A stretch of 53,499 nt of DNA, filler included, from Asterionella formosa (lineage: Eukaryota), in NCBI GenBank assembly GCA_002256025.1. It is 4 parts of 4 records of this genome, joined end to end, with 100 filler letters (N's around TTAATTAATTAA, not from the genome) between each part and the next. Parts side by side here need not be neighbours in the genome. Positions count along the whole stretch, not along the records: positions 40,221 to 53,499 come from NKIB01006823.1; 3 more parts are not named here. One strand, given 5' to 3'. Each line of letters opens with the position of its first letter. Position 1 is the first letter of the stretch. Shown piece by piece: positions 1-53,499 of this stretch. Position numbers and translations under genes: made by a program. The notes under the pieces were generated by a model that was given only the letters and a program-made list of their open reading frames with translations, did no database searches and had not been told where the DNA came from.

Positions 1-829
1 GAAAATTGGTCTCCACTCTAATTTCAGTCTATCCAGGAGCTTCTTGTCAGGGGATAGTGACGGTGGATCAAGAAGGCGAAATGGTCTGACAATGCCTGGT
101 TGTCCATTTAGCCATAGACTCCACCCTGTCCGGCGGAGAATCTTTTCAGGAAACTGCCAACCCCTTGGTACCTGCCAAAACTTTCCATCATAGTAGTACA
201 AAGTATGATCTATCCCCTTCTGTTGACCTTGTTGATGTTCTTGTTCAGGGAGTGGTCAAGTTACCTGATCATTTGTTATTCCACCTTGTTGAAGCTGATC
301 ACAAAGCACCTGTTCAAGCTGTTTGTGATGCTCTTTCAACCGATTGTTTAGAAAATCGATTGTAATGACACCACCACAGATGTCATGCTCTTCAATTGCT
401 TGAACTACAGAAGCTTTGATTTCCTCTGTCTGATGCATCATCATTGATGTTAACTGAGTGACTTTTAGAAGAATCTCACTCAATTTTTGTGAGTGATCAA
501 TATGTGGTGGGATCCCTGTGGCTTGGGGCATGTTGTCAGTTCTATCAAGTGTCACAAATTTTTGCAAGCGCTGAAGGAGGCCAGGATATTGCAATAGTGG
601 AATTGCTGAAAATGGGTGGTTTGGTTGTTTCTCAATTACATGTTTAACAAAGGCACCCATGTGATAAACAACTGAGAGTGACATTGATCCCATTGTACTT
701 TAAGTCTTCTGTGTTTGTGTGTTGGAAAAAATTTGGGTTTCTTGCATGCTCTTGAGAAATTGAAATAACTCCACCTGCTGCAGTATACTGAGGGTATTGA
801 TCTTTCAACCATTGAATTATTACCTTCAA
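1..829 (-). mobile_element. Degraded Crypton-like (CryptonS-type C-terminal region) element remnant, cut by window edge
   Basis: Minus-strand fragments read ...QATGIPPHI... (ORF 256-693) and, further 3', GKFWQVPRGWQFP...GWSLWLNGQPGIVRPFRLL. I recall these motifs from oomycete/diatom Crypton-related proteins. The frame is broken near 256 and 690, and no recombinase catalytic core is visible. Confidence 0.5.
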
Positions 830-999
830 TCTGTTGCGGTGTTCCTGTTTTGTTTTCAGCTTTTGCCTGTTATCTTCTGTCTCTTGAATTTGACCCAGTG
901 CTCATCATGGACATCAATATTGTCTATCAAATACCTCCTACCTGGTACTGCGCTAATGACATTGTACGTCCACAAAGCACACCCCGATAGTTGAAGTGG

Positions 1000-1025
1000 A
1001 AAGTATACACTTGAGTGTATACTTT
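1000..1025. repeat. Perfect inverted repeat, 12-bp arms
   Basis: aaagtatacact-tg-agtgtatacttt; partial copies of the arm near 1087 and 1132. Confidence 0.85.
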
Positions 1026-2059
1026 TGTACGGCTACCTGAGGAGCATCGTGGAACCTGGTACGTGAGAGGAATTGAGTAGAGTCTAAAAGTATACAAAAA
1101 GTGTAGACTAACCACCAGATAACTGCCGTTTAGTGTATACTATTTGCTGGTATGTAACAGATAAAAAACGCATTTTTTCGAGTGAGTCAATCCTCATGTA
1201 GAACGATGGTATATTTGCAATGTAATCCTTCATATGCGAACAGTCAAGACACTGATGGTGATGGCAAATCGATGCAACTATTTTCGGACAGAGGGAGGAG
1301 TACAGTACACAGTAAAAATTTTACATCAAACATTTCGAAAATGATGGTTGTGGTTAGAAGCGGCCTCAATAATAGTTGGTAATTGAGTTTACTTCACAGC
1401 CATACTTATATAATTAAACTACCGGTAGTTTCTTTGCGAGATAGTCATGAAATGAAGGGTCCTCAATTGCAACATGATTTTCGTCATTGTTCAGCCAATC
1501 TGGTCATGTTTTAGAATTAGCTACTAGGCCAATATAGCTACATGATAAGAAACGTTACTGGTATTCTATTACAGCATGAACAGGATTGACTGAGAAAGGC
1601 AAAGTTGAAAAATTAGCAAACCTGTGAATTATGCCTCTCACAAAGTTCTAGTGTTAGCATGTTTTCTAAGGAGAAACATCAAATGTAGAGAAATTAGTAG
1701 AGAAAATACCACCACCATGCCAAGCCTGATTCAAGCGACGATACTCTACCAACTGGACTGCTTTGCTCCTATATTCCAAGGGGCCTATTACGTTTGGAAG
1801 ACATTGAAGTCATGTAATGATGAAATCAACAGTTTGGTGGACAGTCGTCTGAAGCACCCATTAGCTACCAACAAGAGACGCAGTCGTGGGAATTACTTTG
1901 GTCATTGTACTGTAGATTTTTCTTTGTATTCGTTTCCTACATCAAAAATGCAAAGCTCCTATCAGGGGGGAACAAGTAAAAGGTGACAAAGTATTGGGAG
2001 TATCGCTATATTTATCCTACCCTAGCCTACCACCGTATGTGCAATTATGATCACCCCCT

Positions 2060-2434
2060 TTATGCGGCACTATTCCCAACCGTCCTGCGTCGTCGTTCCA
2101 ACGACAGAAGCGTAATCGAATCTCTGCTTCCAAACGGACTCAAGTCCATATTTTGAAAGAGAAGGTCGATAGCCTTCGCTTCTTCTTCTTCCTGTTCCTC
2201 TTCTTCCTGCTTCTCTTCCTCGCTTTGCATGTTGTCACATGGGTCGGTATCAGGTTCAGAGGAAATCTCTTCATTGTTATGTGACGAGTCGGGGCAAGAG
2301 TTCTCATTTGACAGGAAAACATCTTGGCTGGTCTCGTCTGGGATGATGCCGCAACAAGAACAGCAAATTGTATTCTCATCGAGGTCAGAGGAGGAGTTCG
2401 CCACGGCGACGTTCTTGGGCATTTGTTTCGTCAT
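2060..2434 (-). CDS. Small acidic hypothetical protein (CCSCC motif, Glu-rich tract)
   Basis: 124-aa ORF with coding-like GC content and an EEEKQEEEEQEEEE tract; no family recognised. Confidence 0.35.
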   Translation of the reverse strand: MTKQMPKNVAVANSSSDLDENTICCSCCGIIPDETSQDVFLSNENSCPDSSHNNEEISSEPDTDPCDNMQSEEEKQEEEEQEEEEAKAIDLLFQNMDLSPFGSRDSITLLSLERRRRTVGNSAA

Positions 2435-3786
2435 TTTGGCAGGAGCAATTTCTTTTCGAGGATTTAAAGGAGCGGGGCTGTGTGAAGTTCTTCCGTCTCA
2501 ATATAATAATAATCTGTGGAAAGTGCAATCCTCGGCTGCAATATCACAAGTTCGAATGGTTGTGAGAACAATCGTCATGTGGCAACTCAATATTAAGTAC
2601 GGATAAACTTGTGCACGATTTCACAATACCGGTACGTAGGGCGAATAGGCATAATTACCTAGTGATTGCGATGCTTCAATGTGCAGGTGTTGGTTTGCTT
2701 CTGTTTTGTACGAGCAAAGCCATGCTGCCGCGCGCATTATTTACTTCGATGACCTTCGAACAACAGAAGCCCTACTGTACCTACTGTACTTTCGACATGG
2801 AGGCCTTGGAATACAGTACAGTCAGTACATGTAAGGAGTCATAGAAACCGATTGAACTCCCGGTAATTTCTTGCCGGAAACTAAACGAGACATTCTGCTG
2901 AACTTGTTTCCTTAGAGCATCCTTAGATGCATGTGAAATTCATCCATCTGCCTATAATACTCGTGGAAGTTAAGTTTCACTGTCTCAGGTACAGGTGAAG
3001 GGGGGAGGTACTTTCTGTTCCAAGGTTTTCTAGAAATTGCTAGCTAGCTCAATCATTGCAAGTGTGTTTCAAGACTGTCATTCTTACGGAAGTACCTGGT
3101 ACTGGAATAAATTTTATGCATGGCATCTCTATAAAAATTGAGAATGACTTGTTCCTGGTCTTTTGTAAATATTTCAAACCACCGACTTATCCGTCGCTGG
3201 CATCGTCTCGTGTGAAACGCATATTGGAGCATGGATACCGATATGCCAGCAGTTGTTGAATACCGGCAATCGATCCAGCATGTGACATTGCTTATCGATC
3301 TGTGTTCCGGTACCGGTAACGGTACATGGTACCTCGTACCTGGTACCAGGTACAGTACTTTCTTCGAAAGTACGTTCGTGCGTTTTTGTCGACTGTGGTG
3401 TGACAGTACTGAAGTGAGCCAAGATTCGATTTGGGTCACTATGATCGTGTAACCTTCCGATTCACGGAAGCCTCGTCGTCTAAATGACCCTTAAATGTAG
3501 AACTCCACAGTGATTGGCTCCTATTCATAACTGTTGTTCCTATCGTGGTATTCGTTCTACCCATTTTGTTGTGTACCGTATGTGTTTCCCACCCTTGTAG
3601 GGTTCTTGGTGGTCGACGCTGCGTTATGTGGGTCGTTTCTTCGCATTATCATATCCACGAATTTATTATTGTTCCTTCTCTACTGGTAGTTAGTCGTAAA
3701 ATCATTGGATCTTCCAGCCAACGACAACCAACCTTTGACAGCATTTTCATATACCGGGACACAGTGAATCGATTCAAGCTGTGACC

Positions 3787-4116
3787 ATGATGAGGCCTTT
3801 TGTAAACGACAACAAGGCAAGGTCACGTGATGCTTCTACTACAGCTTCTAGTCTGTTTTCTACGGCTGCTGCTGCTGCTACTACTACTACAACTTCTACC
3901 AGCAGTCCACTCGTCCCCGTCAAGACGACCATGGAACACTTCTCCTCTATTCATAACAATTGGAATGGAGGACCATTTCGTCTTCCTCCTCCTCCACAAA
4001 TGGTGATTGTGGATGATGATGATGATGATGATAATGATAATGGCGAAGATAACAACGCTATCTTATTATCAGAAAAGAAGGAGAAAGTAACTCCCCTCGT
4101 AATTGCGCCGCCAGTG

Positions 4117-4149
<33 letters not shown>

Positions 4150-4596
4150 TCAGAGAACATGTCAGATCCAGCTCAAGAAGAAGACATGGATCATGATGGT
4201 TTGAATCTAGAATCCATTTTAGAACAAGTTATGGAAATCTTTCCTGAAGCTGACTTGGAAACAACAAGAGCCATGTTACTTCGGGCATCGTTGGAAAACG
4301 TCATGAATGAATTGGCTGAAGTATCATTTGGTGCATGGGGTGAAGTTGATAGTATTTGTGATGAGCGACGACAACGAAGACGTCGTTCTGGATCGATATG
4401 TTCTTCCATTGATAGTAGTATTGGTGATGATGATGATGACGATGACATCAGTACGTCTGATGCTGACCTTCAAGTTAAGTTGGAACAAGTCATGGAAATC
4501 TTTCCAAATGTTTCTATCAATCGGAGTGAAGAGCTATTGAAACGAAATTCTATATCCACTGTATTAGTGATTTTGGCGTCGGAAGCTGAATATTGA
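3787..4596 (+). CDS. Low-complexity protein with two CUE-like (ubiquitin-binding) repeats
   Basis: First ATG at 3787. Two copies of LEQVMEIFP followed by helices ending in hydrophobic residues, resembling the CUE 'MFP...LL' pattern. Poly-T, poly-D and poly-A tracts come from trinucleotide repeats. Confidence 0.7.
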
Positions 4597-4860
4597 GTTA
4601 TCATGTTGAGTCTACACGTCAACAGTTTTAGTACATATTATTATTTATACCTGGTGAAACATATGCCCTCTGTGCTAGTTTTTAATTTATAGAAATGCAC
4701 GTCAACTTGCTGGATGTTGATGACAAGTCGTTTGATTGTCCATTTGTTCACTGTTAGTACACTTTTGGTTGTTTTTCCTAATTATTACTCCTTTTGCTAT
4801 CTCGTGTAGATACAGCTACATATACTACATCTTATGGATTATGATAACTGCTTATGATAA

Positions 4861-5928
<1,068 letters not shown>

Positions 5929-7119
5929 CGCTGTTGTTGTTGGCAGCTCAAGATAATATAATTGTGGATTGTGGTTCCATGCGTGCGTTTAGCTTTGATT
6001 TTTGGTTTTGTCCAAGGGATTTTTTGTCACGATTTGATCCTACGTTGCAGTACGTATCAGTCATATGTACAACTGGGAATGCATACTTGTCATCACGTTT
6101 CAATATTAATACCGGACAGCTGACACTATTGCCGCCATATTGATATGGCTGCTATTTTGGCGGAACAAATTACGCATCAAAGCCCTCCATCAATTATAAG
6201 TTTCTTCCAGCGGATGTCCTACCGGTAATCGGAGTGGCTTATTTGTAGGACGGATTACATTGAAATATGCATGACTTCCATGTGAGTATCGGCTTCCTCA
6301 AAATGTCCTCTTGCACATTATTTTACATACCAGTAGTTTTATACACGGACGTGACTGTACCTCCATATTTGCTTCTCTTGATACCCAGGTATTTCCCACC
6401 TGGTACTCCACCCTAAATAATGACAGGATAAGTAACGGGCCCTACGTACGAATACGTACAGTTTTCGTTCGCTCCTCGTCCTCACCAAAATTATTTTTCG
6501 AAGGCCATATCACATGATGGAGCACTTGTCGTGTGGTGCGCCAGATGGGATTTTATTTTTGTTCTTGCTCTTGTATATATATCCCTACTTGGCACTTCGT
6601 GAAGGATGTACCAGTAAATTAATTTAGCTTGTCGTCCATCTTGTTCTACAAATACATGATGCTTTGATAGTAAAATAATATTTCATTCATTACTAACACC
6701 CGCGCATGGAGTACTTATCGTGTGCAGATACTGTAAATAGAAAATTTTGCTCTGGTATGTTCCTACTTGGAGGCCTTATACGTAAAAGATGGAAATTGAT
6801 ATAGCTTGTCAAACTTTTTCTATAGTAAAATATTGTTCGATAAATGATTTAATTTGTATCGTAGAAACAAAGTGAACCATGCATCCCCTTACATAGATCA
6901 ACAAGCACCATGTACCACCATTGTTGTTTACGTAGGAACTGCAACTGATCTGTGATCTCCACAATGTTGGGTTGCTTGCACCAGTCCAGATGAAAGACTA
7001 TTAATACAGCAGCAGCAGCTAAAATGGAAACCATATGTGATCTTCACCATGTTGGGTTGCATCGGATGAAAGAATATTATTAAAACTAAAATGGAAACCA
7101 GTTGTAATACTAGCTATAA

Positions 7120-7850
7120 GTGCCATTCATGAGAGACAGATGTGCTATGAAATTAGAATACTTCTTTGTAGATTTTTAGAGCAGCCATCTAAGAATTGAA
7201 CTTCATTCCAGTGAGTTACCAGGTAGTTTGGTTGATTGTCATTGAATTGGCCGATTATTGATTCTGATGCCACTAGCAGTTGTCCCTATGATCATCCAGG
7301 CGAAGATTATTGTATTAACACTAATATTGACAACGAAGATTGATGAATGCAATGACAACAAGAGAAAAGCAGGAATGAATGAGCACCATGGTGATTGGTA
7401 TTTAGCTAGCAACAAGGCAGGCAAATATCACAAAAAAAGCAAGAGAGTTCTTGGGGTTATAGTTAATTAGCAAACTAGGCCTACATGAGGCTACCTCGAG
7501 TTTCTTTACAATAATGCACCCAACCATTATAGCATCATCATTGTTTGCCTAGTAATGGCAACCAATAAATCACCTCATGTTGTTGGTTACACCGGATTAT
7601 GGACTTTTACAGTTAAAATGGAAAGAGTTCCAATATCTACAACAAGTACCAGTCAATTAGAGACAGATAGCTATGCTACTTAGCTAATTGGAGTGCTCCT
7701 AGATTCATAGACTAGAGCATTCCAGAGAGTTTGGGAGGTTGGTTTCTTGTCATTTGATTGCTGGCCAATTTGTTGAATCTAATGCCATTTGTTTTTCCCT
7801 ATGATCATCCAGGTGAAGATTCCATCAAAATCTTATATGCTAACATAACT
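7120..7850. repeat. Diverged direct repeat pair about 510 bp apart
   Basis: ccctatgatcatccagg(c/t)gaagatt at ~7284 and ~7797; gagacagat...gctatg at ~7133 and ~7661. Confidence 0.65.
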
Positions 7851-9049
7851 AATCAAGCAATCATGTTGCAGTGATTTAAATTCCAAACAATAATTGTTGT
7901 ACTTCAAACTCATCATAATATGTGTCTGCATTTGTGTCACCACGTAAAGTAATGCTGTCTTCATTACTTGACATGTCCATAACGTCCATCTGGTCTTCGT
8001 TTGGGTCAAATGGTGGCTTTGTTGTCATCAAAGCGTATTCCGCCTCGAAATCAATCATGGATACATCGTTTGCATCAGTGTTTCGAATTGGAGATAAATC
8101 GCCGAATGTTGAGACTGATGCAGTGTGGGATTCGCTCATATTGTCATTGCGATCACGGGGAAGCGAACTTTCCGCCATGGGGGAGAGGGATACCCTATCG
8201 ACCAGTGCGATACATAAAAGACCCTGTAGGTGTGTAGTATGATTTTTGATATCCATGCTTAGTATGCTGTTACAATTTCCACCTTGGTGAAACTTTCCAA
8301 GGACAGATAAACTGTTCACAGTTGATATGAAATCAAAGAAGCTTTGAACATAGTCTGCAAATAAAAAGTATTGTATATATAAGATCAGGGGTATTGTATG
8401 ATAACTGGCACAAATATTTTCCGTGCATGATACGCATTTTGTTATTTGTGTTACAGGTACATACATAATATATATATATATATATTATAATTGTAATGTT
8501 TGATCATTTTATTCTAATATTGATCCATATTGACTCATAACGGTAACCACAAAGTAATCATACAAATACAGTAATTGAGTAATAATAACTCAAGTCGAAA
8601 TCACTACTTCTCTTTGACTTCCAATCGCTCTTCTCATGACCATGAATTATTAATTGTATTTACAAGATCATCATCGATTTACCTTAGCTATATCCTATAT
8701 TGTGTATTTGTTCACCTTATAGCCATATTATTACCAATCGTATCTTTATGAAAGTATTTGTCCAAAATATGTGGAAACGGATTGTAATTTAACTACTAAA
8801 TTTAGAATTGTTTCAATCTATCTATATAAAGAGTTATCTCACACCGTCTCACTCCTGTTCACTCTCTTGCCTACTGCTCCCCTGTTACCCCATTTCTAAC
8901 ACAACTGTAACAGCCCATTTCGGCCTTTCCCTTGTACTTCTCTGATTCTTCCTGAAGGATAAACTGATGTTGCTGATAGCGGCGGGTTGCCTCTCCCCAT
9001 TCCCTTGTACTCCGTATCAGACAAGCTTTCCTGCATTATTAGTATTCAT

Positions 9050-9520
9050 GTTAATGGTGTAACAACTGCGAAGCAAATACTTGTTAGTCATATTACTCTT
9101 ATGCAACAACATGCAGTTCCATTCTATTTTCACTTACCATGAATAGATGTATTCCGTCACACAGGCTTTCTCAACACAATGTGTCAAATGATCCATTTCG
9201 ATTGTTCACTGCATTGACTAATGGGAAGGAAATGTGTGGAAGGCTTGTCATTTTTAGTAGCTTTTATTACAACAAGCAGCTCCAATCATGATGGTATGGT
9301 TATTTACCGCAACAATGATACAAATCCATGTTCATTTTCCATATTCCTCAATAAATCGTGAAGACATTGATGTTCAGAACTTCCATATACTGTTTGTATA
9401 CAATTTACCCTGATAGATATAAAAGGATGTGTTACTTTTGTTCAAACGGTTGATTCTTGTGAGCATTGATCCAACGACAGCACTTACCACAACCGTCATT
9501 TCTTCACATTGAATTTGTCC
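9050..9520 (-). mobile_element. Highly decayed pogo/DDE_1-like transposase remnant (paralog at ~31000-31300)
   Basis: gcattgatccaac(g/a)acagcact is shared with ~31187; the minus strand reads VLSLDQC / VLLLDQC, like the DDE_1 'LLILD' motif. Confidence 0.35.
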
Positions 9521-9539
9521 CAGTTATCAAAAATATCTA

Positions 9540-11140
9540 CACTGGCAAAAATCAAGACCCAACACTTGTACCAGCACCAGAAATGTATTTTCGAAACTAT
9601 ACTTCGAACAAAGTGGCTGCTAGATATAGTATCAATAGTCATTTGGAAAGGCAAAGCGATCGTGATATTCCAAAATTTTCATACAGATCTGGGATGACAG
9701 CTTTGTCAAAAATGTCAGGGCAAGGCAAGAAATTCCCGGATTATGTCTGTTAACTATTTTTTCAATGGGTGGAATGATGGGTTCAGAGAACATGCACCTA
9801 GAAAAGGATTTCACATTGCTATTATAGTTATGTATATCTATTCATACCGCAGTATATATCAATATGTATTGATATTTTAGAGGAAAGGGTGAAGAGATTT
9901 ATGTCAGTTACTAAGATTATGATTGGTCCCCAACGGGAAATGATATCTCAAATTGGCTTACGAATGGAAAAATTTCATGGAATGAAACATTACCCTCATC
10001 TGATTAGGAAGCTCGGATCTCCTCTTAATTTCTTTGGTGGATATTTGGAGTCTTTTTTGAAAGACAAAATGAAACAATCGACCCAGTAAGCGTGTGAACG
10101 GACAATTACATCGATTAAAGCATGACATTTTAACAAGGTCATATGAAACAAGGCAGTTTTCCTTGGCACGAAAAATTGTTTTGCAAGTAATATATTACAT
10201 ACAGAAAACAAACAAAAGAAGATTAGTAAAGTAGTACATCTGAATGTAACTGAGGGTATTTCAACAGAAATTGATTTCGAAGGAATGATTCCGGACACAA
10301 GGATGTTGCCTAGTACGTCGCCTGATAATTTGGGAATATCGCCTACCAAGATCCATTCACCATCCCTTCCTGTTAAAGTTCAATTCTCGTCTGCTTCATC
10401 ATCAAATGGTCTATGGACTATAGCAGGTGTCCCTACTAAGAAGATTGGGCATGTATCACGGAGTAAGGATGCACCCTTGTCTCAATTGGTTCATCCTGAT
10501 TTACCAAAGGGGGCCAACTACGTAAAGTGCATTGCGAATTCAGCAATAGAAATAGCAAGAATAAAAGTCTTGAAGATGGGGTTAGGCCTGTTTCCATTGT
10601 AAGGATTGACTTTTATTATCATGTTAAAATTGAAAGTAACGTTCCCAGCCAAACTACTATTTTCAGAAACCATCCGAAATGGAATAGCTAATGATTCAAA
10701 TGCAGGAATCTCTGGTCGTGAATGGTTTGACTGGGTTGAAGTGAACTGGGAGAAAGGAGATGGATCAAGTTCCTACACAGTTCCGGCAAAACTGCTTCTT
10801 TGGGGAAATGTTATTTTCTCCAACACAACAACCATTCTCTTAGCGTGTATTCGTTCCTTGAAAAGTTCAACTGAAATGAAAATTACCTCATAAACTTTTT
10901 TTGGCAAGAGGAGACGACACCTTATGCAATGATACAACTGAATTGAGCGTTGTTGAATTTCATAACATACTTTTGGCAGCATTTGTTGTTCCTGCTTTGA
11001 AACCACAGGAATCAAGGAAATTTCTGAAACCGCAAGAAGTTTTGGAACAGATACGTAAAGATAACTTTTATGTTGCCATGCCTCCACGTCATTTCTGGAA
11101 ATCAATCGGGTGGGACCAAAAACTTACAAGCGAAAGTTGA
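9540..11140 (+). mobile_element. Frameshifted Plavaka/CACTA-related transposase pseudogene (C-terminal half)
   Basis: Colinear fragments RQSDRDIPKFSYRSGMTALSKMSG, KFHGMKHYPHLIRKLGSPLNFFGGYLESFLKDKMK and REWFDWVEVNW...VPAKLLLW match motifs I recall for Plavaka-type transposases; multiple stops and frameshifts. Confidence 0.6.
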
Positions 11141-11219
11141 TAAATACACAAGAATAATATAAATAATAGTGATATAATATAGTTTCACATACTAATTAAG
11201 TTATTAGAAGGTTTTCAGA

Positions 11220-13150
11220 AACTAAAATGTCTTGTGTCCTGAGGAATGATGAGATTGGATGATCCCAATGGTCCGCCCATTATTTTTTCTTTTTCACTCG
11301 CAAAGAAACTAAGATGGTCCTTCTCGTTTCGTCCGAAATTTTTCTTTTCTTCTCCACTTTTCAACTGCAGTTCGATATGAGTCTGCAAACTTTTTCAATT
11401 TGATTCCAGAAGGGAAAGCTATCATCAGTTACATAATATTTTTTCAACTTTTTGTCAATTTTGATGCATCCAAAAATTTGGCCAAGAGGTAGATGGTTAT
11501 ACCATCTGAAGGAAGCAACTTTTTCATTCATTTATTAAATCATGGATTTCACCTTGACAACATCATCATTCTTGAAAGATGAATTGCAAGGAAGACGTCC
11601 AAATACTTTGTTCAACATTTTTAAATCTAATTAGGAGCTCAAAATTTTGTCGATACAAAATTGAAGAACAGTTATTTCCAACTGAAACATATCCTCACGA
11701 ATGTTTGTCGTTGTCACTTGAGGCCAAACTGTTCCAAGATGAAAGTATGTTGACTTGGTTGGTGAGCCAGATAAAACAGATAACAAATCTTCTGTTCGAT
11801 CAGTTGCTACCACCTGACGTTTTAAAACTTTCCAGGACTCCTTCTCCAAACGGAATTGTGCCCAGTTGCCAAGTCATTTGGTTTTGCCATTTCTTTTTAG
11901 TTGCAATAGAGTTTCCAATACTTTCACAATTGTAAATGGTCCGCATGACCATCCACTATCATCTTCTGGTTGAAATAACATGGAATCATGTTCAGTGGCC
12001 ATAATGATCTGCAATGGCACCGTGCTTTGGTGCCAGTATAGAAAGATTCCGATAAACCAATTTCTTCAGGTGTATGGTATTCTTTTGGAAGATATCCTGT
12101 ATCGGTGCCTAACAATTCCAATATTTTCGTGCATCCAGGGATGATGCAGTACTTACGGGCAAGTTGAAATAATTGATCATTATGTTCATCCAAACTTGCA
12201 TCTTTTCCTGGATCACGGACTTGACATAATCCATCATTCATAGCAAAAAGATAATGCACAAAATGGTTGTTTTCCTCCTCATCTCATCTTTTGCAAGAAA
12301 CAATCAGCACATAGTTACTTTCATGATGACATTTCACATGCTGACTCTTCACAAAAGTAGCTGCCTTCGGGATTGTTCTCGATGATTTTACAGAGAAATT
12401 CTTTTTCTTCCATGTATGAGATTTGGAAAAAGATTCAATTTGTTTCCTTCAAACTTCGTTCCCGACTCAGTAAATCAACTGCCTTAGCCAGTATGGTCAT
12501 CACATCTCTCTCTGCATTGATCTTCTTAAAATCGAGGTCTTGATCTAGCTCAGACTTTTTCTTGAATATCATTTCTTTTAGAAATGCAATAGTTTCTCTG
12601 CTGTCATGATGTTCATCTTGATGTTCTGGACGATAAGTGAGACATATTTCTTGGTTTTGCAACTTTTCAACCATTTCTACTTCAGAAGTGATGTCAGCCA
12701 CATTTCCGCCGGTGTTTTCATTCATCGCATGAATTTTTCATCAAATGAATGAGAATCACTGCGTTCTTCTTCATTATCAGCGATTTCGGGTGAATGAGCA
12801 AAGTACGACACTGGATGGTGGAACTGTGACTTTGTACGAATAGAGTCTTCATCCGCGAAGAACAACTGTTTGGGTTTCCTCTTCGAAAGCAATATTTCCT
12901 TCTTTTCAATCTTAGCCACTATTGTATCGGCATACTTCATTATTTCTTCTGGAGTATTATGAATCTGTTCAAATTCATCTGATCTTTGAGTGTATTCAAA
13001 GGAATCTTCGATTGATTTCATAAGTTTCTTCATCCTCTTCTTTTCCGAAAAAATAAAGTCGTGTAGTGTAAACAATGGAAGTAAGTCAAGTTTCTTGTTT
13101 GACTGATCCTTTCCATGAAATCTGTGAAATGCCATTTGGAAAGTTGTCAA
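11220..13150 (-). pseudogene. Long disrupted ORF convergent with the Plavaka-like transposase (possible second gene of the element)
   Basis: Chain of minus-strand charged ORF fragments (12722-13150, 12435-12725, 11924-12259) separated by frameshifts; no family recognised. Confidence 0.4.
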
Positions 13151-13321
13151 AGGGCCAGAAGACTATGATGTAAAACAGTGGAAGGGAAACGCGGAGCTTT
13201 TTGCGGCGCTTGTGGAGGTGCAACTAGTGTGATGGTAACCGAGTGTAGTAATTGTTGAACAGAGCACAGTGTAATATGCATGTTCCACCAGCGTAATGTT
13301 AACACAATACATATGCCGGCA

Positions 13322-13421
13322 NNNNNNNNNNNNNNNNNNNNNNNNNNNNNNNNNNNNNNNNNNNNTTAATTAATTAANNNNNNNNNNNNNNNNNNNNNNN
13401 NNNNNNNNNNNNNNNNNNNNN
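13322..13421. other. Artificial contig linker
   Basis: N44-TTAATTAATTAA-N44 (stops in all six frames). Confidence 0.98.
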
Positions 13422-13782
13422 GGATCTCGATTTCGCGCCTCAATTGATGTTCGACGCCGGCTTTTAGAAGCTGTGATTTCTGTAAGACCTTTATGGCGAC
13501 GATGTACTTGGTCTTCCTCTCCCGTGCCAGGTAAACAGAACCAAACTTGCCTCGTCCGAGAGGTTTGCCGATCTCGAAATCGTTCAAGCACCATTGCTTC
13601 CCCTTTGCCGCTCTTTCTTGCATCGTTACGGGCTTTTTCACATCGGCTGTTACTGCTGAGGTCAGGGATCCATTTTGAGACCCAAAGGCTCGTTTCAGAC
13701 CACCGGTTTTCACCGCTGATGAGAGGCTATCCTTCAAATTCTCTTTATCTACGGCTGTATTCGACAGCATTGCACTTGTCAT
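13422..13782 (-). CDS. Aurora kinase, N-terminal part (truncated by linker)
   Basis: [57 protein letters not shown] is the Aurora subdomain I-III signature; DKENL is a possible KEN box. Confidence 0.95.
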
Positions 13783-13932
13783 CTTTTTGATCCGAATGTA
13801 TCAACGGCCTTAGTTGGAAAGCGGACCTGTTTTATTTTGTGACATGAATGACTGTTCAGAACGGGCTGATTTGGCAAACAAACGACAACAATCGCCCTTC
13901 AGCGAGAAATTTTACGTGTGTATCGCGACAAA

Positions 13933-13965
13933 GCGCGGGAAACCGTTTGAAATCACTCAACCAAT
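13933..13965 (-). promoter_or_regulatory. Clustered cell-cycle cis-elements upstream of Aurora (E2F, MSA, CHR-like, CCAAT)
   Basis: On the gene strand: ATTGG...TTTCAAACGGTTTCCCGCGC. E2F TTTCCCGC within 13933-13942, MSA-like TCAAACGGT 13942-13950, TTTGAA 13946-13951, CCAAT 13961-13965. Confidence 0.6.
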
Positions 13966-14017
13966 GAAAACTCACCAGTGACGTTGACAGTTCGCACTAC
14001 TTATTCACTTGTACTTA

Positions 14018-14105
14018 CTGCAAGTTGCGATAATTTTGCTGAAACTAAACTATCTTTATCCCAGATGAAAACGTTAGTTTAAGCAATATGACCGCAACTT
14101 GCTGG
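14018..14105. mobile_element. ~90-bp MITE (TIR approx. CCAGCAAGTTGCGGTCAT)
   Basis: gcaagttgcgataat...atgaccgcaacttgctgg|ta; second full copy at 23856-23950; single TIRs near 21247, 27970 and 48615. Confidence 0.7.
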
Positions 14106-14376
14106 TACTTATGTTCCTCCTCATCGGCACGTGCAATTCTATGTTTATTCCGCCATACATCACACCGTGGTGTGGTACCTGGTACCCTGATATCTGTTTC
14201 CCGCACCGGGTACCTGGTACCAGGATACCAGGGTGCTGTACCATTTAAGGTTCATGCATTTCAACCCTGGTTTAGAGGTAGGGTTAAAACCATAATATCG
14301 AGTCAGAGTACTCAAACACTATCTTCTAGTACCAAAAAACAAATGTATATCGCTAAACGGAGCTTTCACCAATTTA

Positions 14377-15544
14377 CCGTATACTTCATTGTCCTGGACC
14401 CCCCAATGTACACTGCCGTGACTGAATTTGACTGATTTTACTTAAGGGGGGGGCCTAGGAAAAGCTTAAAAAGTGTAAGACAAATTTTATAAGAAGAATC
14501 AGAAGCAAAAATGATTACAGACTTATTTCCATTAGGCTTGGATATAATAGTTAAATAAATTAGTCGTGTAGAATAAAATGATGTCAAGAATGCACCAATA
14601 GATCCTAAATAATAGCTAAAATGACTAATTGAAGTATACTTAACATAAGCAGCCTCTAAAATTAAATCCTTTGAGTAAAATCCTGCCAAAAAAGGGAAGC
14701 CTGCCAATGCTGAAGAACCAACAACCATCATAAAATAAGTAAGAGGTATTCATTGTTTTAAACCACCCATTTTTCTAATGTCTTGTTCATCAGACACTGA
14801 ATGAATAACAGACCCAGCACCCAAAAAAGTAAAGCTTTAAAAAATGCATGGTTTGCTAAATGAAAAATACCTACAGAATAATTTGAAAGCCCACATGCAA
14901 AAATCATATAACCTGATTGACTACAGGTTGAATAAGCGATATTCTTTTTTAAATCATTTTGAACTGGGCCCAGGAAAATGAAGAGATTTCCCTTATAATG
15001 AAGCTAAGTAAATTTCTTTAGTTCTACAGGATAGCACACATTTTTCTAACATGTATTAATATGACAATTATTTCCGTGATGTGAAAAATGAGATTTCCGT
15101 GATGTGAAAAATGAGAGAGTTCTTCACCTCGCAAGAAAAACGCGACTTCATATTGCTATCGGCAATCTCAATTTTCGTTGTCATTTTTAATGTTATTACT
15201 TTACTTCTTTTACGATTGTATTTTCCATGTCGTTCTTAATACAGGCAGCAAGTAGCAAAGCGTCGTTCTCTATTTTCGTGGAGATAATTCGTATTTTCGT
15301 CATGGTCAAGGTTGCAACAACATGATGAAGGATTCTTCAGCTGCTCACAACCACTACCTGTCTTCTCTTGTGTTTTGTATGTACAAAAGAATCGTAAAAC
15401 CGTATCTAAATAATTAAATACTAGTGCCTACAAGGACAAAAAGAATTATAGCACGTTACTTTGTCTATGACAAGAAAATTATTGGGTGTTTGGTTCCACC
15501 ACGAGAAAATTGTACAGGGGGGTCCAGGACAATGAAGTATACTG
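14377..15544. mobile_element. Non-autonomous Tc1/mariner-type TIR element with TA target duplication, carrying a nad5 fragment
   Basis: TA|ccgtatacttcattgtcctggacccccc ... ggggggtccaggacaatgaagtatactg|TA; 26 bp perfect inverted match (14379-14404 / 15517-15542). Confidence 0.9.
14464..14965 (-). pseudogene. nad5: Nuclear copy of a mitochondrial NADH dehydrogenase subunit 5 fragment (NUMT)
   Basis: [15 protein letters not shown]...[12 protein letters not shown] / [20 protein letters not shown]...GFPFLAGFYSKDLILE. There is a 1-nt deletion in the T-run at ~14823-14828 and an in-frame TGA at ~14750. AT-rich codons. Confidence 0.95.
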
Positions 15545-15583
15545 TACACCCTTTCCATATGCTTAGATACCTGGTACATGGTA

Positions 15584-15977
15584 CCAGTTAAAAACTGCCA
15601 TGACCCATTGAGTTAGGTTGTTTGTTTGACTCCTCCGACTAATGATAAATTCTACCGAATTGAGGATCCGTTTGTTCGATAGTGTCAGAGCAGCATCGAT
15701 GATAGTCATATATCATACGATGCGGTGACTTCTAAACTTACCCTTATCCGTGTTCTTCATGTTTTTTCTGTCGATCGACAATTTCAGGCAATCTATCGAG
15801 ATGAACAACTTGCTCCAAATCTCAAACTAATTACATGGCTGACTAGCCTATATGCTCCAGAAGGAGCCAGAACTCTCAATTTTTTTTAAAGTTTGATTGC
15901 AAAACGTGTTATTCTGCATTCAATGGGTCACGGCAGTTCAAAAATATTCTCAATGGGTTATGGCAGTTTTTTACTGG
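15584..15977. mobile_element. MITE with ~29-bp TIRs and TA target duplication
   Basis: TA|ccagttaaaaactgccatgacccattgag ... ctcaatgggttatggcagttttttactgg|TA; extra subterminal TIR-like copy at ~15921. Confidence 0.9.
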
Positions 15978-16359
15978 TACAGTCATTGATCGAAGTTGGG
16001 ATTTAGGTCAACGTTTATATCGTCAGGATATAGGATCTGGTGAGAAACTGCAGGAAGGAACTTGGTTTTTTACTATGCTATAAAGACTAGAAATTTCGGG
16101 GGAAATCACTTTATTTGGCATGGTAAAAAGACCTAAGTTACTTTCTGCAGTTTCTTGCTAAATGTTATCTACTGATGCTATTTGAAGAATGCCTTTGTAT
16201 CTAAATGGCCTTGAGGCAGACCCAGGCAAAGTTGAGCAAATCAGTGTCCAAAAAATCAACAAAATCATCAGCCTTTTCAACTGTCATCTCCAAAATTTCG
16301 GAATCAGAACAACTTAGTGCCGAAACATCATCATTCAAATCAGAGTCCTCTTGTGATGC

Positions 16360-17125
16360 AATGAAGAGAGCCACTTGCTTTCGCTCTCTTGATGGTATCA
16401 AAGATGCGGACAAGTTCAATAGTAAATACAAGTGCAGCATGCCAAATGCAGAAACGAGCGACATGAAAAAGAAATTGCTTGTAATCAGAATCATTCAATA
16501 ACTATAGCTATGTGGACAGTAGTCTGTTACATTTTAGTATTTCCTTCTATGCTGAATCTCAATAGTAGATGTAGCATCATGTGAGAATTCAAAATGTCAA
16601 CGAGAACAAGTAGAATGTGTTTGTTTACGGGTTGATTGGCGAGATTGGAATGCTGGTGGTCGACAAAACGGATTCACAATATGCGCTGTGTGCGGAACCA
16701 TTACGAGTTCCAATGACTTCTTCTCTGTAAACTCTTAATTGAATGATTATGAACAAAGGTTCACTGCACATGACGATTACTCAAAGATAAACTGATCACA
16801 TGACCAACAATTGAAAACGTCGTTATCGCAAACCATCATTCCACTTGTCATCGCTAGTATTTCATTGTTGTTGTTGCAAAAATCAGAGTGATGACGGATG
16901 GAAATGACGAGCCAAATTACATTACTTCAGATCCTACCAAGAAATTCGAATACAGGAATCTAATAGAAACAATACATTTAATAATTAGATATATTTAGTC
17001 AGAAGGGTTACTATTTAAATTACAAGGGCATTTATCAAAATTATTAGATGATATAACGAAAAATTATGATCAGATGATCACAATCCTATGATGCATCATG
17101 GAAATATGATAGTTTTTTTTGCAGA
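16360..17125 (+). repeat. Dispersed ~750-bp repeat (paralog 38870-39650, minus)
   Basis: Both copies translate MKRATCFRSLDGIKDADKFN and share ...atcctatgatgcatcatggaaatatgatagtttt at the far end. Confidence 0.9.
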
Positions 17126-18814
17126 CGTGGTAGGATTAGAGGTGCATTAATCACATGCATGGTGGTTCGCTTTATTGATGTCAAGAAGAAAGTGACAACT
17201 CCAAATCACATGGAGAATCTGGTTGCAGAGTTGCTTGCTAGGAATGTTCAATTAGGGATCAACAGGTCCATTCGTACTCTCAAGGGTTCTCTTAAAGCTG
17301 ATGAATTGCTATGGTGGATAGAAAAGAATCCAGGAGTTTCTGATACTAAGTGGAACAGTTCCTACTTCACACCATTTACAGGACGAGACAAATTCATAGC
17401 GGAGTGTTTTAGTTATTAATACAGGTATTGGCAACTAACAAAAATTTGCATTCTTTATGTAACAGTATCATGTCATATCCATTCCATTTTGGTTCTTTCG
17501 TGCATAATCCATGGCTGCTGCTCCATGCCACATACAGTCTTTATTTATATATACCGGTATGCACTCGGAGTCTCAGGGCTACCCTGTACTGCAACGTCCC
17601 AGGTAGCCAGGTACCAGGGACACATAAATACCAGGTAGGGCATCATATGCTCTTGAGCAAAGCGACTCTTTGCACCATGTTGGGTACTACCAGCATGTAT
17701 GATGAAACAATGATTAGACTATGCACTGATACGGTAGCTAGATACTAGACTACCAGCAAGGCAAAGCAATATTTGTTATATGCTAAAATAAATACCGGTA
17801 TTTCGTTGACTGTACTAGACATTTCCCTACTGGATTTTCGTGCTTTGAACCCCTCCGGACACTGGGACATGATTGGATGACGGGGTGCCTCAAAAACATT
17901 CCTGAACACGAGAACTGGTGGGAGGAGTTCGAATCCTCCCATGATGCCCCCCAAGCACCCCACATCGATGGGGCAGGCGGGCAAAGCGGCCGGATAGGTT
18001 TTCTCCTGGCGCCTTGGTTTTTTTTATGGCCAGCCATGGCTGACCTAATTCAAGTCATGAAGGCTACTTAGCCATACAACCCTGGCAAAGCAGCTGGTGA
18101 AGAAGCGTCAGCAGGGACAGGAGCCGGGACTGGTACCAATTGAGTCAAGGATGTGAATGTATCAAATTATGGATTTCACTACACACAAGTTGCTTGTCTT
18201 CGAGCCATTACAGTTCTTGCTCACTTCCTAGACAATAATATGATTGAGCATATCCAAAAAAGTGATAATGAATTATTATTTTCCAGGAAGAAATCGGTGA
18301 TCGCCATCGTCATTTTGACAACACGAGATTTATCATAGTGAAATTCAAACATTTTCCGCGTTTTCGATCAATTAAAAATACCTGATTTCGCCACATGCGT
18401 GAGTACCAGATACTACAGTATACTACCAGGCACCGGTATATATTCGGTGCTGTCAACCAAAAGTACTGCAGTAGTCTCTTTTAAACTCGCCTTCATACTT
18501 GGCTAAATAAACACTGGTAAACAAATAATACTTTATCTGCGGATACTTTATCTGCCGAATCAAAACATTTGGCCATTTCTGCCAAAGTGATCATATTCAC
18601 AGAATGGTGCAGAAGTGATGGCGTGCCAACTCGAAAGCGTTGAAGTTTGAAGACTTTGTATTTTATATGTTCATGTAGATAATCATAAACACAGCTGGTA
18701 CCAGGTACCAGGAACTAAACAAACACACCAGTACCCTTATAGTACAATGCTCTGGGTGTGTGATTATCCCACCTAGTTACCCAAATCCATTCTGTTTGGC
18801 GTTTGCCTTTGAAG

Positions 18815-19657
18815 ATGGGGGCTGTTCACGGTGTTTATCTTAAGTATGTGGGCCTATCGGCATTATCGTATGCAGGTTATTCGTTCTTCGTTGGAGAATC
18901 TGGCTCAAATGAGGTTGTCAGTCAAGCGGCTCGGTCATTGGCGGAAGTGACTGGATCTACAGTCAGGCCGTTCACTCGCCTCATTCCTGCTGCTATTTTA
19001 GGATATTCAGCAGCTCTGAACGGCTTGATCGCAATCTTATTCAAGCTGGAATGGGGTATGGGCATGATCGGAAAGAATAGAAAGACTGGGCAAATCCCAA
19101 TTTGGTCGTACTTCCTTTTTTTCCCCTTTCACTTGCCCACAATACTATACACATATGTGCATACATTGCAAGGGAATACCAAGGTCAAGACAGATGACGG
19201 CGGAACCAAGAGTGTGAGGGTTCCAGTTGCTTCCGAGGTCCAGCCGGGTTGGTGGGTTGGAGGCTGTTATGCCAATGATCTCGACAGAGATTGGGGCGGC
19301 ATTATTGATTTAACTGTAGAATTTCCTGAGCGATGCATTGACCGATCTCAATTGTATTTGTCTTGCCCGACCTGGGATGGAGTCCCTGCAACTCCGGCTC
19401 AGTTGGAAGAGTGTGCTACATTTGCCGTTGAAGCTCGAAAGAAGGGGGATGTCATTGTTCATTGTGCTCATGGTCGTGGTCGGAGTACAACCGTAATGTG
19501 TGCCTGCTTGGTCAAGGCTGGCTTGTATAAAACATGGCAAGAAGCTTTTGAGCAAGGAATCAAACCGAAAAGGTCTGTCTGCAAGCTAAACGGTCTTATG
19601 AAAAGAGCACTATTGCGTTGGCAGGCAGAATATGTTGATGGCAAGAAAGAACAGTAA
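18815..19657 (+). CDS. Membrane-anchored dual-specificity phosphatase (YnbD C-terminal/PTPMT1-like)
   Basis: CX5R loop VHCAHGRGRS, acid loop PTWDG, IIDLTVEFPE, and N-terminal hydrophobic segments with GKNRKTGQIPIWSY; intronless. Confidence 0.9.
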   Translation: MGAVHGVYLKYVGLSALSYAGYSFFVGESGSNEVVSQAARSLAEVTGSTVRPFTRLIPAAILGYSAALNGLIAILFKLEWGMGMIGKNRKTGQIPIWSYFLFFPFHLPTILYTYVHTLQGNTKVKTDDGGTKSVRVPVASEVQPGWWVGGCYANDLDRDWGGIIDLTVEFPERCIDRSQLYLSCPTWDGVPATPAQLEECATFAVEARKKGDVIVHCAHGRGRSTTVMCACLVKAGLYKTWQEAFEQGIKPKRSVCKLNGLMKRALLRWQAEYVDGKKEQ

Positions 19658-19812
19658 TTCTAAACCTTTAGAGGCCGACTTTTTCCTTTAATGCCAACAT
19701 CGCACCAGATTTTCGCGTTGGAAGACAGAAAATGTTGATGGCAAGAGAGAATAGTAATTCTGAACCTTTATGGGTCGACTTTTCCATAGATGCCAGCTTC
19801 GCACCAGATTTT
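19617..19812 (+). repeat. ~100-bp tandem duplication of the phosphatase 3' end and UTR
   Basis: gttggcaggcagaatatgttgatggcaagaaagaacagtaattc... repeated as gttggaagacagaaaatgttgatggcaagagagaatagtaattc... Confidence 0.9.
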
Positions 19813-21691
19813 TGGATGCTGTCGAATGGTCCAGGCTATCTAACAGGGGATTTTGGTTGAGTCAATTGGCACACCAAGGGCTCAGATTCCATACACATTC
19901 AATTATCCAAGCCTTCAATTTCTAGGATCTGCTGACCTCAAAGTGCATAGCATGTAGTGAATTGTTCTTCAAATCAATTAGATTCCTTCTGCATATTGGG
20001 AAAGGAACCTGATTTATTATGGTGAAAAGAAAGGCAGGATTTGCTTTCGGGTCACATCAATTAGTGGCCTGAACATCTCAAATACTCCCTCGATCAAGTT
20101 GGGACTAATAATCTAGGTTAACAGTCATATCTGCCCACAGTAAATCGAAATCAGTTAATTGGGATTACTGCTGCAGTGTTCGAGAATAATTGCAATTCTC
20201 AGCAGCAAAATACAAAAAGCTTCATTACTGTACCAGGTGATATGGTAATTACTACATACTATATTTCATGCCTGTCTCCGTGGCCACACTTTATCTGGGC
20301 CATGGACGAGGCATTGACGACAAATCTAGAAATATGCTAGTACCAGTGCACTATGAATATGATTACCATGTAAATATTTGCTTGCTAGTTATTGCTGTTA
20401 ACATGCCGAAATAACAGTTTGGAGGAGGAATTCATGCCTGGCAACAAAATGATACTTAAAAGGACAAGAAACTTCCTCATGATGTCTTGACACCTAACTT
20501 TGTTGATTATTGGTCATCAAACAATGGTTGAAATGTGCTGTTCAACTGAAACTTGTTTATTTACAGGCCAAAGCCTCATAGCATAACCCAAAATTACTTT
20601 GATTTGTCTGAACTTTAAAGCATAAAAATGGTAACAAAATGATGTATTTCAATATTCAAGATTTTGTTGTGGTCAGTGGTCAGATGTGCATGCTGATACA
20701 AAAGTAATTGCCTGCTGCAGCCAACCATGAAACACAAGTAAAATTGATTGAATACACGTGGAGAGGAGGTGTCGTTTAATTTAGTAGTTCAGATGTTTAC
20801 AAATATATTTATGCCTAAATAACTTGAATATACTTGGCTATGAACGGTCCCACATACTGGTCTTGCATAGTAGTGGTAAGAGCGATGCAAGAAAAATGGG
20901 CGGGTTCTTGCCCTCCTACAGCACCAGCATGATCTGCCGCCTTCCAAAGTGGTCAATGTTCCCCTACTAATGCTGCGACTTCTAAGCTTCCTAGCACCAA
21001 AAACAATATGTAATACCACCAATTTCTCAGCCGAAATCAGGTGGTAATTGAGACTTCTTTTATAGATAATGATAAAATGTGAAGGTTGAAGCCTGTTGAT
21101 AGTCACTGCATCTAAATCACCATCAAATTGTACATTTGAAGTGCTCCATGTTTTAATACGAATTGGGCAATCAAAGTGTTTTGAGAACAAGTGGAATAAC
21201 AGGCGCAGCCATCTCGTCATTGCAGTACCGGTATAGAACCGGATACCAGCAAGTTGCAGTCATTTGCCAAAACTGAAATGTGGCGCCAGCAGGCACTCAA
21301 ATTAGACTTCCATGGTAATAGTACCTCGACATGTAGAAATTTCTAACGGTTTCGCACTGGCCCAATAATTTCAATTTTATCAAAATCAAATTTTAAAGAA
21401 AGATTTTCTGAAAAAACCAGTTTCCCTAATCTTACTGCGATTGGGGGCTTCCCCCTATTCTCAATTCTGAGTGTTAAGATTCCTAATAGCGGCCCATGTA
21501 CTACGGTATCAGGCATGCGGAGTACCAGTTCCAGGTACTGGTCCCTGGTACTCCACCAAAAAACCTACCGTATTGTAGCAGTACCTTGACTACCCTAATA
21601 CATTATAAGGTACTGGTACCTGGTACCAGTACTCGCTGGTGGTACATGAAGTGTGTCTGTAACAGGTAATCTACCTGGTACTGGTACCTGG

Positions 21692-23838
21692 TGAAGTACC
21701 TAACTAGAAGTAGTTATATTTGTTGAATATATATAAGCTTATTAGTAAATCCTTGAGTACAACTCGTTCTCGAAGTCGACACCAAAGTATACAATAAGGG
21801 TTCTTAGTTTGATGCAATGAATATTAATTCGTTCCGTAATATGCATGGTTTGTTGAAAAGTAACGGTACCATTGGCATATACTTGAATAATAGAATAAGG
21901 ACCTCGTCCACGGTCATCCAAGGTGGTAGGATTTTCCAATAGGATTAAAATCTCGTCACCAACTTTGTAATCACAAGAACGATGATGGAAATTAGCACGA
22001 TGTAGACATTTTTCAGTTATCACTTGTCGACATTGATATCCCAATATTAATTGCAAATCTGTAATCAACGGAATAATTAATATCATATCATGTTGGAAAA
22101 CCCAGCCATATTCCTGGTGAAATACGCCATGTACTATAAATAGTAGCTTGAGCTGCATATGATGCAGCTGCAAAACATGTATCCACGATATTATGAGCTT
22201 GAAATTTCTTGATTGGAGGATGAGCCTTCAACATGATAACTTGTAGACTGTTACTGATAGTTTGATGTAAACGCTCACAGATAGCATTCTTTGCTTGTGG
22301 ATTCTTGACTCTTATTTTAATTCCATTCAACACTAACATCTGTATGAAAGGAATGACAGTAAATTCACCTCCATTGTCATGTATACAACGTTCTGGAAGT
22401 AGATACTTGTCTAACCAGGCCCAATCATTTTCAAATTTCATCGCAATATATTCTGATGTCTTTTTATTGATACGTGAAATGTCTGCTAAACTTGTGACTG
22501 TGTTAACTAAAGTCAGAGCACGAAATTCAATCGCTTGTGCAGCCACTGTTATCTTCTATGGACCAATTAAATCCACTGTGACTTCCGACCATTGGAATAA
22601 CAATGACTGCATTCCTTGGTGGAAATTCACCAAAATCAGCATCCGGTAATCTTGGACGTTTTGACATGCTTCACATATGCTTACAATATGTTCCACTCTT
22701 GATTTTAATGTAGGATGATAAAAACTGTGTAGCAATTGCAGCATTTAATTTTGTCATACCCACATGAGGTAACTTCTGATGATACCAATTAATAATATGA
22801 TCCAATAGTGATGTAGGAATAGCAATACGCCAAGTATCTCCTGGATTCTTCACAAAGGGTATTAAATGTATATCATGAAAATTGATGGAGGGAAAATTTA
22901 ATGGATATGTTTGTTGATTGAGAATCAACTGTTTAACGGATATTTTTGAGTTGATCTTAGAATATCTGTTGACTCTCGAAGTAAGCAATTATTTTGTGTT
23001 CTTTTCATTGTTCCATTGAAATACTTGCTGCCACGTAGTGTCAATAAAGCAAAATGACAATCAACCTCAAATCTTCCTTGGCCGGATCAATCTAGATGAG
23101 GTATCATGAGTTTTAGGAACTTCTTTAAGGTCTTGAGACAGGCAGCGACATTCATCAACAGCATATAGAACGGTTTAATCTAGTATTATCAGAAAATCCA
23201 CATCCACTGATGCTGACTCTCAAAGCAACATATCATGAGTACAATAATACTCTGGCCACCTCACCATGATTTTATTGAGACTGTCAAAGGACTGAGCATC
23301 TGAGTGTGGTACAACGCTCATCCAGTCAGACAAGGCGATATCTATAAGGTTCATTCTGTAGTAGCAGAAGGAGAACAAGCAAGGAATCTGCTGGACTGAA
23401 GATATTATATGTGTTAGCCATATCACATGATTTACTGAAATCAATCAACAAGCTTCCCATGAGCATCGATTGATTATATCTTTGTTGAAAGACTCCAAAC
23501 ATCGAACTGGCTTGTAAGGATACACAAAGAGGTCTGAATCTTGATGTTTATTATGTTGTTATCCTTCATCAATGGGACCACTGGAACAACTTGAGAAGAC
23601 ATCAACATTATTAATTCCATTTGGACTCTTTTTGAATTCAAAGTGAAGTATCTAACTAGAAGTAGTGGTATTTGTTGAATATATGAGCTTATTAGTTAAT
23701 CCTTGTGTGCAACTCGTTCTCTAAGTAGACACCAAATTATACAATAAGGCTTAGTCGAGTTCTCTTATTACTCAGCTCATATATATATGATGTAACACTA
23801 ACCCTATATACGTCTGTATTGATGCGCGAGATCGCTCA
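21692..23838 (-). mobile_element. Internally deleted Ty3/Gypsy LTR retrotransposon with 5-bp TSD CCTGG
   Basis: LTRs at 23644-23838 (TG...CA) and 21692-~21800 (truncated), with CCTGG on both flanks. Integrase fragments: WYH...H...CEACQ, VDLIGP, IHDNGGEF, NPQA.NAICERLHQTI, GPYSIIQVYANGTV. Confidence 0.92.
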
Positions 23839-23855
23839 CCTGGTGGTACCTGGTA

Positions 23856-23950
23856 CCTTGCAAGTTGTGGTAATTATGCTGAGCAAATATTTAGTTATCT
23901 TTATCCGATATTAAATTGTTTGTTTAAGCTAAATGACCGCAACTTCCTGG
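23856..23950. mobile_element. ~95-bp MITE, same family as 14018-14105
   Basis: gcaagttgtggtaatt...tatctttatcc...gtttaagc...atgaccgcaacttcctgg. Confidence 0.7.
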
Positions 23951-23971
23951 TCCTTTGTACCCCCCCCCCCC

Positions 23972-24153
23972 CCAGTAATTGATAAATTTAAACCCAACAA
24001 GTTGTATTTTCCTGTAGGCCTCTACTATGTGTCTACTGGGTCATTTTAATACTGGCACGGTATTTATCTGAAAATACTAGTGGAAGTACCGTGTTACAAC
24101 AGTATTTGCCAGTAGAAAAATTAAACCCGGTTTAACTCGGGGTTTAATTTTTT
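23972..24153 (+). repeat. Dispersed repeat ending in a hairpin (paralogs ~34472-34615 and ~48312-48481)
   Basis: Shared agttgtatttt(c/t)ctgtaggcct...tctactg core; palindrome aaaaattaaaccc...gggtttaattttt at 24116-24152, and a similar one at ~48449-48481. Confidence 0.7.
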
Positions 24154-24724
24154 GGTTTAATTAAACCATAACTGTAGGCACGATCATCGTAGGAATATAC
24201 ACTGTACGAGAACATATAATTAGCTATTACACTGTCCTGGTACTGGTCGTACACACAAATTAAACCCCATTCTAATTCATGTACCATTGGTAGTTGGTAG
24301 TTGGTACCTGGTACCAGGTACTCGGTATTTTGGTATGCAGCAGCGGCAAGGAGAGGAAGGTGTGACTGATGGGACACCAACAGCAGGGGAAGGAGGGAAG
24401 TATGAGCTGCAAGTTTTTCTTTGGAACTATATACTTGGGTTGTACTCCCAGCAGACGATCGAGATGCACTGTCGCCTAGTTTTGAAACTAAGGTGGATGA
24501 CATCAGCCAGTCGACTCTCGTCTTGAAGGAGTTTTGACTCCTGCCTAGTAGTTATTGGTGGTAGCAGGAGTGACAAGTAGACAGAATGATGATTGAGAGT
24601 CCAGATATGCCTCAAATGTGGCGTTTGAAGAAGTTTTCGACAATTAAGAAGTTGATGAACCAACAGAAATGATGCAGGATGTGTGTCAAAGAGGTAGGAG
24701 GGAGGAAGCAATTCTGTCAGCATT

Positions 24725-25040
24725 GTATTCTTTCTGTTTTACCAAAAACTATTTGTTCTTTGGTAGTAGGAATGCAAACAGTTGGAATTAGGTTTGTAAG
24801 GTGGCTGAAAATTTTACAAGGGTTGAGCAGGATATAGTAAGGAAGGTGGAGTATTGTTGCTTGGCAAAGCGTTGTGTGGGATATGATGATTGCCCTACTT
24901 TGAGCTGCGTTCTTTCACTGCCACATTGCAAATTGACAAAATGTATGAGGTATATATTCCAGATAGAACAGTGCCACAGATTAGATTGCCAATCAATTGA
25001 GGATATCTGCTGATCATCACACTGGTGGTCATACACAGCT
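24725..25040 (+). pseudogene. Decayed GCR1_C-like domain (Crypton-related), paralog of 49960-50290
   Basis: LSVLPKT... then KVAENFTRVEQ...KVEYCC, resembling the second copy; heavily frameshifted. Confidence 0.4.
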
Positions 25041-26101
25041 AGTATGTATTTAAGTTATTATTACACAGATGCATGATTGTATACAACTGTAGCTACATTA
25101 TTTTTTTCACTATTTTTCATTAGCTATATATTGATTGTTTTCACTTCATTTTGTGTATATGTATATTAGACATATACACACCTACCAATAATAGACTTGG
25201 TCCTCTATTTATTGTAATATAGTGCTATAGTGCATGTACTCGTGGTTACTCCATATTAAGTACTATGTACTCTAAATACGTAAAATGGTCTATTCCCGCA
25301 TACACGTACCCTGGTAGCCATTCGATACGAGCAAATGGGCGCCGGTACTAGGTACTGGTACCTGGTACCACAACCGGTATTGTCGCTAAGAATAGCTTTG
25401 TGCACTGTACTGGAGTACTACCGGCAGTAAACTACTAATGCTAGCCTCCACTACGGGTTTAAGTGGGAGTTTAATTTTTTACGACTACGTTCCCGGTACC
25501 GGTACCCCTGGTACTCGAATACCCTACAGTAAAGGTACACGGGCACCTTGTACGGAGCATTTCGTAGTGCTGGTTGCTAGCTACGGGTACAGTACTGGTA
25601 CCGGTAGTGAATTCAACTAACAATACATTGATTAGGAGTATATTCACACATGTATATGTTCACAACTGCTCCACAGAAAGTCGAATCGCTTCTTCTTCGA
25701 TGGTCAACGGGCCAAAAGAAAATATGATGGTACAAGCTCTACGTGATTTTGCAGTGAAGTCAATCCTTCCTTGTTTGTACAGTAATAGATAATGCCTGTC
25801 TTGTTTTCGAAGCAAGGACAATTGCTTTGGGGACCTTGGTGCCCCACTCGCTTTTCTTTCAGGCCAGACTAATATTTGTAACACATACCAGGCCGCACAT
25901 AAATATGTACGGCATTTTTTTCATTACTGGAACACAGTTGAAGTATTTGCTTTTCACGAATACCTAGCTGCAGGTGGCGAAGGGCAATCAAACTTGATTG
26001 CTGTCGTTCGGACAACACTTTCGGTTTATCATTGTCGCTCTCCAATACTTTGATCAGGAAATCGCACGAGGGTAGGCTTACAAGCAACGCAAGGAGGTGC
26101 C

Positions 26102-26732
26102 ATGAACTCATCTCAACTCCAGAAGCTGCAAGAAATGCAACGCTTGCAACAGCAGATGCAAGCTCAGATTTCCCAGCGACAGCAACAAGCTGCAGGACAA
26201 CGGCAGCCTCAGCAGCAACTCCTCTCCAATGGTAGTCTATCCAATCTTCCGCAGATGCAGCAGATGCAAGGCCAAGGATTTGGTAATCAGCAGTGGATGG
26301 ATCCATCGCAACAGCAAGGTCTCGGAGGAGTCCACCAGCAACGCAACTCGCTTACCGGCATTTCCAACCCCATGGCGATGATGCAACAGCAACACGGAAA
26401 TCAGGCTATGGGAACAGCCGGTGGGAATGCGCAAAATCCATTCTTTTGGAACACTCTTCAGGGGAACAAAAGTTCCACTGGAGCTATGAGTGTAGGAATG
26501 GATCCTTCTGGCAACACCACGTCCGCGTTGGCTGCCATGGCTGGAATGGGCATGGGCAGCAGTTCTAACCACTTGGGTATGATGGATAGTAACTCGATGC
26601 AAGCTCTTCTGCAACAACAAGGAGGATCTATGTCTATGGGAAACAATCAGCATCAGATGCTAGGCATGGGACAAGGGCAACTAAACGGCAAGGACCTGTC
26701 AGGTATGGGTAACATGAACAGTGGAACAATGA
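26102..26732 (+). CDS. Gln/Met/Gly-rich low-complexity protein, N-terminal part (truncated by linker); possible transcriptional regulator
   Basis: 210 open codons MNSSQLQKLQEMQRLQQQMQ..., coding-like GC, runs into the gap. Confidence 0.8.
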
Positions 26733-26832
26733 NNNNNNNNNNNNNNNNNNNNNNNNNNNNNNNNNNNNNNNNNNNNTTAATTAATTAANNNNNNNNNNNN
26801 NNNNNNNNNNNNNNNNNNNNNNNNNNNNNNNN
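26733..26832. other. Artificial contig linker
   Basis: N44-TTAATTAATTAA-N44. Confidence 0.98.
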
Positions 26833-27206
26833 CGGATGTTCTTGCCATTGATTTTGCCTGACTTTGCCATGAGAATGAATATGGCACCATTCTTTAATAG
26901 GAATCTTCATTCGAAGCGATTCTATTCGCATGCGTGTCGACGATTCTGTGCTGTCGACTTGGCTTGATGTTCTACTGCCCTACCGGTACCTGTATTCGTA
27001 ATTACATATAAGGCAGGTAATAGCGTAACGCTCGTTTACATACACCATTCACCACAACACATAATAATATCTCCCGGTACGTCACTACATAGTGTACGTC
27101 CAGGAAGTCGTTTCACACATAAATACTGTAATCTAATACAAACGTCGTACCCAGGTACAATGGACACAGGACTTGCGGTATGGATGTATGGATGTATGGA
27201 CTAGGG

Positions 27207-27660
27207 TGTCGTTAAGGTATTTACCATTTTAGATAGATCTCCCGCTATATTGTTAGACAAAGAAGGCTATAGATAGAGATGTTTGTTTCTCTTTCGTTTC
27301 TAAATTCTTAATGTGAGTTACAAACTAGTTTAGGTCATTCGTCTCTCCTTGATTCTAACTTAGAACCAATCCCTGGAATACCAGTGTTGAGGCTTTCTTT
27401 GGCTCCTTTCCAAATATAGTCACGTAGTCATTTATCATGTCCTTGACAAAATCCTCCATTTCGGACGACTGTAGACAGCCTCCAAACTTGTCTTTGTTCC
27501 ATTCGTACCATACTCCTAGATGCTTGCATAGTACCGGCAGTTGGCCAAGCTCTTTCACGTTGAAGTATTGTTTCAGTGGTCCCCTACACTATTTTGCATA
27601 TAAGTGTCCGAAAATGCATAATGAGTTAGTCCGGGAACTCGGGACTACCCTTTTTGACTA
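27207..27660 (-). mobile_element. Ty1/Copia remnant: RT fragment, polypurine tract and 3' LTR
   Basis: KELGQL...KHLGVWYEW...MEDFVKDMINDY RT-like fragment; aaggagaga PPT (27342-27350, minus); LTR 27207-27341 similar to 32103-32234. Confidence 0.75.
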
Positions 27661-28559
27661 AATATCTAGCAAATCATTAATCGTTTCTATCAATGATAGA
27701 AATTCCTAACTAAATGGTAAACAACTCTTTTTGTTAACTAAAAAGAATATCAAAAAAAATGAACAATTTTTGTATTATCATTGGAATAGACAGTTTATTG
27801 AGGTTGGTTTCATGACATACTACCGGTACTTGCTGCAATATAATGTCATACCTAGATGATGTTAATATGTTTAGACAATGCTCAACGCATGCATGTTGTA
27901 CTTACGATATTATTTGAAGATGGTCTGTACAGCTATATGGACAATAGTATAGTAGCTAGAGTAGGTCTACCAGCGAGTTGCGGTCATTGATAACGTGACA
28001 CAGGACAGGCGTTTAATTACATAGAAAACGTCCTCAATTCACTCTTTAAAATCGTCTGTATCATGCATGGTGATCACCACTTACTGATGTACTAGGCTTT
28101 ATGCTAATTTCATTCTTCGAAACAGGGAAACGTCAAGAAAACACAACAATGACCGGGGCAATAGAGGGGCGGCCCGAAGCAAAAGTAAGCAATAGTAAGA
28201 AAAATTAAGCAAGTCTTGCTTATGTTGCTTTATTCTCTCCAAACTCAAAATCGTTCTCCTTTTCCGGCCGAAATGATGAAGAATTGGAAATTCGTAACTG
28301 CCAGCATCATCATACTAGCAACGACCCGATATAACTATTATAAACTAGCGGTATGTATTTACAGTACATACGCATGTTATGTATACATGTATACCATACA
28401 CTAGTATGCACTATATCGACTGTCCACTAATGAAGATAATAGTATACCGGTCCTGATGTTTTGTATACTGTATCGACCGTCGACTAGGAGACCTCATCAC
28501 CATCACGCTTCCATCATTGCCATTTCACAATGACTCCATTTTGCGGCGTCTATACAAGC

Positions 28560-30060
28560 AATCAAATCTAAGCTAATAAATAACTTGTTTCACATCTTTT
28601 GCTTTAATTAATCATTTTATTGTTTTATTCGTCTTTGTAGTCGTTGTACAGCTACTGCGAAAGTGTCAAAACTTCTGATAGCATCGTCGTTTTGCACTGT
28701 GGATCTATAAATTTCATTTAAAAAAGCGCTATCGGCTATTTCATTTTCGTTGTCAATTTTAGAGTTATTACAACTGTTCTTTTACGACTGTATTTTCTGT
28801 ATCGTGTTTAATATATATGCATCCAATAGCAAAGCGTCGTTCTCATTTTTCATGGAGATATTTTTTAATTTTGTCATGGTCAAGGCTGAGACGGGTATGA
28901 TATAGCAGTTATATTGGGTACCACTAAGTTGCTACGTGTGATGACACTAGCATGAAAATATTTCAAATCCTAATTTATATAGAAACGTTCATTATTGGTG
29001 GTTTTCATCTCTTTGGCCGGAAAAGGAGAACGATTTTGAGTTTGGAGACGAGAATAAAGCAATGTAAGTTTTAATTTGATTTGTTGTACTGCTGGTGTGG
29101 TAGGGGACAACAACGAGACAGCAACTCCATCTTGACCATGACAAAATTAAGGAACTGAATATCTCCACGAAAATTTTCAATAAATCATTCCTATTTTGTA
29201 TGTATATCCAGCCTAAGCAACATAGACGAGCTAGTAATCGTTCAGTAATAAAAAAATTTTGCACCAATATTGACAGCAAAGATTGAAATTGCTGCTAGAA
29301 TTTGTTTTCGTCGTTTTTTCAGTTTAGAGGATACGAACAAAACGAGATATCTTTCAGTCTGCGGTGACTAGCTTGATAACTTCTATTCGATAATTATTTC
29401 TATCTTCTGTACCAATAGATGAAAAAACTTGAGCTATTGACATCTCGGAGAGGGCGCAACATCTCAAAATGCAAGAAAATACCTCAATCTATAATTTTGC
29501 ACAGACTGTCGTCTACATAATAATTCTAGTGGTTAATGTTTCTATAGAATCTTGAGCACGTCATTTTGAAGTTAAATATACTAGATACAAAGGCAGACAT
29601 ACATGTTTAACCTGCTTGCCGTTTACGCGACTAGAACAATTGGGACAACCTGCATATATGCATTTTTATTACTGGTATCAGTTTTATTTTGTTGTACATA
29701 TGCCCACCAGTATAGATATTACCAGCACCGGTATTTAATTTCCTACATAGCTAGTACATACTGGTAGCGGGTATGGTATACGGTTATGTACACCGGCATC
29801 TGGTTTTGTACTGCTGTATTAGGGGGACAATGAGACAACAGCAACTCCGTCTTGACCATGACGAAATTATTGGAATGAATATCTCCACGAAAATTTTCAA
29901 AAAAACCATTCCTATTTGGCACATATATCTAGCCTAACATTGATAAGGTAATCGTTCAATAATAAAATTTTTTGCACCAATATTGACAACAAAAATTTAG
30001 AATTGACTAGCTTGATATCTTCTATTAGATAATTAATTATATCTTCAGTCTACAAATAGA
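28560..30060. repeat. Cluster of an abundant non-coding dispersed repeat in both orientations
   Basis: Motifs attttcgttgtca, gtggagata and gtcatggtcaagg: + copy ~28700-28890, - copies ~29080-29340 and ~29790-30010. Further copies near 15140-15360, 34720-35080, 46700-46903 and 49200-49460. Confidence 0.8.
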
Positions 30061-30613
30061 AAGTATCATATCTATAAGATCACAGGTATTGTACGCTAAC
30101 TGACACAGAATGTTTTGCCACATGATACTTATTTCGTTGTATGTATGATAAAAGCATACTATAAGTATGATCATGTTAAGCATACTTATTAAAAACGGCA
30201 CGCCATATAATTATCAAACATTATCTTATGATGTACATTCTTTCATAATATATCTATCTTAAAATGATGGTAATTCTAATCGAGATCACTGTTGGAAATA
30301 GGTTGAAATGGATTGTGGCTGATTTTACTGCTATATGTAGAAAGGATTTTTATATTTCTATATTCTGTGAGGTTAAACAGTCCATTTTCCCCTTTTCTAT
30401 TGTCTCAATGCTCTTGATGCATACCTCCCCTGCCTCCCTTCACTGCTCTTGATGCATGCATCCCGCCTCCCTTTCACTCTAATTCTGAAACTTGTCGGAC
30501 TAGTACTTTTTGCAACTCCTCTTTCCTTTTGATCCGATTCTGAATTGACATGCGCTATTCCGTTGTTTTATCCATTTTTATTTCCTAATCATACTAAAAA
30601 TGAGAAGGACGAA

Positions 30614-30676
30614 GGGGGAAGGCTTACTTGGTTAGCACGCCTTCATAGGTGGCGGGTTCGATTCCTGAATTCTCTA
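30614..30676 (+). pseudogene. Degenerate tRNA-like sequence (tRNA pseudogene or SINE head)
   Basis: Perfect B-box GGTTCGATTCC at 30655-30665 and A-box-like GGCTTACTTGG; shortened anticodon arm gcc-ttcata-ggt; too short for a functional tRNA. Confidence 0.55.
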
Positions 30677-31000
30677 CCTGTCTTTCTTTTTCATGTAGTC
30701 CTTCGGGTTCCGGGGGTGCGGCTAATGAATTAAAAAAGACAGGTTCCCGTTGTACCAAATGGATGATTAAAACCGGTTCTGATCCCCGCGCACGTTTGTT
30801 GTTGGGATGATCCTGGGTTGGTAAGTAAGTACATACATACATGAACATCAGGGCTAGCAGCGCCATGAAGCGCTAGCTAGGCGGTCTACCCTTCTAGCAA
30901 ATGAGTAGCCTTAAAGCGCTTAATACGAGCAAAGTAAACTTTTTTTAAAGGATAAGGAATTACTCATTAGCCATGTTTTGCAGTCCAATTTTATCATGCT

Positions 31001-31300
31001 TCACTTACCAGAAATCGATGAACTTTTTGCATAGTCTATAAAATAATGTTTCAGTCGAATATCGCATAAGTACACATCAATAAATCGTTCCGTCAATGTC
31101 ATTGATAACTTACAACAACACAGTTTGATTAAAAGTATCCTGAAAGAGGAATAACACGTATTTGTCAGTGATGTTCTAACAGTTCTGCATTGATCCAACA
31201 ACAGCACTAACCGATTTTGTTTTGTTGACATTGGTGGTTTCCCATCAAATGCAAAATGAGTTGTTGAATCACTAGGGAAGGAAGCAATCATTTAGTCTTT
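31001..31300 (-). mobile_element. Decayed pogo/DDE_1-like transposase remnant
   Basis: RLVLLLDQCR motif; nucleotide similarity to ~9463-9486. Confidence 0.35.
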
Positions 31301-31669
31301 GTGAACCCAACAATCGATCATCCTGGTATACGCCCTTGACATACCATAGCTAGATTCCATTCACTTTTCGATTTTCAATGCCTCTAGCTCAGCCGCATGG
31401 TTTATCATTGTGTTGTTGTGGCGTCACTTCAGTTTTCCTTGTCATGTGGCTGATTTGATCTTTCATTTCAGGGTCGTGTGTTACCGCTATACATGACAAG
31501 GAACCTTTAAACATGATTTCAAATGTATTAGCCATGTATACATTTATAAAAAATTGTAAATGTATAAATAAATATGCATGTAGCCAAATTCATCACCCAA
31601 ATAATTAATTTGGGTGATCACATTTGACGAGCGGATTTTTGTGGTGGCTGTACCAGTAATTGGCGTTGT

Positions 31670-32234
31670 GTATGCACTTGTTGAACTCGCTTGAGAATTG
31701 GACCAGATCCGACACAGAATGGGGGGCATACCTTGCTTCAAGGGTTTTCCACGCCATGTCTGCATAGCTATCAATCAACTTCTTCGTTTTCGCTTGATTG
31801 ACTATTCCGAAGGCGATTCTGGTGCAGTTCATGATGAGCAACTGGTAAGCCTTGTCATTGGCCTCGTAGATTGCCCTGACTCCTCCCTTGTCCGTCTCGG
31901 CTTTGTACTCGTCATCAGAGTACGGGTTGTAGTTTAGTTCTTCGAGTACATCATTTGCAATCCCCTGGACTTGGCAAGGCAGAGCGACTGTCTTCACACT
32001 CCACTGATACCAGTTCGTTTCGTTCCCATCAAACTTGATGAGCCTCATGCTTTCTTCAGACATCAATGTAGACGTTGTTAAACTTAAGTCCGTTTATAAA
32101 TGTGTTACTAAAGTATTTAACTTTTTAGATAAATCTATATCGTTAGACAAAGAAGGCTATATTTAGAGACGTTCGTTTCTCGTTCGTTTCTATATATTCT
32201 TATTGTGAGTAACTAAACTAGTTTAGGTTGCTCA
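31670..32234 (-). mobile_element. Ty1/Copia remnant: 5' LTR and gag N-terminus
   Basis: LTR 32103-32234 (TG...CA on minus); FDGNETNWYQWSVK...ANDKAYQLLIMNC...AWKTLEARYAP is Copia gag-like. Confidence 0.8.
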
Positions 32235-32782
32235 TTTTGAATAAACATAACAAACTATTGCTTCGCCAAATGCTGTTGGCATTTCTAGGAACATACATTC
32301 ATATATAAACCCATGTCTATACTGATCATAGGTTTAAAACCATTGATCATGGAATTCAAACTATCAATCTTCTGAATAGTAGCTTACATTGTCCGGCTCA
32401 TTATACTTGGAGTAATAATGTGTGGTTGATGAGAGCTTGGTACATCAAAAGTCGACTCATTCGACTGTGAGTCATAACTTCGACTCAATCGATTGTTAGT
32501 CACAACTACGTAGATGAGCTCACTTTGAGACACGTATGGCTGGGTGCATCCTGAAACTACATTAGGTATTAGCCACCGTAGCTACCAGTAAAGCATAATG
32601 TTAGCTTAAGTAAAATTTTGTACACATAAATAACTAAACAATTTTACCATCCGATCTGGTTGTTGTCGTGGTTGAGTTCATTCATGATGAACTTGACATC
32701 GAAATCCATTGAACAGCGATGGTTGTGAAATCGTTGTATTAGCTTCATTGTAGCTGCTATAGGAACACATTTGAGGCATTCC

Positions 32783-33221
32783 NNNNNNNNNNNNNNNNNN
32801 NNNNNNNNNNNNNNNNNNNNNNNNNNNNNNNNNNNNNNNNNNNNNNNNNNNNNNNNNNNNNNNNNNNNNNNNNNNNNNNNNNNNNNNNNNNNNNNNNNNN
32901 NNNNNNNNNNNNNNNNNNNNNNNNNNNNNNNNNNNNNNNNNNNNNNNNNNNNNNNNNNNNNNNNNNNNNNNNNNNNNNNNNNNNNNNNNNNNNNNNNNNN
33001 NNNNNNNNNNNNNNNNNNNNNNNNNNNNNNNNNNNNNNNNNNNNNNNNNNNNNNNNNNNNNNNNNNNNNNNNNNNNNNNNNNNNNNNNNNNNNNNNNNNN
33101 NNNNNNNNNNNNNNNNNNNNNNNNNNNNNNNNNNNNNNNNNNNNNNNNNNNNNNNNNNNNNNNNNNNNNNNNNNNNNNNNNNNNNNNNNNNNNNNNNNNN
33201 NNNNNNNNNNNNNNNNNNNNN
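32783..33221. other. Intra-scaffold assembly gap (439 N)
   Basis: N run without linker motif. Confidence 0.98.
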
Positions 33222-33239
33222 TCAGGAGGGTTTTTGCTA

Positions 33240-33470
33240 ATACTAGGCCTACGGGGTCTACCTCGTGGCCCCAGACAGAAATTGCACCCAGTCATGTGGA
33301 GTAATATCTTTGTTCTGCAAGTTGCAAAAATTGCTAATTTAAGCAATCGCACTTTCAGCAAAACGGTCCTACATTAAGCAAAACCAACGGAAGCAAATGG
33401 CAGAAGAAGCCAAAAAGATTGATCTCAATATTATAGGCTAAATCAGATTATAGCTTAAACAATACTGGAA
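33240..33470 (+). repeat. Dispersed repeat (paralogs ~48770-49110 minus, ~7475)
   Basis: ctaggcctac...ctacctcg and taggctaaatcagatta motifs shared. Confidence 0.55.
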
Positions 33471-35461
33471 CAACAAGCCGGCCGAGTTGCTTTATTAAAT
33501 GGATGTCAAGAAGAGGTACATGTATCAATTTGGAATTGGTATTGCCGATACGAAGTCGTACATGGAACTAGATATAGCAAAATCACCATAACATGCTGGG
33601 ATTGTTGCAACATGCTCAATGACTATAATGTATCTGGCTCCATCCATTTACTTTTGCAAGCCCCGCTGTAAAGGCAATGTGCATTTTCTACATGAGATGA
33701 TTGTGAGATGATGCAAGCAACAGGTGCATTGGTTAGATCAGTATATTTAGGAGAGTAAAATGCTAAATTGCAATACATGTGGATTGGTTAGGGCTATTGA
33801 TTTTTATTGGCCAGCATACTGACCTGTATTGGAATGTATAATATCAGCTTACTTTTTCTTTTTTTTTCAGGATTAAACCTGATATCGAACAATAATAAAT
33901 CATAATCCCCAATGTCTTATACATGGACATACATGGGCAACATTCATGAGCTAAATGAGCAAATAGAAGGTTTCACGATGGACCTATGAAATCACCTTTC
34001 CAAGACTTACTCAAAACAGCAAGCGAATATAGTTTAATGACAATTAGCTAGCTCACTCTTTCTGTATTCCTTAAACATTCTTGGATCATCCAAGTATCGT
34101 AGGATTCTCATCAGCCTCTCTTTTGAAGTTGTAAAGCAAGCAACAGTCGATGCATAGAATTTTTCTATTGTTAAATCCTTCATCCTCTGCCTATTGGTTA
34201 GCGAAGGGTCAATTGATGATGGGGGGGGGTCGATTTTATGAAAAACGCGCCAAATAAATCGAGATCAGGTGCACCAATTTCTAGAATACTTAGAACATAT
34301 ATTATATATACCATTCGATTTGGGATATTTTTTAATATAAGGGACCACTGTTAGCCGGAAATTTATCAGAGCTTTCACTTCATGAAAGCAAATCCAATAA
34401 AGTTTGTTTGCAATTCTACCGGAATAGAGGGAGTACCTGTTACTCCTCTACAAGCACACTGTACCATTGTGTCGTAATTGGTAAAATTTAACCAGAGTGG
34501 TATTTTCCAGTAGTCCTCTGGTATTTGTCTACTGAGGACATTTTAATGCTGGCATGATGTTGAACTGAAAATACATGTGAAAGGACCATGTTACAACATT
34601 GCTTACCTAAAATAGCAAATATCTGCATAAAAATTCAGAACAAACGCTTTCCTAGTTGATTCATATATCAAGCAAGGTAAAGAAAATGCAATTGTAAATG
34701 AATTATATTAATTTTTCTAATGTTGACAATGAAAATTGAAGTTGCCAATGAAACATTTTTTCATGTAATTTATAGATGTGCAATTCCACGCAATGATGTT
34801 GTGCTCAGATTTGACACTTTCACAGAAGCTGCACAACAAATACGACGACTAGAACAATAACACGATAAATTGAAGGAAAAGATGTTAAAAAGTTTTTTAT
34901 CAACTGAGAAGTCAAACAGGATAAATTAAAAAGCAAGTTGTAGCATGGTTTGTAGTGTCATAGTGTAAGCAGTTTTCTTTGCAATGAATGTGACTCAATT
35001 TTCATGGCGATATCATTATTTTCATCATGGTCAAGGTTCCTGAGATTACATGATGCAGGATGCTCCAGTCGCTCACAACCAATATGTACTGGTACACTCT
35101 GGTGTTTTATATAAACAACAGAATTGCACTATTTCAGTAATTGTGCCATTTGATCATTGTAGCCAATAAGCGGAGAATGTCATAAACAATTTTCCAAATA
35201 TTGTTTAGCTGGAGGGGGTTCCCCATTTCGTCCCAAAGAAAGTGAAACTTTGTTGAAATGGGTTGATGATGCATAGTAAGGATAGTCGGATGGAATGTTG
35301 TCTATATGTTTTCAAGAAGTGAGACAGCTATCAAGTTGGGTAGCTAATCTACACATTAAATGAATGAATCTAAGATAGGATCGACAAACATTTCAAGTCG
35401 CAAATCAATGCGTGCAATAAATTATTAGCCAGTTACCATAGTTCCTGCGAATATGGAGTGC

Positions 35462-36586
35462 CTAGTGAATTTTCTTTACCTTGGCAAGCACTGCATCAGC
35501 GTCAAGATCCTCGAGAGTGTCAAAGACCGACATGGTCTTGCCTGTGGCAGTGTCACCATCAACAGAAACTTGAGCATCTTCGGCCCACTTCTTAATGGTC
35601 TCAGGGGTGACCTTGACGGCCAGCAGTCCCTTGCCGAAGTTGTCCGAAGCAAGATCAGCGCCAAGCCAGTTCATGCGCTCAGCCAACGCTTCAAAAGGAG
35701 AAGCAGAAGCATGCACACCATTGTCTCCGGTGTTCGGCTTGGACTTCAACCCGAGAGTTTTGTATTGGTCAAGGATAGCACGGCGGACGGATCCAACAGG
35801 AGCAACAGCTGGATTTGTAGCTCCCAGAACCTTGCCACGGAAATCTTGCCAGGTGAGGGAGTCGGCAGGCCACGAGACCGTGTACCACTGGATCTTGTCA
35901 CCTGGGGTAGTATACGCGGCTCTCATGTCCATGTAGAAACCGTTCATAATGTAGATTCCATCAACTTTCCCGCAGTAGAAGCCACCCCCGAATTTGATGA
36001 GATCCTTACCAGAGACCAGCTTGCTCCATTTTTCATTGAGTCCTGCTCCGTCGACACCAAGTTTCTTTGCGCCATCCATAGCATTGTATACCTTGCCCGA
36101 TGCAATAGCAACTTCCCACTTCTCGCCAAACATCTTCTCAAAGTCTTGCTTTCCCTTATCAGGTACATTGAGATCCTTCGGTTGAAGCTTGACCGCCTTT
36201 GAGGCAATGGCACCATAATGAGTATCAATATGCATGTTTTTATCGATCGTTTCAGCAAGCATTTCGCCCTTCCCAGTGATACGAATGCCAGCGTCCGCAA
36301 AAGCTTCTTCAACAAGGGCCTCGACCTTTCCGGGGATTCCCTTGCAAGCGTGAGGTTTAATAAAGACAAAGGCGCTGTTTGTTTTTCCAGAAAGCTGAGC
36401 CTGGAGGTCGTCAACCTTGGCACTCAAGGCAGCGCTCTTTTGATCGGCATCATAGTAGACATATCCGGCTCCAGCAAGTGCTGCAACCGCAAGAATAGTG
36501 CCGGCTCCTCCTCCGCCACTGGAAGCTTCTGACGAAAACTGGCGGGCAAAGCGATTGGAAGAAAGACGAAAGCTGCGGGAGAACAT
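35462..36586 (-). CDS. Atypical nucleoside diphosphate kinase-like protein with mitochondrial presequence and membrane anchor
   Basis: AFVFIKPHA, HY, FRGKVLGATNP..AP.GSVR and NGVHASAS (catalytic His) NDK motifs. MFSRSFRLSSNRFARQFSS presequence followed by TILAVAALAGAGYVYY. Confidence 0.9.
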   Translation of the reverse strand: MFSRSFRLSSNRFARQFSSEASSGGGGAGTILAVAALAGAGYVYYDADQKSAALSAKVDDLQAQLSGKTNSAFVFIKPHACKGIPGKVEALVEEAFADAGIRITGKGEMLAETIDKNMHIDTHYGAIASKAVKLQPKDLNVPDKGKQDFEKMFGEKWEVAIASGKVYNAMDGAKKLGVDGAGLNEKWSKLVSGKDLIKFGGGFYCGKVDGIYIMNGFYMDMRAAYTTPGDKIQWYTVSWPADSLTWQDFRGKVLGATNPAVAPVGSVRRAILDQYKTLGLKSKPNTGDNGVHASASPFEALAERMNWLGADLASDNFGKGLLAVKVTPETIKKWAEDAQVSVDGDTATGKTMSVFDTLEDLDADAVLAKVKKIH

Positions 36587-37377
36587 AATGTCTGTGGTGT
36601 AATATAGGCAAGGGGGGAGGAAATGGATCAAGTCAATAGCACTGCCGGTACCAGAAATAGCAAGTAAGCAATAGAAAAAGAAGATTGCCTTTACACTGTT
36701 GGCGATGAATCTTGGAAAACTACATACCGGTACCCCACTGCCGGTGCGTGATGGTGTATACAGTTACCACATACCGGTACATACTGTGCATAACAACTGT
36801 GGGTATATTCCCTCAGTGTACAGTAAACCGTAAACTTCATTGTCCTGCCCGCCCCCCCCCCCCAAGGTTGTGCTGGCCCCGTACATCTTTTTCGAGGTGG
36901 CACCAAACAAACAATTATTTTCTAGACATGGACAAAGTAACATGCTATCTTATATTTTTGTGGCGGAAATTAAGTGACGCTACCTGGTAGTACCCCAATT
37001 ATAAAGTGACGCTACCAATATAAAATACCGGTACAACCAGGACACACATTATACCTGTTACCAGTTATAATGTCAACAAGTAATACGTGGCTTAGATGAA
37101 CAAGATCAGCAGTGATCAATGGTTGCTGCAATGGGAAGCTACTTGGACTGAATGCATCCAATAATGGGTGCTCATGTGAGCAACATGAATGCTGTGGGAA
37201 GGTAGTCAAGTAGAATGATGTCATCAGGTTCAAGCTGGCTGTTGTAGAGTTTATATTGGGAAAGCCATTGGAGAGGATCAATGCTGTCCTCATCAAGGAT
37301 GGCACAGAACTTTGTACTGTTGGCTTTCTGGGAGGGAAGTTACTGCATTGCCTTCGCAAAGGCTATGCTACATCTAA

Positions 37378-38810
37378 GCCGCGTATTACGTGAAGTGACC
37401 ATCATGTAAATAAGCCTAGTTGATTTTGAATGGATCACATGAATTAGTTGAATACATCAAAATGCTTACTTGAATATATCTACTATATATTATCTGAATA
37501 CATCACGTTAATTATTTGATCAGAGTATCATGCATGCATTCCTGATCATCACTATATTACGTGATCACCTTCACATAATTATTTGAAATACTTCACTTAA
37601 TTCTGTAATTTAGTTCACATTGCCTTATAATTTTGTTCACGTAATTCTATAATATAGTTCAAGTAATGTATTAAATTTGTTTACGTAATTTAAAAGTACA
37701 ATCAAATATGTTGATTTCTAATTCAACTGCCGGTATTTCACATTACATGGGAAACAAATCTCAATATGCAATCAAACAAAGCAGTTCTTTCAGAATGGCA
37801 TCTTCAGTCTTGAGAAGGCAGGCATCATGAGATGTCTGTAAGGACAATGCAAGACAAACAGAAACCGTTCATTCTGAATGAAAAAATTATTCATTCTTGA
37901 AAAGGCATCATGGTGCGAAATCGCAACAGGAATGTATCACACTGGCTTCCTCCTTGTCCTTGAAATGACTTCTTCATTGACCTGCAAAGATTTACAAAAG
38001 AACAGTGTGTCAGTAATTCATTTAATTGAACTAGCAACAGCAGAAAGCAACACACACATGTGCTATTCAACTGTTTCACGGAGCAGTCAAATTGACAGCA
38101 GAACACCAGCATTAGCCAGCCACCAGGCAGCACCGCAACTCACTGATGCATTAAAAAAGATGCTCCTGTTGTGAAATGGACGACTAAAATGTAAAATAAA
38201 TGTAGAGAACAATAACAGAACCATGTGATTTCTCCCTCGCTTTGCTGATACAATTATGAAAACTGAAGATTAAGCTCACCTTGAAGGCCTCCATTGCGGG
38301 TCTCCATATTGCTGCGTCATTTCATCTGCTATCACTCATACTTTCCAAAAAACACTGCTTTTCTGAAAAGGCCTGTTCAAATGTCAAATGAATGTTGAAA
38401 ACAAGAGCATGACATATCATGAGTTATCCCTCACTTGGTGATATAATAGCAAAAATAGCAAGCAAATAAATCTTACCTTAAAAGCATCAATTGCTTTCGA
38501 TCTCAATGTTGTGTCATTCCACCCTCTATTGTTTCGACAAACAATATGTGAGTTCTTGGCTGATGTAGGATTTGTTAATGGTGAGGCGCTGAAAAGCTAG
38601 AAGGGGATGCTGCTTTTAAGGGTCGTCCCCATGTTGAAAACATATATTGTGCACAGTGGTGGTTAAATGTTGTCTTGAAGAATTCAGAGGGTCAAAAATC
38701 CTGGCGCAGACATGACTTCATCTTTGTACCAACAGAATCTACAATCTACATGAAAAAACCTGGCGCAGTCTTACTTCGTCGGGAAAAATTTTGATGCTAC
38801 AAGTGTGACC
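37378..38810 (+). repeat. ~1.4-kb dispersed repeat (paralog ~44084-45430)
   Basis: Near-identical ctagttgattttgaatggatcacatgaattagttgaatacatcaaaatgc; colinear matches to tctttgtacca...tacaatctac...cctggc(g/a)cagtctt. Confidence 0.85.
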
Positions 38811-38869
38811 TTAAACAAATATCGGTATGACAAGAAGGAGAGGACACAGCCAGTGGTTACTCTTAATGT

Positions 38870-39990
38870 CGTCTGCAAATAAAAACTATCATATTTCCAT
38901 GATGCATCATAGGATTGTGATCATCTGATCATAATTTTTCGTTATATCATCTAATAATTTTGATAAATGCCTTTGTAGTTTAAATAGTAACCCTTTTGAC
39001 TACATATATTTAATTATTATATGTATTGTTTCTATTTGATTCCTGTATTCGAATTTCTTGGTAGGATAATGTACCAGTTCAAGTAATGTAATTTGGCTCG
39101 TCATTTCCATCCGTTATTGCTCCGATTTTTGCAACAACAACGAAATACTAGCAATGACAAGCGGAATGAATGTTTGCGATAACGTCTTCAATTTGTTGGT
39201 CAAGTGATCTTTATATCTTCGAGTAATCGTCATGTGCAGTGAACCTTTGTTCATAATCATTCAATTAAGAGTTTACAGGAGAGAAGAAACCATTTGAACT
39301 CGTAATGTTTCTGCACACAGCGCACAAAGTATATCCGTTTCGTCCAACTTCAGCATGACAATCTCGCCAATCAACCCATAAAAAAAACATTCTACTTGTT
39401 CTTGTTGACATTTTCAATTCTCACATGATACTACATCTACTATTTCGATTCAGCATAGAAAGAGATACGAAAATGTGCGTAACAGACTACTGTCCACAAA
39501 GCTATAGTTATAGAATGATTCTGATTAGAAATTCATTTTCATATCGCTCGCTCGTTTCTGCATTTGGCATACTGTACTTGAATAAATTATTGAACTTGTC
39601 CGCATCTTTGATACCATCAAGAGAGCGAAAGCAAGTGGCTCTTTTCATTGTTGTTTGCTTGTAGGAAGAATTTGATATCTGTATCGTCATTTGCTTGTTG
39701 GAATTGTCTGTTGCCTCAAACTTGCTTGGCGTGTGCGTGCACACACTGTCGACTTGTTTTCAATGGTATGTTGTTCTTGTATTCACTGTTGAACTTGTCC
39801 GCATCTTTTTTACCATCAATAGAGCGACAAGTGGGTCTCTTCATTGTTGTTTGCTCCTTGAAAAGTCGGTGTCCGTGTCATCCTCATCAATAGAGAGACA
39901 AGTTCTTTCGTTGGAAAAATTGGTACCCGTGGTATCATCATTTGCTCGTTGGAACCACTGTCCGTTGCCTCAAACCTGATTAGCGTGTGA
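38870..39990 (-). repeat. Paralog of 16360-17125 plus internal tandem duplications
   Basis: ttgaacttgtccgcatcttt...ttcattgttgtttgct occurs twice (~39590 and ~39789). Confidence 0.88.
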
Positions 39991-40120
39991 GTACCGGTAT
40001 GTGCACTGTCGACTTTAGTACATTACAGGCGGAGTGACTTCGCTACTAAATTGCGTGATATAATAATATACCCTGTAGCACGATGCAGAATACAGTTGCT
40101 TCCCAATCATCTCATCATGA

Positions 40121-40220
40121 NNNNNNNNNNNNNNNNNNNNNNNNNNNNNNNNNNNNNNNNNNNNTTAATTAATTAANNNNNNNNNNNNNNNNNNNNNNNN
40201 NNNNNNNNNNNNNNNNNNNN
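40121..40220. other. Artificial contig linker
   Basis: N44-TTAATTAATTAA-N44. Confidence 0.98.
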
Positions 40221-40221
40221 A

Positions 40222-43200
40222 CCAGGCACATGCAATACAGAGACTCTATGTGGCCAATGTGTGTGGGCCCGAAACGCATGCCAGGTAGAAACAAGGTGGC
40301 TTGGGTATACAGAAATTGGTCAGACTCATGTGGTCCGCACTGTTGGAGAAACACGACGTGCCCCAAGGATCGTGGCAGAGCGTGAGGCCGAGCTGCTCTT
40401 CTTCCCAACTTTGGATGCCCAGCCAACAGTGTCGCCGTCCTCAGCTCCCACTGCAACAGTGAATCATGTCTTTGGTCTTGAGTTGATTGGAAATTTTACT
40501 GTTGATCTTGTTAACGCTTCCAATGTTTGGGGCAGTGGATACCCAAGCAACAAAACAAGATTGATCGAACCATCAACAGAGTATTACATTCCTGGAAATA
40601 TCAACGATATCGACATAAATTTTGATTTGCAGGCTCAGCGCACCATCCAAGGTGTTGCGGTCCAAATTTGGTACTACAGTGAAGTTCAGTCGATCCAGAT
40701 TGGCGTGCGCCGTGATGGCGGCACTACTTGGACGTTGTTTAATGGAGGATCCGCAACAAGCCTCAATCAACGAGTCACCATTACTATCCCCAAAACTGCT
40801 GCCCGATATGTATCGATCCGTTTGCGGGGAGGAACTTATAATGGTGTTTTTGACACAACGAAAAAGTGGGGACTTCGTCAGGTTCAGATCAGCGGAAGTT
40901 TGGATGGCTCGTTGGTCGACACAGGAACAAACACCACACGCAGTCCAAGTGCCAAGCTTGCATTCATCCCAAGCCAGTCAGCCATTGTCATGCTTGATGT
41001 TTTCAACCAGTCGGGGGCGCTGCTAGGGACAATGCCAGTTCGCAACCAAACATTGCAACGCCCGCTCTTGGAACAGGCTTTGGTCACATCGAAACTTGAT
41101 CCTTACAGCTTGATTGATATGTGGAGTGTCACGATTCCTTGGCGTTGGATGAAGGAAGGAAACCAACTTCGCATTTCTGTCAATCATACACTAAGTGGCA
41201 AAATTCTCACTCACTCGCACACCCTGAGCTATTTGGTGCAATGGGGAGAGCACACCTTCATCCGAACCAAGGTGGCAATCTTCGGCAATTCCACTGACAT
41301 TGCTAGTCTTAACTCATTTACTTATGGTGCCTCAAAGCTGGCAACAGGTATGTTTGCAGCAATGCCGTTGGCGACACTTAGCTGGGTTGACTCTGAGTTG
41401 TGGCACTTGCCATACCTAGTTGTCGCTACAGCAAATGGGGCAAGGCTTGTCCGCAGTGAAGCAGAGAGGAGGCAGGCATTCATTGATGCTGGACAAACAG
41501 ATTATGGAACTGAGCCACAGTGGGAAGTGTTAAAGAATCAATTAACCTTTCGCCATTCCATGGCCAACGTAGGGAGGGGCTTTGCTGAAACAACTGATGA
41601 CGAATACACTCCATACGCTTCGCAAACTTCAATCTTTATGGGTTGGTCTCTTACTGGTCAGCAAGCTGACGGAAGCGTTTATTGGGATTACTTGGGTTAT
41701 TGGGATGGGTGGACTGCTGCCGCTTGGACAGGCTGGTGTGCCATGGCACCAGGTGATGAGTGCGGCAACGCGTTAATTCATGAACTTGGCCATTCACAGA
41801 CAATGGAACACTTTACGTCTGGTACATCAGTGAGCTGGGGTATTGCTGATGAGTATCCAATGGACGGAGTCAATACAAAATTCAATCCCTGGGGATATGA
41901 TACAGTCTCCCGTAGATTTCGTACGTGGTACAACCCATATACCAACGATGGGAAGAATGATCCAATGAATGGCGGAGAAGACCCAAACTCCGAGACTTGT
42001 TTCCCACAGTACACTGCCTACCACGCCCAGAAGTCTCAAAACTGGGCAAAAGCATCACCAGTGCTTCTGTCATCAAAGACTTCCGGGGTACCAAGTGATG
42101 GAGCATACTTGTTCAATGAAGCAACTCGCAACTACGACAAGGTAACAGATGCTCAAGTTGTTTCTCTTGTTGATAGCTATGCTATGCCACCTGTAAAGGT
42201 CGGTGTTCCCGTTCTCACATTTATTGGAACACTGGGAAAATTGTTGGAAACTTGCCAAATCTACCCTCCAGTGCGCTCCAGTGCTGGGAATACATTCCGA
42301 TTCCCGGATCCATTTGATCTTACTCTTGTGGCTTCCCTGTTCAGTGGTGCAAGGTACTATGTTGAAGTCACCTATGCCACTGGAACCAAAATGAAAGGTT
42401 TAGTTGCTGTGCCAGACCTTAGTAGCTCCACTGCTACTCGTTTCTTTTCCTTCAATATTGCGATTGCTGATCAACCCACCAAAGTTGACTTGTATCGCTA
42501 CAATTCAGTTTCGTATCCTAACATTGTGTCTACCAGTGCTACAACTCTTCTTTTCACTCGCACCATCAACCTTCCTGCTCAGCCTTTGGATGGTATTGCT
42601 GCAACGGTGAAGGTTGGTCGTGGATGGCTTGGTGAATCAGGAGACATTGATATCTCCAAAATCTGTATCTCCGATCTAGACTGTGAGGAAAAGTCCACTG
42701 TCTTGAAGTGGCGTGGAACTGAATCCATTTCTTATTCTTCGGTAGTCCCATCATCAAATCTTGGTAACAGGAGTGCCTTTAATATTACAGTGACTCGTAT
42801 GGAAGACAAGAGCACATCAGTACTTACTGTTTTGGCGACACGCTTCACCAACGAGATTTCTGCTTCACTGCTCAGCTCTCTCCCATCACCAGTTGCCGCT
42901 GACTCCACTCATGGAGTGAAGTTTTGGATCCCATATGATCTCAACTCTGCATTTTCATTCGGGACCTACAAGGCCCTCATTCCTGCTGTGACAGCATCCA
43001 ACCCAGATGGCAGTCGCTTTGCCGACCTTCGAGTCAATTTAAATCTATATATTCCCCAGGTTACTGCCACTGTGAATTTGACAAAAGGGTACACTAGCCC
43101 AGGTTACACTGCACCTGGTTCATCGGCTTACTTCTTGGTCACAGACCCATCAGTCGGACCCACGACTAGTGAGTGGTGGGGTGGTGATTCAACAAGTCTT

Positions 43201-43518
43201 TCAGTCCCTCTGATTTCCTTCAATTGCAACAAAAAGATGGTGAAGGCTTCAATCATTGGAACTCAGACATCTTGTTTTTGGGGAGGTGCAATTTGGCAAA
43301 TGAATGCAGGACGAAGCGCCGATAGCTGCGCACACTTTTTGATGCTCACGTTGGCCTCCTCAAGTTTAAATACATGGATGATTGATCCAACCTTAAAAGG
43401 GTGTAAGTTTGAGACGCACCCAATAAACCCAATTCAAGTCAATGCTCATCGTTGGCATGATCCCAATGGTGATGCAGTGATTGGCCGTATGGTCCTCAAG
43501 ATGGTTTCACAGCTTTAA
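40222..43518 (+). CDS. Peptidase M66 family (StcE/TagA/dictomallein-like) zinc metalloprotease, 5'-truncated
   Basis: Frame is open back to the linker. Motifs: GQTHVV, PRIVAEREAELLFFP, WSVTIPWRWMKEG, HELGHSQTMEH, PWGYD...FRTW, DPMNGGE (Met-turn), FPQYTAYHAQKSQ. About 1098 codons with no intron. Confidence 0.9.
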   Translation, partial: PGTCNTETLCGQCVWARNACQVETRWLGYTEIGQTHVVRTVGETRRAPRIVAEREAELLFFPTLDAQPTVSPSSAPTATVNHVFGLELIGNFTVDLVNASNVWGSGYPSNKTRLIEPSTEYYIPGNINDIDINFDLQAQRTIQGVAVQIWYYSEVQSIQIGVRRDGGTTWTLFNGGSATSLNQRVTITIPKTAARYVSIRLRGGTYNGVFDTTKKWGLRQVQISGSLDGSLVDTGTNTTRSPSAKLAFIPSQSAIVMLDVFNQSGALLGTMPVRNQTLQRPLLEQALVTSKLDPYSLIDMWSVTIPWRWMKEGNQLRISVNHTLSGKILTHSHTLSYLVQWGEHTFIRTKVAIFGNSTDIASLNSFTYGASKLATGMFAAMPLATLSWVDSELWHLPYLVVATANGARLVRSEAERRQAFIDAGQTDYGTEPQWEVLKNQLTFRHSMANVGRGFAETTDDEYTPYASQTSIFMGWSLTGQQADGSVYWDYLGYWDGWTAAAWTGWCAMAPGDECGNALIHELGHSQTMEHFTSGTSVSWGIADEYPMDGVNTKFNPWGYDTVSRRFRTWYNPYTNDGKNDPMNGGEDPNSETCFPQYTAYHAQKSQNWAKASPVLLSSKTSGVPSDGAYLFNEATRNYDKVTDAQVVSLVDSYAMPPVKVGVPVLTFIGTLGKLLETCQIYPPVRSSAGNTFRFPDPFDLTLVASLFSGARYYVEVTYATGTKMKGLVAVPDLSSSTATRFFSFNIAIADQPTKVDLYRYNSVSYPNIVSTSATTLLFTRTINLPAQPLDGIAATVKVGRGWLGESGDIDISKICISDLDCEEKSTVLKWRGTESISYSSVVPSSNLGNRSAFNITVTRMEDKSTSVLTVLATRFTNEISASLLSSLPSPVAADSTHGVKFWIPYDLNSAFSFGTYKALIPAVTASNPDGSRFADLRVNLNLYIPQVTATVNLTKGYTSPGYTAPGSSAYFLVTDPSVGPTTSEWWGGDSTSLSVPLISFNCNKKMVKASIIGTQTSCFWGGAIWQMNAGRSADSCAHFLMLTLASSSLNTWMIDPTLKGCKFETHPINPIQVNAHRWHDPNGDAVIGRMVLKMVSQL

Positions 43519-44083
43519 CTTTATGATTAGCCTTTTCGCCTTCTTATATCCTCTGTACATCTAGCTTCTTTAACTATTCTTCAGTCCTCCTGCAATGCTC
43601 ATTCATTCTTGAAAAGCTTTGCTTAAACCTTCAGATCTTAACCAACTTGTTTGTGATTTTTATCCATCTATCCTGCTTTTCATCATTTACATGACTTCAT
43701 TTTCTAATTATATGTATAGACTTTTTTTTTGAGTTTGACATTCAACACTTCATTGATAACTCAACTCCTTTAAGGTTTTGTATCACAATTAACTTTTTAA
43801 GTACAGAACGCCATAAACAACTCTATTTGTGATAGTACCTTGGACAGCCTGTGTGGCGCTTTCGCCTGTTGGGGTGTTTGTGTGAGCAGCTAGACTTTTT
43901 TAGGGGAACCCTCCTAGTATCAACCTAACATAAGCAATGACTTCTGGCAATGTCCTGTCAGGATAACTGTGGTAACGAACACATTATAAACTTTATGTTG
44001 AAATATAATGGAGTCTAAACGTGTGCTTTGAAGTACGAAGCGAATTTTGGAATAAGGACAATAATAATTGGTCATGCGTTTAA

Positions 44084-45430
44084 GCCGTATATTATGTGAC
44101 GTGACCATATAAATAAGTCTAGTTGATTTTGAATGGATCACATGAATTAGTTGAATACATCAAAATGCATACTTGAATACATCAATATATTTTCTGAATA
44201 CATCACATTAATTTTTTGATTAAAGTGTCATGCCTGCATTCCTGATCATCAGCACTATATTACGTGATCATCTTCACATAATCATTTGAAATACTTCATG
44301 TAATTCTGTAAAATTGTTCAAGTAACGTATCAAATCCACTTACATAATACATTAATTTAGTCACAAAACTTATTAATTTTGTTCAATTTAATAGAAGGCG
44401 TTAAACTATTATCTGAAAGTAAAAAACTAATTCACTTGAAGGTTGTTCAACTATTCTTCTGTAGGTCATTCAACTCATTCAAAGATTCTATCAATGCAAG
44501 AACGGCAGCTGTCCATTCAGAATGGCATGGTCACCCCGCCTGACATGGGATTATATCCGGTATCACAAATTCTGTCAAATGCAAAAGAGTCTGTTCATTC
44601 AGTATGGCTTGGTGACCCTTGAATTGGCCATGTGGGTGGGATTTGGCACAGGAATGCACCACACCCTCTTTCCCTCAAAGTGGATTTTTCATGAACCTGC
44701 GAAGTATTTGAATGAAATTGACTTTCGGTGAATTGATGTACTTATGATGACATCAGCAACAAGACGGCACACACTCACCATTCAACTGATTCGCAGAGAC
44801 TTATTTTTGGAGTCGAGAAAGCAACTAAAGTTTTGCGTGGTAGGAAGTGTCATTAAACGCTAGCCAGCATGATGAACCGATAAACACTTACCATTAATGA
44901 TTTGGGTTGACCTGATATATGACAGCAACACATTATCAGGCCGCAACAACAGTCACTCATGATTTCATCAGTACGCTCCTGAACTCTAAAAGTCTGTTGA
45001 AATGTCAATTGAATGTAGAAAATCAGAGTGAGCTCACAGTTGCTTTGGTCATACAACAACAAGATTAGCGCAGTATTCTTACCTGATAAATATTCATTAT
45101 AAACCTAAATGCTGCATCAACTCATTGTCTGGGGCACCAACAATGATGTGTGAGTTGACATTGGCGACAAACAATGAGACGATGCAACATGATGTCAATC
45201 TAGTTGCTGAAGATTCAGAAGGGTAAGATTGTATGCTGTGTTACTTCCATGCTATAAACTTACTTTCTTTCCATGTTTATTGTTGTGTTTATGGACCCTG
45301 GTTGTCAAAACTCCTGGAGCAGCCTGGATTATATCTTTGTACCACAAAAACGTACAATCTACCCTAAAAGCCTGGCACAGTCTTGCTAAATGTTTCGTTC
45401 GGTCCCAATTAAAAAAGTGTGACTTGAGTA
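44084..45430 (+). repeat. ~1.35-kb dispersed repeat (paralog 37378-38810)
   Basis: Colinear nucleotide similarity from gccg...gtgaccat to the cctggcacagtctt region. Confidence 0.85.
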
Positions 45431-46922
45431 TCTTGTTGGAAGTGATGCGCCAATAGAAATAGAAACCCCTCCTTGTAGTGCTCATGACGCTTTTTGTTCG
45501 CTCCTTTCTTGATCAATTTCCCATCGATCCGTACATTTCCACACATTTTTATATGCGATGCCAGTCTATACGATTAAGTTATTGAGTTGATAGTGCAAGG
45601 ACAAAAGTCGATGAAGATATTCATTAATAACATTTGCTATGCAGTGCATCGAAAAAATCAGACAACTAGCTAGAAGCAACTAGCAACTACAATGAGCAAG
45701 GCATACGCTTCATAACACCATTCTTCACAACCCGAGAAAAAATAATTCACTAGAATAATAAAGGAATGATGTTCAACTTAATCAATATCTGGTGGTTCTG
45801 TCCTGGACTGGGAGCAATTTTATTCCGGAAAAACAGTAACTTTCCATCCTCAACCATTCCTGTTAAAAATAATTTATTTTTTGAAAACGAAAACAGTAAG
45901 CAATACAATACCTCTTGTTGAACTTACTTATAAAACCCTTTCTGATAGATTTTGAAACAACTTCTTTTTATCAGACATAATTTGTTGGATGTCGGACTTA
46001 TAAGTGAACGAGAATCATTCGAACGGCCACTCCATGTCAGTACCTGCTGAGTGATGGTAAATGATTACGAACAGCACTGCTTAGCAATACTTTCTGGTTC
46101 CCTAATTTCCAAATGATAATACCCAGTGACGAATTTAACTTTTGGAACCACTCTGATCCAGATCGCCAGAAGGTTTGTCCAATTTTTGCACCGGCCAATT
46201 CCACATACTCAAATTATGAACCGGTTGTTTTCAGCTGCTAATTCACGTAGGCGCCTGATTTCCTGTGCACTCTCAGAAAAAAGGATTAGGAGTTTATATC
46301 TTTCTTTTTCAGCCATTTGCCTTTCACATTCGTCCCCTTCATCATAATCCTCAAGTTGATGATCAGTCCATTATCATTATTGCACAAACGTTTTTCCAAA
46401 TGCACATTGGTTTTTATGGGAATTAGTTTTTCTTCAAGAGATGCAAATTTTCTAGTCGTGTGAAGAATAAGCAGTGTATTTTTGAAAGTCTATATTCCAT
46501 AGAATTATAAGCCACGACAATTAGTATTTACATGATAGTCAGTCCACAATTATACCTTGAGGTATTTTCTCACATTTTGAGATGTTGTGCCCTCTCCAAG
46601 ATTTCTATTTCTCAAGTTTTCTCGTCTATTTGTACAAAAGATAGAATTTATTTTCAAGAAGAAGATATTAAGCTAAGTCATTGTGGAATCAACGATCTCT
46701 CTTTTTTGTTTGTATCCTCAAAACTGAGCAAATAACGATGAAAACAAATTCTAGCAGCAATTTCAAATTTTTGCTGTCAGTATTAGTGCGAAATTTTAAT
46801 TATTGAAAAATTATCTTGCCTATGTTAGGCTAGATACATGGGCGAAATAGGAATTGTTCATCATGAATATTGGTGGAGATATTCAATGCAATAACTTTGT
46901 CATCGCTCATCAATGTAGGGGC

Positions 46923-47136
46923 AGAGTTGCTGAAGGCAATACACGCCCAAGGTGGTCTCTTGCCTGCGAGTATACATGTGTTTGGGTCTGGGTGGTGCGA
47001 GTAGGTTGACTGTACGAGTGGCGCCCCCGGTGCTGCGAGAAGGCCACCCTACGAGTGCCATCCCAGCCGAGTACACATGTATGCGAGAAGGCATGTAGCC
47101 GCCGAGAAGGGTATCGTTGAGGCAATACCCGCTCTA
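46923..47136 (+). other. Long GC-rich rod-like hairpin with periodic CGAG/CGAG internal mismatches
   Basis: Arms pair symmetrically about ~47027 (e.g. atacatgtgt/acacatgtat, gtagg/cctac, tgcct/aggca); CGAG motifs face each other. Confidence 0.85.
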
Positions 47137-47903
47137 GCTATCGTCGCGTCATTTGCCTACCTACTGCCCACAAATAAAGCATAAATGTTAATTTTAGCTT
47201 ACTTTTTCCCATTATACAAAGTATATTCCGTATATTTCCAAGCTACGTAAAAATACTCAGCTAGAGGGAGTCGATAGTGCAGGAGCAGCCTGGCGATCAC
47301 ACTTGCTCAGAATGGAATGATCAGCCAGGGTTGTTTGGTGGGAGGAATGACTGTGGCATAAAGACCGCTACTACTAGTAGTGTCAGGCTACTTCAGCAAT
47401 GTGAATGGTTGCAGCAACCAGATCATCTACGCTACATAGCGATGCAGCTACAATTGTTCTCCGCTTTTTTTCTTCTCATTTCGCTCTTTGATTCTTGTTT
47501 GGTAATAGAAAGTCAATCTTGCCGTGAAATTACAACGATGTCACAATGCATACGTACTTCTCCATTGAAACTCCTTTTTTTTACTTCATTTCTGACCCAT
47601 TTTTTTTTCTATTTCTTATTTGATGCTACTTGTTACATCGCATTTCTTACTTTGGTTGCTCCAAACATCATGTTCAATTTTCATTGTTGTTGCATGTTGT
47701 TACACTCATTCTCGTGTGTTTTATGCTTGTTGTAGTACCCTTTTATGTATTTTACCGTTATTCTGGCTGTCATGCTAAAATCGGCAATTTTAATGCCGAA
47801 AAATTCGACGTGCCCCATATTGCCACTAAATAAATATTACTTAGAGCCTAAAATTTACTTACAAGTTCCCAAATGGCAAGTTGATAGCTAGAGCGGGAAT
47901 TGC
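47122..47903. mobile_element. Putative non-autonomous element bounded by ~34-bp imperfect inverted repeats
   Basis: cccgctctagctatc (47128-47142) / gatagctagagcggg (47883-47897) are perfect reverse complements, extendable on both sides. Confidence 0.6.
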
Positions 47904-49959
47904 TGTCTTGCTCATCGTCCCCATATCACAGCAGTACAAAATCAAATATATGTCCTGGTAGTAAAATGTTGCCAAACATATAAAATATATTTGTGTATAT
48001 AATAGTATAATTTGATCTGAGTTGGTGTGTATTGTCAGAGAGGACCTTGTGGGAAGCAACCACATCCATGTGGTGATACTGGTAGTTGACTCCTTGAGAA
48101 AAAAGTCCCAAAATTTTCTTCAAAAGATAAAAAAGAAAAATTATAATAAAGATTATAATTTTCTTTAAAAGATAGAGAAAGAAAATTTTTTGAAGGAGAT
48201 TTATGATTTTTTGGTGGCTGGTGAAAAGTTGTGTTGGCGTCCATGTGCCAAGGGGGGGGGATGCCTGTAAGGCGTACTTAAAAATTTATTTGCAATTACA
48301 GTACCGGTATACCAGTATTACTTGTGAAAATCAACCCAAGTTGTATTTTTCTGTAGGCCTAAAGTATCGTTCTACTGCGGATGGTAAATACCTTGACGGT
48401 ATTTTTCCGTACTTGATCACGAGAAAATACAGTATTGTACAACAAAGAAAAATCAACCCGGTTGCATTGACGGTTGATTTAGTACTCCCTTTTTGGTTGA
48501 AGAATCAACTCTGGTTAGTCGTAGAAAGTCTGGGATGTGCGTGATGATGCATATAAATAAGTTATGCACCTGAAGATGGTGATACCAGGTACCCGGTACC
48601 TGGCACTCCGCTTACCGGCAAGTTGCGGTAATTTTGATATACGAGCAGTATCCATACATTAGTGCTACCTACATACGTCATCGTGCTGGCAATAGTGATT
48701 CCATCATGTGTATCTCTTTTGAATTTTCATTTAATAAACCACCCGACCGCCTGGTTGTTTGGAATTGACTGTAACTTTAATCTGATTTAGCCTACAATAA
48801 TGAGACCTATCTTTTAACTTATTCTGTCAGTTGGTACGCACCATAGCTAGGATTTGCATTATATTTGACCATTTTGATTAGAGTATCAATTTTCCTTAGT
48901 GTGTGATGTCATCATTTCAACCCAAATGCCATCACAGCCGCATACCTACATAACACGCACTGTAGTTAATGAGCGATACAACACACCGGTAAACACAAGG
49001 TGAAGTAAGCAATGTATTGCCCATGAAACATGCAATATATCATACACCTTTTGATGGATTCATGTACAGGGCACCCGAGGTAGCCTACATAGGCACTAGA
49101 ATGTAATTATTTCGCTTAGATTATGCTTTTTCTCTATATAAAACTCTACGGTGTAGTCATTATGAACGGCTGGAGAGCGAATATTGCAAAATGTTGTCTC
49201 AGCCTTGACCATGACAAAGATAAAAAATAACTTACTGAAAAATTAGAACGACAATATTTGGTATGTACAATAACGACATCATCGACAATACAATCAAAAC
49301 CATTATGCTAATTACACTGATATTGACAACGAAAATTGAAGCCGCTGATGGCACATTTTTTCACGTAAATCAGTGATGCACAATTTTTAAAACAACATGT
49401 TACGAGGAGATTTGACACTTTACAGTAACTACACAACAAATAAGACTACGACTACGTCGATAACATGAAGAATTGGAGCAACAGATTTGAAATAGGTTTT
49501 TTTCCTACTGAGAATTGATTGATTACGAATTGGCAAGTTGTATAGTGGTGAAAGCTGACAAATGTCAAGTATGCTGTCAAAACTACTAGTAATGCCCTAG
49601 TATAGTTAATATTTGGCAGCCCCTTCATGCAGCATACATGTGAGTGCTTACAAGAGTACAGAACATCATTATGAAATAATGCTACACATAGCGATCCACT
49701 GTTATTACCAGCATGTTGTTGACATAGTTCTGGTAGACTAATGCTGGTAAATCTCTTTCCTTCTGTACTAGCGAGACATGATGCAGTCATGTTCAAATGA
49801 ATTAAGGACTGTGCATGCTTGTCTACAAAGTTTAAGAATAATATTCTTTAAAGTTGTCTTGATTAAAGTAGATTCCATCATTTGCTTAAACCTAAATAGT
49901 CTTTCAGTACTTTAACCCAAAATAAAACGATTTGGAAATTAAAATGGCTGTTGATCCAG

Positions 49960-50290
49960 ACTAGTACAATGCTAGTAAGACACCAAAGATGCTAGTTGTT
50001 CCTTGACAGGAATGGGAGTTGGGATTGGAGGGCAAAAGGCAACAAGGCTATTTACAAGGGTTGAAAGGAGTAGACTGAAATTTATTTACTGCTGGTGCAA
50101 AATTCTGTGGAAGACAGTTGCAATGCTGGTTTGTGCTAGTTATACTGCTCCTGCAAACACAGCAATAGACCTAATTTATGAGCCATATGGCCAAGACCAA
50201 ACAGTGACATACAAACTCATGCATCTGATACAAGATTGTTGCACTGGCGGGCATTCACTATTGAAATTTAAAAATTTGCAATCTCTTTAG
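49960..50290 (+). pseudogene. Decayed GCR1_C-like DNA-binding domain (Crypton-related)
   Basis: SKTPKML...QEWE.GIGGQKATRLFTRVERSRLKFIYCWCKILWKTV...AIDLIYEPYG...GGH resembles the 'LWxEY.xG.GGxK.A..FT..ER...K..Y.RRK..W' pattern; frameshifted. Confidence 0.55.
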
Positions 50291-50537
50291 TATTTATGTT
50301 GCTTGTTTAGTACCTCAATTATTATTAACTATTTTATCTACTAGCAGTTTCATGGTTTGCATGTTAGCATGCATATTACTAGAAAATTGGGGAGGTAAAA
50401 CAAGGGATTTCATTTCATGATAAAACTATTAGGTAGAGGTGATGGTATTACCCACTCTATACAAGGTAGTCTATATACTGAGCTTTGTCGAAGGTGCTAG
50501 TTAACGACTACATAGCGACGACTTTATGTACCAGGTA

Positions 50538-53006
50538 CCAGTCAAAAACTGCTTAAGACCACTATATTACCCCGTTTTTGGACTAAAATTAGAAAAATGT
50601 TCAGCCGACCCCATTTAAAACCCTTTGAATAGAGGTCAAGTAATGCATGCTAGTACTAGATACCGGTATATGAATCATTTTAAAAATTGGAAGGATATAT
50701 CTTGCGATATCGAACTTTTTAAGTCGTTCATTTTGCATTTTAGTGGTCTCAAGCCATTCATATATTTTCCTTCATGTATAAATATTTTTTAATGGCAAAC
50801 GGTTAGGAAAATATTACCTCTTTTTCCATATTTTCTCCAATTTCTTGTGTCAACTGACACACAAATCACTCTTCTTTCACCGTGACTTAATCCTCGTTGT
50901 CCCCTTCAGCTGAGGCTGCTGGTGGCGGAATATCTCCGGCAATTGGGACTGGTGCATCGCCACGTCCCATTGTATCAATATATCTGGTAAGTAAGCATTA
51001 GGTGTTTTGTTGCAGGTAATGGCGCATCGCCAACTTGTTTGTACCAAGACACTATTGTTTTTGTTTGCGCCACCGTCCATTCATGTTCCTGTTTGTTGAG
51101 CGCTCTGATCGCTTGCACCTTGTTCAATGTTGCTGTGTAGCTCATAACTTTCTTATTCACTTTCTCACTATCCTTCTCCTCTGCTCTTCTTTTCATCCTA
51201 GTCATATCGTCCAGTGCTTCCAGCCGCCACATGAAGTCCTGCTGTATACCTTCTAATTTGCGCGATTGGCCATAGCGCCGATTCCTTCCGTTGGCGAGCC
51301 ATCTTATCAAGATTGATGTCATTCCTTGAATCCTCTTTGTTCCTGAATTCAATAACTTTGTCAAGAAGGGTGCAGGTGATACCTTCCTTTAGATTCAGTC
51401 CTGCTGGTGTGATGGTCGAGAAAGCGGCATTCAATTCTGTCTGGGTTGCTGAAACTGCTGTCAGTTGCATTTCATCATGAAGAAGTGTGTTGTAAATCGT
51501 TGGTTGCTCATTTAATGCGTTGCTGGTAGTCTCTTGAAAATGCCATGGTGCTGTGTTTGGGACGGCCATGTGCGCCTCGTGCTGGAGGAAGTTGCGTGGT
51601 CTCAATTGCAGCCCTATTTTCGTTTGTACTCGCCCCCCCCTCTTCTCACCGGAAAGTTGTGTTTGTTCAGTCTCATGCTGATCAGGTCTATCTGTTAGAT
51701 AATTGTTTCTCACACTGCTGTTTTCATCTGAGTTAAATGTAATTGTTGTCAAAGTCGATGCAGTAGTGGCGGAGTTTCTGGTTGCAAAGGTAAGTATGCT
51801 GCTGGTTTCAATTTGATTTGCTGGGGAGTAATCCAATAGAACTGTAGAATTTAAACCCCCTACTACTAGATATGTGTTGGTGTTGTTCAATTTCTTCAAA
51901 TGGTACATCACCATGTCTTTTGTTAGCCACGTAGTTTTGCCACCTTTGTTTGCTACTTATCTAGTGATAGCACCATATAGTAACACTCCTCTATTGATAG
52001 CCTTTGTAGCTTCTAGTTCTCTAACAATGTTGTTTAGAACAACCTTTACTATTTCCTTATCTAGAGTCTTACATAACTCTGTACTTTGCTCAAGGTTTGG
52101 TGCATCTTCGGTTCATAATAGCACTACCTGTAAGTAATGGTAGAAAGATCCGAAAAAATGAAAATAGATATTGTATTTTTTTTATTGTCTCCAGAGCATT
52201 TCAGAATGCATACCGGTATACATGTTGACAGTACAAAATCACTCAATTTCTATGGTGCGAACTATCGTGCATGTTTAAATTGGGATGTTGCACATAATCG
52301 CGCCCTAGTAATTATCAACATGAAGAAAAGCTTTAAAGGAAGCTATATTAGACTGGAGTATAAAACGTTAACAAATATCGTATATGAAGATAAAATGTCG
52401 GCCCAGCTAAACGAGGTACCCTGGTACCGGTAACTTTTTGGACAGAAGATTTTAGGACTAAAACTTCCGGCACACAACTACCATTCCGATGATGACGTTT
52501 CGGCACTTAATAATTCTGATTCCGATTTTTTGGCGACAGTAGAAAAGGCCGATTTTGTCGAGTCTTCGGGCGACGATAGCTAAACGTTGGCTGGGTCTGA
52601 CGGCGATTTAGATACATAGGTAACTTTCAAATAGCATCAGTATATAACTTCTGGCGAGAAACTGCAGAAAGGAACTTCGGTTTTATACTATGCCAAATAA
52701 ACAGATTTCCCCCGAAATTTCGAGTCTTTTTAGCCTGGTCAAAAAACCGAAGCTCCTTTCTGCAGTTTCTGACCAGATCCTAGATGCTGACGATATATAG
52801 AGTGAGCCTACACCCCTACTTTGTCCGAAGACTGTATGTAAGCATATGGACAGGGTGTGTATTGGTGAAAGCTCCGTTGAGCGTTATACATAATTTATTT
52901 TGTATGTGAAAAGTATGTGTTTGATTAGTCTGACTGAATATTATTTTATATACCCTACCTCGAGCTAGGGGTTCAAATGCAGCAACCTGAAGCAGTTTTT
53001 GACTGG
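50538..53006 (-). mobile_element. Deleted pogo/Tc1-mariner-like element with TIRs and TA target duplication
   Basis: TA|ccagtcaaaaactgctt ... aagcagtttttgactgg|TA (17 bp perfect). Minus-strand ORF pieces at 50975-51914 (LNLKEG...LLDKVI...YTAG; WTVAQTKTIVSWYKQVGDAPLPATK) resemble the C-terminal tail of diatom DDE_1 transposases. No DDE core seen. Confidence 0.7.
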
Positions 53007-53499
53007 TACCACCTAAAAACTGAGAGTCATATAAAGTTAACCCCATGTTTCGACTCAAACTATTTTAGTCAAATTTCATGGTGACAACAAATCAAGTACG
53101 TAGCTAAATGTAGAACAGGCTCTCCGCTTTCAATAGGTCTGTTTAATTAGTAATGAAGCTTCATAATTCAAGAGATATGAAGTTTTTAAAGTTGATGATT
53201 ATGGTCGTATTGTATGACTATCTATACATATTTTTTACTACGTACCTGAAGAAAATTTTATATTCAAATTCTGGTTTCGATTACCCTATTGTTCACTCTA
53301 AAGCTTTTTCCTGCCACAATATTATTTGTCCGTTGCATCATCTACCCATTTATTATTCATTGTTTTCATTTTTTAAACCTTAAACAATAATGCGTTTGCC
53401 TTTTAACTCAAATACTATTTCAGTTTTTGTGTCAATAATCTTACTTTCATTCGTTTTGATGATGGTTTGATATAGATTTATATAGGGATTATTTACGTT

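What the first reader, a model, noticed from the sequence alone, without database searches (positions are those of the whole stretch)
46923..47136. ~200-nt rod hairpin punctuated every ~16 bp by facing CGAG/CGAG (tandem G-A) motifs
Seen: this GC-rich island folds on itself about ~47027. CGAG at 46967, 46998 and 47015 lies opposite CGAG at 47084, 47052 and 47036. CAAG 46948 faces CGAG 47103, TGAA 46931 faces TGAG 47118, and TGGG 46983 faces CGAG 47068. That gives up to six motifs spaced 15-19 nt. A simple inverted duplication would put CTCG opposite CGAG, so the pattern implies selection on a folded single strand. Many other deviations are G-T pairs on the + strand, which suggests strand polarity. 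Known: 5'-CGAG-3' facing itself forms C-G, G-A, A-G, G-C, a stable tandem-mismatch motif in RNA and ssDNA. Inference: a structured ncRNA, a viroid-like or retro-mobilised RNA, or an ssDNA end/origin of a mobile element. Helices kept under ~20 bp could avoid Dicer or form an array of protein-binding sites. I do not recognise the family.
Basis: partly seen in the sequence, partly recalled or inferred. Interest (0 to 1): 0.8.

Follow-up and report, generated by a model that had tools for sequence, protein, structure and literature searches.

The report
G·A-laddered hairpin of recombinase transposon
The hairpin is the left end of an abundant algal jumping gene that carries a Cre-like recombinase, and its design suggests that one DNA strand folds up to bring the element's two ends together for recombination, a way of moving known from bacterial integrons but not demonstrated for such eukaryotic elements.

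Summary
The rod is real (46928-47124) but is not a free RNA gene. It forms the first 197 bases of a 976-bp non-autonomous copy (46928-47903) of a family with several hundred copies. Longer copies carry an intron-containing tyrosine recombinase (Crypton/DUF3504-like) and no detectable reverse transcriptase. The family majority has ten CGAG (1.85 expected). A sister subfamily keeps them through 7 compensatory pair changes. A distant recombinase element from a metagenome has a sequence-unrelated rod with facing CGAG. The rod's 3' foot (47111-47142) is complementary to both element ends, overlapping on TGC, like the DIRS internal complementary region. Empty sites hold one TGC. The next target base is T or C in 64 of 64 cases, exactly the bases that can pair with the opposing G of the fold. 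Best model (about 0.55): the + DNA strand folds into the recombination site, integron-like, and the G·A rungs make only that strand fold. No intermediate or activity was observed; an RNA role or a double-stranded circle is not excluded. The scan noted this hairpin before, on other pieces of this genome and in coral Cryptons.

The parts
46928..47903 (+). Whole non-autonomous copy (976 bp) of a tyrosine-recombinase DNA transposon; internally deleted against the ~2.1-kb common form
   Evidence: Sharp left end in 30 of 30 loci; right end; matches bases 1-312 and 1440-2066 of a 2066-bp copy
46928..47124 (+). Terminal rod hairpin with six facing G.A/G.A loops; left end of the element
   Evidence: covariation
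46967..47087 (+). Inner rungs: CGAG 46967/47084, decayed TGGG 46983 / CGAG 47068, CGAG 46998/47052, CGAG 47015/47036
   Evidence: family majority has CGAG at all of them
46948..47106 (+). Outer rung: decayed CAAG 46948 facing CGAG 47103 (CGAG in the family majority)
46928..46942 (+). Left terminus: TGC, then the top strand of the predicted recombination site (5-nt spacer TGAAG, half-site GCAAT)
   Evidence: 398 exact hits of the 13-mer, 0 for the control pattern, some from an unrelated LTR-type ORF
47111..47142 (+). Splint (like the DIRS internal complementary region): left half pairs with the left terminus, right half with the right terminus; the halves overlap on GCA 47122-47124; 4-nt spacer TGAG
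   Evidence: Inverted match 47122-47155 / 47870-47903; duplex of junction and splint
47239..47240 (.). Joint of the internal deletion in this copy
   Evidence: L043
47883..47903 (+). Right terminus, complementary to the right half of the splint, ending in TGC
   Evidence: 309 exact hits of a 17-mer
47904..47904 (+). First target base after TGC (T here; T or C in 64 of 64 non-self flanks)
46494..46927 (+). Older repeat into which the element inserted; it continues after 47903; two empty paralogues at 29138-29550 and 29798-30005 (- strand) hold a single TGC at the site

Best explanation
SHOWN: the rod is the left end of a Crypton-like DNA transposon family. Its 3' foot is complementary to both element ends, the two halves sharing one triplet. 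The element is flanked by TGC on both sides while the empty site has one TGC. Long copies encode a tyrosine recombinase (YR) on the same strand. INFERRED: when the + strand is single-stranded (replication, transcription or extrusion), the rod folds and the splint captures the right end, so the two TGC junctions lie side by side. The fold builds a palindromic YR site, ATTGC-spacer-GCAAT, with a 5-nt top and 4-nt bottom spacer that is mispaired. One YR strand exchange releases a single-stranded circle or copies it out. A second single exchange joins it to a double-stranded target of the form (R)(T)TGC-Y-N5-A, and replication resolves the junction, as for integron attC sites. The facing CGAG motifs form sheared tandem G.A pairs on the + strand but T.C mismatches on the - strand. 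They make the fold strand-specific while keeping the duplex from being a perfect palindrome, and may also serve as recombinase-binding or spacing marks.
For: Family and ends. Empty sites with one TGC. YR gene between the two ends in L112, L138, L163, L164, and after the left end in L156, L174; 59 matches of a YR piece in the genome. Catalytic-type motifs seen in the translations (R in FGVRG, K, HxxR, H, Y), invariant R/H/R/H/Y with full-length homologues. Pfam DUF3504 E about 0.001, below cut-off; Atlas first hit KIAA1958/DUF3504 0.97. Model of the distant homologue L228: pLDDT 86, best match Cre Z 15.1, rmsd 4.1, 275 aligned. Selection on the fold: sister subfamily differs at 40 of 196 sites with 7 double compensatory pairs (1.36 expected; 2 of 10000 random placements reach it), 7 broken pairs (20.3 expected; 0 of 10000 as few) and CGAG kept at 9 of 10 places; one pair T-A in 62 and A-T in 6 copies, 2 off. 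Independent case: L228, whose YR is only distantly related, has upstream a sequence-unrelated branched rod, z -21 (RNA +) and -15.9 (DNA +), with five CGAG/CGAG loops plus four variants on the sense strand and a palindromic site with 6- versus 5-nt spacers. Target rule: base after TGC is T 34, C 30, A 0, G 0 in 64 non-self flanks, and the opposing splint base is G; a double-stranded circle would offer T/A and favour T. DNA rather than RNA: introns kept in genomic copies; no reverse transcriptase among 47 ORFs. The rod is a rearrangement hotspot: colinearity breaks within 196 nt in 32 of 36 young left ends against 6 of 21 after the splint, with inversions and a telomere-repeat patch at the apex. 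Very strong stacking of tandem GA-AG in DNA: PMC8163305, passages.
Against: No circle, single strand or activity was observed; the reads laid were contigs only. With DNA parameters the window copy folds only weakly better than shuffles (z -2.2), its base misfolds and the splint does not pair with the right end in the whole-copy fold. These parameters give CGAG/CGAG only 0.4 kcal/mol over CTCG/CTCG against 2.1 for RNA, so the computed strand bias is larger for RNA. About 17 of 57 left ends have lost the apical ~100 bases and only 10 are full, so most rungs may be dispensable or the collapse recurrent. In the older subfamily the splint and right end pair with three A.G and one T.G. In the sister subfamily several left ends read TAC while the splint still reads GCA. 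The right-end control is also often broken (21 of 45). The ends of L228 could not be mapped from one contig and do not clearly repeat the splint layout. The pyrimidine rule could be read by the protein. All YR copies seen in this genome are broken; the fold model is of a homologue.
Confidence: 0.55

Rival explanations
1. Standard Crypton model: the YR excises and integrates a double-stranded circle through the shared TGC. The rod acts in a side role, for example as a strand-specific origin or priming hairpin for copying the circle, or as an extruded cruciform that recruits the recombinase.
For: Shared TGC at both ends and single TGC in empty sites fit any YR circle. Head-to-tail junctions exist: 1 of 50 young and 6 of 29 older right ends. 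This is the proposed, untested model in PMC3212892 and PMC13565253 (passages). In DIRS the splinted single strand is thought to become double-stranded before integration (PMC7192593, passages).
Against: It does not explain why the splint is complementary to both ends with a one-base spacer offset, seen also in L228, nor the even T/C split after TGC.
Confidence: 0.25
2. The rod works as RNA: an element transcript folds and acts as a scaffold or guide for the recombinase, or as a leader that evades silencing, or the element moves through a cDNA made by a reverse transcriptase in trans (a DIRS-like parasite).
For: The G.A rungs are on the sense strand in both families. The RNA fold is far more significant and more strand-biased than the DNA fold. 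The end layout matches DIRS retroelements (PMC3266345, passages). The rod is covered by contigs of two RNA libraries, which does not show transcription.
Against: Introns are kept in genomic copies; no reverse transcriptase domain in 47 ORFs; no Rfam match; the rod is a DNA rearrangement hotspot; an RNA spanning both ends would be needed for the splint to work.
Confidence: 0.12
3. Helitron2/Replitron-type element moved by an HUH enzyme; the YR gene is captured cargo.
For: On the - strand the layout (terminal inverted repeat, internal partner, then a hairpin at the end, no target duplication) resembles Helitron2 (PMC3627910, passages).
Against: The only protein inside the ends is the YR. A distant YR element carries the same kind of rod. 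The target looks like a palindromic YR site. The Helitron Rep search found nothing, but its control rang nowhere either.
Confidence: 0.05
4. Hairpin-ended linear replicon: the rod is a telomere-like end made by a protelomerase-type enzyme or copied by rolling-hairpin replication.
For: Partial inversions of the apex in about 9 of 57 left ends; protelomerases share the YR fold (Z 5.5-6.6).
Against: No whole-rod flip/flop isomers among the left ends read; the rod is at one end only; Cre scores far higher (Z 15.1).
Confidence: 0.03

Closest known systems
Crypton DNA transposons, incl. CryptonS of oomycetes and a diatom (PMC3212892, passages; PMC13565253, passages)
   Same: YR as the only recognised protein, DUF3504-like; short shared sequence at both termini, one copy from the target; non-autonomous derivatives outnumber the autonomous form.
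   Different: Shared sequence is 3 bp TGC (+Y), not 4-6 bp or TATGG. The papers describe no inverted repeats ('hairpin' 0 hits in PMC3212892) and assume a double-stranded circle, untested. Here there is a 197-nt G.A-laddered rod and a splint complementary to both ends.
DIRS1-like YR retrotransposons (PMC3266345 and PMC7192593, passages)
   Same: Two internal complementary regions overlapping on a 3-bp junction and pairing with the two termini; the trinucleotide flanks the element; frequent insertion into own copies.
   Different: No reverse transcriptase, RNase H, Gag or methylase detected; introns retained; no long inverted terminal repeats; the splint sits at the 5' end as the foot of the rod.
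Integron attC sites / IntI (PMC3458562, passages); CTX-phi integration (recalled, not read)
   Same: Works like it in the model: imperfect palindrome folded on one strand, unpaired spacer and extra base, one strand exchange by a YR, resolution by replication.
   Different: Bacterial cassette system; the site lies within one hairpin, whereas here it is assembled from both element ends; periodic tandem G.A rungs are not among the attC features listed in the passages read. Not a member.
SE elements, strand-biased circularising integrative elements of Vibrio (PMC9345347, abstract only)
   Same: [quoted passage not shown]
   Different: Four coding sequences, bacterial; no terminal rod mentioned in the abstract.
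Helitron2 (PMC3627910, passages) and Replitrons (PMC10288648, parts 1-4 of 7)
   Same: Asymmetric terminal repeats with a hairpin, or short terminal direct repeats; generally no target duplication.
   Different: HUH enzymes; Helitron2 repeats are 8-15 bp and lie 20-30 bp from the end; Replitrons were not detected in diatoms.

Membership tests
Crypton | Encodes a tyrosine recombinase with the R-H-R-Y tetrad | tested here: met
   Motifs; DUF3504 below cut-off; Cre-like model of a homologue
Crypton | No reverse transcriptase (DNA transposon) | tested here: met
   No RT family in 47 of 69 listed ORFs of 75 aa or more, from five loci; the 22 ORFs of L159 were left out; introns retained. Copies are decayed, so small remnants could be missed
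Crypton | 4-6-bp direct repeats at both termini | tested here: inconclusive
   3-bp TGC plus a pyrimidine; some published Cryptons have none
Crypton | No terminal inverted repeats | tested here: not met
   No classical TIR, but an asymmetric inverted splint and a 197-nt rod
Crypton | Double-stranded circular intermediate (proposed only) | not testable with these tools
   Only assembled contigs were available
CryptonS | TATGG termini in most members | tested here: not met
   Termini are TGC
CryptonS | Falls in the CryptonS clade of the YR tree | not tested
   No reference Crypton sequences were at hand
DIRS1-like | Two ICRs overlapping on a 3-bp junction, complementary to both termini | tested here: met
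   against PMC3266345
DIRS1-like | Gag, RT, RNase H, methylase ORFs | tested here: not met
DIRS1-like | Inverted terminal repeats of 66-316 bp | tested here: not met
   Ends share only a few bases
Helitron2 | RepHel transposase inside the ends | tested here: not met
   Long copies hold a YR; the genome-wide PF14214 search was uninformative
Helitron2 | Asymmetric terminal inverted repeats with a terminal hairpin 20-30 bp from the end | tested here: inconclusive
   Same topology, but the partner lies about 195 bp from the end
Replitron | Y1 HUH Rep transposase | tested here: not met
   Protein is DUF3504/Cre-like
Integron attC-type substrate | Recombines as a folded single strand, one strand only, resolved by replication | not testable with these tools
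   Predicted; needs a bench test
Known RNA family (Rfam 15) | Match at gathering score | tested here: not met
   0 matches in the window

The most novel reading that the evidence does not exclude
A widespread group of eukaryotic tyrosine-recombinase DNA transposons moves as folded single-stranded DNA. A G.A-laddered terminal rod selects one strand, its foot splints both ends into an integron-like recombination site, and a single wobble in that fold sets the target rule. This would supply the missing Crypton mechanism, recast the DIRS internal complementary region as a single-strand recombination site older than its reverse transcriptase, and be a natural, selected use of periodic sheared G.A pairs in DNA.
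Probability: 0.5. Interest if true: 0.9.

Novelty: new variant of a known kind. Interest (0 to 1): 0.76.

Why it matters
How Cryptons move has not been shown experimentally (PMC13565253, passage), and PMC3212892 found no conserved DNA features among them. This family supplies a concrete substrate, a target rule and an intact enzyme from a relative (L228, 779 aa, no intron), so the question becomes testable with short oligonucleotides. If the model holds, integron-style single-strand recombination exists in eukaryotes and links Cryptons to DIRS retroelements. The periodic G.A ladder also gives a structural signature for finding Crypton ends, which are described as hard to delimit.

Tried and rejected
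Rfam: no match. Helitron Rep PF14214 and DUF3504 PF12012 genome searches: nothing, and their controls rang nowhere, so uninformative. PF00589 gave three hits on contigs without the element's ends, two of them bacterial-looking integrases. Word-seeded search for longer homologues: none; PDB sequence search: none for one exon and only QRICH1 at E 0.41 for the profile. Viral contigs: no relative by protein; the one DNA pattern hit was a phage coding stretch, a chance match. Five of six metagenome loci start too late to show the left end. Sequencing runs were contigs only: no strand, level or start of any RNA, no circle; low-share runs were not used as evidence. Part of the 398 13-mer hits are an unrelated LTR-type ORF and were set aside. 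Right ends that looked like full inverted repeats are better read as insertions into another copy's own site and were removed (14 of 78 flanks) before the target count. Variation among the 39 close copies is neutral decay with CpG excess and was not used as covariation. Classical target-site duplication was looked for and not found. Literature searches for a described hairpin at Crypton ends listed none; the library lacks Repbase Reports and most subscription papers, and no supplements were read. More copies of the sister subfamily could not be fetched, so its majority sequence rests on seven partial or whole copies.

Full report
1. Observation. The + strand folds at -108 kcal/mol as RNA (z -5.5, 0 of 200 shuffles) and the - strand at -84.6 (z -3.1). 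As DNA the values are z -2.2 and -1.0. The rod holds 8 CGAG against 1.16 expected (0 of 5000 shuffles) and no CTCG. Rfam has no match.

2. It is the end of a repeat. A genome search gave 598 candidates, of which 40 were scored at 91-100% identity. In 30 of 30 loci the similarity starts at the same base, window 46928, with unrelated flanks. The other end maps to 47903 (660 candidates). The window copy is 976 bp, a deletion form of a ~2.1-kb non-coding element. Exact patterns give 309 and 59 right ends of two subfamilies.

3. The enzyme. One deletion copy (L112) held a reading frame with recombinase-like motifs. That piece has 59 matches in the genome. L112, L138, L163 and L164 carry it between the two ends; L156 and L174 carry it after the left end. 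The longest spans about 4.25 kb. The gene is split by an intron between the R/K and the HxxR/H/Y motifs, and the intron is kept in the genomic copies. All copies seen are broken. Pfam gives DUF3504 at E about 0.001, below cut-off; the Atlas first hit is KIAA1958/DUF3504 at 0.97; 246 relatives were found at E up to 0.001. A model of the intact homologue in L228 (pLDDT 86) matches QRICH1 and Cre by Foldseek and Cre at Z 15.1, rmsd 4.1 over 275 residues. DUF3504 derives from Crypton recombinases (PMC3212892, passages). No reverse transcriptase family was found in 47 of the 69 listed ORFs; those of L159 were left out.

4. End anatomy. Bases 47111-47142 are complementary on their left half to the left terminus and on their right half to the right terminus, the halves sharing GCA 47122-47124. 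Both ends show TGC; two empty paralogous sites in the window show one. This is the layout of the DIRS internal complementary regions and 3-bp junction (PMC3266345, PMC7192593, passages), here without reverse transcriptase or long terminal repeats. In the fold the junction is a palindrome, ATTGC-spacer-GCAAT, with five spacer bases on one strand and four on the other. Head-to-tail junctions with one TGC occur in 1 of 50 young and 6 of 29 older right ends; they may be insertions into an existing end and do not prove circles.

5. Target rule. In 64 non-self right flanks (14 of 78 removed as self-insertions) the base after TGC is T in 34 and C in 30, never a purine, and position +7 is A in 49. Left of TGC, T stands at -1 in 35 of 77 and a purine at -2 in 55 of 77. 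The target thus resembles the splint palindrome. In the fold the base opposite +1 is G, which pairs with C or wobbles with T. A double-stranded circle would present T/A and should favour T. This is inference: the protein could also read a pyrimidine.

6. Selection on the fold. A sister subfamily surfaced in a spaced-CGAG pattern search (556 hits against 210 for the control pattern) and in seven partial or whole copies. It differs at 40 of 196 positions, with 7 double compensatory pairs (1.36 expected; 2 of 10000) and 7 broken pairs (20.3 expected; 0 of 10000), and keeps CGAG at 9 of 10 places. One pair is T-A in 62 and A-T in 6 copies, with 2 exceptions; this is one event. A metagenome scan with a distant recombinase alignment gave six loci. 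The only one reaching far upstream, L228, has a sequence-unrelated branched rod (RNA + z -21, - z -17; DNA + z -15.9, - z -14.9) with five CGAG/CGAG loops and four variants on the sense strand, 12 CGAG against 3.67 expected, an intact 779-aa recombinase and a palindromic site with 6- versus 5-base spacers. Its ends could not be mapped.

7. The rod is fragile in DNA. Of 57 left ends chosen by an exact 13-mer, 10 are full, about 17 have lost the apical 100 bases, about 9 carry inversions and 1 has a telomere-repeat patch. Colinearity breaks within 196 nt in 32 of 36 young left ends, against 6 of 21 after the splint and 21 of 45 at the right end. The collapsed copies may partly share descent. This fits hairpin formation in DNA but also shows that the apex is often absent.

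8. Mechanism. Best supported (0.55): the + strand folds, the splint joins both ends into a recombinase site with a mispaired spacer, single strand exchanges excise or copy out and then integrate the strand, and replication resolves the product, as shown for integron attC (PMC3458562, passages) and reminiscent of SE elements (PMC9345347, abstract). The G.A rungs stabilise the + strand only; tandem GA-AG stacks very strongly in DNA (PMC8163305, passages), and that the pyrimidine-GA-purine context favours the sheared form is recalled, not read. Against: the DNA energy tables give little bias, the whole-copy DNA fold does not form the splint, older copies pair imperfectly, several sister left ends read TAC, and no intermediate was seen. 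Rivals: double-stranded circle with a side role for the rod (0.25), RNA role or trans retro-mobilisation (0.12), HUH element with captured recombinase (0.05), hairpin-ended replicon (0.03).

9. Comparison and novelty. It works like an integron attC substrate in the model, has DIRS-like ends, and encodes a Crypton-like enzyme. It meets the Crypton protein criteria but not the described end structure, and fails DIRS, Helitron2 and Replitron membership on the enzyme. Five literature searches listed no paper describing such a hairpin at Crypton ends; Repbase Reports, most subscription papers and all supplements were not seen. The recombinase reading was reached. The later look-ups showed that the scan had noted this hairpin on other pieces of this genome, once with the same reading, and G.A-studded hairpins in coral Cryptons; those notes are unchecked and are not counted as support. 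Verdict: new variant of a known kind, interest 0.76. The host is inferred to be a freshwater diatom-like alga from run labels and a homologue named Psemu1, recalled as a diatom genome label.

Noticed in passing
window 40222-43518 (+): 1098-aa intronless ORF with Pfam Peptidase_M66 (E 6e-15), TagA (E 2e-11) and F5/8 type C domains; a StcE/TagA-like metallopeptidase in an alga, possibly of bacterial origin (inference).
   Followed up: partly
window 13322-13421, 26733-26832, 40121-40220: Runs of N with a TTAATTAATTAA linker: the window is several contigs joined; the finding lies on G000:C6823.
   Followed up: yes
window 14438-14749 (-): Fragment resembling an NADH dehydrogenase/antiporter membrane subunit (PF00361); perhaps an organellar insertion.
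   Followed up: partly
window 35462-36763 (-): 433-aa ORF with no Pfam match; looks like a nucleoside-diphosphate-kinase-like protein from memory.
   Followed up: partly
window 29103-30005, 46494-46927, 49179-49385, 15171-15335: Another dispersed repeat family, the one the element inserted into; not characterised.
   Followed up: no
L093 (G000:C566:29494): Rod apex replaced by four telomere-type TTAGGG repeats, and an inverted duplication of the left end 430 bp away.
   Followed up: partly
L228 1-97 and 4207-4298; 405-594; 3897-4197; 4460-4760: Direct repeat ending in the recombinase half-site, 47-bp and 100-bp tandem repeats, several further half-sites shared with L225-L227, and a second GC-rich structured stretch.
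   Followed up: partly
L106 8066-9661 (-), also L083, L085, L088, L091, L101: LTR-retrotransposon-like ORF (aspartyl protease) that contains the element's left 13-mer by coincidence or as an old target.
   Followed up: partly
L162 (G000:C12347): More divergent recombinase copy (67-74% DNA identity) with the same right end but no rod in the stretch read.
   Followed up: partly
many loci, e.g. L082, L086, L292, L303: Short insertions built from ACCGGT or GTACCAG words recur inside copies and flanks, suggesting a patterned repair or slippage process in this genome.
   Followed up: no
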